NCBI GenBank assembly: GCA_964016885.1
Contig: OZ024743.1
Location: forward strand, 38,998,001 to 39,062,000
Direction: 5' to 3'
Source: Eledone cirrhosa
Taxonomy: Eukaryota
DNA length: 64,000 nt
In this document: positions 1 through 64,000 of the stretch, piece by piece
How positions within the stretch are numbered: the stretch's first letter is position 1
Layout: the number at the start of each line of letters is the position of its first letter
Program-made: the position numbers and the translations under genes
Notes under the pieces: model-generated
What the model saw: only the letters and a program-made list of their open reading frames with translations
Told to the model about the DNA's origin: nothing
Databases searched by the model: none

Positions 1-81
1 ATATATATATATATATAAATAATTAATATCTAGTAACATATATTTACATACAGATGCATGTCAATGCTAGCAAATATATAG

Positions 82-166
82 ATTTCCCTGACGATGGAAT
101 GCTTCTCTGTATCTTCTTCGGAAAAAAATATATTTATTCCATTCCAGAAACTAGTTAGTTGGAAGT
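82..166 (+). ncRNA. Type I hammerhead ribozyme motif in a TA-flanked insert
   Basis: Stem I ATTTCC(82-87)/GGAAGT(161-166); core CTGACGA(88-94); stem II TGGAATG/CATTCCA (7 bp perfect, ~38 nt loop); GAAA(147-150); stem III ACTA/TAGT; GUU site. Confidence 0.7.
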
Positions 167-211
167 GATATTTTAGTAAGTAAGTTAATTTTATAATTTT
201 CTTATTTTACG

Positions 212-243
<32 letters not shown>

Positions 244-250
244 GTGTATA

Positions 251-329
<79 letters not shown>

Positions 330-1665
330 GGGATAACAAATTATCTATATAGGTAATCCCCTTAGATGTAGTCCAGTTAGAGTACTCCGAGTAGTGGATA
401 GTATTAACGCTTGTCTAAGTTTGACTCAACAAAACGTTTCCATAGTGATGCTGCGAGTACGCGGTGATGTCTATGTAGTTTACACTTGGAGAAATAATAA
501 ATTAAGAAAGAAGAGTGACATGGTTTGCTATACAATACGGGCTTTATTCACATTGTTGACAATTATTTCTCTGAAATGGTAGGTCCAGAGATCGCTACCC
601 GCCTGTTTTTGCGTCAATCGATCACCAATACTTTGTTATAACCAGTCTATTCTTCAGAGCATGCGCGAATGAAGGATATACACAGGCATGGCTACTATAT
701 ATAGTAGTGGTATTAAATCAGAACAATAATAACAATACTCAAATAAATTAGCTAGATAGTAAATAATTAAAACAATCACAACATCAATCTAAGTAAGAAA
801 TAGTGTATAATGATGACCTTAGCATGTAAAACGAACTGATACGAAACAGATGTATGAAATTGACATGTGAAAGCTGTCATGGGGTACACTAGATATAGTG
901 CAGAGGTGGCAAAGAGATAACTTGGGGCCTGGAATTATGGACTATCTGCTTTACTGAATATTTCCTGGCCGTCAGATGATGATTAATTTATTATCTGACA
1001 GATAAAATATTTTCATTGTTGTGAGGATGTTAATTTTTATGTGGTGTAAAGTGGAGTTGTAGATTCGTTATTTAAGTGGCCTATATTAGATGTAGGGATT
1101 GTTAGTTCGAATCATGGGGGTTTAGCTTTCACAGCGTCAATAATAAATCGTGCATGAATAAGACAAGAATAACAACAACAGTAGTAAAGAAAGCAAGGTA
1201 TATATAGAGAACATGATGAATACTATTACGGAGACATTGGAGTGTTCATTATAACAACAGGAGGAAAGTGATATTTCAAGGACTGTAACTTTCACATGTC
1301 AATTTCATACATCTGTATCGTATCAGTTCGTTTTACATGCTAAGGTCATCATTATACTCTATGTCTTACTTAGCTTGATGTTGTAATTGTTTTAACTATT
1401 TACTATCTAGCTAATTTATTTGAGTATTGTTATTATTGTTCTGATATAATACCACTACTATATATAGTAGCCATGCCTGTGTATATCCTTCCATCTCGAA
1501 TGCTCTGATGAATAGACTGGTTATAACAAAGTATTGGTGATCGATTGACGCAGAATCAGGCGGGTAGCGATCTCTAGACCTACGAGTTCAGAGAAACAAT
1601 TGTCAGCAATGTGAATAAAGCCCTTATTGTATAGCAAACCACGTCACTCTTCTTTCTTGATTTAT
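330..1665 (-). mobile_element. Non-coding 3' end (pLTR) of a Naiad-like PLE with an inverted duplication, inserted in (TA)n
   Basis: The reverse complement of 330-1140 matches 47270-48105, the 3' region of the PLE at 45790. 500-885 is repeated in inverted orientation at 1280-1665. Both sides are (TA)n. Confidence 0.8.
1501..1608 (+). ncRNA. HHR-like motif with long stem II insert (copies at ~553-662 minus and ~47773-47880 plus)
   Basis: TGCT-CTGATGA ... GAAACAATTGTC-AGCA: stem I TGCT/AGCA, palindromic stem III ACAATTGT, GUC site. Basal pairing of stem II is unclear. Confidence 0.5.
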
Positions 1666-1704
<39 letters not shown>

Positions 1705-2219
1705 TATATATATATATATATATATCTAAGGCGGGTAAAATTCCCGAGATCCATGGACGAGTTCTCTCCAGCGGTCTCTGTCCCTCATTATCGCTGCCAT
1801 ATCCCGCGTTTTTGTTTACATATTCGCCTGTGATGAAACACCTCTTTAATCCAATATATCCACCTCTTCCTCGATTCTCTGCAAAATCTCTGCAATATCC
1901 ATCGTAATCAATTGTTTGGCACACATTTGATCTGCAGCATGCATCAAAGTGTGGGGCAAGTACTACAGTTACAAAGATTATATGCATATTTTTGATCGTC
2001 AGCTTATCTCCCTAGGAACTAGGTCACAACCCAACTCCAGAAAGCGCATCATGATAATTGAATCAAGGCTGATCGCATGCGAACGCTTGAGAATTTGAAT
2101 ATGTGGAATGTTCTCCTTCCATAAAATTCTAAAGATACGTGATAGACTTCTGGCCTTGTTCTCCATCGACTAGAAACAATATTTATGTTCCTCCTTCTAT
2201 ATAAACTCTGGTTGCGTAT

Positions 2220-2240
2220 GAGGGAGAGAGGGTGGAGAGG

Positions 2241-2317
<77 letters not shown>

Positions 2318-2410
2318 TGAGAGAGTGAGAAAACATAAAAGAGAGAGAAAGTGAGAGAGAGAGAAAACATAAAAGAGCGAGAAAGAGAGAGAGAAGGAGA
2401 GAGAGAGTGT
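2220..2410. repeat. (GA)n microsatellite
   Basis: Long GA dinucleotide tract. Confidence 0.95.
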
Positions 2411-2674
2411 GTGTGTGGAAGACATAGGGCGAGAGTGAAGCATGTGATATCATAGACTATTTTCTGGTTTAGACAATGGAAGCATTGGTTAATTGTTTAT
2501 TTTTTGAGATATCATTTCATTTTAAATCAATGGGGAATAAAGTAACTTCAAAGACAAACCTACTCGGGCTTTGTCAATTTCTTATTTCTTATTCCTAACA
2601 TGTTGTAACTTAATAAACGGTAACAATTAATAAATATGTTGCAGCTGTATGTATATATATATATAAGATAGCAT

Positions 2675-3032
2675 TAAAGTTTGCTTGAAGTATTGTCGAA
2701 TGTTAAAAATAATGGTTTTGGAATCTTCAAGAATGCAGATATGAAAATATCCGGGTAACAAATCAGTTGGTAATGAAAGAGAGAGATGTAAGTGGAAGTG
2801 TAGTAGGAGACGCAGAGAGTGTAAAAGAACGTAGGAAAATTGTAAAAAGTAATAACATTAGATATAGTTACGTTAGAAACGATTTTATAGCCCCTATATT
2901 TCTGATTTCACATACACCAATAGGCGACTTTCGGAGAAGGACAACACGTAGCCTTCGTTGTTTGCCGTGTGCGTACAACTGAAATACGGTATCGGAGATT
3001 TACCCATCTACATTGTTGTGGCTTCCAAAACG

Positions 3033-3035
<3 letters not shown>
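2675..3035 (-). mobile_element. Diverged 3'-end fragment of the PLE family at 9520-11730, with a short inverted arm
   Basis: Similar to 9530-9790 (TCCGGGTAACAA...GAGAGAGATGTAAGTG...CCCTATATTTCTGATT). 2990-3032 is the inverted terminus. Confidence 0.6.
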
Positions 3036-3120
<85 letters not shown>

Positions 3121-3121
<1 letters not shown>

Positions 3122-3233
3122 GGAAAATGTTTGACCCCGACGGCAGAGCTCAAGCCGTTTCGACGGCTATATCTGGAGTACTGAGTACTCCCGTGCATTT
3201 TGGTCTATTTGGTTCCTTACCACACCTCCTTCG

Positions 3234-3236
<3 letters not shown>
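3121..3236. mobile_element. Short TA-embedded repeat related to 48146-48292 and 55810-56030
   Basis: Shares GAGCTC(A)GCCGTTTCGAC and GAGTACTC...ATTTGGTTCCTTACC..CACYTCCTT motifs with those loci. Confidence 0.6.
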
Positions 3237-3316
<80 letters not shown>

Positions 3317-3468
3317 TGTAAGAGGGATGTTAACCTATATAGCGTTCTTTCTAGATTTTGCGACGAGGCTAAGCATGCCACGGTGGTCACAAACTTAAAC
3401 ATTCATAGCGGTAAGCTATTATCTATCTTTCATAATCATCTTGTATATTATTCGATATACAACACTTT

Positions 3469-3560
<92 letters not shown>

Positions 3561-4866
3561 CAGGGTGGGGCATAAAAACTGTTAAAAAATAAAATGCAAA
3601 TAGTTCTTGAAAAAAACATTTATTTCAAGATCTGACTTCAACAAATTGTAAGTAATATACTATTATAAACAACTGCACACAAATTTAGTCGAAATGCTTT
3701 CCTCTAACTCTCACCATCGCTGGAAGTCTTCTAGGAAAGTCTTCGATGACTGCACGAACAGTTTCCATGGGTATTTTCTCCCATACTTTATTCAGTTTTT
3801 ATTTCAGAGTTTCAATATTTTGGCTAGGAGTAGAGCAGGCTTCACTCTCAATAATTGACCATAAGGAAAAATCGAGAGAGTTGAGATCTGGTGATGTGGG
3901 AGGCCACTCTTCCCTACTGATCCATGCAGGACAATGGTCTCTACACAACTGTTGTGTTATGCAAGCAGTGTGGCTCGTCGCTCCATCTTGTTGGAGAGTC
4001 CTAATGTCATCGCCATAAACAGATATGCACCATGGCATCAGTGCTCCTTCCAAAATATCATTTATGCAAACTTCTTTGTTAATTTTAACTCCTTGAGGCA
4101 TAAAAATCAGGGGAGACTTACCTCTTTTAGAAATGGCTGCCCAAATCATCATTGATGCTGGTTTCTGTGTTCTGAACACTTTTCCTACACTTGAAGGAAT
4201 TGATTTGAGACTTTTTGCAAGTACTCGATCATTTTGATGATTGTGAGACTGCTGCACAGTGAATAAGTTCTCATCTGTAAAGATGATGTTTTGCAGCGTG
4301 CCATCCTTGATACAGTTCAATAACAGTTTAATTCTGGAGAGCCTCTTTTCAATTGTGGCTGCAGAAAGAAGCTGCCTCTTTTGGAACTTATAGGGTGACA
4401 TCCCCAGATCATCTCAACATATCCTCCGCATAGTTCTCGGCGATGTTTCTGCTTCTTCTGCCATTTTTCTCATGGACCTTCTTGGATTACGCCTTATTTT
4501 TTCCGTCACACTTCTAACGAGTTTTGGTGTTCTTGAGGTGCGGGGGCGTCTGGGTCGAGGTCTATCTTTGATCGAGGAAGTTTCCTTAAATCGATCAATT
4601 GTCCTTTTGATCAACATTCTATTGATCTTAAGAATTTCCCCCAGTTTAAATATCTCGGGTCGAGTCAGGCCTTTTTCATGCTTCTCTATTATGAACTTTC
4701 TTTTCAATTCTATGGCCATTGCAAATTGTTAATGGAGTAATGTTCTGAAAAATAGTTAATATGGTTATAGTGCATGGATTTGATACAAATATATTAGTTA
4801 TTTTAGCAACACAATGTATTTTTAAATTGATTTAAAACTTTGTAACAGGAATTATGCCCCACCCTG
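3561..4866 (-). mobile_element. Full-length Tc1/mariner superfamily transposon, DD37D (maT-type)
   Basis: TIRs CAGGGTGGGGCATAA..CTGTTA(3561-) / TAACAGGAATTATGCCCCACCCTG(-4866); TA flanks inside (TA)n; internal transposase. Confidence 0.93.
3685..4719 (-). pseudogene. DD37D transposase with two in-frame stop codons
   Basis: N-terminal HTH region (RPRPRRPRTSRT...RRNPRRSMRKMA); catalytic IFTDE, QQDGATSH, WPPTSPDLNSLD with 37 residues between D2 and D3. Stops at ~4414 and ~3799 lie in one continuous frame that ends GKHFD*. Confidence 0.9.
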
Positions 4867-5067
4867 TATATATATATATATATATACAATAATGAGAGGT
4901 ATACAGATATATGTGCATACATACATATACATGTATATATAAACATATATTTTTCACAAGTATGTGACATTGTATTTTGTCGACCTTAACCAGTGTTGCT
5001 CTATGATTATGTGAGACAAGATAATCGAAATAATTAAATTGAAACAATAGCAGAGCTATGTAAAATA

Positions 5068-5168
5068 TTATAAAATAAGAAGGAATAATAGACATAATAT
5101 ACCTATTTTTTTTTAGTCCCAAGAAAAAAATAGGTATATTGTGTCTATGATTCCTTCTTATTTTATAT
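5068..5168. repeat. ~100 bp hairpin (inverted repeat) next to (TA)n
   Basis: TATAAAATAAGAAGGAATAATAGACATAATATACCTATTTTTTT versus AAAAAAATAGGTATATTGTGTCTATGATTCCTTCTTATTTTATA. Confidence 0.85.
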
Positions 5169-5270
5169 ATATATATATATGTATGTAAAAGTTATACAGA
5201 TATATCAACACAATCGGTAGAGTATATGGAAGCTATATATTAGGTTAACGCTTGATATAGCAAGAAAATG

Positions 5271-5308
5271 TTCTTAACGTTTCGAACGCTAGTCCTTCAT
5301 CAGAAGAA
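5271..5308 (-). ncRNA. Minimal type I hammerhead ribozyme motif
   Basis: Reverse complement reads TTCTT-CTGATGA-AGGACTAGCGTTC-GAAA-CGTT-AAGAA: perfect stem I, short stem II, palindromic AACGTT stem III. Confidence 0.7.
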
Positions 5309-6757
5309 ATAATGAGAAATAAAAGAGATTGAGGGGACGGGTGGGATGGAGTTGGAAAAAATGTCTTTAGATAAACAAATATCAGGTCCATTCATGTTGA
5401 CATCTCTTGCAAAACTATTGGTGCTGGTGTTTTGTGTAAGATTTGTTTTTTTTAAATTGGATGATGGCGCGCGTCTACCTGGAATGAAAAAAAAACGTTT
5501 TGTATAAAGAGCTATACTTGAGCACGTGCGGAAGCATGAGTGTGTGTGTGTGTGTTTGTGTGTGTGTTATTATAGTACGAAGCTAAGAATAAATGTGTGT
5601 GTGTATATGTGAGTAAAAGAGTGCGTGGGCATGTAAGTACGAAGCTATGAGCAATATATATATATATAAATATATATATAATGTGTGTGTGTGTGTGTGT
5701 AAATCTACATATTTATACGTGCATTTATGAATGTAAACAAGTATGAATTGCTGCATTGGATTATTGATAGTATGTAAGAATATTGATAGAATGTTGACCG
5801 GTTCCTTCAAAACAGTTGTAAATTACTATACATTTCTTCAGGAATTTTGGTTGCAACTCTCTAATCATAACTTTGCTTATTATAATTTGAATATTGTAAA
5901 TTTCAATGCACACGAAGTATGCATATACATATATAAAGTATACATATATATAAAGTATACATATACATATATAAAGGATGGTGTGCTCATGTGTAAAGAT
6001 GTTATGAATTGGCTTATGATGTAGGGTAAATTGCTTAATATACGGAACAAAGAAGTTGCCTTTGCCTCTATGAAGAGTTGAACATTATATCCCCCAAATC
6101 CAGGCGTTGCGGTTCAAACCATTACACTACGAGTCCATGACGCATCTTTGCCGTCTTTTTAAGTAGATAGCTCCTTAATAGCGTTCGGACATTAGCAGGC
6201 AGATAAGCAAAAACACATTCCTGTATAAAGAAACAATACACCTAGCCGATCTCTCAAAATTTAAAGCGTTGGGTGGGGATATAGAATTAATTTAAAGAAT
6301 GTTGTGCGCATAGATGCTATAAAATAACTTATAAATAGGAGGGAAGCCCTTAAAATACCGACAAAAATTTACCACCTGTCACTATCAGGAATTGAATATC
6401 ATATTACTCAGAATCCGGCAGACATACGTTTTCAATTTATTCAAATCAATTCCGAACATCTAAATGGCAAGGTAAATTGAAAGGCATAGTCCGAAAGATT
6501 TCACAAAATTCTGTTTGATTACGATTATAAATTTTTAAAACCAATTTTCATCTTCCCGATATGACCTGTCGTTAAACGATGATAAATAAGAACGTGGTTT
6601 AAAATTGAATATACATTGCAAATTATCTAATCGAATCTGATAGGCGCAAATCTTGTTGAACTCTACCACTATACCAATATTGGAATTAGAATATGTCATA
6701 AAAATGAATCTATATGTACATATACAGTATATCTATATCTATCTATCTATCTATCTA

Positions 6758-6810
<53 letters not shown>

Positions 6811-6812
<2 letters not shown>

Positions 6813-7430
6813 CGGCCTGATTTGCATACTAGCTGACGGGCTGATCAGTCAAATCTGCATATTAGCAGATCCACTAAACAGCCAGATTTGCATAACAGCA
6901 GACTACTGACATGGCCATAAAATTGAGGCTTGTTTGCATAATTGCAAACGAATCAAATGTTATTATTAATATTCGAAAAACTCAGATTACTTATATTGTA
7001 TTCAGCCATGTAGAGAGAAATTTTCTTTTTTGTTTGAATTTGCAAACCCGGCCATTTGTCGCTCGTATACAGGAAACTGACTGGCCAGTGTGCTGATATG
7101 AAAATCTGGCTGATCAGTGGATCTGCTAATATGCAGATCTGACTCATCAGCCAGTCTGCTAATATGCAAATGAGGCGGATCAGTCACTGTGTATATTTGA
7201 AAATAGCATATATTTTCACTAACTCTGAGAATTTTCAGGTGAACAGGGAGCTGTACTGATGAAGGGTCATACCCAGAAAAATTAGTGTCTGCAGTTCAGT
7301 TTGCATGCCAACATAAGAGCAAGAATGAATTGTTCATTCTACTGACATGGCTATGAATTTGAGGCTCGTTGGCATAATTGCAAACGAATCGAATGTTATT
7401 ACTAATATTCGAGAAACTCAGATTATATTT
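6811..7430. mobile_element. TA-embedded composite insert: inverted repeat with ~32 bp subrepeats, an HHR and a duplicated 90 bp tail
   Basis: 6811-6900 is inverted relative to 7090-7182; 6903-6990 is repeated directly at 7339-7428; HHR at 7248-7297. Confidence 0.7.
7248..7297 (+). ncRNA. Type I hammerhead ribozyme motif
   Basis: Stem I GAGCTGTA/TGCAGTTC (8 bp including GU); CTGATGA; stem II GGGT/ACCC; GAAA; AATTAGTGTC (degenerate ACACTAGTGT palindrome); GUC site. Confidence 0.72.
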
Positions 7431-7445
7431 AAATATATATATATA

Positions 7446-8408
<963 letters not shown>

Positions 8409-8557
8409 GTGTTTAGATGAATTAATAATATAGCCATGCAAAGAGAAAGTCTAGTACAAAGCACAAATGTGATTTTATAGTCCACAACGAGAAGAAATAC
8501 AGTTCACAGTTTAATCGGCAAACTTCGAATCACAGTTGTTTTACAATATCATAGAAC

Positions 8558-8620
<63 letters not shown>

Positions 8621-8814
8621 TAGATAGATAAATCTACCAAAATATACGGTAGAGTCCAATCCGTATGAATAACTCAATGTAATCCATATATCATTTAAAG
8701 AGAAGATGCATTCAAATATTTTCGATGAAAATCATAGGAAAACAGAGTCAAGATAAATTAATTAAAACAATGAAGGAAAAACAAAGAAGAAATTCTTTAT
8801 ATTTAAACATTCAT

Positions 8815-8942
8815 CATTTTACGATCGTTTCTACGATGTATATGTGTGTTGGTATGTATATAATATAGATCTATGTAAAAATATTACACATTATCAGAGG
8901 AAATATACATACCTTTACATATACAAGCTGTCTTCAGAAATG
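8815..8942 (-). ncRNA. Type I hammerhead ribozyme motif with ~100 nt stem II
   Basis: Reverse complement: CATTT-CTGAAGA-..TGTATATGT....ACATATACA..-GAAA-CGATCGTA-AAATG. Perfect stem I, palindromic stem III ACGATCGT, GUA site. It lies in an insert with inverted arms 8790-8850 / 8945-9010. Confidence 0.68.
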
Positions 8943-9022
8943 AAGACACATATACATACTAGAAACGATCGTAACATGATGAAATTTTAATATAAAGAAC
9001 TTGTTCCTTGTTTCTATTAATT

Positions 9023-9102
<80 letters not shown>

Positions 9103-9124
9103 GAATGAATAAACAATATTCGAG

Positions 9125-9402
9125 AGTGAATTAAACCATTTAATTGATAGAGGAACGTTTCGATTAACGTAAAAGGAATATTCGTTCCTGCTATAATAAT
9201 CACTCTAGAATATATTAAATAATATTAATATTTAACAACACATGTCAAAAGACAAAAGGTGCTCATCTCTGGTTGATGCTCATATCATGTGTTGGTGAAT
9301 ATTAATATTATTTCATATATTCTGATCAACTTAATGTATCAAGTCTAAATATTCCTGTTAAGTTAATCGAAAAGCTCGTCAATCATTTAATTGGTTTAAT
9401 TT
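9125..9402. repeat. Degenerate ~280 bp fold-back between (TA)n tracts with a decayed HHR-like motif (9317-9385)
   Basis: AATTAAACCA..TTCGATTAAC..GGAATATT..GAATATAT.AAATAATATTAATATT is mirrored on the right. The right arm has CTGATCA, a stem ACTTAA/TTAAGT, and GAAAAGCTCGTC. Confidence 0.6.
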
Positions 9403-9453
9403 AATTTAATCCCGGTTATATTTATATATTTATTCACGCATACACATACCCCC

Positions 9454-9520
<67 letters not shown>

Positions 9521-9522
<2 letters not shown>

Positions 9523-11730
9523 AGTATTGAAGTTTGCTTGAAGCCTTGTGGAATAATAATGTATATTTCTTTATGTCGTTTTAGAAGCCTCAACAATGCA
9601 GATGGATAAATCTCCGGGTAACAAGATCCGGTGATGGAGAGAGAGATGTAAGTGAATGTAGGTTGAGATGTGTAGTGTGTAGAAGAGTGTAGGAAAGAGC
9701 GTATAAGGATAAAAATAATAACACGAGATAGAGTTACCTTGGGAAAGATTTAATCGACCCTATATATTTCTGATTCAATCCATCAACTGGGTTTTTTCCG
9801 GGGGGGGGGCCCTTTTGTCTGTCGGAAAGCTGCGAAACGTGTCTTCCGCTGTTCGTAGCTTTGAATATCTGAGGTATTCAGCAGAGCGCGCGTGCGCGTG
9901 AAATGGGGTCAGTCATGCAGAGGTGGGTGACCGAAATAGTTCTTTCAATTGTGGGAGTGGGGCGGCGTTAGCTGTCATTCCATTGTATTATCTGCCCTTT
10001 TGAATAGTGTCTGGTTGTGATAGTATTCTCTGCCTGTTTGTGAATGTTACTCTGTGTGTGTGTGCGTGTGTTGTGTCTCGCATGAGTGTGTGTGTGCGTG
10101 TGTTGTTGCCTCGTTCGTCTGTATTAGCAGTGTAGTATGTTCGTATGGTGGAATGCTACTGTGTGTGTGTGCGTGTGTTGCTGTCTCGCTTGTGTGAGTG
10201 TGTGTGTGCGTGTGTTGCTGCACCGTTTGTTTACTTAAACGAAACACCTCATTTCGCTTCTCTCGGATCGGTTATTTATTTGTGACCCTAGGTGTTTGAT
10301 CCAAAGTGCTTCCTTGATTCGTAATGTGCCGACGTTTCTTTCTGTCGCTAGAATTGCGACAATGGGCCTTCCGTCTTTGTTTCCGCATTTGGTTAAGTGT
10401 TTCCGGAAAGACGAGGCGCTGGTGTTAATGTGCTCCTTGATCCGGATGTGTAGCGGCCGGTTTGTGCTACCTATATAGTAGTGTTTGCACTTGTTACATT
10501 CTATCTCATACACGACCTATGTGCGTAGGCAACAGTTCGTATGGCGCATCGGGCAGTTTCTGAGGGAGCACGCATCAGTTGATTTCTCTGGTTTCCTGGA
10601 GAGGCATCTTCGCAGGGATGGGCCCGAGTGGGCCAGGTGGATGTCGAGGCCCTCCCTCTGTATAGCCTTGCGGATAGCGTTGGTGGTATTCTCGCTCAGG
10701 TGTGGTATTTTAAGGAAGCACTTGCCTTGGGTGTTTCTCTGCTTCTTGTGTCTGGTGTCTCTTATTCTGTTTGTGAGTGAGGCAGGGTACCCATTCGTCT
10801 CCAACCCTTCGATAAATCGATTGGTATGAGTGACACCACTGCATCTGTTTTTGATTCGCGTGATCTCTTTCGTGATGTATCCTCTTTTAGCACGGTTGGG
10901 GAGGCCGGATTTGTAGTGGACGAAAAGTTCCCTGCAGGCTGCCTTTCGGTAGAAGTTGTAGTGGATTCCTCCCTATTCCGTGATGTTGATTCGGAGGTCG
11001 TGGAGGGCAAGCGACTCGTTGTCGCTAGTGTGTTGTTGAACGTCTCATAGATTTTGTTCGCCATGTCTTGGAAATATGTGAGGATGAGGATATCGTCCAC
11101 GTACCTTGAGATAAAGGCGACGGCGTTGGGTAGCAGGTGTTGAGTGCTTTGCGCTCGACGCTGTCCATGTATGAGATCGCTAGCACTCCCGACAAGCTTG
11201 AGCCCATGGGCAGTCCCGAGGTTTGCTGGTATGTTTGGTCAAGGGCTCCGAAGTATGTGTTGTCAATGACGATGGATAAGAATTGGTGGATGTCAGTGGT
11301 GGTGAGCCCGAAGCAGTGTATGTCGGTGGATTGGACGCGTTACATCACTATATTAACGATCGGGAGTGTCGGGACCGATGTGTAGAGAGCGACTACATCA
11401 AGGCTGAAGGCATATATGTTAGCCTTTCTGGTGTCGGGATCCATTTGATGCAGGCGCTCCAACACCTCCTCGGAGCTGTTAACGTGTCCCGGCAAGGTGT
11501 CTAAGATGGGTTTGAGTATTCTGGCTAGGAGCCATGGAATTGTGTAGAGCGGTCCTTCCACTCTCGATACAATGGGCCTTTTCTTCAGGTCGTGTCCCTG
11601 TATGAGGTGGTAGGAGGCGGGTAGTCTGGTGTTCCTCGTGAGGATGTTGTATCTCAGCTTCTTCGGAAACTTCCGCCGGCCGCAGATGTTGGTCCAGGCG
11701 GCGTTGATGTGCTCTCTATATGCGCGGGAG
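9521..11730 (-). mobile_element. 5'-truncated Penelope-like retroelement (Poseidon/Penelope-type), RT + GIY-YIG, frameshifted
   Basis: RT motifs AFSLDVVALYTSVP, GLPMGSSLSGVLAISYMD and RYVDDILIL; GIY-YIG VVYEIECNKCKHYYIGSTNRPLHIRIKEH...LRIKEALWI. GC-rich block flanked by (TA)n. Confidence 0.9.
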
Positions 11731-11732
11731 TG

Positions 11733-11795
<63 letters not shown>

Positions 11796-11910
11796 ATATT
11801 ATGTTCAGCACTCACCCGCCTTAGTTTGTGTAGTTGGTGGTCTGAGTACGGAGTTAATTATTATAAAATAACAGGAGGTTGGACTGGGGTAATTCCTTGA
11901 AAGGTTTATT

Positions 11911-11968
11911 ATACTATGAGCATTTCAATGACCAGGTTCAGTATTAATCCGGTGATATCATCAGGTAT
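11911..11968 (-). ncRNA. Type I hammerhead ribozyme motif
   Basis: Reverse complement: ATAC-CTGATGA-TATCACCGG...CTGGTCATT-GAAA-TGCTCATA-GTAT. Stem I ATAC/GTAT, stem II ACCGG/CTGGT, stem III ATG/CAT, AUA site. Confidence 0.65.
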
Positions 11969-12264
11969 TCGAAATATAACGAAGGAATATAATAGACAAA
12001 ACCCAAGGGCTGAAAATCAGACATGAGGGCGACCGAACATTTAGCAGCTTCTTCCCCGGTCAGCCGCCATCAAGTGGTGATTATTAAGCCTACTTACATC
12101 AATCTGATGAATGGGCGTAGGCTTATAGTGTACTACTACTACCACGTCAAAGAATGAGGCCAACGTTGAGGCCAGGTCACAATCAAGCTGGTCATGCGTG
12201 CTAGAAAGTGCCGCAAAAAATATCAAAGAACATATATTTAACAAATATATATATAGTAATATAT

Positions 12265-12750
12265 AGTAGGCGATTATCCGACGGATGTGGCGGCTTTCCC
12301 GGGTCGATCAGCCTTCCTTGAGTGCTTGGAAAAATAAATTTCCCCCTCTTTCGGAAAAATAAATAATACTCGGAACGGCTGCCTCGCCCTGGGGCCCTGT
12401 CGGACTTGGAACCCGGCGCGACACCGGTTATTGACCGCAAAACACTACCTTTAAATTCTAGGTTTAATCATAGCTTTTATCTTTATCTTGTCTCCTTCCA
12501 CTAGCACTTAACTAAATCCCCCACCACTGTGAATAACTAGTAAACGTTTGGTATATACGAATGCCGGCGAACGGTGGTGGACTTCCCGCTAGCACACCCA
12601 ACGCTTAAGACGGTTAACATTCCTGTAGTGCTCGGAAAAATAAATTTTCATTTCTTTCGCTAGACGATAATATTCGGAACGGCCGACACGACGTTGGGCC
12701 CAGGGCTGCCGGGATCCGCTTCGTGGCTGGTTATTGACTGCTAAGCATGG
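12265..12750. repeat. Diverged tandem duplication (period ~310 bp)
   Basis: GTGCTTGGAAAAATAAATTT..ATAATACTCGGAACGGC..GGTTATTGAC (12321-12436) recurs at 12628-12740. Confidence 0.7.
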
Positions 12751-13017
12751 GCTTAATCTTTACTCTATAATCTACCCTGAAACTTTATCGTGACTATCTA
12801 TAATACACTTAATCTTTTTTCATAAAAGCCTCCATCTGTAAATTCTTTAACTATATCTCACAACTTCAAACCTAAACCTTATTTACCTAATTTCATCTTA
12901 AATGGCATCTTCTAACTCTAAACATACATTTAACGTTTCTAATTGTTAATCGTAATTTCTGTCCATACATTATACCATGCAGACGCCCACTATATATTAC
13001 TTTATAAACCCATACAT

Positions 13018-13079
<62 letters not shown>

Positions 13080-13163
13080 AAAGTTATATTTAAATTGTTG
13101 GGTTACAACTAGTAAATATTTATAACTGATATAAAAGCACTCGACAAATATTTGGAGTATATT

Positions 13164-13527
13164 TACAATATTAAATAAATGGAAACTATATTTATAAAAC
13201 CATATTTATTTCATTATATATATTTCAGGGATAACATATTAACAATATGCTATGCCTTCCTCAGACAAAATACAATATAAACAGTTTTATAGATAAATAG
13301 ATAAATAGATTCGACATACAATTTTGTCACTACCAAATCAACCTTTTCAAACGCAAGTAGATGTTGTTACGGTATGTCGAATCTATTTATCTATTTATCT
13401 ATAAAACTGTTTATATTGTATTTTGTCTGAGGAAGGCATAGCATATTGTTAATATGTTATCCCTGAAATATATATAATGAAATAAATGTGGTTTTATAAA
13501 TATAGTTTCCATTTATTTAATATTGTA
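13164..13527. repeat. Near-perfect fold-back (arms ~156 bp, spacer ~52 bp) with one HHR per arm
   Basis: 13164-13319 is the reverse complement of 13372-13527 with about one mismatch. Confidence 0.92.
13419..13484 (+). ncRNA. Type I hammerhead ribozyme motif (identical copy at 13207-13272 minus)
   Basis: Stem I TATTTTGT/ATGAAATA; CTGAGGA; 14 bp stem II AGGCATAGCATATT/AATATGTTATCCCT; GAAA; palindromic TATATATA stem III; AUA site; AATAAA overlaps the 3' end. Confidence 0.75.
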
Positions 13528-14078
13528 TATATATATATATATATGTGCATGAATGTATGTATATACATAATACTGTACGTCTGTATACATATATTTATGT
13601 AATTATACATACTTATATTTAAGTATCAGCCGTACTAAGAGTGAGAAATAAAATTTCATTATTTCCATTTATCGTTTTTGGAACACCCGCCAGACTGACT
13701 CACTCCATATGCAAATCAGGCTGCTCAGCCGTTAATATGCATAAGGAAATGATATACTTTCAATCATTCAATCAACTGACAGGAAGGTATACAGTGTTGA
13801 TGACAGCTAATAAGCTAGTAACTAGTTCATCGTTCCTTTGTAAGTGTTGAACAAAATGGCAACGATGGTTGGCGAACACTGTACGGCTAATATTTCGGGC
13901 TATTAATTTACAAACAAAACGAGATTATAATAAACGTTCGGTAAACGCATACGTACATATAAATATGTGTGCATGTACGTATGTATAGTCATACTACTGT
14001 ACGTCTGTATACATATATATATGTACGTATACATATCTCTCTCTATATCTATATGCACGTATTTACATATTTATATAT

Positions 14079-14133
<55 letters not shown>

Positions 14134-14223
14134 TATATATATACATATAGATATATGATCTATGATCAAACGCTCGGCCACAGACATCCACGCACGGAGA
14201 AGCATGTGAGCGTGTGTGTGTAT

Positions 14224-14330
<107 letters not shown>

Positions 14331-15818
14331 TCTGTGTGCGCGCGTTTTTATTTGGCAAGATTCTCGAAGTGAAACATTGTGTTGAAACCGATATTATTAT
14401 ATTTGCCAATGCTACAATATACACACACGCACTATTGCTTTTCACTCCAACATTATTATTACCTGTTAGTTCTTAATACGTTCTCTGACATCCTTATTAG
14501 CTATTTGTTATTTTGTCTGCTACCCTACTTTCTGATTTTATTTTATTCACCTTGTCTTGTTTTCCGAAGGAAAATATATAAAATATCGTCAAATGAATGA
14601 TGGTTTAATTTAATAGAAATGTGCTCTATTGTTTCATAAACAAGAGAGACGCTCTATATGGATTCTTGTAATATCGTGGTAATGGCATCCAGTTTTTTTG
14701 AGATAATGTATTTTCAATGCGGCTTATGACCATTCATTTTCACCTTTAAATCTGGATCCGGAGGAAACTTCTATTTACACTGATTATTTGTTGAATCCAT
14801 AGAGCATTTAATCGTAATAATTATACTGAAGGGTAATTTAAAAAACCTTTAGAATATTCAATAGGTTATATTTAAAATACAATTTTAATGAAAGATTTTA
14901 AAATATTTACAAGTGAGCATACTCGATTGTAATAATTTGGCATGAAGTTATCAATATTGAGTTACTTGACAATTTAAAAAAAATGAATAATACATAAAAA
15001 AATAGTGGATGTGTAGATTTTTTTTATATCCCGTGGATTTTGCTATGGTGAATATTCCTACATCAATTAAGTGACTCCTAATTGTATGTTTATCCATGTA
15101 ATTACTTCATTCATTTTGACATTTAATTGGAAGATATTATATTTCTGAATCCTTGTGACGTTGTTATTTTCGTTGAAGAACTGATTTCCATTTATATTTT
15201 CAATATATATCATTATCAAGGATAACCAATGCATTATTAAGTCCTGTAGAGCACGTTTAATATCACGAATATTTGCTTTGTCGATACGTATTTTATCAAA
15301 TTTACTTCTGAGTATGCCTTCTGTTTTATCGTCGATTTTTATAATGCTTCGTATGTAGGCGGTCCCACGGCTTGGTTGAGTAGTCTGTATTTGAATATTA
15401 TACCGATTTTGTGTCATATATGATTTGTAAGTGGTGGGTAATAAAGAATAATCGAAGATCGCAGTCGGATTCGTGTCTATATTGCGAGTAATTTAATTCT
15501 TCTTATTCCCGTATGGCATGGGCTATGTTTCCTTTGTAGCTTTACCTTTTGATTACAATAAAGTAGCGGAATCATGCGCCTACTTCTCTTCTGAAGAGAT
15601 TGTGCACAACTCTCTCTGGAAGTCATGTAACGTTGATGAGGAATTTAAGATATATACTGTCAACACCAAAAGAGAGAAAGTGCAACACACAGACTCACAG
15701 AGATGGCTGAATCCTGGTGCTTTAGAGAATGTTAAAATACAATTTCTGTTTAAATGATTAAGCGACCTCATAAATCTAATCTTTCCATGAACTTTAATGT
15801 AACAAGATTATAATGAAT

Positions 15819-15905
<87 letters not shown>

Positions 15906-15920
15906 TATATATATATATAT

Positions 15921-16371
15921 ACTTAAAGCGTCCGTATGCGCTAGGCCGTATGATCACTCGATGCCCTCGTAGAGCAGAGTATGATATCACAGAAAAAAGT
16001 GAATCAGGGTTGCAACGAAAGAAATGTATTGGACACATTACAATTTTTTTCTCGGGCGATCATGTCGAAGCACGATCGATATGGTGATCAAACCTGACTC
16101 TAAAATCGTGCAGTCCTTGGATACGTCTCGATTCTACGACGCAGATTTTCCTATCATAGAATCGAGACGTATCTGAGGATCGCGCGATCTCAGAGTTAGG
16201 TTTGATCACCATATTGATCTTGCCTCCACCTGGTCGCCCGATAAACGATTGTAATATGTCCAATAAATTCCTTTCGTCGCAACACTGAATTTCTTTTTTC
16301 TGCGATATCATACTCTGCTCTACGAGGGCATCGCGTGGTCATACGGCCTACCGCATACGGACGCTTTAAGC
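15921..16371. repeat. ~450 bp imperfect palindrome between (TA)n tracts
   Basis: CTTAAAGCGTCCGTATGCG...GATACGTCTCGATTCTA (left) mirrors TAGAATCGAGACGTATC...CGCATACGGACGCTTTAAG (right); centre ~16146. Confidence 0.92.
16168..16258 (+). ncRNA. HHR motif with extended stem II, one core mutation
   Basis: CGTAT-CTGAGGA-TCGCGCGATC...GGTCGCCCGA-TAAA-CGATTGTA-ATATG. GAAA is TAAA here but is intact in the mirrored left arm. Confidence 0.6.
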
Positions 16372-16381
16372 ATCCAACACC

Positions 16382-16453
<72 letters not shown>

Positions 16454-16577
16454 CTGTGTATGTGTGTGTGTGTGGGTGTGTGTGCGTGTGTGTGTGTGCG
16501 TGTGTGTGTGTGTGCATGTGTGTGGCCTGTGTGTGTGTGTGCGCGCGCCTTTCTATGCGGGTAAATGCGTATGGATT

Positions 16578-16710
16578 TGTGGTTAAGTTGTTGTGCTCCC
16601 AATGGTAAGGTTATGTGTTCAATTCCCAAAATGTGCGGAGCATTGTGTCCTTGTGCACAACACTTATTTCATTCAGGTCTCTCCTGTATACTGAGCTGCA
16701 GATGAATTGA
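16578..16710 (+). mobile_element. Degenerate tRNA-derived SINE with a CORE-like segment
   Basis: GTGGTTAAG...GTTCAATTCCC box-like motifs followed by TTGTGTCCTTGTGCACAACACTT. Confidence 0.5.
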
Positions 16711-17514
16711 CGCATCAGATGTGTTACACTGTCTCTGTTCCTTGTTCAAATCGATGCTGAGGAGAAGGTAAGACTGGTACATTTTGACAATTAGTTTAAC
16801 ACAAATATTTTTTTCATTATTAGTAGACATGTGAAGAGTGCGAATAGTGAAAGGTGGCGACGTGGCTAGAAACACATGGAAACTATTGATATATTTCAAT
16901 CTATTTTAATTATTGTTTCACACAGTAAATTACGTAACTTAACGTATTTATAATTCATACTTATTTATTGAATGTAGCATTGTTAAATAAATGAATACAG
17001 CAAAGTGTGTGATGTTACCATATATTGAAAACTAATTTGAATGTGAGTAGAATCATATGAAATACATATGAAGAGATTCCATGTAAATATGCATGTATAT
17101 ATGCATACTGAATATAATTTCCCTGTAACCTTATCAGTTATCCAACTAATGTGCTTATATTGTTAGAGTGCCATGGCTAGCAAATAATCTTCACTATAAA
17201 ACTAACGGGAATTAGACACTTCTCGGAATAAATTTTCTTATAACCTGTGATTGAGATATTTGTCAATAGATAGAATTGAATAACATGAGAGATATTTCCT
17301 GCATCTAATATTTAATTTGGTTGGTGTTCCTAGATATTGGCAACTATAAAGAGAATTGTAATTACCTAATGCATATTATGTTTGATTGCTTGATATTTTG
17401 TGACAGGGAATATAACATTTGCCATAAGAGGAAATAAATGCTTAAGATTAGAAAGTCGAACTAAGCGGATATCAAAATATGGGTACTTTTATCATTTGCA
17501 TTGCATTATTTTTA

Positions 17515-17636
17515 TCTCTGAGTTCAAATCCCGCCGAGGTTGACTTTGCCTTTCATCCTTACGGGGTCGATAAAATAAAGTACCAGTAATGTACTGGGTA
17601 ATTGCTGGCCTTGTGCCTAAAGTAGAAACAATTATT
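17515..17636 (+). mobile_element. SINE family A (tRNA-derived), 5'-degenerate copy
   Basis: GAGTTCAAATCCCGCCGAGGTTGACTTTGCCTTTCATCCTTACGGGGTCGATAAAATAAAGTACCAGT...GTAGAAACAATTATT, shared by 8 loci in the window. Confidence 0.9.
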
Positions 17637-17959
17637 TGTATCCCTGTGAATTGGTGCGTATGCTTAGGTGTATTGTATAACAGGGAAATAGATCACTATA
17701 TTTTAAATATTTCATTAATTCAAACAAATGAAGGAAAATGTTTAATGAAACATCTTATCATTTCCGACGGAAATCGAAACCACCTACGATAGATTGTAAC
17801 ATTGCTTCTATCAAACTTACTACCTACGGCAGAAAAGTGGCAGAATTATTAGAACGATGGATTAAAAACCTGGTATTTGTTCAAATTCCGACGGAGGATT
17901 TTTGAAAAGTATGCGCTTGAATTCAAGTATCACCCACTGCCACTGAACAATGATGGAGT

Positions 17960-18645
17960 CATTTGCAATTGCCACCGGTAGATATTATTAGCAATAGAAT
18001 AGCAATGGAGACATAGTTTACTGTCTTCTCTCCTGTTCATTATTTACATGAACGGGATTGACATGCGTAGCCGGCTTGGGAGTGGCAATCATGACCGGTG
18101 GGTGTAAAATCAGTCAACTGGAATTTGTAGACGACATGGTGTTTCGTAACTCGGCAGAAGTTGATTTCCGACTTGCACTCGATCGGTTTGATGCCGTGTT
18201 CACGAGTGATGGAAATTAAGAGGCTGAACTAAATGCAAGTATTGCAGGACCTGGTGCAGTAATGCGCCAGTTTCAGGGTTGGTAATCAATATCGTTATCT
18301 TCAATTCAGTATTCGTGCAAAACATTACCTACTGTCATGAATACAAGCTGACCATATGGGTTTCCTCCGAAGAGTCTTTGGAATAACGTTACGGGATAGA
18401 GTGCGTAGATCGGTGATCCGAGATTCACTCCAGGTAGAGCCGCTTTTTCTCAAAATTGAAAGATCATACTGTGGATATGTGGTTTGAATATCTAGGGACA
18501 GAATCACTGTACAGATTTTAGGGCCAAAACATACCGGATGAAACCCGAGGGCTGGACCCTGAGCAACATCCCCGAGTTTGGTTGGTCTCGCTTGGAGATC
18601 TACCCTGATCAGCTGGATACGTTTGTTTTTGAGAGGACCCACTAA
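17960..18645 (+). mobile_element. Decayed RTE-like LINE 3' fragment
   Basis: Remnant RT translation LSSLLFIIYMNGID...KISQLEFVDDMV; RTE-like C-terminal remnants; ends in a (GAA)n tail. Confidence 0.65.
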
Positions 18646-18733
18646 AGAAGAAGAAGAAGAAGAAGAAGAAGAAGAAGAAGAAGAAGAAGAAGAAGAAGAA
18701 GAAGAAGAAGAAGAAGAAGAAGAAGAAGAAGAA
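18646..18733. repeat. (GAA)n microsatellite, probably the LINE tail
   Basis: About 29 perfect GAA units. Confidence 0.95.
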
Positions 18734-21464
18734 ATATGTTTGCATAAGTTCTGCTTTAAACACGAGGCAAAACATTTGCAATGATTAAATGTACTTTCTT
18801 AATTTTTCGAATATATCTAATTCTAAGCATGTAGTGATGACGTTGATTGTTTCTCAGAAAAATAATTTAAACATCTATAATCATAGTTCCCTAATCGAGT
18901 AATTGATCAGAGGGAGTGATATAAATACATTTACCTCGGTACGTTTTGGTGAAGGCATACAAACTTCACTTTATCTGTATTTACTAAAATGTCACTCCGT
19001 TTGTCCGAGTTCATGGCAATATAGAACACATTATGCTGTATACCAGTTCTTTGTTTCTCCCATATGCCAGGCAAAATATACTGATCTCTATCGTTTATGT
19101 AAAGCAGTGAAATATTTCACGATTTTAATACCATTAAACATGTCATATATTTGTCGACTATATTATTTTGTTGTGTTAGCTTCGGCACACTGCGAAATGT
19201 GTTTAAATGATACTGAGGTTATCTATGTCTTGCATCATTTCGAGCTTGATAAATACATTACCACGCCGATATGGAGAAAAGAACGACAGTGCTTTAACTT
19301 GACTTCCAGGTTTAACATCATCATTTTCTACATATTTAGTCTATTTGACCTTGCCTCCTATATGCACCCTGATCCTGTCTCCCTGATTGTAGCCAGAGAA
19401 CAACATGCCGTAGTTGAAGTATTGTGTCTCTTTAATAACTACGATGAACATACAGACATACACAACAGATTAAAAATAACAATGCTATAAAGGTAAGGCA
19501 ATGGAGAGACAAAAAGGGACATAGAAACAGCCATGAATCTGTTGGTGGCAGTAGAGAAACAACACAACATATACTAATAGCATAGTAGGCAATACATCCT
19601 CGAGTTGCACATTTTATAACCTATCCAATAAGTCCATCAACATGCGTCGATCATTTAAATTTATATCACATCATGTTGCAATAAACTTTACCTATAGAAT
19701 GATTTAAATTCACATGAATTAAATTATTTACATTTTGTTTTCGCTTCTTTGTTTACACTCGCAATATGAACATGAAATAATTTGATACGCAAACTATATT
19801 TAAATTTCTAAAACATTTTCAGCAAGATTAAATAACACATTTGTTTGTATTAGTTACATAACTATACAAAATCCTTACTATTAGAACATAATTGATGTAT
19901 TTAAATCAATGTTTTATGTTAAAGTTTTATATATTTGTATTGTCACATTTAATAAATATCATTTCATGATCAAGAGTGTTAATGATTACTTTCTATTTCT
20001 ATTAACTGCTTACTCATACACCATAACAATTGGTAGAATATATTTAGAGAATTTCAAAATCTTGAATTACATTTAATACAATAACATCCATGAAATATAC
20101 TATAGGTATAATATAGCCGAGTTGCTTTTTACTTTGCCTGCTACTTTCTAAAACTACTTCAATCAAGTTTTAGTTATTAATATATATTTTATAGCTGTCA
20201 CATCAAATGGATTTACACTTAGGTTATACCTAATACTTTTATAGAGTATAATTCGTTGGTGCTTTGTTAGTAGTCATAAATCGATTATACTTTAAATTAT
20301 TGACATGTTGACTAAATATATATTTATGTAAATACTTCAAGACTTGCAAGACAAGGATGTATGCATTTAAATTTTAGTAGGGACATAACAATTAACTATT
20401 TAGTTTTTTGCTAACATTCTATGCTTCAAATTGCTTTGTTCGATTGTTTTCTTAAAATAAATTATTATTAAATAAAATGCTTACGTTCGTCACCTTCTCG
20501 TGCATCTTTCTCGTATGTGTTTAATTCGCTCTCGTCTTCCATATCAGTATATGGGCCAGTACGCATAAGCATGTTTACAAGAGGATATGATCGCATAGAT
20601 GTAAATATTCAAGTACGATTGGGTATGCATGGTTGCCTATGAGAATTTGTTTGTATGCATTTGTAAATATTCGCAGACCTAACCCAAATGTTTGTGTTCA
20701 TCAATTCGCGAATTGTACAGACACGTTCATAGCTGAATGCATGTTTCGTGTCCGTAAGCAAATATGGTTACTCAGAAAATATGAAACTGGATGCATACAA
20801 GGAAACTTGTTTCACTTGAATAATATCGGTACCTATGAATGTGAGTATGCCCTCAGGTATATATCTTCCTCACCTTTCCCACTGTCCTTTACCCTCCACA
20901 AGATGATATAACAATCCTCCTGAATAATTCCGAATGCAAATACCTAAGAAAACAAGTAATCCAACCATCACTAACAATCTACGTAAATATCTACTGGCAA
21001 TATCATATATGCATTCTATTCCATAAACGTTTGTCTACGGCACAAACGTATAAAACTAAATTTGCTACTCTACTAGCTAAACATCCAACATATCATTTTC
21101 TTCATAAATGTCAACTATCTAAATTAGTAACTGCCTACAAATAAGTATTTCATTTCATGTGTTCGACATCTTAGTTGACTTTATATATTTATCAATTTTC
21201 CATGTATATTCTTTATCCCCCACACACTTATCTACACATTTTCCTTTCTAAAGAAATATATATGAATGTTCAATACGAACAACAGACCAGTATTTACCAT
21301 ACCAAACAATACACACACACGTTGCTAAAATATCATATCTGTTTTAAGGAAATTAATAAATATACTTATGTGTTTAGTTTATTATAAATATCGGGGCCTT
21401 CTTATCTTTTTTCTATGAATATTAGAATATCCCTATTTAATATTTATTTCTCTATCTCTCTACA

Positions 21465-21516
<52 letters not shown>

Positions 21517-21619
21517 ATGTGGTTCATCTTATATATATATATATGTGTGTGTGTGTACGGACAGATAGGTTTTAATGGTGTATATATATATGCATATATA
21601 TATATATATATGTATTTAT

Positions 21620-21705
<86 letters not shown>

Positions 21706-22689
21706 TGTGTGTGTATGTATTTGTGTATGTATGTTTTTTATGTATGTATATATTCATATGGTTAACTTAGCTGGAGACTGAATGATAATAGGGGAGAAGC
21801 ATTGTTTAGTGAAACAGTAATTACAGAAACGTACATTAATTTAACAGAGAACTATTGAGTGCGACGTCATGTAAATGTTTTCTTTTTTAATATTAAGGCA
21901 CAATGAATACAATGACTATGTGTTTCAATGAAGAAAGATCTCAATGACCTTATTAAGTAATTATTTTCCTAATATCTCCACGTAGCATTACATAATGGAG
22001 GGAATGTAATTGTTTTGCTAAGGTGCACTAGATTTCATTATACCGAGGAATGGAAACAGTGGAACGTTTGGAAATTTCCGTTATTACAATACATTAAACA
22101 TTCAGAAAGAACACATATTTAGTTATATGATTTCTAATGTACGAGATGTTAGATTCTATTAAGCTTTAAAATGTCATGGCAATCAATGGGAAGTCGCTGA
22201 AACAGCAGATAATGTATTCAGTGATGTGATTATTCTAAAACATATAATTCTAACCATTGTTGTTCTATAAGCAAAGATTCAGCAGAGAACTCGTTCACAT
22301 TTGCCTACTAACTTATGTCTGACTACATGCAGCACTCACTATGTATCATATTCGCATTAGAATTATCAGCCTGATCATGAGCAGGCTATGTGCGAAAGCA
22401 CATCCTAAAGACCACGTGATAATCCTTGACTTTATTGTCAAAACTCGAAAGAATTTCATACCATCTATTTAGATTTGTCATCGAAACCAATATTGGGAGC
22501 TACGATTATATACAGTATTAAATACCGAGTATTCAGAGACGAGGTTGGTTCTGAACTGATAGTGGAGTTTTCTGAGCAAGTCCGATTACATGCAAACAAG
22601 TATGGGATGATGTGAGAAAGAGGGAGTGAATAACAAATAGAAAATGTAAGGAAGGATCTATTTCGGAATGATGAAAAGCAAATGTGGTA

Positions 22690-22770
22690 CGGTGAGATTT
22701 GAACATGAGAGTACGTTGCTTAAACGAATAGCGTGAAGCATTTCTTCCGGTGTTCTAACGAATCTACCAA
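22690..22770 (-). mobile_element. Degenerate SINE head
   Basis: GAGATTTGAAC (B box on minus strand) ... AAGCATTTCTTCCGGTGTTCTAACGAATCTACCA. Confidence 0.45.
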
Positions 22771-23470
22771 TGTAACTCACAAGCTAAGCACTGAATATTA
22801 TGACCAACCTCTGCCTCCCAAAAGTATAATTCATTACCTGCACAAGGTTTTCTCCCGGACTTCGAATTTCCCTTGTTCAAGAAAAATGATAAAATAATAT
22901 TTACGCAAACAACATCATGTTACGGTGCAAACATGTGTTCCAGTTTCTACTCTGCTCTCATATCATATCATTTCGTTTGATGCTAAATGCTGTATGAAAA
23001 ATGATATATTGTTCTATTCAGGAATGTTTATATACGCCATCTTTGTCATTGAATCTATATCGATAAAACATCTGACATCCCGAATACAGGACCTAAATGC
23101 AGCGGTCTGTGTTGAGATGACTGTTCACAACAATGTAGCCCGTTATTCAGACTGGTTCTTTCTCTCAGATATGACAACTTCGCAATTCTCTTCGTGGGGA
23201 GTGTGAGACAGCAGCCAAATTATATCGTGCAAAAAGCATTATTTTTGTAAGAAGAAGAAATACGTATACGTTGGTTATCGGGTGATTTAAGGAAGTAAGG
23301 AATACAATGCATAGCACAAGAATTATATGTGTTCCAATTTCTTGTTACTAGCTCTACTCTTTAATCTTCGGTCTCTTCCTTACAGCCTGACATCAACACC
23401 CACACAAACACACACATACACAGACACACACATACACACACACGCACACACACACATATATATGTGTGTG

Positions 23471-23510
<40 letters not shown>

Positions 23511-24015
23511 TTTATAAATATGTATGTATATATATAGTCAATGGCCATCCAAAATAACCGGGAGAGATGACCTCTTAGCCTTTGTCAAGGCAGAATTCTA
23601 GGAGAAGGAAAACTCTGATATAACACCTGCAACCCTGATGGTATCCAATGATGTTGACTTGTTCTTCTTTTTGGTAAATATCATCTTGGTTAAGGGAGTG
23701 GGACTGGCTTTGTGCAGTGCCTTTGCTCACTATAAAAGCTTCACGGCACAGGCATTGCTTTATATCTGGAGATCTTTCTGCACTTGTCGTTACATGGTAC
23801 CATGGGCCCAGCACTATGTGTCAATAATTGTCACAGGTGTAGTGTTTGTACCTGAGTTTTCAAGTCGCTGGCTGGACTAAAAAGTCATATTCGTTCAGCG
23901 CATCGGTAGGGGTTCTCCTAGATGGATATAAAGTATTGGCCGTACTCGAAAACGAGTTGGCAGCCACCATATATATATATATCAATATATGCACACACAC
24001 ACAAATATACAAGTA

Positions 24016-24078
<63 letters not shown>

Positions 24079-24085
24079 CCATATA

Positions 24086-24134
<49 letters not shown>

Positions 24135-24140
<6 letters not shown>

Positions 24141-26176
24141 TAAAATAACAGATTAAAGTTTAAGCAAAGAATCGTTGCTTTCACCCTTAACGGGATCTTC
24201 TGAAACTAACAAAGTCAATCTGTGAACGCAGAAGGGAATATTTCAAAAAACGTTGCAACCGGAGGAAGACAGGAAGACGATACTTTGGTTCTTTGAAACG
24301 TTCCCTGGCAGAGAACGGAAAAAAACGAATATAATACGTCATTATTTGGAGCGGTGAAAAACAATTACACGCCAAGACAAAACCACGTTTATGGTATGAA
24401 AGAAGTCGTAGACTAATATTCTATTAGGTGGTTCATAGAGACGTTATTTGGCAATGAACGGAAAAAAAACATCACAGCTTTAAACTTAGCTAAACTACCT
24501 AGCCGTAGGAACACGTGTAACCCTGTAGTTAGTATTAACTGTAATTGTAACAATGTCTACAAATGTAAGGTTGAAACACCCACGTCCCGTAGGGCCCACA
24601 TAGGGTTAACCGCCAATAGATTCAAGCAGCCTCTTTACATGCATACCATTCTTTTCGTAACCCTTTAAGAAGGAATATGACGTCACGTTCAGCTTATATC
24701 TGGAGTCTAAAAGACAACCACACCCAATATAAGTTACACTGGGAGATCCTAGCTAGGCCTAGATCGTATAACGTAAATAAAAGACCATTTGACCTCTGCG
24801 CCGTTGTGGCCCTGGAAATACTCTACGCCAAACACTACATCTTAAACAAATAATCTGAGGCAATTTCGGCTTGTAAACATAAATTTGCACAAAACTTTAC
24901 TGTATTACAGCCCCACATTATACCCTAACGGATAATACGAACTATACACGGATATGTTACGTCTTGACGTGGTAGCTAAGTAGGTTATGTTTCTAACATT
25001 ACTTATTTGTATAGGTAAGTATATATTACCTGTATGTTTTGTGAAGGTACGTATACGTTCTCGTACGTATATTTGATTGTATATGTGTGGGCGTATATAT
25101 TATATATCCTGGTATATATGCTTTTGGTTATGTGTATACGTGAGTTTTGCGTCTGTGTGAGTATGCGGGTTCGTACGTATGTAGGGTGTGTGTATATGTG
25201 TAATTTGTGGTTTGGTTGATGTACGTCTCCGAACATATGTGTATTTACATGTAGGTATATGTGTGCGCATGTTATATACGTATTTATTTATTCATATACG
25301 TTTATTTAATTACATGTATACACACACACACACACATAACTATATTCTCTTTACTATTTTACTCTTTTACATGTATCAGCCATCCGGCTGGGGCACCGCC
25401 CTTGTTGCTACACATTTTATCTCCAGCCTGTATAGGTTGGCCACTGGTGTAAGAGGGAGTGTGTTGCTGCTACCCTTAGGTTTCCCTCGTGCCTTGCTTT
25501 TTTTTATATATATATATATTTATGTGTATTTGGTGTATACATTCGCAGGCGTGCGGGTACAGGCGTTGCGTGGGTTCTGTATGTGCGTCCTGGTTTTTTT
25601 TTTTCGTGTACGTGCGTGTATTTGTTTACCTATGGCGAGTGTCTTCGCTTATACTTTTGTATGTACGTATATAGATGCGTGTAAGTATTTATTTAATTTC
25701 AATTACCTCTGTATTTTATTTACTTTATTCTTAACTTTGAATTCGAGAATCATTCGGTTTTCTAGTTAGAATTTTATTTACGTGGTTTTGTCTTTGCGTG
25801 CAATTGTTCTCCCCGCTCCACATATGACGTATTATCTTCATTTGTTTCCATTCATTGCCAGAGAACGTTTCTATGAACCATCTAGTAGAATATTAGTCTA
25901 CCACTTCTTTTATACCATAAACGTGGTTTTGTCTTTGCATGAAATTGTTTTTCACCGCTCCAAATAGTGACGTATTATATTCGTTTTCTCCCGTTCTTTG
26001 CCAGAGAACGTTTCCACGAACCAAAGTAGTGTCTTCCTGTCTTCCTCCGATTGCAAAGTTTTTTGAAATATTCTCTTCTGCGTTCACAGATTGATTTTGT
26101 TAGTTTCAGAAGATACGGTTAAGGGTAAAAGCACTGATTCTTTGCTTAAACTATAATCTGCTATTTTAATAAATAT
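24135..26176. mobile_element. ~2 kb non-coding element bounded by ~330 bp inverted repeats
   Basis: 24135-24468 is the reverse complement of 25840-26176. The arms contain an internal ~142 bp tandem duplication. Confidence 0.8.
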
Positions 26177-26260
26177 TTGCTCTACGGTTCTTATATATTT
26201 GAAATATATTTATCCTTATCGCGCCCTATTTTGATATTAGTCTTCAAATTTATTATTATT

Positions 26261-26775
26261 CACCATCATCAGGTCGAGCTTGCTCGGCTTTCTACGACAC
26301 GTTTCCTCCATCCATCTCTGTCTCTCATAGCGTTTGCCAGTTCTTCCGCAGTGCATCCAGTATCGTCCTTAAGTTGCTTGACGTATGTTTTCTTGGGACG
26401 ACCAGCGTTTCTAGCTCCATGTGATGGACTCCATAACAACACATTACCTGCTATTTCGTCCTTGCTGCGCCAACAGTGGCCAGCAAATCTGAGTCTCTGT
26501 CCACGTATTGACCTGCTGATAGGTGGTATATTGCCATAGATATCCTTATTTGTTGGGTGTTAATATCAGACTGGGAAACGACGGGGGAGCATTGAAAGCA
26601 ATGGAAAAGATATGGAAATCAAATCTGCCGGCCAAACTGAAAAGGAAATTCTTCAGAGCTGCTGTGGAGTCTGTGCTTGTTTATGGCTCTATCACTTGGA
26701 CGCTAACGTGGAAACTGCAGAAAAGGCTAGACGGGGCATACACACGTATGCTCCGCGCTACTTTAAACGTGTCTT
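26261..26775. mobile_element. RTE-clade LINE 3' fragment with a 5' inversion
   Basis: Minus 26270-26540: LRFAGHCWRSKDEIAGNVLLWSPSHG..GRPKKTYVKQLKDDTG..AMRDRDGWRKRV with a (CAT)n tail. Plus 26560-26775 encodes the upstream part, KIWKSNLPAKLKRKFFRAAVESVLVYGSITWTLT. Confidence 0.85.
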
Positions 26776-26789
26776 ATTATTATACTATA

Positions 26790-26896
26790 CGCCGAGGTTG
26801 ACTTTGCCTTTCATTCTTACGGGGTCGCTAAAATAAAGTACCAGTCATGCACTGGGTAATTGCTGGCCTTGTGTCTAAAGGAGAAACAATTATTAC
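26790..26896 (+). mobile_element. SINE family A, 5'-truncated
   Basis: GCCGAGGTTGACTTTGCCTTTCAT...AGTACCAGT...GAAACAATTATT. Confidence 0.88.
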
Positions 26897-26997
26897 TATA
26901 CATATATGTTTTTTTTTCTAGGGTGGATAAAAAATATATATATATTTATAGTAATAATAATAATAATATATATATATATATACACAACTATACAAAT

Positions 26998-27062
<65 letters not shown>

Positions 27063-27891
27063 TATATATATATACATATATATAAACACTTAAGTCAAAA
27101 TCTCTTGGTGTGGTGAGTGTTGAGGAGGCGTATAAGCTAGATCGCTAATATAAGTCAATTCTCCTATAGGTTCCCCAGCCATGGTTGTTGGTATTTATTC
27201 ACGATTCACAAGCAGCCTCACGATTCTAAGATATCGGAATAGCCACTATTGTAAGAATTGCATTCCTTCATCGAGGAAATAATTTTTTGGAATACGAAGT
27301 GAATGTATTTCATACATAGTGTAACGTTGCCGACCGCGTGGTTATATGCATATATCCCACTCAATTTAATTGTAGAACAAGATGTGTTATTAACGCTAGA
27401 AAGAGCAGTCCAAACCCGTATAAATCAGCTCGGAAATGATTGAGTATTTAATCAATTGATAACTACAATTGTCTGTAATACTAAGATATCTCAATGAATG
27501 CATAAGGTTCATTAATAAATAATCTACTGAGATATATTCATATAGTTATTAAATGATACACATCGTCTGACAGCATGAGGCCGGTAAGGGCATGTTATAT
27601 ATCATATATAATCACCGTCTCTTCTTTTTCCAAAGAATCTTTGCCCGACGAAGTAATTCTAATTCTTCCAATATCAATTATTCCAATGTCTTGGAATGAT
27701 TAATTTTGGATCTTGAAACGCAGAAAGCCTGGTTGGAGGACTCAATAAGTAGAAGCGACCTATCTTAGTCGATCTACCTTATATCCCCCCAAAAATAGAT
27801 TTGGGCTAAGTTTTAATATATTGTATTAATTCTCTGAGTAGATAATTTATTAATATATCTCATCCTTTCATATAAATCTCCATCTCTATTT

Positions 27892-27957
<66 letters not shown>

Positions 27958-28020
27958 GTAAATATATATATATATGTTTGAGGTGTATAGTTAGATGTAT
28001 GTGTATTCATGTATTAAAGT

Positions 28021-28133
<113 letters not shown>

Positions 28134-28677
28134 TAGACAGGAGTATGTATATATGTGTGTGCCTATACGTGTGTATATGAAGATAAGTTGAGTATGAAAA
28201 TGTATATACATGAATGCGTATGTATGTACATATATATATGTATATATATGTATATATATATATATATATATGTGCAGGTATATATGTATGTAAGTATGAG
28301 CATGTAAGTATGTGTATGTGAGTGTATGTATTTTGTAGAGGTGTGCATATATGGTTGTGTGTGAATGTGTGGGCGAACGGATACGTACACTTGAAAGAAA
28401 AATTTAAGTCGGTATGTTAATTAAGTGCAAACACAAAACCAACCATGCATATCTTTACTATCTCTAATCCTTCTATAGATTTAGAAAAATAACCAACGCC
28501 AAATAATGTATTCTATAAAAATGTCAAAACAACAGATGGGAATCTAATTACTCACTGCTACCAAAAATTATCACTGCTATCAAAAAAATCTCTATCCACT
28601 CCCTTAACTATTCTTCTAACAACTTCACCCCTCCCTCTTAATATTCTCTATAAAAACCAAACAGGTTCTCAATAAAA

Positions 28678-28798
28678 TTATTCTGATGAAATGAAAGTTG
28701 ATAATAACATTGAAATATTGAGTGTCTGCATAATTAATACTTTGTAGATAGCAGCTGTTTTCAGGTTATGTAACTGTTATTGAAACACGTGTCAATAA
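28678..28798 (+). ncRNA. Type I hammerhead ribozyme motif with perfect core and ~90 nt stem II
   Basis: TTATT-CTGATGA-AATGAAAGTTG....TAACTGTTATT-GAAA-CACGTGTC-AATAA. Perfect stem I, palindromic ACACGTGT stem III, GUC site at 28793, AATAAA directly after, (TA)n ~35 bp downstream. Confidence 0.78.
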
Positions 28799-28833
28799 AT
28801 TCCTTTTAACTGAACTGTATCCATTTAAATCCT

Positions 28834-28889
<56 letters not shown>

Positions 28890-28890
28890 A

Positions 28891-28999
<109 letters not shown>

Positions 29000-29051
29000 T
29001 ATATATGTGTGTATATATATACATATATATATATATATACACATATATATT

Positions 29052-29101
<50 letters not shown>

Positions 29102-29240
29102 AATGAAACGCGTAGGTTACTTCCCTTGCTTTTATCGAGAATCCAATTGTAATACGTGACGTATTCTATTCTATAGCGATTAGGTCTTCAAAATGTTTAT
29201 TATAAACATACAGAATATTTTCGAATATTCTATGTCTATC

Positions 29241-29296
<56 letters not shown>

Positions 29297-30170
29297 TGTG
29301 TGTGCGTGTCTATGTGTGTGTGTGTGTGTGTGTTTTGTGAAGTGCCGTGACAAATACTTTATACAATTTATAAAAAAGATATATGCTTCTTTAACCTCAT
29401 TGTTTTGTATTAAGTATCTGCTGTTAAAATATTTAAGGATGTATATATATATATATACTTATACAGCACACTTAGTCTACTCCTGAAGTAGATGCGATAC
29501 GATCACAGCTTACAATGCTTACTGAGAATATATATATAAGTATATTATAAATAAATATGTCGTGTATTTGTTCTTATGGCCCTTTATATTTAGTTGCACT
29601 CTGAATATAATATAGTCGCTAGACACAAAGTGATGAAGCAGAGGGAAATTTGGGAACTGAAGACAAATAAATGTTCAAATAAGAATATATACGTCCATGA
29701 AAGTAGATCTATCTCTATGGAGATGTGTGTGTATTTGTGTTAGTGCATAAGTGTATATTGTGTATTGTGTATGTATGAATATGTGAATGCTTGGATACAT
29801 TTGTCGCTACAGGTAATTGCATATGCCATTAAACATATGGGTGGATAAAGTAATACATAGCTCTGGATATATTTTACAGTATACCCACTTTTACAGTATA
29901 CCCACTTTGTGACTATGAAGAAATCTGTATTCATGTGCATGGGAAGAAATCTATATTCCTGTGAAGATAATTTCTGAGAATGTTATATGCAACTTGAATA
30001 GAGAATATCTAATCTAATGAAACACCATATCTCCGCTGTATTGTGTTTCCAAGTAGTTTCTTTGTTGAAGATGTTATAGTGAGTGGTGTATTGTCGCAGA
30101 TCAGCTTTCTTTCAAATTAACGCGTTCCCATATTACGGCAATTGCATAACGATATGAGAATATTATTATT

Positions 30171-30278
30171 CCGCCGAGGTTAACTTTGCCTTTCATCCTT
30201 ACGGGGTCGATAAAATAAAGTACCAGTAATACACTGGGTATTGCTGGCCTCGTGCCAAAAGTAGAAACAATTATTATT
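30171..30278 (+). mobile_element. SINE family A, 5'-truncated
   Basis: Same body and tail as the other copies; ATTATTA flanks. Confidence 0.88.
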
Positions 30279-31782
30279 AAAATAATTATATATAAATACG
30301 GCTTCCTGGTGAATTATGAGCTGTCATATTCTATGGTAAAATAAATTGTATATTAATTTGCCACAATGATTGGAATCCAAATCATGTTATACATCTGCTA
30401 TAAAAATTGTATTTAACAATGGATTATATTATATGTATCAACAAAACTAATTCCACCATACTTCCATCTTCGACAACTCTCATTTATTGATAACAAGTTG
30501 TTTAAGGAATATATTTCCCAGTGTATTACTCAATAAATATATGTTAATGTTAGTGTCCAAAATACTTTGAAAGTGTAATATTGCAATAAAATATTGTTTG
30601 TATCTAGCCTCTGTCTACTTCCTCACATATAAACCATTATTTAGTGAACCACTTGCTTTGTGCTCGTATATATCGGCTCTAAAGATGAGGAATTATATTT
30701 AAATATTTACGTAATTGAAACGAAAGCCGCCTAATATGAGATAGAAACAAAAATGCTATATCTATTGGTCTTTTTAGGGTTGACGTAACAGCTTGTGGCA
30801 CATCAGTGTTGCAGGGGGCGTAGTTGAACGCAGAGCACACAGGGGCGTATGAGATGAGGCAACTTTAGCAATTTTCTTAGTCCATCTACCTGCACAGGTA
30901 GCTTATGTATCGCCCTCTAATGCATAAATCTACAGTTACTCTTGTGGGTATCTGGACGCAGTCTGCAATGCGCTTGAACGGTGTCACGAACCAATATATG
31001 ATCCTTTTTATTCGTTTAAACCATGAACTCGCTTCCATGTGATTTGCATTGGAAGGGGGATGACAGAATATGCAACATATCGGTAAATGGTCCCTGCTAC
31101 TTTCCTTCCGAAGACGTTTGAAATTCTCACCCTAGAAAATGCTACAACTGTACAGATTACGAGCAAAGTTGCTATATAATACCTCTGATAATATGCACCT
31201 GCATTCACCCACCATACACACAAACGCACAACCACGCACACACATATATATGAAACAATTGGGTAAAGTTCCATACAGAACAAAGCCTATCGTTAAAACC
31301 TGAAGGAGAAACTACACAGAAGTATATTTAAACATTATTTTTTCTTTAATGTGAGATAATGAATACCTATATAAGCGTTGCATTAAACATAATCGGTTTT
31401 GATTGTTATTACAACCGTATCAACTATTAGATATTTAGTAAATATTTTATCATGCATTGTGTTAGCAATTCGAATATATATGAGTTTTCTGGAAATTTAT
31501 TTTTCACATATATTTTCTTTAAGTAGGTGTTCTATTTGAATTTTCGCGATGTTGAGGGTGGGCATTCAACATGTCATGGGTCAATTCAATTCACTTGCTT
31601 AAAACTAGAAAACGTTCTTACCATTCATACTAATGTTCCAGATTGCATTTTTGATGTGTGTGTGTCTGTGTGTGTGTGTGTTTGTGTGTGTAAAGTAGGG
31701 GTTCAATATTTGGGGTTTGTGAGACTGAAAACTGTTAGGAGTGGATATAGAATGTATCAGTCTCGTGGTAAATAATGAGAAT

Positions 31783-31951
31783 AAATAATTGTTTCTACTT
31801 TTGGCACCAGGCCAGCAATTATCATCGACCCCGTAAGGATGAAAGGCAAAGTTAACGTTGGCGGGATTTGAACTCAGATCAAAAATGGAGGTAACTCTAT
31901 GCTTCAAAGCATGGCGCTCGACCCTCTACCGATACTGCCAATCCACCGCCC
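31783..31951 (-). mobile_element. SINE family A with an internal deletion
   Basis: Reverse-complement match including the head GGCGGTGGATTGGCAGTATCGGTAGAG; the TAAAGTACCAG segment is missing. Confidence 0.88.
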
Positions 31952-31954
31952 CTA

Positions 31955-34340
31955 TGAGAATAAATAATGAAAATAAATATTGAAAATAAAAATAAATATA
32001 AAAGGTCGGAGGTAGGGAAAAGTAAAATAGAGAAAGGAACGGAAAGAAAAGGAAAAATATTTAGTAGAGGTTTTCTTGGTGTCAATGTATTTAATATTAT
32101 CTTGTGAAATGGGTTTATGTTTCCAACTGTTTGCATACAAGTGTATACATTAGTTATCCCATCCATAGATCACATATTTAATTGTAATTTGTATTTGTTA
32201 TTGAATTGCTTTTCCTCATTTATTCTCTGTTGTTGAATCAAAGATTCTGAGCATTTGTAGATTGGTATAATTTTGAAGTTTATTATGTCTAATTCTTCAA
32301 ATGTTGCGATGAATTTGCTTAAGGGGATTTGTCTCATATTTTCATTGCAGAAATGTTGGTGGTATATGGTCTTTATTTTGCATAATGAAATTCCTCTCTG
32401 TCTTATATCTTTTTGTGTACATCCATAACGTGTAATCACATAGAATAGGCTTTACGTGATGCAGGTGAAATCTCCTTTTATTCTCAAGTTGTGTTCACTC
32501 ATAAAGTAGAATTTGGTCCTTCAACTTGTCATAAACATGTACAACAATTTGTTCTTCAACATTTTAAACAGGAAGATTGGTGATTTCTTTGTGATTTGTT
32601 ACCCCAATAAGGATATAATTTAGTGATCTGGATATCTTTTACTCTTGTTGATTCTTTTGTAATTCCAGAATGTTTGATTCTTTTAATCTTTATATAAATA
32701 GGAAGGTTATTGTGACAGTTTTGAATGATTTCGATATGTTGTGGGGTGAGAGTAGATACATATCGCAAAATATGTTCCACATTTTTTGTTTATTTTTGTT
32801 GTCTTTAGCTCTTGGATATCTAAAGGTTATCTCTGCAGTTGGTGATTACGCCACGTAGAAATACTCTTTAAGTGAGTATATGTTTGAGTTCATCCAGATG
32901 TTGCTCACATTTGATCCGTTACTATTGTGTAAATGCTAGTTTAACAGGCACATCAGATAGGTGTGTTTTTGGTTAACTGGCATGAAACGAAGGTACTTTT
33001 GTTGTCCGAGGATTATACAAATGCGTCTGTTTCTATTCCTCCTACTTTTTTTTGTTTTTCTTATATCTAAATAGGATGTTTCTAGTATTAAACTCACTTG
33101 TGTATTGGATGTTGCATGTAACATTATTAATCATATTTTTGAATGTGTGAGTGTGTCAAGCTTTTCTTGGCATAATATATAACAGTCATCCAGGTACCTC
33201 TTCGAGTTGTTTTTAGTTGTATGTGAAATGTAGAGATTTGCTGTACACTTTTGCTTCAAGGAATCCCATCACTAAATTGGCGTATGTAGGAGCTTCGTTC
33301 GTGATCATTCTGGTTCCTGATATTTGTAAGTAAGCACATTCATTGAACAAACAGTAACTGTTATGTAGTATGAATTTGAGTTCATAATGAGTGAAGTCGG
33401 TTTTTATGCGTATTGGTAATACGTATTGGTGTGTAATTAGGCGATATTTGATTCCAATTATCCCATAGTCATGATGTATGTTCGTTTTTAGGTTTACAAC
33501 GTAAAAGAAAAGAAAAGAAAAGTCGTGTACTCATTTACTATTTTTGGAAGTTCGTTTAGCATGTAGGTGTCATCTTGTTTGTAGCTCTGCACATGGTTTA
33601 GGTAGGGTTTTAAAAGGATGTCCAGAAATTTACTCAATATATGTTATTTACATGCTGAACCTACTATAATTGAGCTTTAAATCATTAGGAGGCGATATGG
33701 ATATTTGTTTTTCGAAATCTTACAAGCATCACTTATCTATTTGCATTTGTGCAGTTTCACTAGGCCGTAGAATATGCTAGCTTTGTATTTGGAGTGGCTT
33801 ATATAATCCATTTATTTAATGGTGAGGCTTTTGCGGTACTTATTTTGTAAAGTTAGATTTCTATTATTTTGTTTATTGTTTGGAATTTGTTGATATTTTA
33901 TAGTAACGTTGTATCCATTACCATTTTAGAAGCCAGATCATTATAGTAATATGTGCTCTGATAGTGTTATGCTTCTTTAATGGTGTTTAGATCTTCTTTC
34001 TTCTTTTTGTTAATCAATTAATTTCTTCCATTCATGTTTTGAGAAATTTGATTTAGTGTTTCTATTTCCGATTTTCCCAAGCGGGAAATTCATTTTGTAT
34101 TCGCAGTAGGGATGTAGTCCTTTATTCCTTCCCTTCTTTCGGCAGAAATCACTTTTATTTCTTTCCCGTGATTCGTTCTCATTGTCATTGTTATCGGAGG
34201 AAAATGTTTTTGCTTAGGCTTTCGACAGACTTCAGTGATGTCGTTTTACATTCGGTGAAATTAATCCACTTTGTAGAAGAGGATGAACTGGAAGTATAAT
34301 ATTCCCTTCAGATGAAACTCTTCTGGCATCCATCAGCATA
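31955..34340 (-). mobile_element. Heavily decayed Penelope-like element (Neptune-type)
   Basis: Remnants IIVGSAC..ILSKFLDILLKPYLNHV, QISGT..APTYANLVMGFLE and RYLDDCY (33185-33200); degenerate GIY-YIG YVITRYGCTQKDIRQRGISL; many stops. Confidence 0.72.
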
Positions 34341-34759
34341 AGAGACTGTAGCGACTAGCACCACCGTGCCCGGGGAAAAAATAATTGGAGTTACTTCCCT
34401 GTGGCCAGTATATAATGGAGTGTTCTGACGTCACACGACCTCTCTTACTCACTCACTCTCTTTTTGGCGGTACCTCTCAAACTGGTCACATCGAGCGCAA
34501 GCAAGCTAACCTTTTTCAACCATATCTTATAATTCAGGATTATACCTTGTCATGCTACGAGGCACATTTGTTTACTACGGATTACAATAAAGGCAAGTTA
34601 TTTTGATACTCGTTTTGAGAAATTTATTATGCTTCATTTATTATTTCAGATGTATTGAGAGCTACTTCTTACACGGCATGACATTGTATGAACATTCTCC
34701 TATCTCTTATTTCTATTAAATTTAGTATTTGGGTTCCGGAGGTACTTACTGGAGTAAGT

Positions 34760-35250
34760 AACCCTGAGACCAACTCACTAAACGACTTTGGAATAATTGT
34801 GGATAACAACATAAGCTAGACCACTCATATAAACATCAACGTTGTCATGGCACGCATAATGTGCTCGTAGCTTCTCAGAACATTCCCGTCAAGCGATATT
34901 CACAACATTACCATTCTCTTGCCTACATTTGTTCGGCTCAACCTTGAATACTGTTGGCCATTATGGTCTCCACACTCGAAACAAAGTATTCGGGAAATCA
35001 AAGCACCTCAAACGTCAACAAAAAAAAATGATAGAAGCATCAGAGTCCTTGATTACTGGGGTTGACTAGAAAAGGTCAAACTCAACACTCTGCAAAGCCA
35101 GCGTGAACGCAGCATTAACTGCATGATGTGAAAAATATCCCATCAGCATTGCACAAATGATGTTGTCATCATCTTTAAAGTACACCTATGCCTTATGCCC
35201 GGTGCTATCCACCCACAACAAAAATCGAACACGCATCTCATAACAACAGG
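34760..35250 (+). mobile_element. Decayed CR1-group LINE RT C-terminal fragment
   Basis: DFGIIVDNNIS*TTHI..LRTF..TFVRLNLEYCWPLWSPH..LDYW..LNTLQSQRER. Confidence 0.7.
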
Positions 35251-35513
35251 TGTTATTGCTATCACATTCAGAGGTGGTTTGTTGTAGCAATAACACCTTC
35301 ACTGTAGACCATCTCCGAATCAAATATTTTCTCTCCATATGACTTCTCTGTTTGTGTTTGACGTAACTAATTATACAATACGCACTCGGTGATATCGCCA
35401 GTTTTTGTGTAAACTGGCCATTGAAATATATATAGTGTTTTTGCAACAACAAACATTTAGGGGAAATTGACCAGTCCGCCCTCCTGTCATTTTAATCTCA
35501 CTAATATATATAT

Positions 35514-35591
<78 letters not shown>

Positions 35592-36306
35592 CGCCCAGCT
35601 ATGAGTATCGAAAGACTGACGACCAGCACCTCCTAGCGGATTCCAACAGAAGCAACAAGGGATAAACTATCTAATTTGAGTTACATGCTGTATTCAGGGC
35701 AGCGCTTCGCCTTCCTCTCAGCTGGAACTTGAAATAAGCTAAAGTACATAGTTCCTCCTTCTTCGACCACCGACAAAACTCGAAGCTGATTTTTTGCAAG
35801 TTGGGAAAGGTGACACTCTTCAATAGGTGTCCCATGTAACAGCTGGTGTTGTCCTGTCTATGCAGTGACAACGAATGCAACTGCTACCAACCATTATCAG
35901 ACGAGAAAAGGCTGTTTGCTGTATGGTGTATCGCTGCTAAAATGATTATCAATTACCCGGCCAGTCAAAAGGATCTCAATTGGCGTAATAATATTGCGAA
36001 GGAGGAAATAGAGAAATTGTGAGGAATTAGATTCCACACAAATACACACTCACTTACGCATACACACAAACGCAGACATGCACATACACACATACACACA
36101 CACACACACACATACACACACCTCCCCATACACACACTCACATATAAACACCAAAACGCTTTAAATGATAATGAATGAATTGTATATTGACATAGAAACT
36201 AATTTAATTGTTAATACGTTAGTGCACACTTTCGGCACAGCTTGTATATATATACACACACACACATTCATACACAAATATATATATATATATATATACA
36301 CACACA

Positions 36307-36359
<53 letters not shown>

Positions 36360-39300
36360 GTGTGTGAACGTGTATTTATCTACCATAGTGTGCTCCGCTC
36401 ATTAATAATCTCTAGTTAGTAGCGTTCGTGATTATTTGCTCTTTTCTCTATATATACATAACTATCAGATACTACTCATCTTATGTACCCTATGATGTTC
36501 AGTAATCAAGTAGAACGATGAGTAATGTTTGAAACAATCCTTCTATATTCCTAAATTTGTTTCTAATATCTCTATATATCACATGTCTAATGAACAAATT
36601 ATCACAGTAAGATATTTCCGAAAATTAGTAATTATCACAAGTAAATGTTTTGTTTGATGTATCATATTATATCTTTGCATATCCTATTAGATATAAACGA
36701 AATGCCACATAACTAGTTGAGGTTAATACTTTTTATATTCAAAAAGGATATGGAAGTAGTGTCATTTAGAATTCCTCACTTAGATGTTTACCTTCGATTA
36801 GAAATATTCAGCCATTCGGATATTTTTTGTACTCATGTAATTTCCAAGGCTCATGTGTAAGCGGTAATCATTGCAATATGAGTGGAAGCATATCCCTTCA
36901 CAGAAAATATAATGAAGTCATGACAAATCCGTTTTCACAATGCGTATAAATAAAAATCATTCAATGGTGAGGTACTAATATGACAGGCACATGAAGATGT
37001 TTAGTTTTGATTCCTGAATATATAATAATGGGCCTAGAGCCTTTTATTTATTATCTATTGACAATTTATCAACTCCCATTTACTTTCGCCCTAAGGCTGA
37101 GCACAGACAAAGTATAACGACAGTGTAACATGCTCATCCAAAACTGATATCATCACAGTTTAAATTACTGCTAACGAAAGTCAATATATGTTTAATATAA
37201 CTGAACCTGATATATATGGGTTCATATATGTCCTTATTCTAATCGTATGTTTAATATACGTAAGTAAATTTTATTCATAATTACAGAGAACATCTAATGA
37301 TTATTATGAATTATTTAACCAAATAATATTTATATATGTTGCGTTACATGTAAGAAAAAAAGGTGTGTTGTGAAGTTGCTGATTTTAATCTATTGACATG
37401 CAGGTTTAGGAAAATGTCTTCCCATAACATATAAAGATGCACAATAAACTGTGTGAAATTATAGAAGAAACAATATAACTAGTATGATATTTCCTTGCAA
37501 AATGGCAAGGTTAAATGATTAGAAGATTGTTTATGTTAGTTTATCCTCGGAAAATGAAATTTAATTCACAATTATTGGTGTCAAATTCAATAAATTTAGT
37601 GGTGCTACATAACGTATCATAATTATGTATTTATTTCAGTAGCTGCTTCTACATTACTATAAAAAAAAATCAAGAATGTAATATTAATTATATTGCACAA
37701 ACACTTGGTGATACCACTTTAAAATATTTAAGTAAATATTCGTAGATATTCAATAGAGAAATGACTCTGTCTAGTAGAATGAAATTGGGGCATATGTAGT
37801 AATGTTACGTGATTTATATCAGCCAAATTGTGTAGACATTCTCTATGTGATCTGCTACATGGAACAACCAAACCTCACTCAAAACAATAAAGAAAAACTG
37901 AAATATACATCCCATACTCTAGTGCTGTAGTACGTTCACAGCTGGAACGCTCCTGTTAATAGAATTACTAACTTAGACGTCACGTCGAATTGAATTCATG
38001 AGCTCATGGATATCCAATACTGATGTAAATCACTAGTTGATATTGAAACATACAGAAATGACGCTGTAGATGTTCTTGTTCTTGTTATTTAAAAAAGTGC
38101 TGTTAAAATTAAATTTTGGGGTCCAAACCACCTGGAACCGGTTTTTACTAAAGGCAATTTATCATGAAGGCTTTATGGTTAATTAAAATCAACCAATCCT
38201 TATTTTGTATAAACATCTCTGTTAAGCTGCGCACCATTAATCAGATAAAGTGAGTCAAATTCTTCCTATCTTTTCATTATTTACAAAATCTTGAGAATTT
38301 CTCTTTATGTCTTTTATTTGAATTCGCCTCAATTATATGACATTTGATTGCAAAACAAACAAAACAATTTCTGAAAGTAGATCTTCGCATTGCAGATAGT
38401 CAGATCAACGTTGATCGTGACGTCAGTCACTGGCGTTAACTTAAAGTAAATACAGCTAAATTTACTGCAATGAATTGATATATACATGATAATTCTTTTG
38501 TCGGAAAACAATGTAACAAGTATATCATTAATATGTTTTATTCTATCACTGAAAGGTGATTATATCATTTGCTGTTAGTAAAATGACCATCGAATCTCAG
38601 ATAGTGATAAAGAATGGCAGGAAATATATTTAGATAACCGCGTATAAATCATATCTATGATATTTATCTTTACAGTGAAAGATTCATATTTTATTCATAT
38701 GAATGAAACATCCTCATAAATAATGTTTATCCCTTATATAAGATTCCATGATTGTACATCTATAGTTGATAATAAACATGTTAATATTTGAGTAGGTCGG
38801 TTTAAACGTATATTTTATAGATATCAGTTTATGACAGTATGAATAGTATTACCTAATTATATAATATGAATCGGGTATTTTCTTCGGCAATGTATTTTTT
38901 CACATACAAAGCTTAATACATGCTGAAGGCTAAAAGGGAATGATAATCGATCTGATATTAAATCCTGCTCGTGTGGGGAAATTGAGTTCTTTACATATGA
39001 GCTTTAATAAGCGTTATTCAAACAGACTGCATTGCTCTGCTTTCAAGGAAACTCGCCTCTTTGTGTGAGAGAAGACAAATAGGTAGAAGCTGACGGAGGA
39101 CCAGTCCATTCGATATTGAAAACATATACACTGTACGTCGTCTACCGAGTATTTTCTTTTTGTGCTCTTGTTTACGCAGACTATTTAACGTTTGTTCTTA
39201 TTCAATTCAGAAGTTAAGGTGTTCTATGTCTTCGTTTTAACTAACTCATCCCTGCTGTCTATTGATATTTACTTGGCACTGCTTGATTTCTACATTTTCC

Positions 39301-39397
39301 ACACAAACACTCACACACGCGCGCACACACAAAGACACACCCGCACACATACAAACACACACGCATATATATATATATATATATATATGAACTTATC

Positions 39398-39441
<44 letters not shown>

Positions 39442-39597
39442 GTTATGCAAGAAATGCTTAGGATTATCCTGAATGCAGTAATGGTTAATTACTAAACTAG
39501 ATAGAGTTAACGTACGGTGAGTGATTACTCAACGAGTTATGGAAGAATAGTCGGAAAAATTCATTTTCTGATCCTTCTTTATTCCGGAGTGTAGATA

Positions 39598-40222
39598 AAG
39601 AATGAATAATAATACGTAGACATCATAAAAAGGTAATTTAATCCGAGTGCTTACAAATGTTTCAACAGTAGTTATACAGCCTAGTCAGGTTATGTGCAAT
39701 TGATAATTAATAATTATTTGATTGCAGAAACTCAATTTTCAAATGCTGCGACTACCATTTCCTTAGAGCAGAATGGTTAAAATGTAAATATCCTTGTATT
39801 TCTTAAAAGAAGTTATTGGAGAAGATAAAACCCCTACCACAACATTTTGATTAAGCTATCAGTATTCTTCAAACCACTCTCTCCCACTTCTCCAACCCCT
39901 ACATCTCCCTCTCTCTCTCTAGCTATCTATCTATCTCTCCCTCTCTCTCTTTCTCTATCATTCTCCCCTTCTTTCTCTCTTCCTTTCTACTCAATCTTCA
40001 CCAATAACTTCCTTTAAGAAATACAAGGGTATTTACATTTTAACCATTCTGCTCTGAGGAAATGGTAGTCGCAGCATTTGAAAATTGAGTTTTTGCAATC
40101 AAATGATTATTAATTATCAATTGCACATAGCATGACTAGGCTGTATAACTACTGTTGACATATTTGTAAGCACTTTCAATAAATTACCTTTTTATGATGT
40201 CTACCTATTATTATTCATTCTT
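39598..40222. repeat. Fold-back insert (arms ~230 bp) with an HHR-like motif in each arm
   Basis: 39598-39826 is the reverse complement of 39995-40222. CTGAGGA-AATG..CATTT-GAAA at 40054-40083; the left arm has CTAAGGA. Confidence 0.88.
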
Positions 40223-40639
40223 TATATATATATATGGGGGGGCGTAATGGTGAGTATATGTGTGTATGTGTAATTATCTGTATGTACGTGCGTGTTTGTA
40301 TGTGTGTGGGTGTGTGTGTGGGTGTATGTGTGAGGATGTGGGTGCGTTTCTTTATTTCTGGGTAAAATTATTCTCAATTGGTGTCGAACAGTTTTCTTTC
40401 TTCCAAGATATTTTGTCACTTTCCATATCAAAGTATTACGTTTCGTTTCAGCTCCTTTCTTTAAATTTTGTTTTTCTTTATCTGTTGTTTTGAGATTTTT
40501 AATTGTTGAGAAAAATTTCGTTTCTTTCCGAAAGATAATAATAATAATAATTATTATTATTATATTATTGTTAGTATTATTATTTATCTATTTAACACGA
40601 GCAAATATAACATTGCCTTAGACCGGCTATTTCAGGGAA

Positions 40640-42240
40640 TAGCGGGATACAATTAGTAACTTTGTGTAACTCCCACTTGTTTATATCATTCCTTGTCATT
40701 TCGCTACTGGTGGCCGTCCGGAAACTTTCTCAATATTCGGGCTGTTCCAAGGAAGACACGTCTACTGGAGGGGTTCAATCACTGGTGCAACACCTAATTC
40801 CGCTAGGTGGTTTACATGGATTTTTGTTACCAGGCCAAGAGCTTCAGTAACCACGGGAACAATGGTGAGATGTCTTCTCTCCATTACACCCTCATTTCCA
40901 GATCTCATATTTGATGTTGTTGTAAGCCACTAATTTCTTCTTTCGCTCATTTCTGGTGTCACATGTACATGTATGTAGGCTGGTATAGTTTCCTTCCTTC
41001 TTCATAATTACAATATCTGGACTGGTCAATTCAATCTTTATCTCGGTCTGAATTGGTAAGTCATATATGAGCTCTATCGTATAATTTTCTAGGACTCTCA
41101 TATTAGTTGTGACAGCATTTTCATAATTTTTTTTTCTGGACATTGAAATGCATATGTTTTACACAAGTCTAGTGCAACATGGTAGCATAATGATTCTAGG
41201 CTGTTTACATTCAGAAACGAAAGTAGCAATTGTCTCTGCTTTCTCCCCAGAAATTACTTCATATTACACTGCTAATATAAGTAGTTGAGTTTCATTCTGT
41301 AACCATATCGAAGTATTTTTCTTTTCACAGACGTTTTTTGTTTCCTTAAGGAATGCTGAATGCATGGGTGTTTCCTCAAATGCTTGTTTACACTTTCAGC
41401 AATCACAGTCTTTGTGCTCTGACGTCTATTATTATGAAGTACCTCTTCCCTGACAAACTCTAATATTAGCTTTTTTCTTTTATTTTGCATATTAGAGCAC
41501 ATTTCACTATTTTCTATTTGGAGAGCATCCTGAATGATCAACATTCCTCAAACCTTCCTCCTTTCGTTTCCTATATCATGTCGGCATCACTTTATGGATC
41601 CATATTTTGATAAATCTTATTTGTTTTCCTTGATATCTACTTTTGTCCATTCTATACCTCTCGCATACCTAATTAATGAAACACCTCTGGCGTTTATTGC
41701 CTGCACAGTATTCTATACATTTAAACTGGACATGCGTATTGTTTTCAATCTTTGAAAGTATTCATTCTTGAGAATTTCATTCATTCTTCTAATTCAATTT
41801 GACTTTATTTCTTTGTGGCACACCTAGATATTTATATGCTTCGTCTGTTTCCAGTGCTAGTTCGATTCCATCACATCTTCCCAACTTTGCATGCTTCACC
41901 TCAATTGTTGCATACTTAAACATATGAAACTCCATCGCAATGTCTTCGCAAAACACTCTGAGTACATTAAGGGTGTCTAGTTCTTCACATTACGACTGTA
42001 TAGTTTTAAACCATCTACAAAGAATAAATGATTGACATTGCTGCTATATTTCCCGAAATAGTAAGTGATTAACACGCCATTAAGTACAACTGTCGGTGGT
42101 ATCATTTCAACAACAAAGACAATAAAATTGGTTATAACATATCACCATGGTCAATGGAAGATGTCACGTTTTCTCGTCACTTCACCGATATATTTTACCC
42201 AATGCGATCATTGACGACATCGTACTTCTTTGGCAGCTAT
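40640..42240 (-). mobile_element. Decayed R4/Dong-like non-LTR retrotransposon 3' part (RT + restriction-like endonuclease)
   Basis: VNHLFFVDGLKLY, DIAMEF, YKYL, PDIVIMKK and terminal VFLGTARILRKF; a (TAA)n/(TTA)n tract lies just downstream at 40536-40570. Confidence 0.75.
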
Positions 42241-42353
42241 ATTTGTGTTGTGATACTCATTATCCTATAGATTCTGATACACTTACGCATCAACTCGTAT
42301 TATAGAAAATACACACACACACACTCTCTCCATCTCCCCCTATCGCTCCCCTC

Positions 42354-42434
<81 letters not shown>

Positions 42435-42436
<2 letters not shown>

Positions 42437-42446
42437 CCACATGTTT

Positions 42447-42504
<58 letters not shown>

Positions 42505-42554
42505 ACCACATGTTTGACATATATATATATATATATATATATAACCACATGTTT

Positions 42555-42557
<3 letters not shown>
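42435..42557. repeat. Three copies of AACCACATGTTTGAC spaced by variable (TA)n
   Basis: Exact 15-mer at ~42435, ~42504 and ~42543. Confidence 0.92.
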
Positions 42558-42641
<84 letters not shown>

Positions 42642-42643
<2 letters not shown>

Positions 42644-42731
42644 CGCAGTCCCGCAATCCTTTCTTTATTATAGTTAAGATATATATATATATATCTTCAC
42701 TATAATAAAGAAAGGATTGCTGGTCTGCGTT
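42642..42731. repeat. Inverted repeat around (TA)n, possibly the 5' end of a non-autonomous Helitron-like element extending to ~43325
   Basis: ACGCAGTCCCGCAATCCTTTCTTTATTATAGTTAAGA / TCTTCACTATAATAAAGAAAGGATTGCTGGTCTGCGT. TC...ACTATAATAAAG resembles Helitron 5' ends. Confidence 0.5.
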
Positions 42732-43470
42732 CAGATTATATTTGTTTACACCGTTTGTAAAATAAGGTGGATTACTTTGAATAAATAATGAATGAATATT
42801 ACATAATGTATGTACTAAATTTCGTAGCTCTCGATTAAATATATCTTATTGCTTACTTAAAGATTCACTTCTTGAAAGTGTTACGGTTATATTATAACAA
42901 TTATAAAAACATTGCATGTATTTCCGTCGGTAATTTTCTCCTAATGCACTTTATATATAATATCGTCTTTTTTTAATGTATCATGGTTTACTTTACTGAT
43001 AGTGTAACATAGACTTCTTTTAATTTCTGTGCATAGTGTCAATTACGATTGTATGTGATATATCATATCTACATGCATATATATTTGCGTATATCAATAT
43101 GCACACTACACAGACCAGCCGAAAACCACACGAAGGATGGTTTCTGCTAATATATATAATGGAGATCTACATTGATAAGGTGCAAAACAGCATAAATGAC
43201 ATTGTATTTACTATTGCTGAAAATCTGCACAATGGTAACACATTTTATTTAGGTTCTCAGGAAATATCCGCAAATAAACGACATCGCGAATGTCGAGACC
43301 GCGAATGCCAGGGCTACACTGTGTATATATTGAAATAAAAATAGAAAGCTTCGCCGTAACATTAGCTAAATAATATACTCTACCAACGATAATATAGTCT
43401 ACCATTTTCAGGCTTTCCTTGCCGCTTTCTAAACATAGTTCCTACATATGTATACATATATATATATATT

Positions 43471-43548
<78 letters not shown>

Positions 43549-44696
43549 AGTATGTATGGGTATGTATGTGTGCGTGTATGTTTATGTGTGTGTGTGCATG
43601 TATATGTACATGTATGTAATTATATATATATATATATATATATATGCGTATGTTTGTCGTGTCACTGTATATTCCAGTCCGGATTATTCTTGTTTATGAA
43701 ATTATAAACAATATTTTAAATCTAAAAAACTATGTACTGGCCATTTTTTTACTACATCATTGAATAGTTTGTGTATTTTAGTATAAAAAAATATATTCAA
43801 CAATATAATCTCTCTCGATATGAATAATGTACGTTTAGTATGAAATTTGTTGCACCCTATTTACTTTAAATGAAAATGTGTATGTGCTTATGGTATTAAC
43901 GCTAAATCATTGCAGATGAATAAATAAAGCAATATTACAGCATATTACAAATGATATTCTTCTTTACGTAGCTGTTGATTGAAAACACGACTGAATCAAA
44001 TCAATCATTGGCAGCATTCACTATCAATATTGACATAAAATCAGAGTCGAATTGTTTACTAAGAAGACATTTTACAGTATTTTTTATCTTATTTCAATAA
44101 ATATTAACCACTGTATTCATACTCTAAAGATCTTGAGGACAAGTTTATATTGTAAATATGAGGACACATTACGTGATGTATACAGAAGTTTAGAATTCAG
44201 TTAAATCAGTTGATTCAATGATGTGAATAGCTAGTGTAAGATTTAGTCAATTTCCGTTATTTTCCCGCTCACACTATTCAATATTCAGTCAACAAAAAGA
44301 TTAAACATTGAGAATAAAAGACATTTAGATATTCAAACATGAGAAATATATTATACTATTAAACGAAATCACCTATTTCATAATGTCCCATGTTTCGACG
44401 TAAAGACAATCTGTTTCTGTGTTGATGCGATTTAAATTTTACTCCAGTCAATGAATTCATGCAACCTGGCTTTCTCAATATATCACCGTTAGATAGTTAC
44501 TAAACGCCGTATTACATGACCTTACGATAATCCGAATATAGGCTGTACATTTTGAAATCGAATCTTATGACACCAAGATCTTATCACAAATCATTTCTTC
44601 AAAATCATTAAAGATTCACACGTTAAACCCACGAAAGAAAGAAATAAAGGAAAAAAAGGAACAAAAACACATCAGCAGCAACAATGATAGTAGTCA

Positions 44697-44860
44697 TAAT
44701 AATTGTTTCTATTTTAGGCACAAGGCTAGCAATACCCAGTACATTACTGGTACTTTATTTTATCAACACCGTAAGGATGAAAGGCAAAGTTAACCTCGGC
44801 GGGATTTGAACTCAGATCATAAAGGGACGTAACTATATACTTCAAAGCATGGTGTTCGAT
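44697..44860 (-). mobile_element. SINE family A, 5'-truncated
   Basis: Reverse-complement match; ATAGTAGTCATAATAA / ATAGTCATAATAA flanks resemble a TSD. Confidence 0.9.
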
Positions 44861-45004
44861 AGTCATAATAATATTAATGATTACTAATGCATGAATATAA
44901 GTTGAAGATACGATTATTCACAAAAGAATGTGATGCATTCAGGTAAAGTTTATTCTTCTATAATAGTGAGCTAAAATGTTTGAGGAAGAAAAGCACTAGT
45001 AATA

Positions 45005-45194
45005 AATAATTGTTTCTACTTTTGGCACAAGGCCAGCAATTATTCCAGTGCATTACTGGTACTTTATTTTATCGACCCCGTAAGGATGAAAGGCAAAGTT
45101 AACCTCGGCGGGATTTGAACTCAGATCATAAAGGGAGGTAACTCTATGCTTCAAAGCATGGCGTCCGACCCTTACCGATACTGGCAATCTACCG
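45005..45194 (-). mobile_element. SINE family A, near full length
   Basis: Reverse-complement match from head to tail. Confidence 0.9.
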
Positions 45195-45789
45195 ATAGAC
45201 GAATTATACACGATATTCTAGATATCATTGACAAAACTATTTACCCTGGACAATAGACAATGCACAGCAGGAAAACCTACAATAAAGTGTATATAAATTC
45301 AGCCAAGACATTAAAATGTTATAAAGTTTCTATAAGAAGGAAATGATATAAAGCTAAGAACATTAAAATAAATGAAGACACTGAAATCAGAATTAGACCT
45401 GAACGATACGGATGAATACTTAGAAATAGATGCTCAAAAAGAATTGTAGAAACTGGTTAAAATACTAGAAAATGCGTAGAATGAACTGTAGGAATAGAAA
45501 TACTTGAGAATGTCACAGCACATTCCTTCTAGTCAAAAAGATTAACCAAGGTATTACATTTCAATAAAATTATGTAACGTTCAGAATACAAATTCACCAG
45601 AACAAATATAGAATATTCTATTCTATAGCAGAATATATTTATAATGTAAACGCATGCTACTTACGTTCTACCGTATCAGCACAGCAGTCTATCTATATAC
45701 TATTAAAATGCTGTATTCATGTTTCGTCTGTAATGTAATACAGCCAAAACGGCACATAATACTTTGAAAGGAAGTTGCCCTGAAATGGG

Positions 45790-48105
45790 AATATGAATGG
45801 AATTAAACGTAAATCTGAGAACGGGTTCCCGAGATACGGGATTTTTACGTGTACCTTCATAAATAGAGAGTTATTTTGGGCAAATATTAGTGCTCATACA
45901 AAAAATAGAGGTAACCGGACTAGACATAATACTAGGCAAGTAGCACCTAGAGTAGGAGGAACGAACACGAATAATGTAAACACCAGAAACCATAGAAGAA
46001 CAAGAGAAAGAAAATACCTTTGGTTTAATCCAATCCGCAACTCCTCTATAAGAACTAAACTGCCTTCTACGTTCTTTAAACTAATAGATAAACACTTCCC
46101 TATATCGCATAGATATCATAAAATCTTCAATAGAAAAACTATAAAACTCTCATACTCTACTGCTGCAAACATTGAATCGCACATACGCAAGATCAACCAC
46201 AAGTATACCTCTAGGATAGATATCCCTCCCATACTCAACATAGCACCAAACACAAACCACAAACGCATTAGAGTATGACAACCGCAAACGCACATGGACA
46301 CACCGCAGCAATACTTCAATAGGCATAAATCACAACCCAGATACAATAGCTTACAAAACCGCAATTTGAAAGCTGCACAGAGTAATACCCCGAACTGCAA
46401 CATCACCTACCGGATAAGTGCCTACTAACGAATAGGTGCCTTGATTCGGGCCTAGTGTACGTGTGTACTAAACACTCGGGCAACTCCACGTAGCACTACA
46501 TTGTATCCACCGCGGGTGCTTTTAAAAAAAGATGGTATGTGCACAGACATTCAATGAAGAACCATGCACTGATAAATTCTACAACCCTCGCCAATAAAAT
46601 CTGGCAACTTAAGAACAAAAACCTTGATTATAATATTAGCTGGTAGAAATTAGCGACCGCAAAGACATATAGCAGCGGTATGTCGTACTGCGGGCTCTGT
46701 AACATAGAATTGCTGCATATCTTAAGGAACGATAAAATGCTACTCAACAGCAAAATAGAAAGGTCAATTTTCTGCAGACATAGGATTGCTACAAAATTCG
46801 CGAGATTTAAACTACCGTTATTCGAACCAATACCACTTAGCTTTTAACATATGAAATCCACCTTCTCACATATCCCAATACGGCAATATAATCTTCTATA
46901 AATACCTTATAGCCTCCCTAATTCTATTCCACTGGAATATGTCTACAACTATCTTATCAGACCATAAATCAATCCTACCTTCGCTGTTACCAACTACTTC
47001 AGACCAAGGATTTATATCTCTCATTAGCATTCATGATCTCTAAAAGATGAACCTAATTATAAGTACATTATCTTATTGCCCCTACACCTCTTGAAATCTC
47101 ACTTTTCCTCTTATTATTCTTCTTCTTATTATTATTATGAACATCTCAATATAGCCCTAATATTATTCATCATGTTCTATATATCTGCCATGGACATTTT
47201 ACTACTTTATTACCTTCTATTATTGTTTTCATCACTGTTTTATTTATACACGATTTGTTATCGATGCCCTGAAAACTAAACCCCCACGATTCGAACTAAC
47301 AATCCCTACCTTTAGTATAGGCCACTTAAATAACGAATCTACAACTCTATTTAAGACCACATAAAAACTATGATCATCACTAAATTAATCAAACGAAAAT
47401 GTGTATCTGTCAAATAATAAAAGAAATAAAAAGTAAATCTCCGGTTTATTGCTAGAATACTTACAGCACAGAGGATACCTCATCAATTCTGTCTCCAAGT
47501 ACATCTTAGTGGTTACTGTTATCTAGTCGCTACCCCATTACTATATCTAATGTACCCTATAGCAGTTTTCACACGTCAATTTCATACATCTGTATCATAT
47601 CAATCTGTTTAACATGTTAGATTCTTCATTATACTCTAACTCTTTTTATATTTATGTTATTATTTTAATTGTCTGCTATCTAGTTATTTTATTTTATCAT
47701 TTATATTATTGTTCTGATTTAATACCACACTTATATAAAAACCATGCCCTATCTATTTTCTTCATTTCAGCCGCTCTGATGATATCAACTGGTTATAAAC
47801 AAATTATTGATGATCGATTGGCACATAATCAGGCGTATAGCGAACTCTAGACCTGCCATGTCAAGGAAACAAGTGTCAGATATGTGAATAAAGCTAATAT
47901 TGTATAGCGAACCATGTCAATCTTCTTTCTTTAATTATTATTACTCCAAGTATAAACTATATAGAAATCACCGCGAACTCGCAGCATCACTATGGAAACG
48001 TCTTGTTGAGTCAAACTAAGCCGCACGTTACTACTATCCACTACAAGAATAACTCCAACTGGACTACATCTAAGTGGACTGCCATAACGATAACCTGTTA
48101 TTCCG
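45790..48105 (+). mobile_element. 5'-truncated Naiad-like Penelope element (family 1): thumb/linker, GIY-YIG and long 3' region
   Basis: NGFP, RKYLWFNPIRNSSIRTKLPSTFFKLIDKHFP...TIKLSYS; endonuclease VYVC..YIVSTAGAFKKRWYVHRHSM..STTLANKIWQLK..CGLC..CRH. Confidence 0.85.
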
Positions 48106-48107
48106 TA

Positions 48108-48146
<39 letters not shown>

Positions 48147-48401
48147 GAGTCCAGAAATAGCCGTCGAATCGGCTTGAGCTCCACCGTCAGGGTCTTGAAC
48201 AATGTCCTATTACCCACTCTACGACCCTAAGTATTGAGCACTCTCGTTTATTATGGTCCACCTGATTCCTTACAACACTTCCTTCTTTATATACATATAT
48301 ATTTCATTCTTACTATGACACACACAAATATATATATATATATATACACATATATATATATATATACATATATATGCATCCCGAATCATTCATATCATTC
48401 G

Positions 48402-48512
<111 letters not shown>

Positions 48513-48789
48513 AAATAGTATTGGTGCTCCGAAATAGCGATTTATGTATGAATTTGCGTGTAGTATATTTGATAATATACAGTATGTTTATTTTAAAACT
48601 TTTTGAAGACCATTCGCTATGAGTTTTAGGAATTAGTGTTGGTGCTATACAGAGCAGCCATACTATTTCATATTTTTTGCTGTACAAACACTATAAATAA
48701 TTCACACACACATACACACACATGCACACACCCACGCTCTCGTACGTGTGAGTATGTGCTTGGATGTATATACATATATAGATATATAT

Positions 48790-48825
<36 letters not shown>

Positions 48826-48826
<1 letters not shown>

Positions 48827-51800
48827 AAAGAGAAAACACAGGTAAGCATTAAGAAAAGGATTTTATCCAGGTATTTACGACCGTTTCATTGGTAAGTGCA
48901 ACCTTATATTGCTATACGGCAAATAGCAGCCACTCAATGATAATTGTTATTCGCGTCCATATTTTCAAAATTGTGAGTAAGTTACTCTTAAAAAAGTTCT
49001 TAATATATAGAGAAAAACATTTTTTTTTAATTGTATTTACTAGTATAGAGAGAGAGGAAGAGGAATTAGAAGGTGGGGGGACAAACGGAATAGTATAGAG
49101 AGATAGGAAGGGGGAGAAGAGTTAGGAATCGAGTGACAAACTGAGATGGCGGGAGGGGTAGAGGTGGAAGGATTCCTTGATCAGTTTTGATACGTAGACT
49201 TCATGTCGGCGATTTAGATTGTAGTCAGTTAAAGAGAATTAAATTGTTTATAGTGGAAGGGAGGGAGAGAGAGAGGGAGAGGGGGCGATATAGAGAGATA
49301 AATACATATATAAAAAAGATAAAAATAAAAATAAATAAGATGGGGGGGGGGGGGGGAGAGAAAAGATAGCCAAAACGAGGAGAGAAGAAAGGAAGAAAAC
49401 GAAAAGAAATAGAAAAGGAATGAAGGAGAAGGGAGGGATATAGTTATTGGTTTTTGTGGGTAATTATAGGGGCTAGATACAATAAGAGGGTAGAAAGTCT
49501 ATGTATAAGCAGTTTGACAAGTGGTAGTAAGAGGTTAAGGGTTCGATTTGTACTTGTAGTGCGAACACTTTTCCTTGAGTCTATGGTTACAATAAATTTA
49601 TCTTTCGATTTTATTGTTGAGTAACTTATTCTTCGAACTAAAACTGTGGAACAGCTCAACGTCACATCATCGACAACTTCTTATTCCACTCCGATATGGG
49701 GGCGCGTTCGATAATTTGTTCCACTTCAGGGTGTATTGGTGGTTACTTTCCCTCAGTTGCCAGGTTTTGTTTGCAAGGGTAGTTACATAACGATGTTGGG
49801 AATGTTTCATTGCGTGACGCTGTGTATACCAACGAGCTTTAAATGTATTCCCAGTCGCTCCGATGTAATACCATTTCTGGTTGTCTGATTCTACTGTGCA
49901 TTGGTAACCTTGGTTAGGTTGCATACATTCATTATGTAATGGACATGTTTCAGGTAGGTGGCAGTTACATTTCTTGTCATTGGCAACTTTGGCATTATTG
50001 GTGGGCTGCGATGCCTGTACAAGTGTGTTAAGTTGTGTTTGCCTATTAGCGAGTGGTTGTGTATTAGATATTGTGTTGTGTTCAATGGCGATTGTATTGT
50101 TATTGTTATAAGTTTGTGTTCGGGTGTTGTTATGTATCTTTTTAGCGTTAAGCATCTTAATGTGTGCCTCTATGTTTGGTGCCGTGGAGTAAGATAGTCT
50201 AATTGATTTAGTGTTAAGGATATTTGTCTGTATCTATGTGAATCTGGAAAGTGCTTATTTATTATTCGAAAGAAGGTAGAGGGTAGGTTAGTACTAATAG
50301 AAGTGTTAAATATGCGGTTATACCAGATATATTTGCTACTGCGTAACTTGTTTGATTTCGATGTTGTATATCTATTTACAGTATAATTTGTAGTTCTATG
50401 CGTAAATGCGTGTGTGCGTGTGTTTCTGGAGTTTACGTGTTCGTGTGCGCTTTGCGGAGGCTCTCATCTATATATTCTATTCTATCTAAGTGGCCTTCTT
50501 TGTCTAGTGCGGTATTGTAGTATTCTGCATGTTCCTCGAATATTTGTCGGTTAGACGAGAGGCGGGAGATCCTAAGGGATATGCTGTGTGGAATGGATTT
50601 AATTATGGATAGTGGTGGTTTGAATTACAGTTGATGTATGCTAAGTTTTCATTATTCTTGTGAAAAGGTCTTATAATTCCCGTATTTAGGTTAAGCGTCG
50701 CGTCAAGAAAGTTAAATATTTTAGATATTTAGATATATTTTTAAAAACGTTATGCTAAGACCTAGTTTTCCGAGAGTCTTTCTAATATTCTTACGGAGTC
50801 TTTCTATGCTCCGGTTATTTAGGTTCGTAACTAGTAGAAGGGCGTCACTCTGTAAACTATGTAAATACCTACTAAATCTGTGACTTGAGCCAAATCGTTA
50901 GCCCCCATCGTGATGTCAAAGTTATTTAATCTATCATTACGTTCCCAATAGGCGTTTTCAAATTTGATTATTGTTTTCCAAGCAGCTAATATAATTTTCA
51001 TCTCGTCGTCTGTTTGGTCAGAATTGGCTTTGGCGAATGCAAAGGTTTTATCCAAGGTGTTGGGGTATATAGAGGAGTAATAGTCGTTAATGTCGAATTG
51101 TATAAACTTAGATACATTTTTGTTAGCTATATTGTTAAACCACTTATTTGTTTCGGTAGCGTTTCCCCATAGTTTAATCACTAGTTTATTCTTCATTTGT
51201 GCTATCACTCTGTCTAATATATGTTTACTAATTTTCCCAATGTCCGATTTGGACGGGTATATAAGTCTAATTGTGGGGTAATAATCAAAATTTACATTGC
51301 GGTCCTTGAGATTAAATGTGGGGGTAATTGGCCTAAGTGGCTCCGTTCTGTCGTCTATTCCTAGGTATTTGACTATATTGTGTGCCTCGTTGTTGATGTT
51401 TATCAGTGCCGCCTCGTTAGTTTTTTTGTATTTACTATGTAAGTCTTTCCGTATGAAGCTATTGTATGCATTAATATCCATCGTATACACATTTGAGGTT
51501 TTATCCGCTTTGACAATGGTAGTTCGCAGCTTTTTTAGGAATGTATTCATGTCATTCTGGAGTTTATTATTCCTCCGCATTTTGAATGTTATATTCATAA
51601 TCATCTTCAGTAAGTCCTGTTCAAAGGCATCCAGTTGAAGGTTGGTAGGTGGGTTCCTACATGATTTGAAGCCGTATGTTTCCTTGTTGTATTCCACGGT
51701 GCGACCGTTACGTCCTTTGTCATAATTGAAAGTTTTCCATCTAACCCGGCGTATAAAGTCGTTTATTCGCTGTATCATCCCGACGGTATAATCCTTTCTC

Positions 51801-53745
51801 AAAGGTATAGGAGTGTTCTTTAGGGACATACCTATGTAATGCTTTTCCATAGTAGTACCGTATGTTTAGGTGCTTGCTCGACCGATAAGGAGCCTGTATT
51901 TAGGGAAGCAGGAAAATGCTTATGTGATCCAGTTCGTGGTTAAGAAAGCCAGTTTCATGGACGGTTTCAACGTACGATTAGCGGTAACTCCACAAGTTTG
52001 TAAGAATTCCGTTCAATCTTGGAGTATAAAGTATAAAAGAGAAAATACATGTAAGCATTAAGAAAAGGATTTTATCCAGGTATTTACGACGTTTCATTGG
52101 TAAGTGCAACCTTATATTGCTATACTGCAAATAGCAGCCACTCAATAATAATTGTTTTTCACGTCCAAATTTTCAAAATAGTGATTAAGTTACTCTTTAA
52201 AACGTTCTTAATATATGGAGAAAAACATTTTTTGGGGAATTGTATTTACTAGTATAGAGAGAGAGGAAGAGGAATTAGAAAGTGGGAGGACAAACGGAAT
52301 AGTATAGAGAGAGAGGAAGAGGGAGTCGATTTAGGAAGTAGAGTGACAAACTGAGATGGAGGGAGGGGTAGAGGAGAAAGGTTTCCTTGATCAGTTTTGA
52401 TAGGTAGACTTCATCTAAAATATACATAACAAAAATATACATAACAACACCAGAAAAAGATAAGCACGCTAAAAAGATACATAACAATTCCAGAACACAA
52501 ATTTATAACAATAACAATACAATCACCATTGAACACAACACAATATCTAATATACAACCACCCGCTAATAGACAAACAAAACGTAACACACTTGTACAGG
52601 CATCGCAGCCCACCAATAAGGCCAAAGTTGCCCATGACAAGAAATGTGACTGCCACCTACTTGAAACATGTCCATTACACAATTAATGTATGCAGTCTAA
52701 CCTGGTTTATACAGGTTAGACTGCATACATTCACTATGTAATGAATCAGAAAACCAGAAATGGTATTACATCGGAGCGACTGGGAATACATTTAAAGCCC
52801 GTTGTTATACACAGCGTTACGCAATGAATAATTCCCAACATCGTTATGTAACTACACTTGCAAAAAGGACCTGGCAACTGAGGTAAAGTAACCACCAATA
52901 CACCCTGAAGTGGAAAAAATTATCGAACGCGCCCCCATATCGGAGTGGAATGAGAAGCTGCGATTATGTGACCTTTTTAGTTCGAAGAATAAGTTACTCA
53001 ACAATAAAATCGAAAGATAAATTTATTGTAACCATAGACTCAAGGAAAAGTGTTCGCACTACAAGTACAAATCGAACCCTTAACCTCTTACTACCACTTG
53101 TCAAACTGCTTATACATAGACTTTCTACCCTCTTATTGTATCTAGCCCCTTTAATTACCCACAAAAACCAATAACTATATCCCTCCCTTCTCCTTCATTC
53201 CTTTTCTATTTCTTTTCGTTTTCTTCCTTTCTTCTCTCCTCGTTTTGGCTATCTTTTCTCTTCTTCTTTCACCCCCGTTATTTTTTTTTTTTTTTATAAT
53301 TATATTTATCTCTCTATACCCTGCTATCCCTCTCTCTCTCCATCCATCCCACTATAAACGATTTAATTCTCTTTAATTGACTACAATCTAAATCGCCGAC
53401 ATGAAGTCTACGTATCAAAACTGATCAAGGAATCCTTCCACCTCTACCCCTCCCGCCATCTCATTTTGTCACTCTACTTCCTAATTCTTCTCAGCCTTCC
53501 TATCTCTCTATACTATTCCGTTTGTCCCCCACTTTCTAATTCCTCTTCCTCTCTCTCTATACTAGTAAATACCTGGATAAAATCCTTTTCTTAATGCTTA
53601 CTTGTGTTTTCTCTTTTATACTTTATACTCCAAGATTGAACGGAATTCTAACAAACTTGTGGAGTTACCCCTAACCGTACGTTGAAACCGTCCATGAAAC
53701 TGGCTCTGTTAATCACGAAATGGATCACAATAAGCATTTCCTGCT
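48826..53745 (-). mobile_element. Near full-length Naiad-like Penelope element (family 2) with upstream direct pLTR and an inverted 3' copy
   Basis: Coding remnants at 49630-51850. 48826-49205 is repeated directly at 52035-52413. 52415-53745 is an inverted copy of the endonuclease and 3' region. (TA)n on both sides. Confidence 0.9.
49630..51850 (-). pseudogene. PLE polyprotein (RT + GIY-YIG), disrupted
   Basis: MSLKNTPIP..FIRRVRWK..ETYGFKS, VKADKTSNVY, IRLIYPSKSDIGKISKHILD, FIQFDINDYYSSI, FDITMGANDLAQVTDLVG; downstream YIWYN, CNCHLPETCPLHNEC and YYIGATGNTFKARW. Confidence 0.88.
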
Positions 53746-53762
53746 TCCCTAACTATATATAC

Positions 53763-53821
<59 letters not shown>

Positions 53822-55810
53822 TATGTGTGTATGTGTGTGTGTGTGTGTGTGTACGTATGTCTGTATGGTTGTGTGAATTCCCTGAGATATGTATAAGTGT
53901 CTCACTTTAATAACAGAGCGGTTAATGCTTATTTTTTCTGAATCAATATTGTATATAGGATTTTCTATGCGATTTGTAAAGTCTTAATGTGTTTATATAC
54001 GTGAATATGTGGAGTTGTATTACTGTTATTAGTGGACATATCACTTTAACATACGTGGGTGTGTGTCCATGTTTTCTCTTTATACTTACGTATAAATGCC
54101 AATCCAGGCATGTAAGTGTGTGCAACATTATTTTCTATGCCACCCACATTGAGTGTCTTTGAAATCCACTATACTGCTAATCGTTTGGATCTGGAAGACA
54201 CGAATCAGCTAAATCTTTGAAACCCCAGCCCTTTCAGGTTTTATATAAATATTTAGATACAGAGCACAGTATATATATTATAATAGCGGCAACTGAAATG
54301 TTATACCTAAGGTACAAGAACATTTTTATATGTATAAATTCTTCAAAGGCACTTTTGAATTTTCTGCAGATGCATTTGAACATATGAACTTGCATCAATT
54401 ATTCCCAATAAACTAATTAATTAAATTTATCACGTTATTGAGAAGGAAATTATTACCTCCTACTCATCATGATCATGGGAAACCACATCCGAAATTTCAA
54501 TTAACCATTTTTAATGGAGGTAATCTGTGAATATTCTCCACACAAACTACGACCTTCTTTCATAAACCCTTATACCTTGGTGGAATTGTGTAGGATATAC
54601 TTTGCAATGAAATATGTCTAAAGATTTGTGCATGAGTAACCCCTTTAAACCAACATCTCAACTATAATCAATTATTGAATGATAAACATTGTAAGGTTTC
54701 TTTCTTTTGAATATATGTGAATGAAGTTTCATTAACATGAAATGGCATCGATGGTAGAGTTGTGGATCAACATTGCTCCGGTATATATTTATACTCACTG
54801 GACTGACAGTCGAAATCCCTTAGGTGTAATTGTTGCTTTTCATGATTTAGTATTCGATAAAGTATGTATAACTCCAATACTGGGATGGTTTCCTCTATAG
54901 TCTCCCTTTTCTGTTCCCTTTCTCTCTCTCTCTCTCTCTAATGGTCCCTCCCCCTCTGTCTTTCTGCCTTTTCTTTTCTTTTTCTCTGTTTTGGAAATCG
55001 AATATTCCGAACAGAATAGGTATGGGCCCCACCTGGTTTAAACCAAAAAATACACACTATTTGTCTCGGCGGCGACACAAGAACAGTTTAAGGACTTAAA
55101 AGCCCTTTATTTAAATTAATTAGTTTATTTATTCTTTCTCACTTTCTGTCTTTCATTCTTTCTTTATTTATTTATTTCCCTCTTTCTTTATTTTTTATTT
55201 ATCTCTCTCTTTCTTTCCTTATTTATTTATTTCTCTCTTTCTTTCTTTCTTTTTTTATAATGCTATCTTCTCATAGTATGTGTAATATCTATTAATTACA
55301 AATTGCAATAGTTCTGATTTACATACTATATCATTATTTAGCTGTGCGGTGTAGATTTCTAATATATTATTAAAAAGTGTTTGAAGTCTTACAAATCCGT
55401 GTACAGTCGCATTCAATGATAATTATCTAGAGTAGCTAACTACCACAATTAGTTAAGATACATTTAAAACATACAACAACAAAACAATATTTAAATTAGT
55501 TATTTGCGAAGACATGTCATCAATAAAATATATCATTTAGATACGACAGATCTGCTCATTAGTCATTACGTTCGGCCTAATTATGGAGCATCTTCTTTGC
55601 TTTGTTGAATTCGTTAGCTCTCTGTGTATATTTTACATTTCAGTGTAAAAAACAACTTTAGTTTAAATGCAAAAGTAGGTGCTAAAATAGACATACCCAT
55701 TGCTAAATTACATATTCTTATGACGAATGTGATATAAGTATTGGAGTTCAGTACAGCATGAGCATACATACACAAAAGCACCCCCCCCCCATATATGTAT
55801 ATAGATATAC

Positions 55811-55935
55811 ATAGGAAAAGAGTCAGGACACCGACGGCTGAGTTCCGGCCGTTTCGACAGGTAGATCCAAACTGTTCGGATCTAGCTGTCGAAACGGCCG
55901 GAGCTCAGCCGTGAGGGTCCTGGCTCTTTTCCTAT
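55811..55935. repeat. ~125 bp GC-richer hairpin at the 5' side of a TA-embedded repeat (to ~56030)
   Basis: ATAGGAAAAGAGTCAGGAC..CCGGCCGTTTCGACAGGTAGATCC / GGATCTAGCTGTCGAAACGGCCGG..GTCCTGGCTCTTTTCCTAT. Confidence 0.9.
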
Positions 55936-56351
55936 TACCCACTCTACTACCCTAAGTATCGAGTACTCTCGTGCGTTATGGTCCACACTTCCTTACCACA
56001 CTTAATGGTTCCTTACCCCACTTCCTTTGTTATATATATATATATATACCCCAACACACATAAATATATACAACACACACACATATATATATTTGTTTCT
56101 TCTCTTCTTGAACAATTGTCCAACGTCCATTGTGTTTTCATCACGAATAGTTACCGATGGGTCACTGAGTGATTTCTATTGGTGAACTGGTATTGAATCG
56201 TGAAGCATCCGAAAGCATCCGAAAGCATAATGATTCCCAGAAAGACAGAGATGAGCTGGAATTGTCCATGTACTTGTCTCCTCCGCGTTTTCTGTTCTCT
56301 ATATTTCTCCCACATGTTTTGTATTAATGATATATATATATACATATATTC

Positions 56352-56394
<43 letters not shown>

Positions 56395-56460
56395 TATCAT
56401 TAAAACAAAAACAACATGGCGTAAGTCAGAACAAACGAGAGAAACAATGTAAAAACCCAG

Positions 56461-56501
56461 TCACTAAGGAGATCACGGAATGTGTGACGAAAGAGCTTTG
56501 A
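56461..56501 (+). ncRNA. Degenerate minimal HHR motif
   Basis: TCA-CTAAGGA-GATCACG..TGTGAC-GAAA-GAGCTT-TGA. One core substitution (CTGAGGA to CTAAGGA); stem III region contains palindromic AGCT. Confidence 0.45.
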
Positions 56502-56703
56502 GAATATATAAACAACCCTCCGGTTAACGACCCAACGAGGCAACCAATCGGAAATCTATAATAAATTAAGATGAAATCCAACAGGTGCGTGTATTTTTGT
56601 TGGCTGCATAATCCGTCCCCACAAAGTATAATAATATACATGTGGGTATGTGTGTGTGTGTGTGTATGTATGTGTGTGTGTATGCGTGTGTGTATGTGTC
56701 TGT

Positions 56704-56783
<80 letters not shown>

Positions 56784-56864
56784 AGGAGAATGAAAAACAG
56801 TGCTCAACAGCGAATACAGTAGTCTTGTGACAAAAGTAGAAACAATTATTTATTTATGTTCAAA

Positions 56865-57056
56865 AGCGGTGGATTGGCAGTATCGGTAGAGGGTCGGACG
56901 CCATGCTTTGACGCAGAGAGTTACGGCCTTTTCCATTATGAGTTCAAATCCCGCCGAAGTTAACTTTGCCTTTCATCCTTACGGGATCGATAAAATAAAG
57001 TACCAGTAATACACTGAGTAATTGCTGGCCTTGTGCCAAAAGTAGAAACAATTATT
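56865..57056 (+). mobile_element. SINE family A, full length
   Basis: Head GCGGTGGATTGGCAGTATCGGTAGAG (A box), GAGTTCAAATCCC (B box), body and tail. Confidence 0.92.
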
Positions 57057-57267
57057 TATTTATGTTCATGAGGCGGCATATAATATAGACACACCTTGAT
57101 AAATATTAGTATCTTTATATATTACATTGCAGCACATAATACAATATTTCTGATCTAGTATACGAACATTAACACGAGAAAGATCATAACTTGACCACAG
57201 TTAAAAAAGGTACTCAATACGTTAATATAGCATAGACATATTTATTTAATTATAGAACTGAGCTTTA

Positions 57268-57304
57268 ACATCTGATGAGTTTCTAGTAATGAAATATTTC
57301 TATA
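57268..57304 (+). ncRNA. Minimal HHR-like core, weak stem I
   Basis: CTGATGA-GTTTCTAGTAAT-GAAA-TATT (palindromic AATATT), ~35 bp before a (CT)n(TA)n tract. Confidence 0.35.
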
Positions 57305-57342
57305 ATATACTAAATATGCTTATCCTTTAATCACTCTCTCTC

Positions 57343-57481
<139 letters not shown>

Positions 57482-59072
57482 CTAAACAAGAATAACTACA
57501 GCAGCTTTACACAATACGTATAATACTTAGTGCCATATAAGTGATTTTCTTAATAGCTTAGTTGCTCATCTCATTGCGTTAAGTGTGAGACGTTCACTGG
57601 ACACTTGGTCAAACTGAACATCTAGCGCGTGACAGATCAACAGATTATATGAAATATTGAGATAGGCCAGCTGTAGACTGGTACTTTCTTTAAAGATCAC
57701 ATATATGAACATAGAACTCAGATTCTCATGACTTAATTATGTCCCTACACTTAAACACTGATATATATCATTCACAATTATGACATTTTAACACCAAATA
57801 CACGAAACAGTTGCACATTCTGCCCAAATATACTTGTTTTGATATACACATAGTTGCACACATTGAATATCTAATTGCAGCGTTCCTCCCTTGATCTGAT
57901 AACAAAACACGAAAACAACGTTCTCAGTAGAACATACGCCAATAAACCGATCCTTATGTCTACTTTCATGGTAAATGTCTCCCCTATTGGAAAATTTCAC
58001 TGAGTTCCAGTAACATGAGTCACACCATTCTACTTGCACGTGGACATACATGGAAAGCATTATTTGTACGAAACAACAGAGAGAGTCTAATCAGTGTGAT
58101 GTCAATGCTATGCAACATTGAATCCTGGGAAATGAAAATCTCCTATATCATCAGAACTTATGAAATTTGGTTCTGGTTCAAAGATCTCGGAGCTATGAGA
58201 CTTATGAAAGAAAATTAACTCTATGATGTAATTTCTAGAATCTGTATGTAGGTTGCTATGGATATATGCAAATGTTCATGTTTGTATGTATATACACTGA
58301 GCTTTTCTACTTTTTCTTGGACTTCCTTTTATTCTGAAAGGAATTAAGTTATCACGTTGCTGTTGTGTGTTTTCTTTGCTTAGATCATTTGTTAAAATCC
58401 TCATGTTAATTTAGGTTGGACTCCAGATTAAGCTGGATTTAATGTATACTATTATTTCATATGTATATTACATATTACAAGCTAACATGCATACATGATA
58501 ACCCACATATGTTCATAGTTTAACGACATACGCATATGTTCTTCATACTATATAATCATATATTTCCTAGCTTATTTTCTGACTCCCTAAACAAAAATTG
58601 TATAGTAACGGTATTCATTATGTGAAATCTCGCACTTATAACACTTCAATGATATTCTTTTCAATTGGATTTCAGATTCCCCCACCTTCTTTTCAATGAT
58701 CTCCAACATTATAATTCCAAAGTCCTTTTATCAATATACGTTAAATGTACTTAAACTTGTTGGCGTATACTACTGCTGAAACGTTAACATATTACTTGTT
58801 ATTAGAAACACTGATTGTGTTAGATAAAGAGACTCCAAAGTAATTCTAACATTGATGACGTTCTGTAGGTATAAATATAAACTATATCCAGGCAAGTATG
58901 TGATCCGAATTACTTCACTATCTTGCATCAGCGAATCCTTAATCTAGCAAGAAATTAGTATTCGATACAAATAATAGTGTCGTATCTGTATGGAATCAAT
59001 GGAATATAGACCACGAGAGAGAATATATATTATTTTTGCAATCTTACTTTCTATAAGTGTGATATTATCTAC

Positions 59073-59168
<96 letters not shown>

Positions 59169-61261
59169 CTCTTTCTCTCTCTCTCTCTCTTTATATATAT
59201 ATAATACACACACACGCACACGAACAAACACATACATATATATAAATAATACACACACACTCACGCACACACACACACATATTTATATATATATATATAC
59301 AGAGAGCGAGAGAAAGAGGTAGATATATATGTGTGTGTCTGTGTGTGTATGTGTATGTGTGTTTCTGCATAGTATTTCTATAATCTTCCATTTGGTTAGA
59401 TTTATTTATAAAGTTTCTGTTTATATGGGGGGGGGGGGGGGGAGGTTTCTATGGTAACTTTAACGATTTGATGTAGACAGTATTATAACGCGTTATATTG
59501 TATTTATTAACTCTTCTAAATGTTCTAGAGGTTGAGATTTATTTCAAAGTGACGTAAATTGAGAACAAAATGTTCTCCAATTAAAAGTGCTTCGCCATAA
59601 AATATAAACAGGAGTATCCTCCTTGAATAAATAGCAAAACAATGACTTTAAAATGTATGCTGTGTGGTAGAAGAGAAGACAGATGTATCGAATAGAAATC
59701 GTTGTTGGAGAAAGATAAATGTTTAGTCTCACTCCATCAATGTGTTCCACACTGAACGTTTGTAAGAGGGTACAACTTTCAATCTTATTTTAAAATGTTC
59801 ATTACATAGCTTTACAATTTCTATGTTAATGTCTCTATTAACAATAATTACAAAACAGGTTAAGATATTTATGTCGTGGGATTAATCAGCCACCCGGTTT
59901 TTCAGCCCCGTCTGTTGCCTTGAGCCCTTTAAATTGTATATGACTTTTTCAATCATTCAAAGCATGTCTCTGACGTGTGGAAATATTCTTAATTTATTTT
60001 CAAATGTTCGGAGGCACGTAATAGGCATCCAATGCCTAAGTAGTAAAAGGAGGAACTTCACAAATATTTTTTTTTATATTTCAGCCATATATGTATAATT
60101 CATATATGATAGTAAAACTGTGTAGTTGGTTTCGATGAGTTGTAAATCAAGACTTATAATGATTATTTATTTTTCTTGCCTATTGAGACTCTTACATTAT
60201 AAAAAGAGGATTTATACATTTTCTTGCAAAATATAAATCAAAGAATCTCATCATATACGTCAAATAGGATTCCTCTATTTTGTGCCTCAACATTAAATTA
60301 ATTCATTCCTCATCAAAAATTACTTTTACTTGCATTACATGTAACTGAAATCATATTCTATATATGCTTAAGGACAACTGGGATCGTCAATCACCTTAAT
60401 TGAACTAAAAAGAAACACACCCACAATATAATGTTATACACGAATACAATCTACTGCAATTAAAGCTGATCCAAGTGAGAGACCCTCATGTCAGGCTACT
60501 TAGGGGCAACTCGGTATACAGAGTATGAAGACATATTCATACACAATAGAGACCAACAATTGCTTAAACATATCATGAACACTAAAAGTGCAAATATATC
60601 CACGGACAAATTTAAATACAAATATGTGTATGTATATTAAACATATACAATTCTTAGCATCAGTTTATGAAACTTCGATAACGTCTCATGTATCACATGC
60701 ATATTTATTAACCTGGTATCCACTATATCACACTCCATCGAACACGTTGTGGTCAACAGTGTTGTAAGGTGCCTTTTCTTTTTGTTTGTAGGCAACTATT
60801 GGTTATTGTAATATACTGCTGATGAGCGTAACAAAAGGAAAAAATCAACTTACACTACGTTTGTACTCAACGCAATCAATGGTGTAATATATAGCAAACA
60901 ACGGGTTGATATTTATCACCGAGTAATACACTGAGCATTGAAATATAATATAGACTGGCAATCAAGAAAAATTAGGCAACACATGCTGAAGATCGAAGAA
61001 TAATTTATTGATGTAGAAGAATTATTAAGATGTGTTTCAATGCAGTTACGTAACGACCTGCACTATTTAGATTGCATGTTGTTACGTAAATGCACTGAAA
61101 CCTGTGTTAGTAAATCTGGTGCATCAACATTTCTTCATTAATATTCAGCAAGTCATATCTACTTTTCCTGATTCTAAGTGTCTATTATGAATGTGAGTAT
61201 ACACACACGCACACACACACGCGCGCGCACACACACACGCACAGATATGTATATATATATA

Positions 61262-61500
61262 TCATGATCATGATCATGATCATCATCGGTTAACGTCCAT
61301 CTTCCACGCTAGCATAGGTTAGACGGTTTCGTTCCACTTGATGCGGGAATAGTCGGCAGACCGTGTCTCGCTCGCACGGAAGCGTCTCTGGCAGGTATTT
61401 TACAGCCGGATCCTCTTCCTAACACCAACCATGTTTACAGTGTGGACTGGGACCCTTTTTACCGTGTCTCCTACACGACCACTTTATAGTGCAGACTATT
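61262..61500 (-). mobile_element. SINE/LINE 3' fragment with an RTE-type tail
   Basis: (ATCATG)n/(CAT)n tail followed by GGTTAACGTCCATCTTCCACGCTAGCATAGGTTAGACGG and TTTTACAGCCGGATCCTCTTCCTAACACCAACC. Confidence 0.6.
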
Positions 61501-62039
61501 TTGTCATGGACACAGTGGATGGAACGGGAAGGAGAGGATGTGGTAGGGGTGGGGTTAAGAGGTGCAACACAAAGTTACGGTGTTGCTGTATAAAAGTATA
61601 ATTAACGGGTAAATATTCATATTTATATTTAGGTGTAAGTGCTCATAGATTAATTGTCTGGATTCCTTATTCACTATTTCTATTGTGCCGTTTTATATAC
61701 CTTCATTATAGAGTTCTGTCTGTAATTTATTTCTAAAGAAACCTTATTAGAAATTTAAATTTAAATGCGATAAACTATCATGTACTAAATTTTAATGCAA
61801 CCGTTAAATTGCTTCCCCGTATTTTATTCATTCTAGATTCTTCAATTTCTAGTTGAATATTATTCAGAAGTTTATATAAGCGACTTCCTTATTGTACCGT
61901 ACATTAAGTACTTAAAGTACAGAGCGTTTAACCGCTTTAGCTCTAATGGATAACGTTCTGTAGCATGCGGATGTCTCATAGAAAAACACACACAGAGTCA
62001 TCAGTGGTCTCAAGTAAACGTATTTAAGACTATTCAACA

Positions 62040-62208
62040 GAATTCGTAATATAATCGGCTTGTCGCCCCACACCCCGGTGGACAGAATGGAGAAGTCGTT
62101 TCCCTGGAGGACAGCAAGGGAGACGCGCTGGTAAAACCACTCCAACTCGCGAGGCTCACACCTGCGGCTGGCCAGCTCGGCGCCTATGGTGGTGAGTAGG
62201 GAGGTAAC
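62040..62208 (-). mobile_element. CRE-like non-LTR retrotransposon 3' terminal fragment
   Basis: GC-rich island translating as LLTTIGAELASRRCEPRELEWFYQRVSLAVLQGNDFSIL, resembling the QRxSxAxQxGN C-terminus of restriction-like endonuclease elements. Confidence 0.65.
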
Positions 62209-63737
62209 ATTCAGTACTGCATGTTCAAGATATTTATTTCGACGTTCTATGACATTTTAGTTCAATATTAACCGGTAACTTTTATGAAACTATAAACACC
62301 TTATTTGGAAGTAGTTTGAGTTGTCTTATTCGCTGGTTTAAGCTGCACAAGCTTTGATAAGGCATCAATATACCTTTGAAATGAGATGAAAATACAAATT
62401 TTGCTTCGTGGTCAATTATTTTTCGCAATGACCAGATTGCCAGACTGCCGGATTGACGAGATCAAGCATGTACTTGTATTAAAAATATATCAATTAATAA
62501 TTAATTTAATATATTTTTAATATCACATTCAGTTATGGTATTAAAAAGGCAAAGGAAGCACAAGCCAGGTCATTGAACATTATTTATAAAGTAAAACACA
62601 GGAGCAAGATATTAAAATGACATTACATCCTACTGAAAATACAAGTTTCAATTAATTTAAAATCAATAAATACTAATATATTTATTATCACCGGGATTCG
62701 TGTCTATAAACCGTAAATGAAATTGGAAAATAATAAATATTAAATCGCTATTAAGTACTATACTCTTATTGTTCCTCCCTATAGTGTTAATGTTTTCCCT
62801 CTTAGGGTCAAGGAAACTACTATTATTATTATTTGAGTTTATCCTATTCATTCAGTTATGATTCATTGTTCTTGCCGAGTCTCTTCTCGTCAACTAGGGT
62901 AGCTAATCTCTCTGTATACATTCTTACGTCAAACACTCCTGATGTGTTCATGTCACACATTTTACATGGTTACAGGTGTATAACTTGCTTTATAGATGTG
63001 CATATAGTATAGTCTGTTTGACATCATATTTACAACAGAAAGATATTCAATCATATTCGAGTGCTCCTCAACTAATTACAACTTACATAATTATGGAATA
63101 TAAGCTAATAAAGTTAATTTTAAAATATTACATACATAATTATCTTTCTTACGGCGATAGTCCTCTTCATGTGCCGTACCTGGCAAATATTTTTTATGCA
63201 TTTCTTACATTAAGAGTAAGCCAGGAATCATTATAATATCATCTTTTCTCATATTTTTATAATCCTTGTGCCCTGCAATCACAAAGATACCACATTTATT
63301 CAATTTCAATCTGTAAGTCAAATTCTTTTGCCACATTAGTTTAATGGCATGCGATGCACATATGAATCCATAAACATACGTTATTATAATTATTATTATT
63401 TGAAACTTCCATTGAATTCAGCTTCATTCCCATATCTTGACATGTGTCAATCTGGCACCTGAGGCAAAATCTGTTACTACTCACATTCTACAATCAATTT
63501 TCTTACAAAGACACAACAATAGTAAGTGACTTTGTAAGGATTTTATGTTTTTAAATGGATTATGCTTTTCTCAGGACATTGACAGTGAAATTCAGCACGA
63601 TTTTCTGTATCACTTGCAGAGATGGCTTCCCGGCTTGAAGTCCTGTCGTAGTATGAAGTCATTGTGTCATCAATATAATACTTCATATTTCGGTCTCCCG
63701 ACTTATGAACATATATATCTTTTTAGTTAAACAAAAC

Positions 63738-63928
63738 GGGCTGTGGATTAGCAGTATCAGTAGAGCGTCAGACACTAAGCTTTGCAGCATAGAGTTATGG
63801 CCCTTTATCGTCATAGTTCAAATCCCTCCGAGGTTAGCTTTGCCTTTCATCCGTACAGGGTCGATAAAATAAAATACCAGTGATGCACTGGGTTAATTGC
63901 TGGCCTCGTGCCTAAAGTAGAAACAATG
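63738..63928 (+). mobile_element. SINE family A, full length, more diverged
   Basis: Head, B box GTTCAAATCCC, body and GTAGAAACAAT tail. Confidence 0.88.
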
Positions 63929-64000
63929 ATTGTCAAAATGTGACTAGTTGTTTGTTGGTATTCCTATCACGTGATCATAGTATATCGTTATTTTCCTCAG

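What the first reader, a model, noticed from the sequence alone, without database searches (positions are those of the whole stretch)
28678..28798. Perfect-core HHR with a ~90 nt structured stem II insert
Seen: all core nucleotides are intact, with stem I TTATT/AATAA, palindromic stem III ACACGTGT and a GUC site. Stem II is a long imperfect hairpin (AATGAAAGTTG/TAACTGTTATT, inner GTCTGCA/TGTAGAT). Typical PLE HHRs are described as minimal with short stem II. Inference: long-stem-II HHRs are a structural class that standard descriptors would miss, and the insert could carry a second function such as RT recognition.
Basis: partly seen in the sequence, partly recalled or inferred. Interest (0 to 1): 0.75.

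Follow-up and report, generated by a model that had tools for sequence, protein, structure and literature searches.

The report
Long-armed hammerhead of a Hydra retrotransposon
This is the end of a truncated copy of a Penelope-type jumping gene; it carries a hammerhead motif (a predicted self-cutting RNA) whose second arm is 92 bases long instead of the 10-31 seen in relatives elsewhere, an arm whose pairing is kept in sister families and that likely serves as a docking site for the element's own protein.

Summary
The motif is real: intact core, 92-nt insert, predicted cut after C28793; Rfam misses it. It lies at the 3' end of a 5'-truncated Hydra-clade Penelope-like element (about 27948-28834, in (TA)n); 2,752 places in this genome match the intact core with this spacing (control 3). 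Family-typical inserts fold as one rod (z -3.6, -5.3); this copy has a rare mismatch (z -1.9). Sister families carry homologous 74-96-nt arms; 9 of 23 pairs change on both sides across three families, and UUGAGU/AUAGCA stays near-invariant in four. In Hydra loci from other organisms the region is 10-31 nt (51 distinct hammerheads, in 59 of 90 loci). Cleavage is unproven: predicted dimer-only and weak, this copy has no partner, and none of 127 3' ends or 44 5' ends maps to the cut. Best reading: a selected stem II extension, likely a protein-docking arm (inferred). An intron inside the ribozyme is unlikely but not excluded. The scan reported this long-arm class before, on other DNA of this genome and in other genomes (unchecked notes). 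New variant of a known kind.

The parts
27948..28834 (+). 5'-truncated Hydra-clade Penelope-like element: 3' UTR and pLTR end only, no ORF; both ends lie in (TA)n, so they are approximate
   Evidence: aligns to the 3' UTR of ORF-bearing copies L033/L034; ends at the family's first 3' end
28678..28682 (+). stem I 5' arm (UUAUU)
   Evidence: two pairs change on both sides in sister families
28683..28689 (+). catalytic core CUGAUGA
   Evidence: canonical in 60 of 70 similarity-selected copies, C4 variant in 6
28690..28698 (+). basal stem II, 5' strand (pairs with 28773-28781); rare mismatch A28695-G28776 in this copy
   Evidence: 5 of 9 pairs change on both sides across families 1, E, F
28704..28708 (+). 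extension helix IIb, 5' strand AUAAC (pairs with GUUAU 28765-28769)
   Evidence: 2 of 5 pairs change on both sides (ACAGC/GCUGU in E)
28718..28723 (+). conserved loop motif, 5' side UUGAGU
   Evidence: TTGA.T invariant in four families; fifth letter varies within family 1
28724..28749 (+). apical hairpin GUCUGCA/UGUAGAU with variable 12-nt loop
   Evidence: loop length and sequence differ between families
28748..28753 (+). conserved loop motif, 3' side AUAGCA
   Evidence: invariant in the eight rows of four families aligned; an 88-nt subfamily has AUAGCU
28773..28781 (+). basal stem II, 3' strand
28782..28793 (+). GAA, palindromic stem III ACACGUGU and C17; predicted cut after 28793
   Evidence: 8-bp intermolecular helix in the dimer model
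28794..28799 (+). stem I 3' arm, overlapping an AATAAA hexamer
   Evidence: sequence; use as poly(A) signal not tested
28697..28764 (+). GT...AG stretch of 68 nt, tested as an intron and judged unlikely

Best explanation
This is the type I hammerhead motif in the pseudo-LTR of a Hydra-clade Penelope-like retrotransposon, with stem II extended into a conserved 92-nt rod that likely serves as a docking site for the element's own RT-endonuclease protein, which would help a pair of these weak ribozymes fold and cut. Shown: membership of the element, copy number, the rod and its compensatory changes, the conserved loop letters, the insertion ends. Predicted: the basal 8-9 bp act as the working stem II; stem III forms only between two copies (upstream and downstream pLTR of a tandem transcript); stem I (five A-U pairs) is too weak to form unaided. 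Inferred: protein binding at the UUGAGU/AUAGCA loop, by analogy with the protein-assisted hammerhead of the anole element PAc. The copies that get inserted come from uncut RNA, so cutting is not a step of insertion; it would act on surplus or spent transcripts. This particular copy is a partnerless remnant with a mismatch in stem II and is likely silent. My odds: about 0.95 for the identity, 0.85 that the arm is a selected RNA structure, 0.45 for protein docking as the reason.
For: Full-length relatives: pLTR with this motif 210 nt (from C17) upstream of the ATG and a 773-aa ORF with RWK, DKT, YRDD, CxCX5C, CxxC, CxH, the Hydra diagnostics of Craig 2021. Rod: z -3.6 and -5.3, sense-specific in family 1 (antisense z -0.65, -0.28). 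Covariation: 9 of 23 pairs, 97% of cells paired against 27-49% when slid. Insert more alike than its flanks between family 1 and E or F (z 6.0, 6.4 against at most 1.6). Family G, found by the covariance model, keeps the loop letters and has the compensated U3-A8 core. Monomer active fold about 1e-5 (this copy) to 1e-4 of the ensemble; active dimer 4-6 kcal/mol above the best dimer. PAc hammerhead cuts only with protein and is dispensable for insertion (PMC11167929). 125 of 127 3' ends at +41..+52 or +157..+164, none at the cut; none of 44 ORF-linked 5' ends between -18 and +7.
Against: No binding or cleavage data at all. Covariation rests on three lineages; the count of doubly changed pairs is not above the shuffle control (73 of 500). 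The arms of E and F do not fold better than shuffles (z about -1) and E folds better antisense (z -3.1). Similarity to G is weak (z 2.4, 10 of 300 shuffles), and between G and E or F the downstream flank is more conserved than the insert. Other long-arm families (48-54, 61-62, 99-101 nt) lack the loop motif, so length can grow without it. Hydra elements elsewhere work with 10-31 nt. In PAc a template starting 20 nt into the ORF, which lacks most of stem II, still inserted. The most common subfamily listed has an A-A mismatch at the base of stem II, and another has C4.
Confidence: 0.5

Rival explanations
1. Tolerated growth: loop 2 points away from the core, so fold-back duplications by the element's RT lengthened stem II, and selection only keeps it paired so that it does not misfold the ribozyme; there is no second function.
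For: Stem II regions in this genome form a continuum from 11 to 101 nt in unrelated sequences; the element makes inverted duplications constantly; short-armed Hydra elements are the rule elsewhere; apical loop length is free.
Against: Letters predicted to be unpaired or weakly paired (UUGA.U, AUAGCA, AGG.U) are invariant across four families whose basal stems and upstream flanks have diverged; only 2 short-arm derivatives of this family match genome-wide against 2,752 long ones, though these need not be active.
Confidence: 0.27
2. The conserved letters are DNA elements of the internal pLTR promoter, laid over the ribozyme, and the rod is how stem II accommodates them.
For: D. virilis Penelope has an internal promoter in the pLTR next to its hammerhead (PMC2377424; PMC4209133); 5 of 44 ORF-linked copies begin 107-126 nt upstream of C17, just before the motif.
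Against: The 5' ends are widely scattered and the cluster is weak; no promoter data; compensatory pairing is an RNA-level signal.
Confidence: 0.1
3. The insert is a 68-nt spliceosomal intron inside stem II; splicing would give a compact 24-nt stem II and switch the ribozyme.
For: GT and AG are invariant at homologous places in four families; removal leaves a 22-24-nt stem-loop in each; the commonest subfamily has GTAAAT and TTTTAG; PLEs have 5' UTR introns, one touching the D. virilis hammerhead.
Against: Donors match 2-6 of 9 consensus positions (F: GT only) and there are only 6-8 pyrimidines in 15 before the AG; helix IIb pairs 'intron' with 'exon' and covaries; removal does not raise the predicted active fraction; no precise-loss copy among the 2 short matches, though PLEs keep introns.
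Confidence: 0.08
4. The hammerhead is vestigial in this family and the arm is what is left of a decaying pLTR.
For: No insertion end at the cut site; A-A at 10.1-11.1 and C4 variants have amplified.
Against: Core kept in families 1, D, E, F and compensated (U3-A8) in G; stem I covaries; mismatches at 10.1-11.1 are common in Hydra hammerheads elsewhere.
Confidence: 0.05

Closest known systems
Hammerheads of Hydra-clade Penelope-like elements (Craig et al. 2021, PMC8557442; read: passages, section 11, supplement parts 1, 2, 52, 53)
   Same: Type I, in the pLTR, palindromic stem III, variable pair at the base of stem II, (TA)n targets, same ORF motifs.
   Different: File S2 lists loop 2 of 3-10 nt for Hydra elements; here the stem II region is 92 nt with internal loops and a covarying second helix.
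Minimal and palindromic-helix-III hammerheads of metazoan PLEs (Cervera and De la Pena 2014, PMC4209133; read: parts 1-2 of 4)
   Same: Dimer-dependent architecture, short helix I, low predicted activity; U3-A8 core variant as in sister family G.
   Different: Helix II there is 6-8 bp with a G10.1-C11.1 pair; here A-U or A-A and a long rod.
Spike-moss PLE-X1_sMoe hammerhead (PMC8557442 File S2)
   Same: Long stem II region (9 bp + 35-nt loop + 9 bp), flagged there as deviating.
   Different: 53 nt, a plant endonuclease-less element; no conserved arm described.
PAc (Poseidon) hammerhead of Anolis (Frangieh et al. 2024, PMC11167929; read: parts 1-2 of 4)
   Same: Two RT start sites giving two insertion ends; uncut RNA is the template; ribozyme needs the protein.
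   Different: Other clade; ORF starts inside stem II there, 210 nt after C17 here; the tail between the two ends is about 118 nt here against the usual 30-40.

Membership tests
Hydra-clade PLE | Single ORF with RT and C-terminal GIY-YIG-type endonuclease | tested here: met
   773-aa ORF in L060; 299 homologues at E<=1e-20, most full length. Pfam itself gives no hit; domains are read from motifs.
Hydra-clade PLE | RWK motif, DKT in place of DKG | tested here: met
   RRVRWK and KADKTS in P0001 (criteria)
Hydra-clade PLE | CxCX5C linker, CxxC and CxH, no CCHH | tested here: met
   CNCTYPDNC, CKLC, CRH; no cysteine pair inside IIY..YVG apart from one C
Hydra-clade PLE | Insertion in (TA)n; tandem pLTR, inverted 5'-truncated copies, tail | tested here: met
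Hydra-clade PLE | Placement in the Hydra clade of an RT tree | not tested
   no tree with named references was built
Type I hammerhead ribozyme | Core CUGANGA, GAAA, UH | tested here: met
   60 of 70 copies
Type I hammerhead ribozyme | Three helices around the core, stem I open | tested here: met
   stems I and II covary; stem III invariant there, palindromic, complete only in a dimer
Type I hammerhead ribozyme | G10.1-C11.1 closing pair | tested here: not met
   A-U here, A-A in the commonest subfamily; departures are frequent in Hydra hammerheads, so this is typical, not defining, for that group
Type I hammerhead ribozyme | Loop 1-loop 2 tertiary contact | tested here: inconclusive
   first internal loop is 8-9 bp from the core; no partner in stem I identified
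Type I hammerhead ribozyme | Self-cleavage 3' of N17 | not testable with these tools
   insertion ends give no trace of a cut, which is also so for PAc
Rfam hammerhead families | Match to a covariance model | tested here: not met
   none at gathering score in the window, none at E<=10 in 28500-28900
Spliceosomal intron (PLE 5' UTR type) | Usable donor, pyrimidine tract and acceptor kept in relatives | tested here: not met
   donors 2-6 of 9, weak tracts
Spliceosomal intron (PLE 5' UTR type) | Spliced reads | not testable with these tools
   no RNA holder listed
Non-LTR retrozyme | Short head-to-tail tandem repeats, each with a hammerhead, no ORF | tested here: not met
   no such array at the locus; linked to an ORF in other copies

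The most novel reading that the evidence does not exclude
A protein-gated ribozyme: in one lineage of Hydra retrotransposons stem II has become an aptamer arm whose conserved internal loop binds the element's RT-endonuclease, so that the hammerhead pair cuts only protein-loaded tandem transcripts. It would be a natural allosteric hammerhead and a handle on the open question of what PLE hammerheads are for.
Probability: 0.25. Interest if true: 0.75.

Novelty: new variant of a known kind. Interest (0 to 1): 0.5.

Why it matters
The role of hammerheads in Penelope-like elements is unresolved: they are nearly universal, weak in vitro and dispensable for insertion in the one system tested. A family with thousands of young copies, an intact ORF and a large, covarying arm on stem II gives separable parts (core, arm pairing, loop letters) to mutate. 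It also shows a blind spot: about a third of the hammerheads found in an even sample of this genome (11 of 35) have stem II regions of 40 nt or more, beyond the spacer limits used in the published PLE search; Rfam finds none in this window. The locus itself is an ordinary remnant.

Tried and rejected
DNA transposon TIR (copies come in inverted pairs): rejected, the pairs flank RT-EN ORF pieces. Intron: my first test on family E used a non-homologous GT and seemed to destroy stem II; redone at the homologous GT it leaves a stem, so the case against rests on weak splice signals and helix IIb covariation, not on that test; my notebook entry 3 still carries the earlier, wrong argument. Expression: no RNA holder listed; three contig runs of unrecorded kind from one sample showed no joints; neither is evidence. 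Viral contigs hold no relative. The covariance model found no long-arm relative in 90 outside loci. Family D (81-85 nt) shares some letters but pairs differently and scores only 21-32 bits; homology left open. No host exon was found among 97 window ORFs of 75 aa or more scanned, so orientation to a host gene is unknown. Lunse et al. 2017 could not be read; I saw it only as cited in a review, and it may list long-stem variants. Paper searches showed no description of 70-100-nt stem II arms in PLE hammerheads in the passages I read; most subscription papers and bioRxiv supplements were not searchable. No RT tree was built.

Full report
Observation. The motif is at the stated place: stem I 28678-28682/28794-28798, core 28683-28689, a 92-nt insert, and GAAAC-ACGT-GUC ending at C28793. 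Rfam finds nothing in the window at gathering score and no hammerhead family even at E<=10 around the motif. The 121-mer of this copy folds no better than shuffles (z -0.35) and not as a hammerhead.

What it belongs to. The stretch 28400-28830 has 1,369 candidate matches in the 3.0-Gb animal genome G000; the 40 scored are 96-100% identical. The repeat runs from about 27948 to 28834 between (TA)n tracts. Other copies continue upstream into an ORF, and some have the same motif upstream of an ATG. One natural copy, L060, holds an open 773-aa frame with RWK, DKT, YRDD, CxCX5C, CxxC and CxH, the diagnostics of the Hydra clade of Penelope-like elements (PMC8557442 section 11). The window copy is a 5'-truncated 3' end without ORF. 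A pattern for the intact core with 78-106 nt spacing matches 2,752 places (control 3); with 8-38 nt spacing 5 places, of which 2 are deletion derivatives of this family. Among 70 copies chosen by similarity, not by core (a locus fetched twice may be counted twice), 60 have the canonical core and 6 a C4 variant.

The arm. The insert alone folds as one rod: z -1.9 in this copy, -3.6 in L042, -5.3 in the commonest subfamily listed; the antisense strand does not (z -0.65, -0.28). This copy is weaker because of A28695 opposite G28776, seen in 2 of 30 loci. Three sister families have homologous arms: E (85 nt, 1,850 candidates), F (96 nt, 2,212) and G (74 nt, 1,520); RT pieces linked to E and G are 55% and 62% identical to family 1. 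On 15 rows of families 1, E and F, 9 of 23 pairs change on both sides (2 in stem I, 5 in basal stem II, 2 in the next helix) and 97% of cells pair, against 27-49% when partners are slid; the rows represent only three lineages and the count of such pairs is not above the shuffle control (73 of 500). RNAalifold recovers the same two stem II helices unprompted. G was found by a model built on the other three (31 bits, E 0.0007), has the U3-A8 core in its consensus of 38 copies, and shares TTGA.T, ATAGCA and AGG.T. The insert is more alike than either 90-nt flank between family 1 and E or F (z 6.0, 6.4 against at most 1.6), weakly so for G (z 2.4). Against: E and F arms are not unusually stable (z about -1), E folds better antisense, and between G and E or F the downstream flank is the better conserved part.

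How unusual. In 80 evenly spaced 10-kb pieces my descriptor found 35 hammerheads (0 in five shuffles); 11 have a stem II region of 40 nt or more, up to 101 nt. In 90 Hydra-type loci from other organisms, fetched with a protein alignment, 59 gave a hammerhead (best hit per locus kept; 31 gave none), 51 distinct, all 10-31 nt. The published Hydra list has loops of 3-10 nt; the longest PLE case there is 53 nt in a spike moss. Long arms are thus a feature of this genome's lineage, in several unrelated sequences, of which only 1, E, F and G share the loop motif.

Does it cut? Nearest-neighbour folding puts the monomeric active fold at about 1e-5 of the ensemble for this copy and 1e-4 for typical ones. 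Two copies pair through the palindrome into an 8-bp stem III; the active dimer lies 4 kcal/mol (typical) to 6 kcal/mol (this copy) above the best dimer because stem I has five A-U pairs. No second family-1 motif lies in the window. Of 127 mapped 3' ends, 71 are at +41..+52 and 54 at +157..+164 from C17, none at the cut; of 44 ORF-linked 5' ends 27 start upstream of the cut and none lies between -18 and +7. Inserted copies therefore come from uncut RNA. This matches the anole element PAc, where reverse transcription starts at two internal sites, unprocessed RNA is the template and the hammerhead cuts only when the protein is added (PMC11167929).

Intron test. GT and AG sit at homologous places in all four families, and removing the stretch leaves a 22-24-nt stem-loop, attractive because D. 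virilis Penelope has an intron touching its hammerhead. But donors match only 2-6 of 9 consensus positions, tracts are weak, helix IIb pairs across the would-be junction with compensatory changes, and removal does not change the predicted active fraction. No RNA data were available. I leave it at 0.08.

Mechanism. Shown: a Hydra-clade pLTR hammerhead motif with a selected, extended stem II. Predicted: dimer-only, weak cleavage after C17. Inferred: the conserved loop binds the element's protein, which PAc suggests is needed for cutting; no result here tests binding, and tolerated growth of loop 2 is a serious rival.

Papers: PMC4209133 and PMC11167929, parts 1-2 of 4; PMC8557442, passages, section 11 and four supplement parts; bioRxiv 2026.07.22.740005, part 1 of 5; PMC3846280, PMC3088659, PMC6765202, PMC7229834, PMC2377424, passages; Lunse et al. 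2017, not seen. Hammerhead numbering and the splice consensus MAG|GTRAGT are from my own knowledge.

Verdict. Observation confirmed, interpretation partly supported. New variant of a known kind; interest 0.5.

Noticed in passing
window 39646-39772 (-) and 40048-40174 (+): Inverted pair of family F hammerheads (96-nt arm); each arm has a different core lesion.
   Followed up: yes
window 48870-48974 (-) and 52079-52182 (-): Family G hammerheads with U3-A8 core and 74-nt arm, around Hydra-type RT/EN pieces at 49553-51865.
   Followed up: yes
window 1499-1610 (+), 516-686 (-), 47776-47880 (+): Family D hammerheads, 81-85-nt arm, 2,490 candidates; consensus z -2.7; homology to family 1 unclear.
   Followed up: partly
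window about 8820-8943 (-): Hammerhead with a 99-nt arm, very stable (z about -6.6 against pair shuffles); a 101-nt relative in L272; lacks the loop motif.
   Followed up: partly
window 82-166 (+), 13209-13482, 11909-11970 (-): Further hammerhead-like motifs: 52-nt arm; an inverted pair with 31 nt; a weak model hit.
   Followed up: no
L042 703-820; family-wide: Two sharp 3' ends about 118 nt apart, a much longer tail than the usual 30-40 bp; CTCC-containing small hairpins appear to follow each end (seen by eye).
   Followed up: partly
L137-L166: A second, very abundant Hydra family (56,712 protein candidates) with a 35-38-nt stem II and mostly a C4 core.
   Followed up: partly
L100 (G000:C4:272382127-272382172): Single family-1 copy whose arm is lost between short direct repeats, leaving a 10-bp stem II: a natural short-arm control.
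   Followed up: partly
window 3802-4728 (-) and 10238-11798 (-): Tc1/mariner-like pieces (HTH_32, DDE_3) and a separate RT plus GIY-YIG remnant.
   Followed up: no
L411-L423: Hydra-type PLEs with hammerheads inside bacterial MAG records, likely host contamination; L418 sits near the end of a 491-kb contig.
   Followed up: no
L038 7140-7652 (-): Open frame that reads like a G-protein-coupled receptor exon next to a family-1 insertion (by eye).
   Followed up: no
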